Positions 1 through 32,000 of a stretch of 32,000 bases of DNA are shown in pieces. This DNA comes from Promethearchaeota archaeon (GTDB taxonomy: Archaea > Asgardarchaeota > Lokiarchaeia > Sigyniarchaeales > Promethearchaeaceae): positions 167,199 through 199,198 of the forward strand of contig JAFGBS010000008.1 in the NCBI GenBank assembly GCA_016933055.1, written 5' to 3'. Within the stretch, counting starts at the first letter, position 1. Each line of letters starts with the position of its first letter. The position numbers and the translations under genes are program-made. Under the pieces are notes generated by a model. It was not told the DNA's origin. It saw nothing but the letters and a program-made list of their open reading frames with translations, and ran no database searches.

Positions 1-498
1 GAGTAAAATTGTCTTTTCTAAGAGGGATTTTTCCAGCCATCCTCCCGCAAATACGACATTTTTTCGTGTCCACACCAGCAAGAATTTAATATTAGGATTA
101 TTAATAAGGTCAATTTCAGGAGTAATCTTTAGAAGGTCATAAATTTTTTCATAAATAACATCCGATTTTTTATGGGCCTTGGATAGTTTTGTTTCCTCGA
201 CTAGAATCCTTCGGTCGTTTATAACGACTTGGATTTTTGTTCCACTTCGAGCTTTTTTTATCAAAATATCCGCAAACTTTGGTCCCATTTTCGGTGTGAC
301 TACTTTTAGTTCGTCACGGGCGGACTCAATAACTTCAGTAATTTTTGAATATAGATTAATCTGGGATTCGGATGCTCCCGAAGAAAAAATATAAACACTT
401 CCAGCAATCCGCGTTAAAGTGTCTTCTAATTCATCGAGTTTCTTTTTTAATTTAATATTTTCACCCTTTAACATACTAGCAAGACTTTGCTTTTCCAT
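1..498 (-). CDS. PLD-like (phospholipase D fold) domain protein with N-terminal coiled coil, no HKD motif; partial, runs off the left edge
   Basis: Not in the ORF track; translated by hand from ATG at 498 (GAAGGAG 5 nt upstream), open to position 1: MEKQSLASMLKGENIKLKKKLDELEDTL...ITEVIESARDELKVVTPKMGPKFADILIKKARSGTKIQVVIND...NIKFLLVWTRKNVVFAGG. Pattern fits a PLD-like domain, with NIKF where HxK is expected. Confidence 0.75.
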   Translation of the reverse strand, partial: MEKQSLASMLKGENIKLKKKLDELEDTLTRIAGSVYIFSSGASESQINLYSKITEVIESARDELKVVTPKMGPKFADILIKKARSGTKIQVVINDRRILVEETKLSKAHKKSDVIYEKIYDLLKITPEIDLINNPNIKFLLVWTRKNVVFAGGWLEKSLLEKTILL

Positions 499-503
499 TT
501 ATT

Positions 504-510
504 CTCCTTC
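504..510 (-). promoter_or_regulatory. Shine-Dalgarno sequence (GAAGGAG)
   Basis: Lies 5 nt upstream of the ATG at 498 on the minus strand. Confidence 0.6.
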
Positions 511-515
511 CTTAT

Positions 516-1187
516 TTATTTAACATAAATAGCGATAAGTTGATTAAGTAGATTCTTCAATTTGAATTCTTTGATCTGCAATGCAAGCAAATCTAAGGTC
601 TTCTTCAACATACGTGCAGTTTCAGTGTGATTGGTATCTGCATATTTTTCTACGTATTCCCTTTTAATTTGGAAGCGATCTAATCCAACCTTAATTTGCT
701 CGTGAAAAGTTTCTATGTTATTAACAAGCTGTTCTGTATTATCTGAACTCACAATTTGAAGTTTCCGTAATACAGCGAGTACTGAATTAGTACTTTCCTC
801 CCAAGTATCATATCTCTGTGCGTAAGAATCAGTTAATTCAGTAATGAACACGCCAATATCTCCAAAAAGAGTTCCAGTACTGCTATATTCTTTACGTGGT
901 GCTTGAGATATCAATTTATTTTTTTCTGGTATTAGTTTTGTTATAATTGAGGGAGTTACATCTCCATCTAAAAAAGAAGGAGAATCCACTATATTCTTGT
1001 CTTGAACATCAGTGGTCCATTCAGGTATTGATGATTTTAACTTAGGAATTGAATCTTTTGTCTCTAATGCCTTAATCAAATTTTGCATTTCTGTTTTCGG
1101 TTGGGTTGAGATTTTCTCTGGAATTATTTCTTCTTCATAATCTTCTTGTTTAGCTGACTTGCGTTTTTTTGGCATTATCGATCGCAC
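516..1187 (-). CDS. Hypothetical protein: disordered N-half, helical/coiled-coil C-half
   Basis: 223-aa ORF co-oriented and tightly packed with its neighbours; likely start is ATG at 1175 (MPKKRK). No family recognised. Confidence 0.8.
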   Translation of the reverse strand: MRSIMPKKRKSAKQEDYEEEIIPEKISTQPKTEMQNLIKALETKDSIPKLKSSIPEWTTDVQDKNIVDSPSFLDGDVTPSIITKLIPEKNKLISQAPRKEYSSTGTLFGDIGVFITELTDSYAQRYDTWEESTNSVLAVLRKLQIVSSDNTEQLVNNIETFHEQIKVGLDRFQIKREYVEKYADTNHTETARMLKKTLDLLALQIKEFKLKNLLNQLIAIYVK

Positions 1188-1235
1188 CCGTTATTAAGAT
1201 ATACTATGACCCCTTTCCTAAATCTAAAACGCTAT

Positions 1236-1667
1236 CTAATCTTCTTCAGAAATCATAAGGGATTTACCTTCAATAATGAAGACATCTTTTGCCTCTCCCT
1301 TATCGAGTAAAATATTCTTTAATTCTTCTAAAGAAATGTCTGTAGGGCTGGGAGCTATAATATTTGTCTCTGCTAGGTATCCTTTTTTCACGATAATAGA
1401 TTCTAAATATACAAGAGATAATCCCAATTCCCCAAAAACATTCGTTAATCTGGCAAGGCTTCCTGGGGTGTCCGGCATATTAATCTTGATTTTGATATAT
1501 ACCCGATCCTCAGCTAACTGCAGGGGAATAATTCGGATCTCTTTCACTTCCGAATCCGAGATGGCTAAAAGTTGAGTATTTTCCGTCAAACCAAGCGATT
1601 TTCGCATAATTCTTGGGATTACAATACGTCCGCGCTTATCTAACTTTAGAATTTCTGTTTCCTTCAT
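1236..1667 (-). CDS. AbrB/MazE/SpoVT-family DNA-binding domain fused to an ACT domain
   Basis: N-terminal KLDKRGRIVIPRIMRKSLGL (AbrB signature) followed by INMPDTPGSLARLTNVFGELGLSL (ACT signature). Confidence 0.88.
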   Translation of the reverse strand: MKETEILKLDKRGRIVIPRIMRKSLGLTENTQLLAISDSEVKEIRIIPLQLAEDRVYIKIKINMPDTPGSLARLTNVFGELGLSLVYLESIIVKKGYLAETNIIAPSPTDISLEELKNILLDKGEAKDVFIIEGKSLMISEED

Positions 1668-1680
1668 TTTCCTTCATTTT
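1658..1680. repeat. 10-bp tandem repeat (CCTTCATTTT)x2 spanning the AbrB-ACT start codon
   Basis: Read directly; on the minus strand AAAATGAAGG twice, giving two ATGs 10 nt apart. Confidence 0.8.
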
Positions 1681-1978
1681 TTTCCGAATTGCAATAATGG
1701 TGAGTATTTTCTGTTTATCCTAAAGACTTTCTCATGATACACAGAATCACTAAATGATTGTGCTGGCTGAGGTTCTAATTTTCCGCTCTTTTATAAAAAA
1801 ACATTACTTCATTTGTAAATATAAACCTTCCCACAATATCACAATTTTATTCCAATTATATCGATGAGTTAATAGTTGGACATTATTTTTTCCCACATCA
1901 AGTAAATATATTTTAAATCAATTATATATCATCATAAATATAGCACTAAAAGAAATTATATACCATAGTTGACCGAAA

Positions 1979-2545
1979 ATGAGTGAAGATCAAAACGCTG
2001 ACATTCGAAAACTCATGATGTTGATTAGCGATTTACGTGCTAAGGATAATGAACGATACGAAGAGCATGTAAAGTTTATGAATGAGGTGGTAACTTTTAT
2101 CAAAAAGATTGCTGACCAATTTAATGAAAATTGGAAGAAGATCCAAGCCTCGATGAATAAACTTAACAAGTCCATAGAGGATTCGCTTGATACTCTCCTT
2201 ACAGGAATTAATCCCGAGGGTATTCGCGAAACAAGTGCCAGTCTCAAAGAAATAATGGATACGATGGGAAAATCCATGCAAGGAATGAATCTAGAGAATG
2301 TAATGCGGGAATTGCGCACGATCACGGGTCATGGAACTATTCCACAAGTTGGCTATGGGACACCCAGTGTCACAACTGAAAATATTGGAACTGAATTCGG
2401 AAAACCTTATAGAAGCTCAGAGGAAAAGGAAGAAGAACCTGAAATCTACGGATTTGTTCCAGATCACATGAAAAAGGATAAAAAGAAAGATAAAAAAGAC
2501 CCTCACCTGATCAAACCTTCAGATCTATTTGGAAAAACTGATTGA
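1979..2545 (+). CDS. Hypothetical coiled-coil protein with acidic/basic low-complexity tail
   Basis: 188-aa ORF; amphipathic helices over about aa 5-115, then EEKEEEPE, KKDKKKDKKD and terminal LIKPSDLFGKTD. Confidence 0.82.
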   Translation: MSEDQNADIRKLMMLISDLRAKDNERYEEHVKFMNEVVTFIKKIADQFNENWKKIQASMNKLNKSIEDSLDTLLTGINPEGIRETSASLKEIMDTMGKSMQGMNLENVMRELRTITGHGTIPQVGYGTPSVTTENIGTEFGKPYRSSEEKEEEPEIYGFVPDHMKKDKKKDKKDPHLIKPSDLFGKTD

Positions 2546-3345
2546 ACTGAATGAAAACTGGTTTTTCTATACAGGATTTTCTCTATCGTCTTTAAATTAT
2601 CCTCTGAATCTATATCAAGAAAATTGTGCAAATGCTCGTCATATTTACGCAATTCTTCCTCAATAGGAATTGGAACTAAATTAATTTCATACCTTTTTCC
2701 ATTATTATCACTAATAATGGGATTGGATCGAATCTCCTCAAATGTTTTTTGGAATGAGTAATGTTTTTTGAATATCTTTTGTTCCAAAATGGGTAATATA
2801 CTTTTTATATGATAAATAGAGAAAAATGGCTCGAATTTTCCTGAACTCCACTGAGGAATGTATGTATTGTAGGATTTGGATTTCAACTTTCGATGTTGAA
2901 AACAAATATCGTTTTTGAAATGTTCATTGAAAATATGACTTAATACTGTCACTGAGATTAAAGGAGTATCACATGGAAAAACAAAAATATTACTAAATTC
3001 ACTTTTTAACTCACTCATTGCAGTATATAAACCGAATATACTACCTCTTGGAGGTTGGGGGATGTCTGAATACAATTTATTCCAAACAACCTCATCTATG
3101 ATGATCTGGTCCTCAGTTAATGAGGGTACGGCGTCCAAATATTCTTCTTGTTGGATATAGTTATTTAATACGATTTTCATAGGTATTCTGGTCTTCAAAT
3201 TAAGAGTGAGTAAGAATTCGTTAATAGAATCTATCACAAATTGAATCAGAGGCTTATTTCCTTTACCTAAACGAATCAAACCCTTGTCACGAGTCATACG
3301 CGAGGATAAACCACCAGAAAGCAGAACGAAACAAATGCTTTGCAT
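2503..3345 (-). CDS. mobA: Molybdenum cofactor guanylyltransferase (MobA-like NTP transferase)
   Basis: LLSGGLSSRMTRDKGL N-terminal motif, VFPCDTPLI, FEPFFSIY and FLDIDSEDNL match MobA. Its 3' end overlaps the convergent ORF by 43 nt. Confidence 0.88.
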   Translation of the reverse strand: MQSICFVLLSGGLSSRMTRDKGLIRLGKGNKPLIQFVIDSINEFLLTLNLKTRIPMKIVLNNYIQQEEYLDAVPSLTEDQIIIDEVVWNKLYSDIPQPPRGSIFGLYTAMSELKSEFSNIFVFPCDTPLISVTVLSHIFNEHFKNDICFQHRKLKSKSYNTYIPQWSSGKFEPFFSIYHIKSILPILEQKIFKKHYSFQKTFEEIRSNPIISDNNGKRYEINLVPIPIEEELRKYDEHLHNFLDIDSEDNLKTIEKILYRKTSFHSVQSVFPNRSEGLIR

Positions 3346-3533
3346 TATGTTATCTCAATATAGGTAGGGTCTTAATATTCATAAATTTATAGTATTCGTA
3401 ATTATTAATTTTTTTAATACGGAATCCTTTTGAAGTAGAAAGCTAAACCACTTAAGAATGCTGTGGATAAATTATATTGTCTTTCTCTATTAGAATCTAT
3501 AAGATGGATTAGCAAACGAAAGGATAATTCATA

Positions 3534-5864
3534 ATGACCCTCAATCTCTCTCCGGATATGACGTCTGAGGATTTATTTAGTATATTGGATAATATTCGAG
3601 ATGCTTTGCTAATCATCGTCAATCAACATGTATTTTGGGTTAATCATACTTTTGAAATCAATTTTGATTATCCGAAATCAGATGTCATCGGAAAACCAAT
3701 CGATGAAAATTTGTTGGGAAAAAACTTTTCGACAAAATTAGAATTTTTCATCAGAAACAGTGACTCCATATCCAAAACCTACCTTCACGACATAATTTTA
3801 ACAGCTAAGCCCTCTAAAAAGCCCACATTCACTGCACATTATCAAATCGAATTAAAAACATTTCTGTTTCAAGGACGAAGAGCTATAATGGCTTCCTTCC
3901 GTAGAACTATTCCTCGTAGCCAACAACTTATTGATATTGATGACTTATTAAGTTTTGATATTCTGGGTATCGCAATTGTCCGTGATGGGAAAATGTTGTA
4001 TACCAATCGTCGCTATGCTGAAATGAAGGGATATTCACGTGAAGAAGTTCTTAATTGGGAACCCTATGAATATCTAAAAACTGTTCATCCCGATGATCAA
4101 GAATACGTAAAATCTCAATCTATACTCAAAGAACGAGGGGAACCTGGATATAATCCCCATTATCAGTTTCGGGGGATAAAAAAAGACCAGACAGAAGTTT
4201 ATTTTGAGGTATATTCTCAAACTATTACTTTTGAAGATTCTTATGCAAATCTTGTCATTTTAATTGATATAACTGAAACTAAGCAAGCTGAAAGTGCATT
4301 TCGTGAAAGTGAAGAACGCTTTAAAATGCTGGTTGATCAAATGGAAGAGGGATTTGCAATAGGGGATGAAAATGATAATTTTACTTACGTAAACAATCGA
4401 TTTTGTGAGATCATCGGTTATAGCACAAATGAATTGGTAGGACGTAATATTAGGGATATTGTGAATCCAAGATATCATTATATTTTAGATGAGCAAATGG
4501 AGCAAAGAAAACAAGGAACTTCGGATCCATATGAACTTATCTTATGCCATAAATCCGGGTGTGATGTACCTACACTAATAGGACCGGCGGGATTATTCGA
4601 TGAAGAAACTGGAGAATATATGGGGTGTTTTGCGGTTTTTACTGATATCACCGAATTAAAAAACATGGAATCCGAAAGGTTACGTTTACAACACGAAATT
4701 CTGAATGCACGGAGAATTGAGAGTCTGGGAATTCTTGCGGGTGGTATTGCACATGATTTTAATAATATACTGACTTCAATCCTTGGAAATCTTTCCCTTG
4801 CTAAAATCACCTTAGAAAGTGAACCCCATTCTGATTTGAAAGAAATCATCATTGAAGCGGAGAACGCTACTGTCCAAGCCAAAGCATTAACTCAACAATT
4901 ACTCACATTCTCCAAAGGGGGGGCTCCCATACGCAAAACCACAAATTCCATTTCTGAATTAATAAAAACAACCACGAATTTCGTTTTGCGAGGAAAATCA
5001 TATACTGCAAAATATGACATAGCTGAAGATCTCTATCCTTGCGACATTGATGAAGCACAAATGAGTCAGGTTATCAATAATTTAATAGTCAACGCGTATC
5101 AAGCAATGCCTAAAGGGGGCTCCATTTTTATTCGCGGAGAAAACACTGAAATATCTGAAAATGTTCCTATTCCCATAACACCAGGTAAATACATTCGCAT
5201 AGAAGTTCGAGATGAAGGAGTAGGAATTCCCCCTGAAAACCTTCCTAAAATATTTGATCCTTACTTCACCACCAAGCAGAAAGATACTTCAGACGGAGAT
5301 ATTTCTCCTCCACGAGGATTGGGATTAACGAGTGCTTTTCATATTATACAAAATCACGGAGGAATTATCACTGCAGAATCTGAATTGGGTGTCGGTTCAC
5401 TATTTGTCATCTATCTTCCCGCTTCTTTAGACAAAATCCAAATTTCAGAAAAAATTACGACCACCGGAATTCAGAATGGAAAGGGAAATATCCTTCTTTT
5501 AGATGATGAGCCGACTGTACGTAAAATCGGTAAGAAGATGCTAGAAAAGTTGGGGTACGATGTAGTTGTTGCTTCTAATGGGGACGAAGCTATAGAAATC
5601 TATAAAAATCACCTGCATTCCAAATCCACATTTGATTTATTGATAATGGATCTTACAATTCCCGGGGGATTAGGTGGTCTCGAAGCATTTAAAGAAATTC
5701 TTAAACTAAATCCCCAAGTTAAAGCGGTCGTGTCTTCCGGATATAGCAATGACACAGTTTTAGCCCATTTTTCAGATTACGGTTTTGCAGGAGTTCTAAT
5801 AAAACCATACACAATCGAAGGTTTAAGTAAAACTCTTACTTCTATTTTACAACAAAAATCATAG
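3534..5864 (+). CDS. Hybrid sensor histidine kinase: three PAS domains, HisKA/HATPase, C-terminal receiver (CckA-like architecture)
   Basis: H-box LAGGIAHDFNNIL, N-box QVINNLIVNAYQA, G1 DEGVGIP, F-box IFDPYFTTK, G2 RGLGL; receiver LLDDEP...IMDLTIP...KP; PAS signature TVHPDDQ. No TM segment seen. Confidence 0.95.
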   Translation: MTLNLSPDMTSEDLFSILDNIRDALLIIVNQHVFWVNHTFEINFDYPKSDVIGKPIDENLLGKNFSTKLEFFIRNSDSISKTYLHDIILTAKPSKKPTFTAHYQIELKTFLFQGRRAIMASFRRTIPRSQQLIDIDDLLSFDILGIAIVRDGKMLYTNRRYAEMKGYSREEVLNWEPYEYLKTVHPDDQEYVKSQSILKERGEPGYNPHYQFRGIKKDQTEVYFEVYSQTITFEDSYANLVILIDITETKQAESAFRESEERFKMLVDQMEEGFAIGDENDNFTYVNNRFCEIIGYSTNELVGRNIRDIVNPRYHYILDEQMEQRKQGTSDPYELILCHKSGCDVPTLIGPAGLFDEETGEYMGCFAVFTDITELKNMESERLRLQHEILNARRIESLGILAGGIAHDFNNILTSILGNLSLAKITLESEPHSDLKEIIIEAENATVQAKALTQQLLTFSKGGAPIRKTTNSISELIKTTTNFVLRGKSYTAKYDIAEDLYPCDIDEAQMSQVINNLIVNAYQAMPKGGSIFIRGENTEISENVPIPITPGKYIRIEVRDEGVGIPPENLPKIFDPYFTTKQKDTSDGDISPPRGLGLTSAFHIIQNHGGIITAESELGVGSLFVIYLPASLDKIQISEKITTTGIQNGKGNILLLDDEPTVRKIGKKMLEKLGYDVVVASNGDEAIEIYKNHLHSKSTFDLLIMDLTIPGGLGGLEAFKEILKLNPQVKAVVSSGYSNDTVLAHFSDYGFAGVLIKPYTIEGLSKTLTSILQQKS

Positions 5865-5875
5865 AGCCCAGAAAT

Positions 5876-6334
5876 ATGAAAGATGCAATCAAACATATTC
5901 CAAAAGAGAAATTAAGAGATCTTCCTGGTTGGAAGAACGCACCAATACCGATTTGTATGGGTGGAGATTATAGAGCTCTGACTTGGTGCTGCAAACCTGG
6001 TTCAACTCTGACATTTGGATATAAATGTCTTCGAGATATAAAACTGCAAGAAATCGGGATGACTCCCGATGACTTTATAAGAGTAAAAGAAGAATTCTCA
6101 AAAAAATATCAGTGGGATTCGAATTATCCTTGTTTTGGATCATTTTCATATTGTTGTATGAGACGTGGAGGATGTGATCTTCGCGATCCGGGATTGAAAA
6201 AAAGATATCCTAATCTAGAATTTGCTGATATTCAAAAAGAATACTATATTCGTAAGAAAGAACTAGCAGAGATTATATTAAAATGTGCAAAAAATAATGA
6301 GATTGTATCGGGATTTTTAGAAATCGGGAGTTAG
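5876..6334 (+). CDS. Cys-rich methanogenesis marker 9 domain protein (COG4008-like, probable metal-binding)
   Basis: WKNAPIPICMGGDYRALTWCCKP...KC and PCFGSFSYCCMRRGGC give eight Cys in two [WFY]CC-x-C units, the pattern of this family. Confidence 0.8.
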   Translation: MKDAIKHIPKEKLRDLPGWKNAPIPICMGGDYRALTWCCKPGSTLTFGYKCLRDIKLQEIGMTPDDFIRVKEEFSKKYQWDSNYPCFGSFSYCCMRRGGCDLRDPGLKKRYPNLEFADIQKEYYIRKKELAEIILKCAKNNEIVSGFLEIGS

Positions 6335-6339
6335 ATGGG

Positions 6340-7545
6340 GTGACTACCTATACGATAGTATCTATTACTCACTCAGACGATTTTGATGGAATTGGATCTC
6401 AAGCAACTCTCTATAGATATTTTTCAATATTAGAAAAACCAATACCACCTCACTGGGGATTTGATCCCGATACTAAAGTAAGTCTATTCCTTTTTCAAGT
6501 AGACTATCAGGATTATTTGTTTTATTGGGCTGCAATCATTACTGGATTTAAACTAAAAGAATCGAATTCTTGCTTAAATTTTAAGGATGAGTGGATTGCA
6601 ACTTATTTACGACTTCATAACGTCCATTCTCTTGCTGAACTCAGTAAAAAGCACAATATAGTTCCCGCAGTTACCGAAAAAAAAATCCTAGATAATATTG
6701 AAATCTGGAAAACGGTTGACTTAGTAATTGTTACTGATATTGGGTATAATAAAATATTTACAACTCTCTTCGATCCTTTGGAAGAGTATCAAATACCTTT
6801 CGCATATTTTGATCATCATAGACACGATGAATCCAGCATTAATTTTTATTCGCGTAATTGCGTCCAACATATAATTGATACATACAGATGTACCACTCAA
6901 ATTACCCACACTTATTTTTTACCAAATGATCAAATTTCTCAATATATATCTGATCTTGGTTATGATACCGATAATAATTATAATATCCTTCCACATAGCA
7001 AGGAAATTATGGCTGTGATCAGCTATCATCGAAAAAATTATTCTTATCTATGTGATATTGTTCGAAACTATGCGAGTGGTGTAAATTTCGATATATCGAT
7101 GAAGAAAGAATATGAAAAAATAAAAAAATGGGAGGATAAAGAGTTTCAGATGATGTTACAATCCCTCAAATGCCTTTCAATCACTTATTCTGATGGAAAA
7201 ACTGTTAATATCATATTTGGGTGTTCTGAATTGCGTTCTGGGCGCTCTATGAATCTTTTAGAAGATGCGATTAACAATGGCGATTTATTGAATAAAATTA
7301 GATGTCGGTGTGAAGATAATAGAATTATACTGGTTACAGTCAATAGAACCACGCTAAACACGAATTTAAAATCTGAGGTTTTCAATGTACATGATATCGC
7401 TGAACATTTTGGAGGAGGAGGACATATTAATCGAGCAGGATTTCGGTTTCCTTCTCGATTTGTCTCTGAATTGACGAGATCACAAGTTAACCTTAAGGAT
7501 TTGAATCTAGAAGCATTTATCGAAGAAATCAAGCAGTTTTTGTGA
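6340..7545 (+). CDS. DHH/DHHA1-family phosphoesterase
   Basis: Motif I HSDDFDG, motif II VTDIG, motif III YFDHH, and DHHA1 signature FGGGGHINRAGF; GTG start. Confidence 0.88.
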   Translation: MTTYTIVSITHSDDFDGIGSQATLYRYFSILEKPIPPHWGFDPDTKVSLFLFQVDYQDYLFYWAAIITGFKLKESNSCLNFKDEWIATYLRLHNVHSLAELSKKHNIVPAVTEKKILDNIEIWKTVDLVIVTDIGYNKIFTTLFDPLEEYQIPFAYFDHHRHDESSINFYSRNCVQHIIDTYRCTTQITHTYFLPNDQISQYISDLGYDTDNNYNILPHSKEIMAVISYHRKNYSYLCDIVRNYASGVNFDISMKKEYEKIKKWEDKEFQMMLQSLKCLSITYSDGKTVNIIFGCSELRSGRSMNLLEDAINNGDLLNKIRCRCEDNRIILVTVNRTTLNTNLKSEVFNVHDIAEHFGGGGHINRAGFRFPSRFVSELTRSQVNLKDLNLEAFIEEIKQFL

Positions 7546-7792
7546 CACTTCGTGTAAAAGATTCCCATAAGATATCAAATCCGTTAAGACATAGTGTACT
7601 CATCGGAAAAATTTGAAAAAAAATCTATGTCTCGATAAATTTTAAGACCTAATTGGAATCGGGAAAATACTTTAACATCATGTTTAATTACTCAAAAGTC
7701 TTCAATCCTCCCCCCATTACATCCCAAGTCCCAATTGTAATGTTTTCCCTATTCAGTCGAATAATCTTATAAAAAACTATTTCAACACAAAG

Positions 7793-9181
7793 TCAGGATC
7801 GGATTTTCCTTAAAAGAGAGATGAAATAACCTGTGCTATAATCCCCCTTAGGGTTCACTCGAATAAGTTTTTTTGCATCTTTCTTAGTCAGCGTGAAATA
7901 CCGATCTAAATCTCTTTGATGAATAGAATCCGCAAATGGATTATTGTTTAGCAAAGGTTCATTCCGTGGTATACCTGATTGAAATTCATCTTTATATAAT
8001 TGCATTCTATTTTCTCCGATCACTTCAGATAATAATGAATAGGCATCAAGGATCTCAAAACCGAACTTTCGGTTCATGAGCGATACAATTCCCTCATTTT
8101 CCATTAAAGTGAGGGTACATGTAGTATATAATACAATTCCTCCTTGTTTCAGGTATGCAAAGATATATTTCACAAACCGGCGTTGTAGTAAAAAAAAATT
8201 CCGATAATCTTCTGCTGAGTGTTCAATACTTAGTTTTGGACGTGTACCTAACGCAGAACATGGCGGATCGAATACCAGTAAATCTGCTTTATTTAAGAGG
8301 TCTGGATGAGACTGTGATGCTTTCTCAAGTTGATAGGGTATGACACGAAAATTTTTGAGCCCCAATCGATCAATATCCTGATGTAATCCCTCTAATCGTT
8401 TTTTAGATCTGTCAATTGAAACAATTGTGGGGAATTGTTTATATTTTTGATAACCCATTTCAGAAAGGGCACATCCCATGTGACCTGGAGCACTACACAC
8501 ATCAAAAATCACGTTTTGGTCCTTGTAGAATTCCATTAATAATTTACACGCAAGAAAAGGTCCAAATGAGTGATCGGAAATAAAACCTTTAGAGAAGAAA
8601 TTTGAATCTCTATAAGAAGGAGTTCGATACTTGGACTTGGTGGTTTTTATACCAATTCCCTTCTTCTTATGTACAATTTCACTATGGCTCAACTGAGTTA
8701 TCCCATTTGCAACATGGGAATGATTAGGGCTGTAGATCGAAAATTCCTCACCTTTTTGGAATTTAGGAAGAGGTTTTAAGAATCCGGGTATGTACAAATT
8801 AGCTCCAATCATAATGGATTCGGCAGCATATTTATCAACTACAATTTCTCGTGATAGTTTTTGCAGGAAAAAAGGGCCATCTACTGGGATAAATATTAAA
8901 TTCGGTACGGAATCACTGGACTTAGCACGCAATTGATTGACAATTTTCTCGAGTACATTCTTATCTGGACTTTTATCAATTCGGACAGGATTGATGCGAA
9001 GTGAAAACCATTTTTGTGGCGTTTGTAATGCTGAAATTAAATTATGTACCTCTTTTTTGAAGTTCTTTCGTGAGTTTTGAAAATAACACACTTCTATAAG
9101 ACGTTGGATTGTGGAAACTGAAAATCCTGTTTTTTGGGCTGTTTTCGATATCCAATCTTTATCAAGGTTATTTGAACTCAT
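7793..9181 (-). CDS. RsmB/NOL1/NOP2/Sun-family RNA m5C methyltransferase with PUA domain (NSUN6-like architecture)
   Basis: PUA-like AAESIMIGANLYIPG...KGEEFSI...VANG; motif I DVCSAPG, motif IV DPPCSALG and motif VI YTTCTL...ENE, with both catalytic Cys present. Confidence 0.9.
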   Translation of the reverse strand: MSSNNLDKDWISKTAQKTGFSVSTIQRLIEVCYFQNSRKNFKKEVHNLISALQTPQKWFSLRINPVRIDKSPDKNVLEKIVNQLRAKSSDSVPNLIFIPVDGPFFLQKLSREIVVDKYAAESIMIGANLYIPGFLKPLPKFQKGEEFSIYSPNHSHVANGITQLSHSEIVHKKKGIGIKTTKSKYRTPSYRDSNFFSKGFISDHSFGPFLACKLLMEFYKDQNVIFDVCSAPGHMGCALSEMGYQKYKQFPTIVSIDRSKKRLEGLHQDIDRLGLKNFRVIPYQLEKASQSHPDLLNKADLLVFDPPCSALGTRPKLSIEHSAEDYRNFFLLQRRFVKYIFAYLKQGGIVLYTTCTLTLMENEGIVSLMNRKFGFEILDAYSLLSEVIGENRMQLYKDEFQSGIPRNEPLLNNNPFADSIHQRDLDRYFTLTKKDAKKLIRVNPKGDYSTGYFISLLRKIRS

Positions 9182-9185
9182 TTTT

Positions 9186-9190
9186 TCACC
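9186..9190 (-). promoter_or_regulatory. Shine-Dalgarno sequence (GGTGA)
   Basis: AAGGTGA followed by AAAAATG at the methyltransferase start. Confidence 0.6.
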
Positions 9191-9198
9191 TTATAATA

Positions 9199-9488
9199 AT
9201 CCCTGTCGGATCACCACAGACCGAGTAGAACTTTATTAATCAATTTTGTCCCCACTACCCTATGTACTACGAACTACGCTAAAAGCCTACCTACTAACTA
9301 TCGTGTACTGATAGGTGGTTTTTATTGTAGGTGCACCTATAAGCGTAAAATTACCCTAAAATTCACGATATGGGTAACTCACGTGTATTCCACCAATTGG
9401 GTATTTTGGTAATGTTATTACATAATATAGTGGGATATACTGAAATAGGTGTATTGGGACCCTTAAAAGAACGTGGTGGATATGGGAT
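9199..9488. ncRNA. Candidate structured non-coding RNA or cis-element of unknown family
   Basis: Nested complementary segments found by hand: 9199-9203/9484-9488, 9210-9217/9473-9481, 9248-9263/9445-9460, 9275-9280/9342-9347, 9285-9290/9327-9332, 9293-9302/9310-9319, 9351-9356/9372-9377, 9385-9393/9430-9440. No credible ORF; C-rich 5' half and G-rich 3' half. Confidence 0.5.
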
Positions 9489-9656
9489 AGATGTCGATTA
9501 GTATAATTTTAACGTGATATTCATTTTGAGTATAAATATGGGATTGTTTTTCGAAAATTCTTACCTTAATTCTTATAAATTTTACAGATAATGTTAATAT
9601 AGATTCAAATCGAAAGATGTGTGATTTTAAGTAAAAAAAAAACAACGTTGATTATA

Positions 9657-10154
9657 ATGGGAACAAAAGGTAAAGAAATAGTTAATTTAGATGTAGAAAA
9701 ACTGTTGGAATTGCTCAATAAAGCACTAGCTGATGAATGGTTGGCGTATTATCAATATTGGGTTGGTTCGGAAGTTGTAAAAGGACCTATGCGACCAAGT
9801 GTAGAAAAAGAACTAAAAGAACATGCCGAAGAGGAATTTAAGCATGCTGGTATGCTCGTAGAGAGAATCATTCAACTTGGGGGCACTCCTCTCTTGAATC
9901 CCAAAGAATGGTTTGAAAAAACGAATTGTGATTATGAGGTTCCATCTGATCCCCATACTGTGAAATTATTACAACAGAACATTAAAGGGGAGCAGTGTGC
10001 AATTCAAGTCTATCATAACATTCTTGAATTCATCAAAAAAGGTAACGATCCGATCACATTTAATATGATTCGAAAAATAATGGAAGAGGAAGTAGAGCAT
10101 GAACAAGATTTAGAAGACCTTCTCGACGATATCAACACAAAAAGAGAATTATAA
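9657..10154 (+). CDS. DPS-like (DPSL) / bacterioferritin-related ferritin-superfamily protein
   Basis: ALADEWLAYYQYW, EHAEEEFKHA, NIKGEQCAI and EEEVEHEQDL di-iron motifs, closely resembling the Bacteroides-type DPSL. Start placed at ATG 9657 (MGTKGKEIV); the ORF track extends to a GTG at 9621. Confidence 0.9.
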   Translation: MGTKGKEIVNLDVEKLLELLNKALADEWLAYYQYWVGSEVVKGPMRPSVEKELKEHAEEEFKHAGMLVERIIQLGGTPLLNPKEWFEKTNCDYEVPSDPHTVKLLQQNIKGEQCAIQVYHNILEFIKKGNDPITFNMIRKIMEEEVEHEQDLEDLLDDINTKREL

Positions 10155-10322
10155 TAATATTAAAGATTGTTATAATTAATGTCCTCAGTAAATTTGCCCC
10201 ATTGGGTAATATTTTTAATTTTTTATATTAATATTTTATAAAAGTTTACAGAACACAATAAGCTGTGATTATTAACAGAATTATACATTTTCAATTACAG
10301 AATTTACTTACTACATGGAAAA

Positions 10323-10454
10323 ATGAGAAAACAATGCCAGATGCAGATCGAAATTGTTATTTGAAAATTGTGGAGAAAATACGCTGCAGATGCTATAATT
10401 TGTGAAATTTGCGGAGAAAGTAAAAAATATGTCAAAAAACTCCCGATTAATTAG
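10323..10454 (+). pseudogene. Degenerate small double zinc-ribbon ORF with an in-frame TGA
   Basis: MRKQCQMQIEIVI*KLWRKYAADAIICEICGESKKYVKKLPIN; a shifted frame reads ENCGE over the first half, and the two halves are imperfect DNA repeats. Confidence 0.4.
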
Positions 10455-10477
10455 AAAACAACCAAACACATAAATAG

Positions 10478-11095
10478 ATGAAAATAAAACAGCTCACTGC
10501 TGATCTAATTATGAAACCCGTAGCCCCTTTGATGATAGAACATCGCTTAATAGAACGGATGATCGATATATTAGAAGATGAACTGCGACAAATTAAAAAA
10601 TCTAAAAAAGTAAACCCTATTTTGATAGAAAATGCGGTCGATTTTATTAGAACGTACGCTGATCAAACTCACCATGGAAAAGAAGAAGATATCCTATTCC
10701 GAGAACTAAAGAAAAAGAAAATTTTACCTGAACATGAGGAAATTATGTTTGAATTGATAGAAGAACACAAAATTGGAAGAAAAATCACCGGGGAGTTAGT
10801 AAAAGCAAATGAGGAATATAGGCAAGGTAAAATAGAAACATTGGACACCATCATGGAAAAACTATCATTTCTTGTAGATTTTTACCCCAAACATATTGAA
10901 AAAGAAGATAAGCACTTCTTTATTCCAATAATGAAGTATTTTTCCAAAAATGAGCAAGATACAATGCTTGAAGAAGGTCGCGTGTTTGATAGGAAAATGA
11001 TTCATAAGAAATATCGAAATTTAGTGATGGAGTACGAGAAAGATCACGATATCACCCCCAAACAACAGCAGTCTGACTGGATAGATTACATTTAA
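10478..11095 (+). CDS. Hemerythrin/HHE cation-binding domain protein
   Basis: EHRLIER, DQTHHGKEEDILF, EEHKIGR and HIEKEDKHFF metal-ligand motifs; may start at Met 10511. Confidence 0.9.
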   Translation: MKIKQLTADLIMKPVAPLMIEHRLIERMIDILEDELRQIKKSKKVNPILIENAVDFIRTYADQTHHGKEEDILFRELKKKKILPEHEEIMFELIEEHKIGRKITGELVKANEEYRQGKIETLDTIMEKLSFLVDFYPKHIEKEDKHFFIPIMKYFSKNEQDTMLEEGRVFDRKMIHKKYRNLVMEYEKDHDITPKQQQSDWIDYI

Positions 11096-11109
11096 AGTGG
11101 AATACTTCT

Positions 11110-11124
11110 AAAAAAAAAGAAAAA
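11110..11124 (-). terminator. Oligo-T terminator downstream of tRNA-Met
   Basis: TTTTTCTTTTTTTTT on the minus strand begins just after the discriminator base. Confidence 0.65.
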
Positions 11125-11125
11125 G

Positions 11126-11249
11126 TGCAGAAGCAGGGGAATGATCCCTGGACCTCAGGATATCTCATAAGATATCCAGCGCTATGTCTGAAATCTGACC
11201 CAGATTTCTCATTATGAGTCCTGCGCTCTACCGACTGAGCTACTTCTGC
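11126..11249 (-). tRNA. tRNA-Met (CAU), elongator type, 51-nt intron at 37/38; CCA not encoded
   Basis: Acceptor GCAGAAG/CTTCTGC plus A73; D-stem GCTC/GAGC; anticodon stem CAGGA/TCCTG with loop CT-CAT-A^A; T-stem CAGGG/CCCTG. G1:C72 and no three G:C pairs in the anticodon stem, so not the initiator. Ile2(CAU) is not fully excluded. Confidence 0.92.
11162..11212 (-). other. tRNA-Met intron with strict bulge-helix-bulge motif
   Basis: Central helix CUCA/UGAG, bulges UA^A and AU^A, flanking intron helix UGAGA/UCUUA. Confidence 0.9.
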
Positions 11250-11256
11250 ATGTTTA

Positions 11257-11368
11257 TGGAGCTTCCGGAGGGATTTGAACCCTCGGCCTCTGCCTGTTTG
11301 GTGTTATGGATAGATTTCAAAATCAGTCCAATACCAAGGCAGCGTAATAACCTCTATGCTACGGAAGC
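11257..11368 (-). tRNA. tRNA-Thr (GGU), 36-nt intron at 37/38; CCA encoded
   Basis: Acceptor GCTTCCG/CGGAAGC, U73, CCA; anticodon stem CTGCC/GGCAG with loop TT-GGT-A^A; T-arm GAGGG-TTCAAAT-CCCTC. Confidence 0.92.
11296..11331 (-). other. tRNA-Thr intron with BHB-type motif (short outer helix)
   Basis: Central helix UUGG/CCAA, bulges UA^U and AC^A, then UG/CA. Confidence 0.85.
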
Positions 11369-11393
11369 GCAGATATAGGGGTATTTTTGTTGA

Positions 11394-11404
11394 TTTTATC
11401 TAAA
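11394..11404 (-). promoter_or_regulatory. Putative TATA box for the tRNA-Thr/tRNA-Met transcript
   Basis: TTTAGATAAAA ends about 26 nt upstream of mature G1; close to the archaeal TTTAWATA consensus. Confidence 0.45.
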
Positions 11405-11794
11405 GGATAGGTAATTAAAAAATTTTATTTATCGCATTTGAGTTTTTTGTAAATGGGATTGAACAACTTAAGCCCGTGAACATTTGAAGAATATCTAATA
11501 AAAAATGCGAATTGTTCATTTTATTAATCGAGAATCCATTCGGGTTTAATATCTGATCTTAAACTTCCTATTGAAATTTCTGGTGGCAATGGGTTCACTT
11601 CAACCACCATGTTAAAAATGTGCAATATCAGAAAGTCCATCATATAGTTTGATCTTGCTTCCTTATGTATTATCTGAAACTATAAACTAATCTAATTGGA
11701 TTCTAAATATATAAGTGCACCGTATGGCGAATATTTTTCAATATTGGAATGTACCATATCAACTAAGATCAATCAAATGGGAATACGAATGCGT

Positions 11795-14593
11795 ATGATA
11801 CAAAATCCTCATTCAAAAGATTTGGAAGAACTTTATTCTGAATTAACCACTGACAAATATGGATTGACTACAGAAGAAGCAACAAAACGGTTGGAAATCT
11901 ATGGACCCAATGAACTTGATAAAGGAAAAGGTAAAAGTATATTTTCCTTAATTCTGCATCAGTTCTTCAATCCGTTGGTAGGAATACTGCTTTTGGCGGT
12001 TATTATTGTCATAATTGCAGAAATCTTTGACAAAGAGGAATCCCATATGGCTGATGCTTATGTAATTTTAGCTGTAATAATTATTAATGCTATTTTTGGA
12101 TTTTCCCAAGAATATAAAGCTGAAAAATCTATTGAAGCTCTGAAAAAAATGGGAGCTCCATTAGCAAATGTTCTTCGTAAAGATTATGAAAAACATGATA
12201 TTGAGTATGAAGTCGAGGCTACCAAGGTCGTTCCTGGGGATATTCTAATACTTTCTACAGGGGATCGTATTCCTGCAGATGGACGATTGATCGAAGAAAT
12301 GAACCTTCATTGTGATGAATCCATGTTGACGGGGGAATCACTCTCTGTGAGTAAAAACCTATCTCTTGTTGCAAAGGATGCTCAATTGGGTGATAGAAAG
12401 AATATGGTATTTGGTGGCACTCTCATAGTAAAAGGAAGAGGTAAAGCCATCGTAACCGCAACGGGAATGCAATCAGAAATGGGAAAAATAGCGACATTAA
12501 TTCAAGAAACAGAGGATGTTGACCCTCCAATCAAAAAAAAAATAAATCAACTAACAAAAATATTGGGAATTCTTGCACTTGCCGTATTTTTGATTGTGTT
12601 AATTGTGGGATTAATAATTATCGGAACTGAATCACTATTAACAATATTTTTATTTGCTGTAGCTGGAGCGGTTTCTTCAATTCCCGAGGGATTACTTATC
12701 GTTTTAACAGTCACATTGGCTGTAGCGATAAATCATATGGCAAAAAGAAATGCAATTATTCGGAAAATGCAGGCTGTTGATACATTAGGTACTATTTCTG
12801 CAATTGTATCGGATAAAACAGGTACCTTAACAACCAATCAAATGACTGTTCGGAAAATATGGACTCATCCTAATATTATTGATGTAAAAGGTTCTGGTTT
12901 TAATCCAAGCGGAAAATTTCAAATTAATCAAGAGGATATTGACCCTTTATCGCATAATGTATTGAAATCAATTTTAGAAGTGGGAATATTATGTAATGAT
13001 TCATCGTTACGGAATCATCCAGATAAAGAAGGAGAACACTGGAAAATTACTGGTGACCCAACTGAAGCAGCTCTAATCGTAGCAGCAGCAAAAGCCAGTA
13101 TCCAAAAAGATCACCTTGAATTGGACTTACCACGAGTAAATGAGATCGGTTTCGATTCTAGCCATAAATACATGGTTACTTTTCATCAACCAGTTAAATC
13201 AACAAAAATATTAACTTACATTAAAGGGGCTCCTGAAAAAGTACTGCAGATGTGCTCACATATAGAAACTAATGATAGGATTACTCAGTTAACAGACGAT
13301 ATCCGAGCAGATATTGCATCGATGGAAAATGAATTAGCCCAAAAGGCTTTAAGAGTTTTAGGATTTGCATATTTGGAAACAAACCATGAACACCATGATA
13401 AAATTAAATCAAAATTTCCCGACATTACCAGCTTAGTGTTTTTGGGACTAGTAGGAATGATCGATCCCCCTCGTATCGAAGCTAAAGAATCTATACGATC
13501 GTGTAAAAATGCAGGAATTGAAGTATATATGGCAACTGGAGATCACAAATTAACTGCCATAGCTATTGCTAACGAACTCGGGATTTCTGGTGAAGGGGAA
13601 AAAGCAATAACCGGGATTGAACTTCAAGATATGTCCCAAAGTGAATTGGAAGAAAAAGTCTTACAGACACATGTATTTGCGCGTGTAACGCCAGAACATA
13701 AGCATCGCATTGTTAGCGCGTTGCAGCATCATGGAAAAATTGTTGCTGTAACTGGCGATGGAATTAATGATGCCCCTGCATTAAAAGTAGCTGAAGTTGG
13801 TGTTGCAATGGGAATTACAGGTACCGATGTAACGAAAGAAACGGCCGATATGGTATTGCTGGATGACAATTTTGCCAGTATTGTAAATGCAATTGAAGAA
13901 GGACGAGTTGTGTTTGAAAATATCCGAAAAGTTGTAAAATATTTAGTTACTACAAATGTGGGTGAAGACATTACTATTATTCTTGCACTATTGTTATTTC
14001 CTTTCTTATTTCCCTTAATTGTTGGTGTCACTATTCCACCTGAAGAACTTATCATATTTACAGCCATTCAAATTTTATGGGTAAATCTTGTTACAGATGG
14101 TCCTTTGGACATTACTATTGCTGTAGAACAGAAAGAAAAAAATTTGATGGACGAAAAACCTCGTGATCCGAATACTAATATTATCAATAAAGAAATTATC
14201 GGGAACATCATAATTGTTGCATCAATTATGGCAGTTGGGATTATTTCGATATATCTTGGGTATCATAGTTTTGGTTATGGTGAAAAAGCACAGACCGTTG
14301 CTTTTGTGTGTCTAATTTTCTTCCAAATTTTTAACGCATTGAATTGCCGATCAAGAACCCAATCAGTTTTTCAGTTAGGCTTTTTTACTAACATATGGTT
14401 GATCCTTGCGATTGCATCCTCAATTGTATTAACCTTTCTTGCCACAGTCATCCCTTTCTTCCAAACTATTCTCCGTACTCAGCCATTAGGGATATGGGAT
14501 TGGTGCATCATCGTACTAGTATCAAGTTCGGTCTGGGTAGCTGATGAGATTCGGAAATGGGTTCAATTCAGAAGAAAACGCAGAAATCGTTAA
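11795..14593 (+). CDS. P-type ATPase, type IIA (Ca2+-transporting, SERCA/PMR1-like)
   Basis: TGES, PEGL, DKTGTLT (phosphorylated Asp), KGAPE, DPPR, TGD, GDGINDAP; M5 TNVGE and M6 WVNLVTDG; Gln at the SERCA E908-equivalent position (FQIFNALN). Start uncertain: TTG 11696 in the track, ATGs at 11777, 11789 and 11795. Confidence 0.95.
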   Translation: MIQNPHSKDLEELYSELTTDKYGLTTEEATKRLEIYGPNELDKGKGKSIFSLILHQFFNPLVGILLLAVIIVIIAEIFDKEESHMADAYVILAVIIINAIFGFSQEYKAEKSIEALKKMGAPLANVLRKDYEKHDIEYEVEATKVVPGDILILSTGDRIPADGRLIEEMNLHCDESMLTGESLSVSKNLSLVAKDAQLGDRKNMVFGGTLIVKGRGKAIVTATGMQSEMGKIATLIQETEDVDPPIKKKINQLTKILGILALAVFLIVLIVGLIIIGTESLLTIFLFAVAGAVSSIPEGLLIVLTVTLAVAINHMAKRNAIIRKMQAVDTLGTISAIVSDKTGTLTTNQMTVRKIWTHPNIIDVKGSGFNPSGKFQINQEDIDPLSHNVLKSILEVGILCNDSSLRNHPDKEGEHWKITGDPTEAALIVAAAKASIQKDHLELDLPRVNEIGFDSSHKYMVTFHQPVKSTKILTYIKGAPEKVLQMCSHIETNDRITQLTDDIRADIASMENELAQKALRVLGFAYLETNHEHHDKIKSKFPDITSLVFLGLVGMIDPPRIEAKESIRSCKNAGIEVYMATGDHKLTAIAIANELGISGEGEKAITGIELQDMSQSELEEKVLQTHVFARVTPEHKHRIVSALQHHGKIVAVTGDGINDAPALKVAEVGVAMGITGTDVTKETADMVLLDDNFASIVNAIEEGRVVFENIRKVVKYLVTTNVGEDITIILALLLFPFLFPLIVGVTIPPEELIIFTAIQILWVNLVTDGPLDITIAVEQKEKNLMDEKPRDPNTNIINKEIIGNIIIVASIMAVGIISIYLGYHSFGYGEKAQTVAFVCLIFFQIFNALNCRSRTQSVFQLGFFTNIWLILAIASSIVLTFLATVIPFFQTILRTQPLGIWDWCIIVLVSSSVWVADEIRKWVQFRRKRRNR

Positions 14594-14751
14594 AAAAAGT
14601 CAACCCAACGATTTCAAGGTTTTCTTAAATGTGGGACTCAGAATCTCTGTAAAATTGTGCAATGAATACACAGAAAATACATAGTTTATTAATTTTAACA
14701 CCTTTCGACAGATAGGGATGATATCATTACTCTTATTCCTCAAACATTTAA

Positions 14752-15771
14752 TTGTTCCCGTTCCTTAAACTCACAATGCTTGGGATAGTATTTGCGGTCT
14801 CCGCCAATTTTGTTTTTGCTGTATCTAATGTGTTTTTTAGAAAAACTGAACATGATACATCCCCATCGATGATTAATTTGTTTCGAACAAGCGTTGGAGT
14901 TTTATCTTTTATCCTTATTGCGTTTTTTACCAATAGTATTTCTATTGTATTCTTAATACCGCTTGATTTAATCGGATTGCTTATCCTGAGTTCATTATTA
15001 GGGCAAGTCATGGGTGATACATCGTATTTTTTCTCTCAGAAATATATTGGACCTACTAAGGCGTTAACTATTTCCTTAACCTATCCCTTCTTCACAATTT
15101 TAATTGATATATTTTTCTTAAATGCTTCCTTTAACGCGTTTATTTTATTATCTGCAGTGATCATCAGTGTTGGAGTGGGCTTGATTGCTTATTCTAAAGA
15201 AAAAAAGGCAGAACGCCGCCCTAAAAGTCCCAATCAGACCGAACAACCTCATATATCATCTAGAAAAGATACTGCACTAGGAATTATCTTTGCGTTTCTT
15301 GCGTCCATCAGTTGGGCAATAGGGATTACCATAACTGATTTATCGATGTCAAAAATAAATGATTTGTTTGAGACGGAAAGGTTAACCTCTGTTGTTGGGT
15401 CCCTTATTCGGTTTCCAATAGCTGCGATTGTATTATTGGTAATTAATTACAGTCTATATGGATTAATAAAAAGGAAAAATCAAGGAAAGATAGAATTAAG
15501 AATTCATCTCACATATCAAATCCGCGGGAGGAGCATCCATTCATGGTTGTGGTTAATTGCGGGAGCATTAATTGGGACTTCCCTTGGAGCTTATTTATTT
15601 ACCGAAGCGGCTTATCTTGCTGGAGCTGTGACTATGGCAATCCTAGTATCAACCGGTCCTCTCTTCACCCTTATATTGAATTTGATCATTAATAAAGAAC
15701 GAATCACTATACTTGGCTTTATAGGTGTACTAACAACCTTGTTGGGTATTATCATTATTTCGCTATTTTGA
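14752..15771 (+). CDS. DMT/EamA-family transporter
   Basis: About 10 hydrophobic segments in two repeats; QKYIGPTKALTISLTYPFFTIL and STGPLFTLILNLIINKERIT are EamA-type motifs. May start at ATG 14776. Confidence 0.88.
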   Translation: MFPFLKLTMLGIVFAVSANFVFAVSNVFFRKTEHDTSPSMINLFRTSVGVLSFILIAFFTNSISIVFLIPLDLIGLLILSSLLGQVMGDTSYFFSQKYIGPTKALTISLTYPFFTILIDIFFLNASFNAFILLSAVIISVGVGLIAYSKEKKAERRPKSPNQTEQPHISSRKDTALGIIFAFLASISWAIGITITDLSMSKINDLFETERLTSVVGSLIRFPIAAIVLLVINYSLYGLIKRKNQGKIELRIHLTYQIRGRSIHSWLWLIAGALIGTSLGAYLFTEAAYLAGAVTMAILVSTGPLFTLILNLIINKERITILGFIGVLTTLLGIIIISLF

Positions 15772-15869
15772 ATCAATGAGCAATACATTTTAAAAATCCA
15801 CCATTATATTTAGAGTATTAAATGTGAGAATGACATTAAATCAATGGGACCGAAGAGGAACCGCTTAAA

Positions 15870-18242
15870 ATGCTTCCAATGAATGAACGGATAATAAAAT
15901 TACGAACTCAAAGTTTGAATGCAATTCCTCGAATATCGATCGAGCGAGCAAAATTGCTCACCGAATTTTACACATCCCACACGGCAAAAACAGTGAGTAT
16001 TCCAATTGCTCGTGCAATGGCTCTAAAGTATATTCTTGAAAATGAAACCATCTGTATAAATGATGGGGAATTGATTGTTGGGGAGCGAGGTCCTGAACCA
16101 GCAGCAACCCCTACCTACCCCGAAGTGTGTATCCATTCCCAGAGGGATTTTGAAATTCTACACACCCGGGAAAAAATTCCCTTCAATGTCTCTCCTGAAG
16201 TTTTGAAAACACAATTGAAGAAAATCATACCCTTTTGGAAAGGAAAATCAATACGCGAGAAAATTTTTCAAAACATGGAAACCGAGTGGCTAGAAGCATA
16301 TGAAGCGGGTGTCTTCACTGAATTTATGGAGCAGCGTGCGCCGGGGCATACGGTGGGAGGTAAACATATCTGGAAAAAAGGTTTTTTGGATTATAAAAAG
16401 GAAATACTTCGTGCATTCGATAACATTGATTTAAAGAATGACCCCAACGCTTCAAACAAACAGGAAGAATTGAAAGCGATGAATATTGCAGCAGATGCTA
16501 TTATTTCATTTGCACATCGTTATTCTAAAGCAGCAGCAGAACTCGCTAATATAGAATCAGATTCAAAACGGAAAGAAGAATTATGGAAAATAGCTGAAAT
16601 TTGTTCTAGAGTTCCTGCTCATGCACCAAGGACATTCTGGGAAGCACTACAGCATTATTGGTTCATCCATTTAGGAGTAATAACAGAATATAATACTTGG
16701 GATTCCTTTAATCCTGGAAGACTAGATCAACACTTGATCTCCTTTTATCGAAAAGGGCTTGAAAATGGAAATTTAACACCAGAAAGGGCAGAAGAACTCC
16801 TCCAAGCGTTTTGGATTAAATTTAACAACCAACCGGCTCCCCCTAAAGTTGGAATAACTGCTGAAGAATCTAACACTTACACTGACTTCTGTAATATTAA
16901 CATTGGAGGCTTGACAGAAGAAGGAGAAGACGGAGTAAATGAATTATCTTATATTTTACTAGATGTGGTTGAGAATATGCGAATATTGCAGCCAAGTTCA
17001 AATGTTCAATTATCCCATAAAACGCCAGATGAATTTTTACTTAGGGCATTAAAAATTATTAAAACAGGATTTGGGCAACCCTCCATATTTAATACTGATG
17101 CAACAATTCAAGAATTGGTACGCCAAGGTAAAGACATCAAGGATGCTCGAAATGGAGGCAATTCAGGTTGTGTGGAGAGCGGTGCATTTGGTCGAGAAGC
17201 CTATATTCTCACAGGATATTTTAATTTAGTTAAAATATTAGAAATTACACTCCACAACGGGGAAGATCCTCTAACAGGAAAACAGATTGGATTGAAAACC
17301 GGAAAAGTCTCCAGATTTTCTTCTTATGAGAATTTCTTTACGGCTTTTTCAAATCAAGTCAGGTACTTTCTTGATATTAAATATCGAGGAAGCTTAGTAA
17401 TAGAAAAATTATGGGCGGAAAATTTACCAGCACCATTCTTATCCATAATTACATTGGATTGTATCAAAAACAGAAAGGATTATAACGATGGTGGGGCACA
17501 GTACAACACCAGTTATATTCAAATTGTGGGAATGGGGTCTATTACCGATTGTTTATCTTCTATCAAATATAATGTATTCGATAAGCAAAATTTACCTTTT
17601 TCTGAAATGGTAAAAATATTGGATGCTAATTTTGAAAACTATGAAACTTGGAAGGCAAAGTTCCTCAATAAAACACCCAAATATGGAAATGATGATCACT
17701 ATGCAGACCAATTTATCAAACCCGTGTTTGATTTAGTATTTAATGCAGTAGATGGTCTTCTGAATACACGAGGAGGATGTTTCCACATTAATTTATTGCC
17801 CACCACAGTGCATATCTATTTTGGAAAAGTAACGGGGGCGACTCCTGATGGGAGAGAGGCATATACTCCCTTGTCTGAGGGTATATCACCAGTCCAAGGT
17901 GCAGATACCAAAGGACCTACTGCTGTATTAAATTCTGCAGCTAAAATCCCCCATCTAAAAACAGGAGGGACATTATTAAATCAGAAATTCACACCCGATT
18001 TCCTTAAACACAATGAAGGCATAAAAAAAATTGCAGATCTGATCAGAACATACTTTAGGATGGACGGACATCATATTCAATTCAATGTGGTTTCTAGAGC
18101 AACCCTTCTAAGTGCTCAACAAAACCCAATTGAATATCAGAATCTTATTGTACGAGTTGCGGGATATTCCGATTATTTTCTGAATTTGGGTTACGATCTT
18201 CAAAATGAAATCATCAAACGAACTGAACACTCGGGTGTTTAA
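15870..18242 (+). CDS. hypD: Glycyl radical enzyme, trans-4-hydroxy-L-proline dehydratase (HypD) family
   Basis: Gly loop RVAGYS and Cys loop SGCVE, plus HypD-type segments FTEFMEQRAPGHTV, NTWDSFNPGRLDQHL, FNNQPAPPKVGITAEESNTYTDF, AYILTGY and LPTTVHIYFG. Confidence 0.9.
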   Translation: MLPMNERIIKLRTQSLNAIPRISIERAKLLTEFYTSHTAKTVSIPIARAMALKYILENETICINDGELIVGERGPEPAATPTYPEVCIHSQRDFEILHTREKIPFNVSPEVLKTQLKKIIPFWKGKSIREKIFQNMETEWLEAYEAGVFTEFMEQRAPGHTVGGKHIWKKGFLDYKKEILRAFDNIDLKNDPNASNKQEELKAMNIAADAIISFAHRYSKAAAELANIESDSKRKEELWKIAEICSRVPAHAPRTFWEALQHYWFIHLGVITEYNTWDSFNPGRLDQHLISFYRKGLENGNLTPERAEELLQAFWIKFNNQPAPPKVGITAEESNTYTDFCNINIGGLTEEGEDGVNELSYILLDVVENMRILQPSSNVQLSHKTPDEFLLRALKIIKTGFGQPSIFNTDATIQELVRQGKDIKDARNGGNSGCVESGAFGREAYILTGYFNLVKILEITLHNGEDPLTGKQIGLKTGKVSRFSSYENFFTAFSNQVRYFLDIKYRGSLVIEKLWAENLPAPFLSIITLDCIKNRKDYNDGGAQYNTSYIQIVGMGSITDCLSSIKYNVFDKQNLPFSEMVKILDANFENYETWKAKFLNKTPKYGNDDHYADQFIKPVFDLVFNAVDGLLNTRGGCFHINLLPTTVHIYFGKVTGATPDGREAYTPLSEGISPVQGADTKGPTAVLNSAAKIPHLKTGGTLLNQKFTPDFLKHNEGIKKIADLIRTYFRMDGHHIQFNVVSRATLLSAQQNPIEYQNLIVRVAGYSDYFLNLGYDLQNEIIKRTEHSGV

Positions 18243-18377
18243 AAAAAAAAAATATAGTTTTGGATTAGAGTTAAAACTCCAAGTATTTACCCAATTTTTG
18301 GGATTTTGGATCAGGGGCATTTGGCAAATTCCAACTGGAAGAGCTCTACCAAAAGGTATAAAATTCTTAGCAAAAAT

Positions 18378-19073
18378 TTAATCAATTGTCTCAATTTGTG
18401 TGAAATTCCGTTTTTTCAATGTTGTATAAGATTTTTTCTTTATTCCTTTTGATCTTAGAACTTTAGGGAACAACATACCTACATTTTGTTGGTATCGGAA
18501 ATAATCGTCAAATTCAAGCAATAATCGTTCTTCTTCCTGCGTAGCAATGACATAATATCCATAAATTCCAAGAAGTAGAAGAAAACTTCCTAAAATGAAA
18601 GTTAAAAGGGGGAATCCAATGAAACCACAAACATATTGAAAATAATTTGGGTGTCGAACCACTGCAAAACCTAATCGAGTTTGAAGTTGATGAGTATTAT
18701 GGCACAAATAAAAACCTCGAGCCCAACGTCCAAGAGCCCCGATAATCAATCCAAATGTCATTATGATTATTCCAATAATTTGAAAAAGGAATTGAACACT
18801 TTCTGGAAAAACCAATTGTAGTGTAGTGGAGGTGTTTTCTTCTAACACGATTGTTCGCAAAGGAATAATTATAATAAAAAACCAAAAAGCAACAGAGGAA
18901 AAGCTATAACACAATATTCCCACAATATTATGAGAAATCGCATATGGGTATCGAATTTTACCCCGTGGTTTAAGTATCATTACAATATCCAAAGTGGTGT
19001 GGGTTAAAAAGTAGATAAGTAAATATCCTAAAAGATATATACTGATCTCTTCCCAACCTAAGGAAAAACTCAT
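18378..19073 (-). CDS. Isoprenylcysteine carboxyl methyltransferase / PEMT-family membrane methyltransferase
   Basis: Several TM helices, VVRHPNYF motif and EEERL...F..Y..YQQNVGMLFP tail. Confidence 0.82.
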   Translation of the reverse strand: MSFSLGWEEISIYLLGYLLIYFLTHTTLDIVMILKPRGKIRYPYAISHNIVGILCYSFSSVAFWFFIIIIPLRTIVLEENTSTTLQLVFPESVQFLFQIIGIIIMTFGLIIGALGRWARGFYLCHNTHQLQTRLGFAVVRHPNYFQYVCGFIGFPLLTFILGSFLLLLGIYGYYVIATQEEERLLLEFDDYFRYQQNVGMLFPKVLRSKGIKKKSYTTLKKRNFTQIETID

Positions 19074-19271
19074 GCCATAAGCAGAAGTAAGTGAAGATAT
19101 TTATGCTTTCAGTATTTGATAAGACTATTTCTATGGTTTAATAATCCCATTAATAACAGTATTTAAGAAAATCGTTACTCATATGCTTTTTATATAAAAT
19201 AGCGCTCATTCCTACATATCTGACTTTCTAGTGGAGACTTAACAAAATTTAATGCTAGTGGAGAATTTATT

Positions 19272-21215
19272 GTGACTCAATCCTACGTAAACTGGAAATT
19301 TCTGAACGAGAATCTGATCAAAGAGAGGAAATATCAGCTTAATATTGTAGATTCTGCGTTTATGTCGAATACTTTAGTTGTTCTACCTACAGCTCTCGGA
19401 AAAACTATAATTGGAATCTTACTTACGGTTAAACATCTTAAAAAGTATAATGGAAAAGTCTTGGTTCTGGCTCCTACTCGTCCATTGGTTTCTCAGCATT
19501 ATAATAAATTTAAACAGTTTATAAATAATTCAATATCCATGAATATTTTAATCGGAGGACTTTCACCGCTACAGAGAACTCTTAAAGTCAATAACTCGCA
19601 GATCATTTTTGCTACTCCCCAAATTATAAAAAACGACATTTCCTCAGGAGCATATAACCTTAAGAACTTCACACTCATTATATTTGACGAAGCTCATCAT
19701 GCCCGGCATAACTATGCATATACATTTATTGCAGATGAATACATATTTTCCTCGAAAACCCCTCACATTTTGGGCTTAACGGCTTCTCCGGGTAAAAATA
19801 TCGATCGGATAAACAATCTGGTGGAAAAATTACGAATCGAAAAAGTATGTTTTAAAACCGAAGAAGATAATGATGTAAAAGAATATATCTACCCAATCGA
19901 TGTCTATATTGACCGAGTAGATCTTCCAATCGAGATCGTTGAAATACAAGTAATAATTGACCGAGCAATCCATGAAATTATCGATTATTTGATGGATTAT
20001 AAATTAATAACACCCAAGCGATATTACTCGAAAATGGATTTCTTAGCACTAAGTCATGATGTACGATTATTTGAATATTGTAATCACGATGATTACAAGG
20101 ATGAATATAACTTTCCCACTATATTTGATGCTTTATCAGCGAATCATGATAAAATTCCTGACCACATCACCATGATCAATGCTGGAATTTATTGGTATCA
20201 TCTTCAAGAGCTGCTCACCACCCAATGCCCACAATTGTTTCATAAATATTATGAAAAACTATCAGATAGAGCGGAATCGAACTCGCGTAGTGCACAAAAG
20301 GTCGTTCACAGTAAATATTTCCGTAATTTTATTAATGAGAAACTCTCATTTTTGCTTGCCTTGGATTCCCCTAAAATTAGAATAACATTAAATATAATTC
20401 AGTCAATCTTTGCAACTAAACCAGATGCAAAGATCATCATCTTTACTCAATTTCGTGATATGGCATCTATTATAACAGATAGAATAAATACTCTTGATCA
20501 TTGCAATATTTCTGCAGCAAGATTTGTAGGACAATCTTCCAAATTTGAAGATATTGGTTTATCCCAATCTATGCAACAAGAATTAATCGAGTACTTCAAA
20601 ACTCATAAAATTTCAGTTTTAGTAGCGACCTCGATAGCAGAAGAGGGATTGGATATCCCTAACGTCGATTGTGTTATTTTTTATGAGCCAGTACCCAGTG
20701 AAATACGTTTAATTCAACGTCGTGGCCGAACTGGCAGATCCTCTAAAGGAAATTGTCATATTTTATGTGTAAACGATAGTCTAGATGATATTTTTCTAAA
20801 AGTATCCTTTCGGAAAGAACAAAACATGAAAAATTTGTTAACAGATAACCATCAACTGGATTTGTACTCATCTATCAATCGTAATCCTGAGAAATTTGCC
20901 CTATCTGTTAAAAATGATGAGGAAATTTATCAGTTTTTTCAAGACATTGCTGAACGCAGAAAAATAACTACCCAAAAAGAGATTGATATGATAAAAGAAT
21001 TGTTAGAATTGGAAGGTGAAAAAAAACGTACATCGAATTTAAAACGATACGGTGTGAGGGATTTGACTCAAGAATTGAACAAATTAACGGTAACACGATT
21101 ACAACGTAAAGATAGTAATCTCCAGCATCTCAAGGAAGAAAAAAAGAATGAGATAAGACAAAGACGCAGCCAAAAAATTGAAGATAAAATCAAATCTTTC
21201 AAAAAAAACAATTGA
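19272..21215 (+). CDS. Hef/FANCM/Mph1-type SF2 DEAH helicase without an ERCC4 nuclease domain
   Basis: VLPTALGKT, LAPTRPLVSQH, ATPQ, DEAHHA, LGLTASPG, VATSIAEEGLDIP and QRRGRTGR; the C-terminus is a charged coiled coil. GTG start. Confidence 0.92.
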   Translation: MTQSYVNWKFLNENLIKERKYQLNIVDSAFMSNTLVVLPTALGKTIIGILLTVKHLKKYNGKVLVLAPTRPLVSQHYNKFKQFINNSISMNILIGGLSPLQRTLKVNNSQIIFATPQIIKNDISSGAYNLKNFTLIIFDEAHHARHNYAYTFIADEYIFSSKTPHILGLTASPGKNIDRINNLVEKLRIEKVCFKTEEDNDVKEYIYPIDVYIDRVDLPIEIVEIQVIIDRAIHEIIDYLMDYKLITPKRYYSKMDFLALSHDVRLFEYCNHDDYKDEYNFPTIFDALSANHDKIPDHITMINAGIYWYHLQELLTTQCPQLFHKYYEKLSDRAESNSRSAQKVVHSKYFRNFINEKLSFLLALDSPKIRITLNIIQSIFATKPDAKIIIFTQFRDMASIITDRINTLDHCNISAARFVGQSSKFEDIGLSQSMQQELIEYFKTHKISVLVATSIAEEGLDIPNVDCVIFYEPVPSEIRLIQRRGRTGRSSKGNCHILCVNDSLDDIFLKVSFRKEQNMKNLLTDNHQLDLYSSINRNPEKFALSVKNDEEIYQFFQDIAERRKITTQKEIDMIKELLELEGEKKRTSNLKRYGVRDLTQELNKLTVTRLQRKDSNLQHLKEEKKNEIRQRRSQKIEDKIKSFKKNN

Positions 21216-21227
21216 ACCCTTGTCGAA

Positions 21228-21875
21228 TCAAAAATTTATTCTAATTACTCCTCGATGTGGTCGTTTTATATATTTCTGGCTTTCAAGATCTCGTAAACTC
21301 TTATAAAACGTGGATTTACTAAGATTAGTTTGGATAAGTTGGTATAGTTCACCCGTTGGGAGTTCCTTGTGTAATATAAGGGTAATAAGAATCTTTTCAT
21401 TGATTTGTCTCTCATTCATGAATTCTAGTAAAAACGCTAACCGTTTATTAAAGTCATGCTCCACCTCTGTGAGTGCAGACACACGCTCTGCAAGATACAG
21501 CATTACTTCTTCCCTGGCATTAATTATAGAAAAACTATAATCGTAAACTTCAATTAGTTTCTTGATTAATTTCTCGAAGGGTAGATCTTGGGATTCCAGG
21601 AGCACCTTATCAAATCGCTCGATTACTTTATAATAATCTTGACCGTTTTCTAGTTTAGAGAGGAAGAGGGCAATTACTTTTTTATGAGAGTCATTATAAA
21701 ATGAAATTACATTTGCTTCTTCATCACGATGGAGCATAACAGAACTGATGAAATTGTGGGAAATTTGAATTTGTTGGATATGTTCATTGCTAACTTCAAA
21801 CTCTTGTGGATATTTAAAAAACTCCATAGCACCTTGATAAGAATCCCATTGTATAATGACGAGACCAATCGGCAA
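21228..21875 (-). CDS. Longin/uDENN-like N-terminal domain, coiled coil and C-terminal winged helix-turn-helix
   Basis: PIGLVIIQWDSYQGAMEFFKYP resembles Asgard longin/uDENN-like starts; the C-terminal ILITLILHKELPTGELYQLIQTNLSKSTFYKSLRDLESQKYIKRPHRGVIRIN is wHTH-like. Confidence 0.65.
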   Translation of the reverse strand: MPIGLVIIQWDSYQGAMEFFKYPQEFEVSNEHIQQIQISHNFISSVMLHRDEEANVISFYNDSHKKVIALFLSKLENGQDYYKVIERFDKVLLESQDLPFEKLIKKLIEVYDYSFSIINAREEVMLYLAERVSALTEVEHDFNKRLAFLLEFMNERQINEKILITLILHKELPTGELYQLIQTNLSKSTFYKSLRDLESQKYIKRPHRGVIRINF

Positions 21876-22020
21876 GTGTTAAATTTCCCTCATTCCATTA
21901 TCAGAATCTCTAAGTGAATTAAAAATGGTTACTTATTCCTAAAAATTCATGGATAATTGTGTATTAATGTCGAGGTAAAGGGAGAAACATTATTAGACTC
22001 CATAAACTCTAAAACTAGAA

Positions 22021-22794
22021 ATGCGATTAATAGACACTCATTCTCACTTGGAATGGAATAGTTTGTACGAGAAACTAGAACAAGTGGTTAAAGGAGCAAA
22101 AGAAAATGGATTGATAGGTATCATTACGTCCAGTGTATGGTTAGATACTGCTCCAGTGGGAATTAAAATCGCACACAAATATGAAAATTTTATTTTTCCG
22201 TCTATCGGTTTTGCACCGACTGAAGCTGCAAAAAAACCAGCAACATTCGAACCATTTAAGCAATTCGTTTTAGAACATTCTAACCAAATGATAGGACTAG
22301 GGGAAATTGGTTTGGATTACTACTGGATAAAAGATAAGGTAATACGTAAGGATGTGGAAAATAAATTCATTGAACTTATCCAACTCAGTGAAACGATTAA
22401 TAAACCCATCGTAATCCATTGTAGAGATGCAGAACAGCGTGTGATCGAGTTGATTGAGGAATATTGCAATCATGACCGAGTACATATGCATTGTTTTTCT
22501 GGTCCTAGTCATCTTGTGAAACGAGCATTGAAAAATGGCTGGTGTTTTAGTGTCCCAACTTCAGTGGTTAATCGAAAATATCATCAGAAATTAGCTGAAA
22601 ATGTTCCATTGGAACGAATGTTTTTAGAAACAGATGCTCCGTTTTTATCTCCGTTGAAAGATCAAAAAATAAATGAACCTAAGAATATCGCTATTAGTGC
22701 CGTACGTATTGCAAACATGAAAAACACAACTCCTGATAATGTTGCTGATATTACAACAGCCAATGCAATCGAATTTTATTCGTTACCCATTTAA
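22021..22794 (+). CDS. tatD: TatD-family metal-dependent hydrolase/nuclease
   Basis: DTHSHL, GEIGLDY, VIHCRDAE, MHCFSG and LETDAPFL...NEP. Confidence 0.95.
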   Translation: MRLIDTHSHLEWNSLYEKLEQVVKGAKENGLIGIITSSVWLDTAPVGIKIAHKYENFIFPSIGFAPTEAAKKPATFEPFKQFVLEHSNQMIGLGEIGLDYYWIKDKVIRKDVENKFIELIQLSETINKPIVIHCRDAEQRVIELIEEYCNHDRVHMHCFSGPSHLVKRALKNGWCFSVPTSVVNRKYHQKLAENVPLERMFLETDAPFLSPLKDQKINEPKNIAISAVRIANMKNTTPDNVADITTANAIEFYSLPI

Positions 22795-22860
22795 ACCTTA
22801 ATCGAAATTTCGAATTTTACAAATTTCTTTAAGGGTTATTTTTCCTAACATATCTTTAGT

Positions 22861-23136
22861 ATGCCCTCTTTTTACGTTTATATCATTGAATGTATCGATA
22901 AAAAACGTCGAAAAAGTTATTATACGGGATATACAAACAATCTCAAAAAAAGATTCCAATTACATACTCAAGGTAAGGGTGCAAAATATACAAAAGGAAA
23001 AGATTTGACTCTCATATATTCAGAAATCTACCCTTCGCGTTCAGAAGCGGTTCTAAGGGAATTAGAAATCAAAAAATTAACCAAAAAACAGAAAAAGGAA
23101 TTAATTCAACAAGGAGAATTGAACAATCCTGCCTAA
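22861..23136 (+). CDS. Small stand-alone GIY-YIG nuclease (UPF0213-like)
   Basis: FYVYII...YYTGYTNNLKKRFQLH..GKGAKYT...EAVLRELEIKKL. Confidence 0.92.
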   Translation: MPSFYVYIIECIDKKRRKSYYTGYTNNLKKRFQLHTQGKGAKYTKGKDLTLIYSEIYPSRSEAVLRELEIKKLTKKQKKELIQQGELNNPA

Positions 23137-23158
23137 TCACAAGGGTTTATTAATCATT

Positions 23159-24052
23159 TTGTGTGGATTACCCGCATCAGGAAAAACCAAGTTTGCTAAT
23201 ATCCTAGCAAGCCATCTTAAAGATAGATTTCCCACTATTTCAGTTCATATAATCGATACTGATATTATCCGCGAAAAATTATTTTCACAAAAATTTAAAC
23301 CTGAGGAGGAGACCAAAGTTCGTAAAAATGCACTCGAACAAACTTGGCAATATCTGGAATCGGATTACGTGGTTATAATAGATGATATTAACTATTATAA
23401 TAGTATGCGGCAAGATTTCAAAGAGATTGCAGAAAAATTAATGAAGCCATTTTTAATAATCCATATATCTACACCCTTGGAATATTGCTTGCTTTGGAAT
23501 CAAAAAAGAGAAACCCCCTTGGAAGAACGTATTATTAGTCAAGTGGCAGAAAAATTTGATATACCTGGGGAAAAATATGCTTGGGATGTTGCAACGGAGA
23601 GTATTGACTTTTCAAGAGATAAAATTTATACTAAACTAAAATCAATCGTAAATAAGATAGAAAATATTCTGTATACTCCCGTTAAAGCTGATAAAATTGA
23701 GAAAAATAAAGAAATTACATCCACTATACAAGAACTGGAGTTAATTTCTCGCAATTTTATCCATTTTTATTCGAAAATTCAGTTCAATTCGGAAAAAAAA
23801 GACTCAATAAATCTTCATTCTGCAATTGCAGATTCTTCTCACCTTGATATATTTGAGAAATTGTGTAATTCATCTTTATTTCACCAAATCCAAAATAAAT
23901 TTGATTCCAATATTGAAAAAATAAATACAGAAAGAAAAAACTATCTTAGGAACTCTCAGTCCAAGTATTATAGGGAAATAATATCTTTAGATGAAGAAAC
24001 TCTCTTAAATTTCTTGAAAGATTTTATGAAATTCTTGTTGAGAATTACTTAA
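23159..24052 (+). CDS. pstK: O-phosphoseryl-tRNA(Sec) kinase (archaeal PSTK)
   Basis: P-loop GLPASGKT, DTDIIRE, DDINYYNSMR and EKFDIPGEKYAWD, all matching archaeal PSTK, followed by a helical C-domain. True start is probably upstream (CTG 23129) because the LLIIL strand precedes the TTG. Confidence 0.88.
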   Translation: MCGLPASGKTKFANILASHLKDRFPTISVHIIDTDIIREKLFSQKFKPEEETKVRKNALEQTWQYLESDYVVIIDDINYYNSMRQDFKEIAEKLMKPFLIIHISTPLEYCLLWNQKRETPLEERIISQVAEKFDIPGEKYAWDVATESIDFSRDKIYTKLKSIVNKIENILYTPVKADKIEKNKEITSTIQELELISRNFIHFYSKIQFNSEKKDSINLHSAIADSSHLDIFEKLCNSSLFHQIQNKFDSNIEKINTERKNYLRNSQSKYYREIISLDEETLLNFLKDFMKFLLRIT

Positions 24053-24121
24053 TCTCTGGATATTCCTTTTAAAATCAATAATCAATTTTAATAACGGGAA
24101 TTAATTGAAATAATTAGAACG

Positions 24122-26437
24122 ATGGATAAAGAAGAGAATGAATTAATTCTTCGAGTCGAAGAAATCTCGAAAAGTTCAGCGGGTCGATCTATTTGCCGTA
24201 TTGATCCAGAAAGCATGAAGCAATTAGGACTCAGCGCTGGAGATATTGTAGAGATTATCGGAAAAAAAAGCTCTCCCGCAATTGTGTTTCCAAGCTCCCG
24301 AGATAAGAACCAAAACATAATTCGAATTGATGGGTTGATGAGGTTAAACACTGGTTCGACCGTAGGAGAGTATGTAAAGATACGACCAACTAAACCACTA
24401 GCGGCTCGATATATTAAATTAAGCTATACTCAAAAGAATATTCAAATAACCAGTAATGTTCGGAATCTCGCTGGAGCAATGCAAGGAAAACCTATGAAAT
24501 CGGGCGATATCGTTGCGGTAGTGAAACAAAATGTTGCCAGAAAGAAAGAAAGCCTAAATCCTCCTTTAGAAGAATTTCAAAAAATCATGGGGGGGATGTT
24601 TCAAGCACCGAGTGTATCGCTGGGAGAAGTAAGATTTTTAGTTAAAAAAACCATTCCGGACGGAATCGTACAAGTAACTAAAAACACAGAAATTGAAATC
24701 TCGAAAGAAGTAAGTACATCTCCCTCTGGGACAATCATCACTTATGATGATATCGGAGGATTATCTGATGCTCTCCAAAAAGTACGTGAAATGATTGAAC
24801 TTCCACTCAAACATCCCGAGTTATTCCAGAGAGTGAATATTGATCCTCCCAAAGGAGTTTTACTTTATGGACCTCCTGGTACGGGTAAAACTCTTATGGC
24901 TCGTGCTGTTTCCCAAGAAGCAAATGCTTATTTCATTACGTTAAATGGACCTGAAGTAATGTCAAAGTTCTATGGAGAAAGTGAACAAAATCTCCGGAAA
25001 TTATTTGATGAAGCAGAAAAGAATGCTCCCTCAATCATATTTATTGATGAAATCGATTCCATTGCCCCTAAAAGAGAGAACGTAACGGGTGAAGTAGAAA
25101 GACGTGTAGTTGCCCAATTATTGAGTCTCCTTGATGGATTACGAGGACGTGGAAAAGTTATTGTAATTGGTGCAACAAATCGAGTAAATAGTATTGATCC
25201 CGCATTAAGACGACCTGGTCGATTTGATCGTGAAATTGAATTGGGAGTCCCCGATAAGGAAGGACGAAAAGAAATATTTCAGATCCATACAAGAGGGATG
25301 CCATTAAGTGCTGATGTTAATTTAGAAGAATATGCTAACATCACACATGGTTTTGTTGGTGCAGATATTATGGCTGTATGTCGCGAAGCAGCAATGGCAT
25401 CGCTCCGCACAATCTTACCCGAAATTGATTTAGACAAACCCATTCCGTTGGAGATTTTAGATAAACTCATCGTGACAGATGAACACTTTGCGAAAGCAAT
25501 CCGGATGGTAGAACCAAGTGCAATGAGAGAAGTTATGATCGAGATTCCAGATATTAAGTGGGAAGATATTGGAGGATTAGAGTCTATTCGTGAAGAATTA
25601 CAAGAAACTGTGGAATGGCCTGTTAAATACCCTCATATTTACAAGAATGCGGGAATTCGTCAGGTTAATGGCGTATTGTTATTTGGACCTCCTGGATGCG
25701 GTAAAACCCTTCTCGCAAAAGCAGTTGCGAATGAATCTGAGCTCAATTTCCTTAGCGTTAAAGGACCAGAGATCTTTTCAAAATGGGTGGGGGAAAGTGA
25801 AAAAGCAGTTCGAGAATTATTCCGAAAAGCGCGTCTTGCGTCCCCATCCATTGTTTATTTTGATGAGATGGATTCTATTGCATCCTCTCGAGCAAGTTTC
25901 AATGGTGGTTCCCATGTGTCCTCGCAAGTAGTAAACCAAATCTTGGTGGAAATGGACGGATTAGAAGATCGTAAAGGAATTGTTGTTATCGCATCTACAA
26001 ACCGATTAGATCTTTTGGATAAAGCACTATTACGACCTGGGAGATTTGACAGAATTATTTATACACCAGCTCCTGATGAAGACGCTCGTTTCAAAATTCT
26101 CAAAGTACACACCAAAGATATGAATCTAACCGATGAAGCCATTAAATTTTTACCAAAATTAGCTCTTATCACAGAACATTACTCTGGTGCAGATTTGGAT
26201 AATTTGTGTCGGGAAAGTGGTATGCAAGCTATTCGGGATTTTTTCCGTTCGAATCCAGAAGACGCTCAAAACCCTGATCGAAAAATTCTTGTAGAGCAAC
26301 ATCACTTTGAAACTTCTCTTAAGAAAATCCAACCCAGTTTAACTGAAGATGTTATAAAAGAATATGACAAAATGGCAGACGAAGTATCAAAACGGAGAAC
26401 AAAAATCGAAACCCGTTCTTATAGTGCCTATACATAA
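24122..26437 (+). CDS. cdc48: Cdc48/VCP/p97 AAA+ ATPase
   Basis: N-domain (IIRIDG..R.N) and two AAA modules ([15 protein letters not shown]; [15 protein letters not shown]; RPGRFD twice); C-terminal AYT is HbYX-like. Confidence 0.97.
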
Positions 26438-26454
26438 TATTAAATTTATTTTTT

Positions 26455-26733
26455 TTATGTTAACACTTTCTCTTTTACCAAGTAATCCCGAACCGCTTCT
26501 TCAGATTTATTAAACAATTCGGATATGGCTAAGATAGAGATTTCTTCCGTCATACCCGCGGATCTATAATCTTTGTATAATTGTTTCCAAATTTCAATGT
26601 TACCAGAAAATTCCTCGGGATGTTCTGATTGAACATGCCTCCAGTACGGCTTCTTCAAGTCTTTCTTACCGCAAAACGGACACTCGCGTTTTTCATTAAA
26701 TGAATTAGTTTGCCTCATATAGTATAACACCAC
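26455..26733 (-). CDS. Small C2H2-type zinc-finger protein
   Basis: CPFC-x11-H-x4-H followed by a short helical domain; start is GTG 26733 or ATG 26718. Confidence 0.75.
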   Translation of the reverse strand: MVLYYMRQTNSFNEKRECPFCGKKDLKKPYWRHVQSEHPEEFSGNIEIWKQLYKDYRSAGMTEEISILAISELFNKSEEAVRDYLVKEKVLT

Positions 26734-26838
26734 ACGATAGTTTCAATTATGCTCTCTGTTTAGTATTTCTAATAAATCTTTTATTATTATAATATTAATT
26801 CTTTCTTTCCTTCCTAAAAATCCATAGATGTTGTAGTT

Positions 26839-28824
26839 TTGTCGCAATTAGTCTATCTATCAAAATTTGACAAATATTATTACCTCCAAAAATCAAAGTA
26901 TATGTATTCTATGCCATCACGAATCATTCCTAGAAAAATAATTCTGCTTCTTATTTTCTTATTCATCGGTAGCCTTATTTCTCAAAGTAAGAATAGCACA
27001 GCCCAAGTTTCCGTTGCAGAATATATGAAAGTAGGTGATAGTATAAAATATTCTTTCAAATCCACTGGTGCATATATACCTTATGGGGATCAAGATTTAT
27101 TTTTCCGAATAACCAATATTACGGATCCTTCTAATATATTGGTAGATATTTTATACGGAGAAGAGACTATCGACAGGGCAATTTTGTTAAATCAAAGTGT
27201 GAAAGTAGGTTGGTATATTCTAAATAATAATTCATTACGAAATAATTGGCAGATATGTCCGTTACAAAATACAAGCGCGTCAAAAATTTACGAATACTGG
27301 GTTTCTAGTAATTTAAGAAACGTGTCAGAATATTATAATGACGTACAGCGTGAAGCGTTAGAATTATTATTTTGCTATGATACTTTTTTGGATGGAAAAA
27401 ATTACTCGATAGACGTTCGCTGGCTTTGGGATTATAATACAGGTATTTTACTCAACAATTCTGTATTTTTTAATGATACCACTGATCCTAGCCTATCTGG
27501 ATTATATGAACAATACTTGGTGGAAACAAGCATATGGACATTATCAGCAAGAATAATACCAGGGTATCCAATCATATGGACTATTGTACTTATGAGTTTT
27601 GGACTGGGATTGATATTAATCGTGAGTAAAAATGGATTACGTAATCACCATAAAAAGACAATTAGAACAATTAATAAAAATAACGTATTCAAAGTTTTGG
27701 GAATCATTTTGCTTCTATTCGGACCGTCATTGGTTTTTTTCAATCGTACTATCCCATTTACTAAAGCCACTCCTCAACTGATTATGCCACATGCAAATGT
27801 ATTACTATTTTCCAACAAGTCAGAAAGTGCTATTGCAGTATCTCTAGGTTTGGATGATAGAATAGAATATTCTCTTTTTCTGGCAAGTACTAATACTACA
27901 GAAGAGTTACTTGCGTTAGATTTCACTTCATTTGATGTTATTATCGCAGATGGATATTTACCATCGAATGAATCTGCATTGCATAAGATCAAAAGTAATA
28001 TTAATGGTACCGAATACGAAACCAGTTTGATATTTTTTGGAGGAAATTACTCACAATCTGCATTATTAGAGTTTTCTAGCTATTTTCCTGTGGAATTCGT
28101 AATCCATAAAGATGCTTTAAACATTTCTATCACCAAATTCTATCAAGAGCAATCTGGATTTTTAGAATTTGCTACAATGGAATTTTATTCACAATTATAT
28201 AGTCAAATTGAAACTTATGAAATTCACAAGGATGATGTCCAAGTCGCTGTTTCTGAGGAACAAAAAGCATTATCAAAAGATGATCAATCTATGTATATTA
28301 CCCGAATTGCATGGCAATCTACACCACTATTATATGAGCGTATTTTGACTTATGCAAAAAAACCCGGTGCGATCACCCTCATTGAAGTCCCGGATACAAA
28401 AGAACCACTTATTGTCACTTGGGAAAAAGATTGGGACGGGGATGAGAAGTTCAGCCAAGTTATATTTATTTCTCCTGGAGTATCCACTGTATGGGACTAT
28501 AATAAAGGAGAAGAGAATGAATGGAATACTCCATTTAAATTGTGGCCCTATTTCAATTACATGTTATATATGATGGTATATGATTGCAAGGGATTAGAAC
28601 CCGATCAAATTGAAATGTATGCAGACTGGCCATATTCGCCGATTCCCCATAGGAGAGAAGCCATAATTTGGATGGTGTTTGTCGGCTCCTTGTGGGTATT
28701 TAATTTTACTTTATTCTTTGTTCTCAGAAAAAAATCTAAAAAACGGGATTTGGCTAAATCTAATAATTCACTAAATTTAGAGGAATCATCATCAGAAGAC
28801 ACTAAAGGACAATCATCCAAGTAA
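26839..28824 (+). CDS. Multi-pass membrane/surface protein with two extracellular-type domains
   Basis: Signal-like segment (KIILLLIFLFIGSLI), Asn/Thr-rich domain with many NxS/T sequons, internal IPGY+TM+basic tract, a second TM, an alpha/beta domain and a final TM followed by RKKSKK. Start probably ATG 26902 or 26911. Confidence 0.8.
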   Translation: MSQLVYLSKFDKYYYLQKSKYMYSMPSRIIPRKIILLLIFLFIGSLISQSKNSTAQVSVAEYMKVGDSIKYSFKSTGAYIPYGDQDLFFRITNITDPSNILVDILYGEETIDRAILLNQSVKVGWYILNNNSLRNNWQICPLQNTSASKIYEYWVSSNLRNVSEYYNDVQREALELLFCYDTFLDGKNYSIDVRWLWDYNTGILLNNSVFFNDTTDPSLSGLYEQYLVETSIWTLSARIIPGYPIIWTIVLMSFGLGLILIVSKNGLRNHHKKTIRTINKNNVFKVLGIILLLFGPSLVFFNRTIPFTKATPQLIMPHANVLLFSNKSESAIAVSLGLDDRIEYSLFLASTNTTEELLALDFTSFDVIIADGYLPSNESALHKIKSNINGTEYETSLIFFGGNYSQSALLEFSSYFPVEFVIHKDALNISITKFYQEQSGFLEFATMEFYSQLYSQIETYEIHKDDVQVAVSEEQKALSKDDQSMYITRIAWQSTPLLYERILTYAKKPGAITLIEVPDTKEPLIVTWEKDWDGDEKFSQVIFISPGVSTVWDYNKGEENEWNTPFKLWPYFNYMLYMMVYDCKGLEPDQIEMYADWPYSPIPHRREAIIWMVFVGSLWVFNFTLFFVLRKKSKKRDLAKSNNSLNLEESSSEDTKGQSSK

Positions 28825-28834
28825 TCATGAAGGA

Positions 28835-29251
28835 ATGGTTTTGATCATGGAGTCACACAATTTCTTTTTGCAAACTAACACACGTGAAGAGATGATAGAC
28901 ATTACAGAGGAAATTAAGGAAATTCTTCAAAAAAAGTCTTCTATACGTAATGGTTATATAAAAATCTCCATACCTCATACCACAGCTGGAGTCACTATTA
29001 ATGAGAACGCTGATAGAGCGGTTGAAAATGATATTCTTCATATTCTACGAAAAATAATCCCAAAATCAAGAGATTACTCTCATGCAGAAGGAAATTCGGA
29101 TGCACACATGAAATCATCACTCATGGGTACCAGAGTGGATATTATGCTTGAGCATGGCCAACTTAAATTGGGTAGATGGCAAGGAATTTTCTTCTGTGAA
29201 TTTGATGGTCCCAGATCACGTAAGGTGTATGTAAATATATTTAAGGAGTAA
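28835..29251 (+). CDS. yjbQ: YjbQ/UPF0047 family (secondary thiamine-phosphate synthase-like)
   Basis: PHTTAGVTINENAD, YSHAEGNSDAHMKSSL and LGRWQGIFFCEFDGPRSR; may start at 28847. Confidence 0.93.
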   Translation: MVLIMESHNFFLQTNTREEMIDITEEIKEILQKKSSIRNGYIKISIPHTTAGVTINENADRAVENDILHILRKIIPKSRDYSHAEGNSDAHMKSSLMGTRVDIMLEHGQLKLGRWQGIFFCEFDGPRSRKVYVNIFKE

Positions 29252-29424
29252 GATCTCTATTAGTTTTCTTTTAAGAAACGATTGTGTGGTTTTTTTGTAT
29301 TATTATTTATACGTTGTTACGTAAGATTTATTTATTTAATTTTTAAGTAGATAATTACTTCCGAAATATCTATTAGATAATTTCATTTAGGAGATACTTC
29401 TCGTACCGACAAAATATTGTACCG

Positions 29425-30747
29425 TTGATAATTAAACCAATCATACGAGTAGAGATTATGGATAATATAACTGTAATTGCAGATGACTGGATTCGATCTC
29501 TAAGAACACTAGATACCATACGATCTCAAATTTATATTGAGAGTATCTATGAAAGCTTCCAAAATTTCAATCCAAAAGATAAACGGTCCCTTATTATTAC
29601 TTTCTTGAACAATATCCAGACAGAAAAATCGGAACCCTACATCAAAAACTATATTTCTTGCCTATCGTGTCTGAATCAGAAAGCCGATGTATCAGAATCG
29701 TATCTATTAGAAAAATCTTCTAATCCTTTAATTTCAAAATACTTATTGGAGTCTATTATAAAAAGATCAACCAATTCCCCAGAAACCGTACAAAGAATTA
29801 TTACCCAATGTATATCGGAACCATTTTCAAAATTATTTTCTTACTCAATACACCTAATAATACAAGCAAATTTTTCTGAATTTGTATCTACCTTGAAAAA
29901 ATTCTACATGGATCATAAATCCATGCTATTGGATTATTTCTTAATCCCCAACCCTCCTTATACTGAAAAATACAAAATATTAACCGAAAATTTGTATGTT
30001 TTGCTTAAATCTCTGAATCATTTTGACGTACTTGATGATCATCTAATTGATTCAAATAAACACTTACTATCAATTCTATGCGATAAAAAAACACAGTTAG
30101 CAATCAATCCTCAAAAAAGCAATCTTTCTAAATTAATTTCCCAACTATTTTACAACATATCTATTCCTGGACAGCATATTCAATTTCTTTTAACTCAATT
30201 TCGAATGATACCAAGTGAGTCGATCAAAATATCGATTATTCATAAATTCTCCAAATTTCCGAAAGACCGAGATTCTCAGTACATTATTGCATTATTACAA
30301 GAAATTGCAGAAGAGGATAATTATTTTGTATTTTCCGTTGCTTCCATGGTGAAAATTGGGGGAGAGGGAGTTAAATCTTATGTTTTAAAAGAATTACAGT
30401 CGGATCGCTTCCGCAGAATTTTTTTCACAACATATTTTATTCCCTATTTAGATATTCCAACGGACAAATTCAATTCAATCTTGGATGATCTACTCCAATA
30501 CAAGCAACCATTAATTTTAAAACAAGCTTTATGGGTCATTCGGAAAAAAAAATCCTCTGAGTACATAACCCAAGTGATAAAACTATTATTCCATGATAAT
30601 GCCCAAGTACGTGGAGAAGCTAAGAAAGTACTTCTTGAAGTTCCGAATTCCATCGAATATCTTTCTAGAAACATAAATTATTATGGACCAGAAAAACAAG
30701 CAGTTATATCCGGCATAATTGCAAAACTACGCAAATTAAATGGATAA
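29425..30747 (+). CDS. HEAT/ARM-like alpha-solenoid repeat protein
   Basis: All-helical pattern; C-terminal LKQALWVIRK...VIKLLFHDNAQVRGEAKKVL is HEAT-like. Start probably ATG 29458. Confidence 0.7.
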   Translation: MIIKPIIRVEIMDNITVIADDWIRSLRTLDTIRSQIYIESIYESFQNFNPKDKRSLIITFLNNIQTEKSEPYIKNYISCLSCLNQKADVSESYLLEKSSNPLISKYLLESIIKRSTNSPETVQRIITQCISEPFSKLFSYSIHLIIQANFSEFVSTLKKFYMDHKSMLLDYFLIPNPPYTEKYKILTENLYVLLKSLNHFDVLDDHLIDSNKHLLSILCDKKTQLAINPQKSNLSKLISQLFYNISIPGQHIQFLLTQFRMIPSESIKISIIHKFSKFPKDRDSQYIIALLQEIAEEDNYFVFSVASMVKIGGEGVKSYVLKELQSDRFRRIFFTTYFIPYLDIPTDKFNSILDDLLQYKQPLILKQALWVIRKKKSSEYITQVIKLLFHDNAQVRGEAKKVLLEVPNSIEYLSRNINYYGPEKQAVISGIIAKLRKLNG

Positions 30748-30798
30748 TATCGAGTCCGAAGACAAATATTTTTTAATTAGGAGAATGCAACTAGTTGT

Positions 30799-31677
30799 AT
30801 GAAAGCTATATTAGAAGGTAAAAATACATTAATAACCGGTAGTTCCAGTGGTATAGGGAAAGCACTTGCTGAGGGATTTGCTTCTCTCGGTGCAAATATC
30901 ATAATAACTGGGAGAGATACCGATCGTCTTAGGGAAACGGAGGATATAGTTAATCAAACGGGGCAAAGGGTTCTAGTGGTGCCCGGAGATGTTCAAGACT
31001 ATTCAGATGTCAAAAACATAGTTGATAAAGGTATTGCAGAATTTGGAAAGATCGATATTTTGATTAACAATGCAGGATTTTCTCGATTAAAGCCGATCAC
31101 GAGATTTCGTGTGGAAGAATTTCAAGATATTCTTAAAACCAACATTTTGGGACCCTTCAATTTTACTCATGCAGTTGTTCCTTATATGATTGAGTCTGGT
31201 GGAGGAACTATCTTGAATACAGGAACGGTAGCTGTAAAAGTACCAATGCCTAAATGGAGTGCTTATGCAATGTCCAAGGGTGCCTTGAATACATTTACAG
31301 AATTTGTTGCAACCGAATTGAAACCGCACAAAATTACGATAAACACAATTATGTTAAATATGGTTGATACTCCCCTATTTCGACTCGGATTAGATGAGGA
31401 AAAAATCAGGGCTTTAAATCCTATGGATCCGAAATTATTGACGCCCTATTTTGCTTTCTTTGCCACACCCGCAGCAGAAAAATATACTGGGTTCAATATT
31501 GATATGGATGTCATTAAAAAAGTATTATCACTTAAAGATAAGCTTCCAGAAGAGCAAAAAAGCGATGTAAATTGGTCTTCTATTCAAATCTTTGCAGAGG
31601 AATCCTTAAGTTCAAAACAATATAGGGATATACGCAAATTAAAGAAATATATTAGCTTCTTACTCAAAATTCACTGA
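30799..31677 (+). CDS. Short-chain dehydrogenase/reductase (classical SDR)
   Basis: TGSSSGIG, NNAG and catalytic YAMSK. Confidence 0.95.
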   Translation: MKAILEGKNTLITGSSSGIGKALAEGFASLGANIIITGRDTDRLRETEDIVNQTGQRVLVVPGDVQDYSDVKNIVDKGIAEFGKIDILINNAGFSRLKPITRFRVEEFQDILKTNILGPFNFTHAVVPYMIESGGGTILNTGTVAVKVPMPKWSAYAMSKGALNTFTEFVATELKPHKITINTIMLNMVDTPLFRLGLDEEKIRALNPMDPKLLTPYFAFFATPAAEKYTGFNIDMDVIKKVLSLKDKLPEEQKSDVNWSSIQIFAEESLSSKQYRDIRKLKKYISFLLKIH

Positions 31678-32000
31678 ACCAATAAGTGATAATAGACAAA
31701 AATACCGAGGATAAGAGAGGCTTTTGAAAATATAAAGAGTTTTTGTAATTCTTTCTACTTTTTTTTCATTCAGATCCTCGAGGGGTTTTTCCCGAGTATA
31801 TTCATGAATTTTTATTCTCCCCTCGTCATAATCTCGAATGTTGACTCCAACAATTATTCCCTCATGACCCAAGTCTCGTGATTCTTGATGATATATGTAA
31901 ATTGAGGATTCTCTATCTTGTAGAATTATTTCTTCATCGATTAGTCGTTCCATTTCTTTCTTAGCGTTAGCATATACTTCATCTCCCTCACCATCCGGCA
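31660..32000 (-). pseudogene. DUF1015-family gene, apparently 3'-truncated; 5' part lies beyond the right edge
   Basis: Frame is open from the edge: PDGEGDEVYANAKKEMERLIDEEIILQDRESSIYIYHQ...GIIVGVNIRDYDEGRIKIHEYTREKPLED. Family resemblance stops near 31773 and the frame ends 37 codons later. Confidence 0.65.

Follow-up and report, generated by a model that had tools for sequence, protein, structure and literature searches.

Some prokaryotic MITEs derive from IS630 elements, and the Correia elements of Neisseria carry a TA target duplication. TA-flanked MITEs, comprising Correia/NEMIS of Neisseria and the elements derived from IS630/Tc1-mariner transposons, such as SM1 of Sulfolobus, are small, lack genes, end in inverted repeats with a TA on both sides, occur in tens of mostly intergenic and taxon-restricted copies, and form a long rod when written as RNA. 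The Sulfolobus MITEs can be linked to resident ISC elements that have the same ends. A second group of interest comprises the IS200/IS605 palindrome-associated elements and TnpB omega-RNA regions, which feature a conserved subterminal hairpin, a possible single-strand recognition element, and include short non-coding derivatives; IS200/IS605 elements lack terminal inverted repeats and a 2-nt flank repeat and have a hairpin at each end. The size, inverted ends and copy number of prokaryotic MITEs have been reviewed (PMC10969869 and PMC11602168), and the four MITE families of Sulfolobus solfataricus, SM1 to SM4, are present in 25–44 copies per genome (PMC10969869). We found no paper in the searchable literature that links MITEs with Asgard archaea, and no Asgard MITE family.

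To place one such candidate in this context, we analyzed a window of 32,000 nt (the whole stretch of DNA considered here, C15:167199-199198) from a 3.76-Mb assembly of 35% G+C, a 91%-complete MAG. A sequence-only reading of this window had proposed a novel structured RNA of about 290 nt at positions 9199–9488. Our analysis indicates that window positions 9237–9500 are very probably one diverged member of a DNA transposon family that is non-autonomous and confined to the genus, in other words a MITE. The family matches the reviewed MITE properties and has each of the features of TA-flanked MITEs listed above; it further resembles SM1–SM4 in being archaeal, non-autonomous and of similar copy number (43 loci here). 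Its TA flanks fit an IS630/Tc1-mariner-derived MITE, a likeness in general properties that does not in itself establish descent from IS630. Unlike the Correia and IS630-derived MITEs, the family has no DDE_3 or other fitting transposase in either genome of the genus and contains a strongly conserved, covarying internal hairpin pair (P1–P2) that is atypical of them, and unlike SM1–SM4 it has no parent element that we could find. The family has the conserved subterminal hairpin of the IS200/IS605 group, but only one such hairpin; its inverted ends and flank repeat, together with a genome devoid of TnpA and TnpB, argue that it is not an IS200/IS605 derivative. The features of the locus, in window coordinates, are the following.

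7793–9181, minus strand: RsmB/F-type RNA methyltransferase with a PUA domain (Pfam PF01189, E=4e-24; PF01472, E=9e-11)
9199–9236, unstranded: unique flank DNA outside the element, without family similarity; the 5' flanks of other copies are unrelated
9237–9500, plus strand: full-length MITE-like copy of subfamily A, 264 nt including both flanking TA (nhmmer profile, window 9234–9503, E=3e-49)
9237–9255, plus strand: left terminal inverted repeat, TA followed by ATCAATTTTGTCCCCAC, a block that every subfamily A copy retains at its 5' end
9274–9330, unstranded: P1, a conserved long palindromic hairpin (covariance model R1 and pair counts over 30 copies)
9329–9338, unstranded: P2, a small hairpin AGG-NNNN-CCT directly 3' of P1, conserved throughout the subfamilies and also in the sister species
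9482–9500, plus strand: right terminal inverted repeat, ATGGGATAGATGTCGAT followed by TA, a 3' block conserved across subfamilies
9621–10154, plus strand: ferritin/Dps-like protein (Pfam PF00210, E=1.5e-32)

The element lies between the divergently oriented methyltransferase and ferritin genes, in their promoter region; the identities given to these genes before are borne out by the Pfam matches above. The element is located 55 nt from the methyltransferase start, where a Shine-Dalgarno-like GGTGA is found 5' of the ATG, and about 155 nt from the ATG near 9657 that is probably the start of the ferritin/Dps-like gene. It may alter transcription of both neighbors, although this is speculation. 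Only ORFs of 42–43 aa overlap 9199–9488, in agreement with the earlier description of this stretch as non-coding, and its G+C content of 33–43% is indeed higher than that of the promoter DNA at 9500–9650 (20–24%). Further along the window, a hemerythrin-domain gene (10478–11095) comes after the ferritin/Dps-like gene, and the pair forms a small iron and oxygen-stress cluster (window 9621–11095). Two tRNA genes are found on the minus strand at 11126–11249 (124 nt) and 11260–11368 (109 nt); both give full-length matches to the Rfam tRNA model (54.6 and 48.5 bits), which at these lengths points to intron-bearing genes, whereas ARAGORN reports no tRNA anywhere in the window. Elsewhere, this genome (G000) harbors a eukaryote-type actin gene at G000:C6:299695-300807 that matches the whole Pfam Actin model with 435 bits, and two further, more divergent actin-family genes are found on C2 and C27. 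The SRP-like and RNase P-like RNAs of the genome, matched by archaeal models, are on contig C6 and not on the contig of the window. These RNA matches, the intron-bearing tRNA genes and the actin mark the organism as archaeal, and with genomes of 3–6 Mb among relatives in its family the picture suits a Loki-type Asgard archaeon.

The fold described by the sequence-only reading is readily reproduced. RNAfold assigns the plus strand of 9199–9488 an energy of −79 kcal/mol (z = −2.60), with 2 of 200 dinucleotide shuffles as good, so the folding is beyond shuffles on this strand and not on the minus strand (z = −0.79); for the element proper, 9237–9500, the corresponding values are −2.55 (plus) and −1.02 (minus). 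Each of the pairings that had been listed, namely the outer rod, the helix 9248–9263/9445–9460, the hairpin 9275–9347, TTACCC/GGGTAA and GTATTCCAC/GTGGGATATAC, is present in both the minimum free energy and centroid structures. No Rfam 15 covariance model matches 9100–9650 at its gathering score or at E≤10, in line with the absence of known RNA families (SRP, RNase P) reported before. The boundaries, in contrast, were wrong, as family comparison places the unit at 9237–9500. The 5' arms of the two outermost helices (9199–9217) fall in unique flank that has no family similarity, and the outermost rod is thus a chance pairing with the conserved 3' end of the element. The rod with three arms is a by-product of two inverted ends and internal palindromes; the fold is real, but its limits and kind were misassigned, and what is folded is one old member of an orphan family of MITEs.

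The ends of the element were fixed by aligning TAATCAA...TCGATTA with other copies. The window unit opens with TA-ATCAATTTTGTCCCCAC at its 5' end and closes with ...GGGATAGATGTCGAT-TA at its 3' end, and the right repeat, once reverse-complemented, agrees with the left one over TAATCAA and over the CCCAC block. Subfamily A ends are 5' TAATCAA-N7-CCCAC and 3' GTGGG-N7-TTGATTA; TAATCAA/TTGATTA is common to all subfamilies and the sister species, and the first 7–9 nt of the left repeat are likewise conserved across this range, within family inverted repeats that are imperfect and about 20–35 nt long. The TA dinucleotides at 9237–9238 and 9499–9500 form a putative target duplication. P1 lies about 35 nt from the left end, and its consensus stem has 12 bp below a UU bulge and about 7 bp above it, capped by a tip that varies; in the window copy the tip is longer and the base partly mismatched. 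What had been described as a single long hairpin at 9275–9347 corresponds to P1 and P2 combined. The remainder of the element forms hairpins that differ between copies, while the closing helix of the family is the pairing of the two inverted ends. RNAalifold recovers P1 alone from a 17-copy MAFFT alignment, and P1, the terminal helix and one variable hairpin from 11 canonical copies. A run of CTA triplets at window 9255–9300, which has also been read as a UAG protein-binding track, falls partly in the conserved 5' region of the element and partly in the 5' arm of P1. Other copies have it too, as CTAC repeats of the family consensus, and it is therefore not specific to the methyltransferase.

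Used as a query against the genome, the 290 nt returned a dozen partial matches. A finer blastn comparison revealed two conserved blocks that mark the two ends of a unit of about 260 nt. An nhmmer family profile yields 48 hits in the genome, including about 18 full-length copies of the subfamily to which the window copy belongs (A), and an iterated P1-core profile resolves the hits to 43 unique loci on many contigs. The ends and core of subfamily A recur in at least two more subfamilies, whose subterminal and central DNA is different. Full-length family copies are gene-less, measure about 200–320 nt (264 nt in the window) and are old, with identities of about 60–85%. None of the 43 loci lies inside an ORF of ≥110 aa in a genome that is 86% coding by the same ORF call, and orientation relative to tandem neighbor genes is random (12 same, 11 opposite). 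The neighbors are unrelated metabolic genes, and the family is not tied to methyltransferase or ferritin genes. Covariance model R1, built on the 5' 109 nt of the element, matches this genome 34 times and the single congeneric genome six times, and it finds nothing in 39 genomes that represent other genera within the family and order. Two longer patterns gave 0 or 3 chance hits in JGI metagenome contigs and IMG/VR, none of which fit the family profile. A 16-mer scan of genome contigs, a pattern too short for this purpose, returned chance matches only, plus one unrelated repeat. This GC-rich repeat of about 250 nt occurs at least four times (L079, L080, L107 and L126) in the MAG "bacterium isolate TamC13-09" and surfaced solely through a 16-mer that it has in common with the MITE family.

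Several loci bear witness to past mobility. The copy at C17:704101-704367 (L190:702-968) splits a gene of the URO-D family (PF01208), the 3' half of which covers PF01208 positions 147–346. Removal of this copy restores a frame of 453 codons, only if 2 nt (one TA) are kept, and the intact URO-D paralogue at C15:56969-58114 gives a single HSP that runs through the junction. A paralogous empty site is provided by C13:18169-18331, which aligns with the joined flanks of the C4 copy over 163 nt that span the junction (83% identity) and has 2 nt in place of the element and its two TAs; as the empty sites come from diverged DNA, the junction is resolved to about ±1–3 nt. Three copies of the sister species could be placed on this genome by conserved flanking genes. 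At the position of sister copy L046 this genome has, at C5:78317-78406, an 88-nt gap containing one TA; the counterpart of L052 is a 74-nt gap on C24, and that of L056, a full element, is a 347-nt gap on C2 with only an 18-nt end-like remnant. This 18-nt stretch, at G000:C2:179150-179170, resembles the right end of the family and could be what is left of a decayed copy or of an excision.

TA is present at both ends of nearly all copies; since the dinucleotide is self-complementary, its duplication is indistinguishable from the outermost bases of the inverted repeat. Copies that abut one another, whether in tandem, head-to-head or tail-to-tail, have exactly one TA in common, which suggests an insertion preference for the TA beside the end of an existing copy, a palindrome TTGATTAATCAA. 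Abutting copies are found at G000:C17 ~760829, C2 ~36558, C6 ~401112 and C16 ~252729-253010. Two further candidates for excision or vacancy were rejected: the joint 9289->9464 in DNA run X1 turned out to be a family copy located on another contig, and the methyltransferase locus of the sister species, which has no element, adjoins a different neighboring gene. In a second DNA run (X2), the contigs end before they reach the element.

We searched for a mobilizing enzyme using seven Pfam families. No TnpB (PF07282), IS110, IS630-type DDE_3, DDE_Tnp_4, rve or Y1 TnpA (PF01797) was found in this 91%-complete MAG, nor was DDE_3 found in the second genome of the genus; TnpB omega-RNA and IS110 bridge-RNA readings of the element were rejected, as the genome has no such genes. 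The sole transposase matches are IS4/5-like, broken in G000:C8 and intact in sister G001:C33, and these were dismissed as partners since their ends are unrelated to those of the family. The broken IS4/5-like DDE gene, at C8:3190-3495, is interrupted by four stop codons, and the assembly as a whole is poor in insertion sequences. No long element with TAATCAA...TTGATTA ends was found in the genome. One candidate autonomous element, C15:37659-39754 (21/27 end matches), was discarded, since it contains a short-chain dehydrogenase gene and its right "end" lies within another ORF. With no fitting transposase found, the family is an orphan, and for want of such an enzyme in either assembly the present copies are probably immobile relics. 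The family thus combines short, gene-less units, terminal inverted repeats, a TA flank repeat, many copies and evidence of mobility, the hallmarks of a MITE, with no related autonomous element in this MAG.

In the mechanism that we favor, a cut-and-paste transposase supplied in trans would recognize the TAATCAA ends and insert at TA, duplicating it, and the P1 hairpin would probably act as a second recognition or architectural site for the transposase or an accessory protein. P1 itself is well preserved: across 30 copies, 89% of cells are paired versus 35–52% in slid controls, and double-change cells number 35 versus 10.9 ± 3.2 in shuffles. Furthermore, the P1–P2 core is better conserved across subfamilies and species than subterminal DNA. 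Under transposition, this covariation would reflect selection on master copies for mobility and not RNA function, and it would follow subfamily descent; template-switch repair of palindromes could add to it. Conservation of P1–P2 and covariation in P1 are out of the ordinary for a MITE in decay, and a role for the host or as an RNA is conceivable. We entertain, as a tentative and rather unlikely extension, a transposase outside current profiles, carried on an unbinned mobile element of this genus, that reads the ends together with P1–P2, or else a P1–P2 module retained by the host, either as an RNA or as a site for protein binding.

A related explanation is that these are host-maintained elements of the REP/BIME or ERIC type, in which the end palindromes and P1 are host protein sites or terminator/stability hairpins, spread by a dedicated or unknown enzyme and now serving the host. 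The intergenic position of all copies, the conserved and covarying internal hairpin, the T-run of 4–7 that follows the distal P1 stem in many copies and the absence of a classical transposase would all be expected on this account. Yet the copies are randomly oriented with respect to neighbor genes, one of them inactivates a gene, their sites differ between the two species and no host benefit is evident here, all of which make this account improbable; it also overlaps with that of a "domesticated MITE" and is compatible with transposon origin.

The headline interpretation of the sequence-only reading, a novel ncRNA, riboregulator or methyltransferase guide or leader, fares worse. Were the family a set of multicopy genes for a structured ncRNA of about 260 nt, each copy independent, with the window copy encoding the proposed RNA, then the stability of the plus strand of the window copy relative to shuffles, the compensated differences in P1 among copies and the status of the P1–P2 core as the best-conserved part across subfamilies would be readily explained. 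The family as a whole, however, shows no strand asymmetry. Among 43 copies the P1–P2 core has the lower minimum free energy on the plus strand in 21 and on the minus strand in 22 (p=0.80), the full elements (n=27) divide 14:13 (p=0.43), and mismatches in P1 are of the G-U type in 25 cases and of the A-C type in 19 (p=0.45), so that the pattern expected of a structured ncRNA gene, with G-U tolerated and A-C avoided on one strand, is not seen in the family. Equal folding of both strands and balanced mismatches indicate that the structure is a DNA-level symmetry and not a strand-specific RNA. The preference for a plus transcript drawn earlier from G-U pairs holds for the fold of the window copy and is a feature of that copy alone, because neither strand is favored across the family. 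The two metatranscriptome runs of the source study contributed no sequence at the locus and so favor neither view. In addition, the 5' flanks of the copies have no conserved promoter-like block, the family is confined to one genus and matches no Rfam family, and the inverted TA-flanked ends, presence or absence at matched sites and the gene-splitting copy are those of a mobile element. The genome search for dispersed copies, named beforehand as the result that would speak against an RNA, gave 43 loci with a conserved core, and we regard independent ncRNA genes as very improbable. The weakest proposal, that the minus strand gives the methyltransferase mRNA a long, structured 5' leader or a riboregulator, has in its favor the position of the element just upstream of the start codon and its Shine-Dalgarno-like sequence and is hardly credible, given a minus strand that folds no better than shuffles, an orthologous methyltransferase in the sister species without such an element upstream and 42 other copies that adjoin unrelated genes. 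The MITE-like fold-back element, which had been put forward as the main alternative to an RNA, is the reading that the dispersed copies, TA-flanked inverted ends, empty sites and split gene support.

Recognition of this family corrects the record at the locus, in that an apparent 290-nt three-arm RNA beside an RNA methyltransferase is a transposon relic and so does not belong in catalogs of novel Asgard ncRNAs; the same trap awaits at about 43 loci of this genome. The family is also a usable marker of strain-level genome dynamics in the genus. Finally, as a family without an evident transposase and with a covarying hairpin in an IS-poor genome, it is a lead to the missing mobilizing enzyme of the genus. 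If a transposase outside current profiles does read these ends and P1–P2, or if the host has put P1–P2 to use, the family would make visible a transposon superfamily not yet described, or an instance of domestication, in the archaea that stand nearest to eukaryotes.
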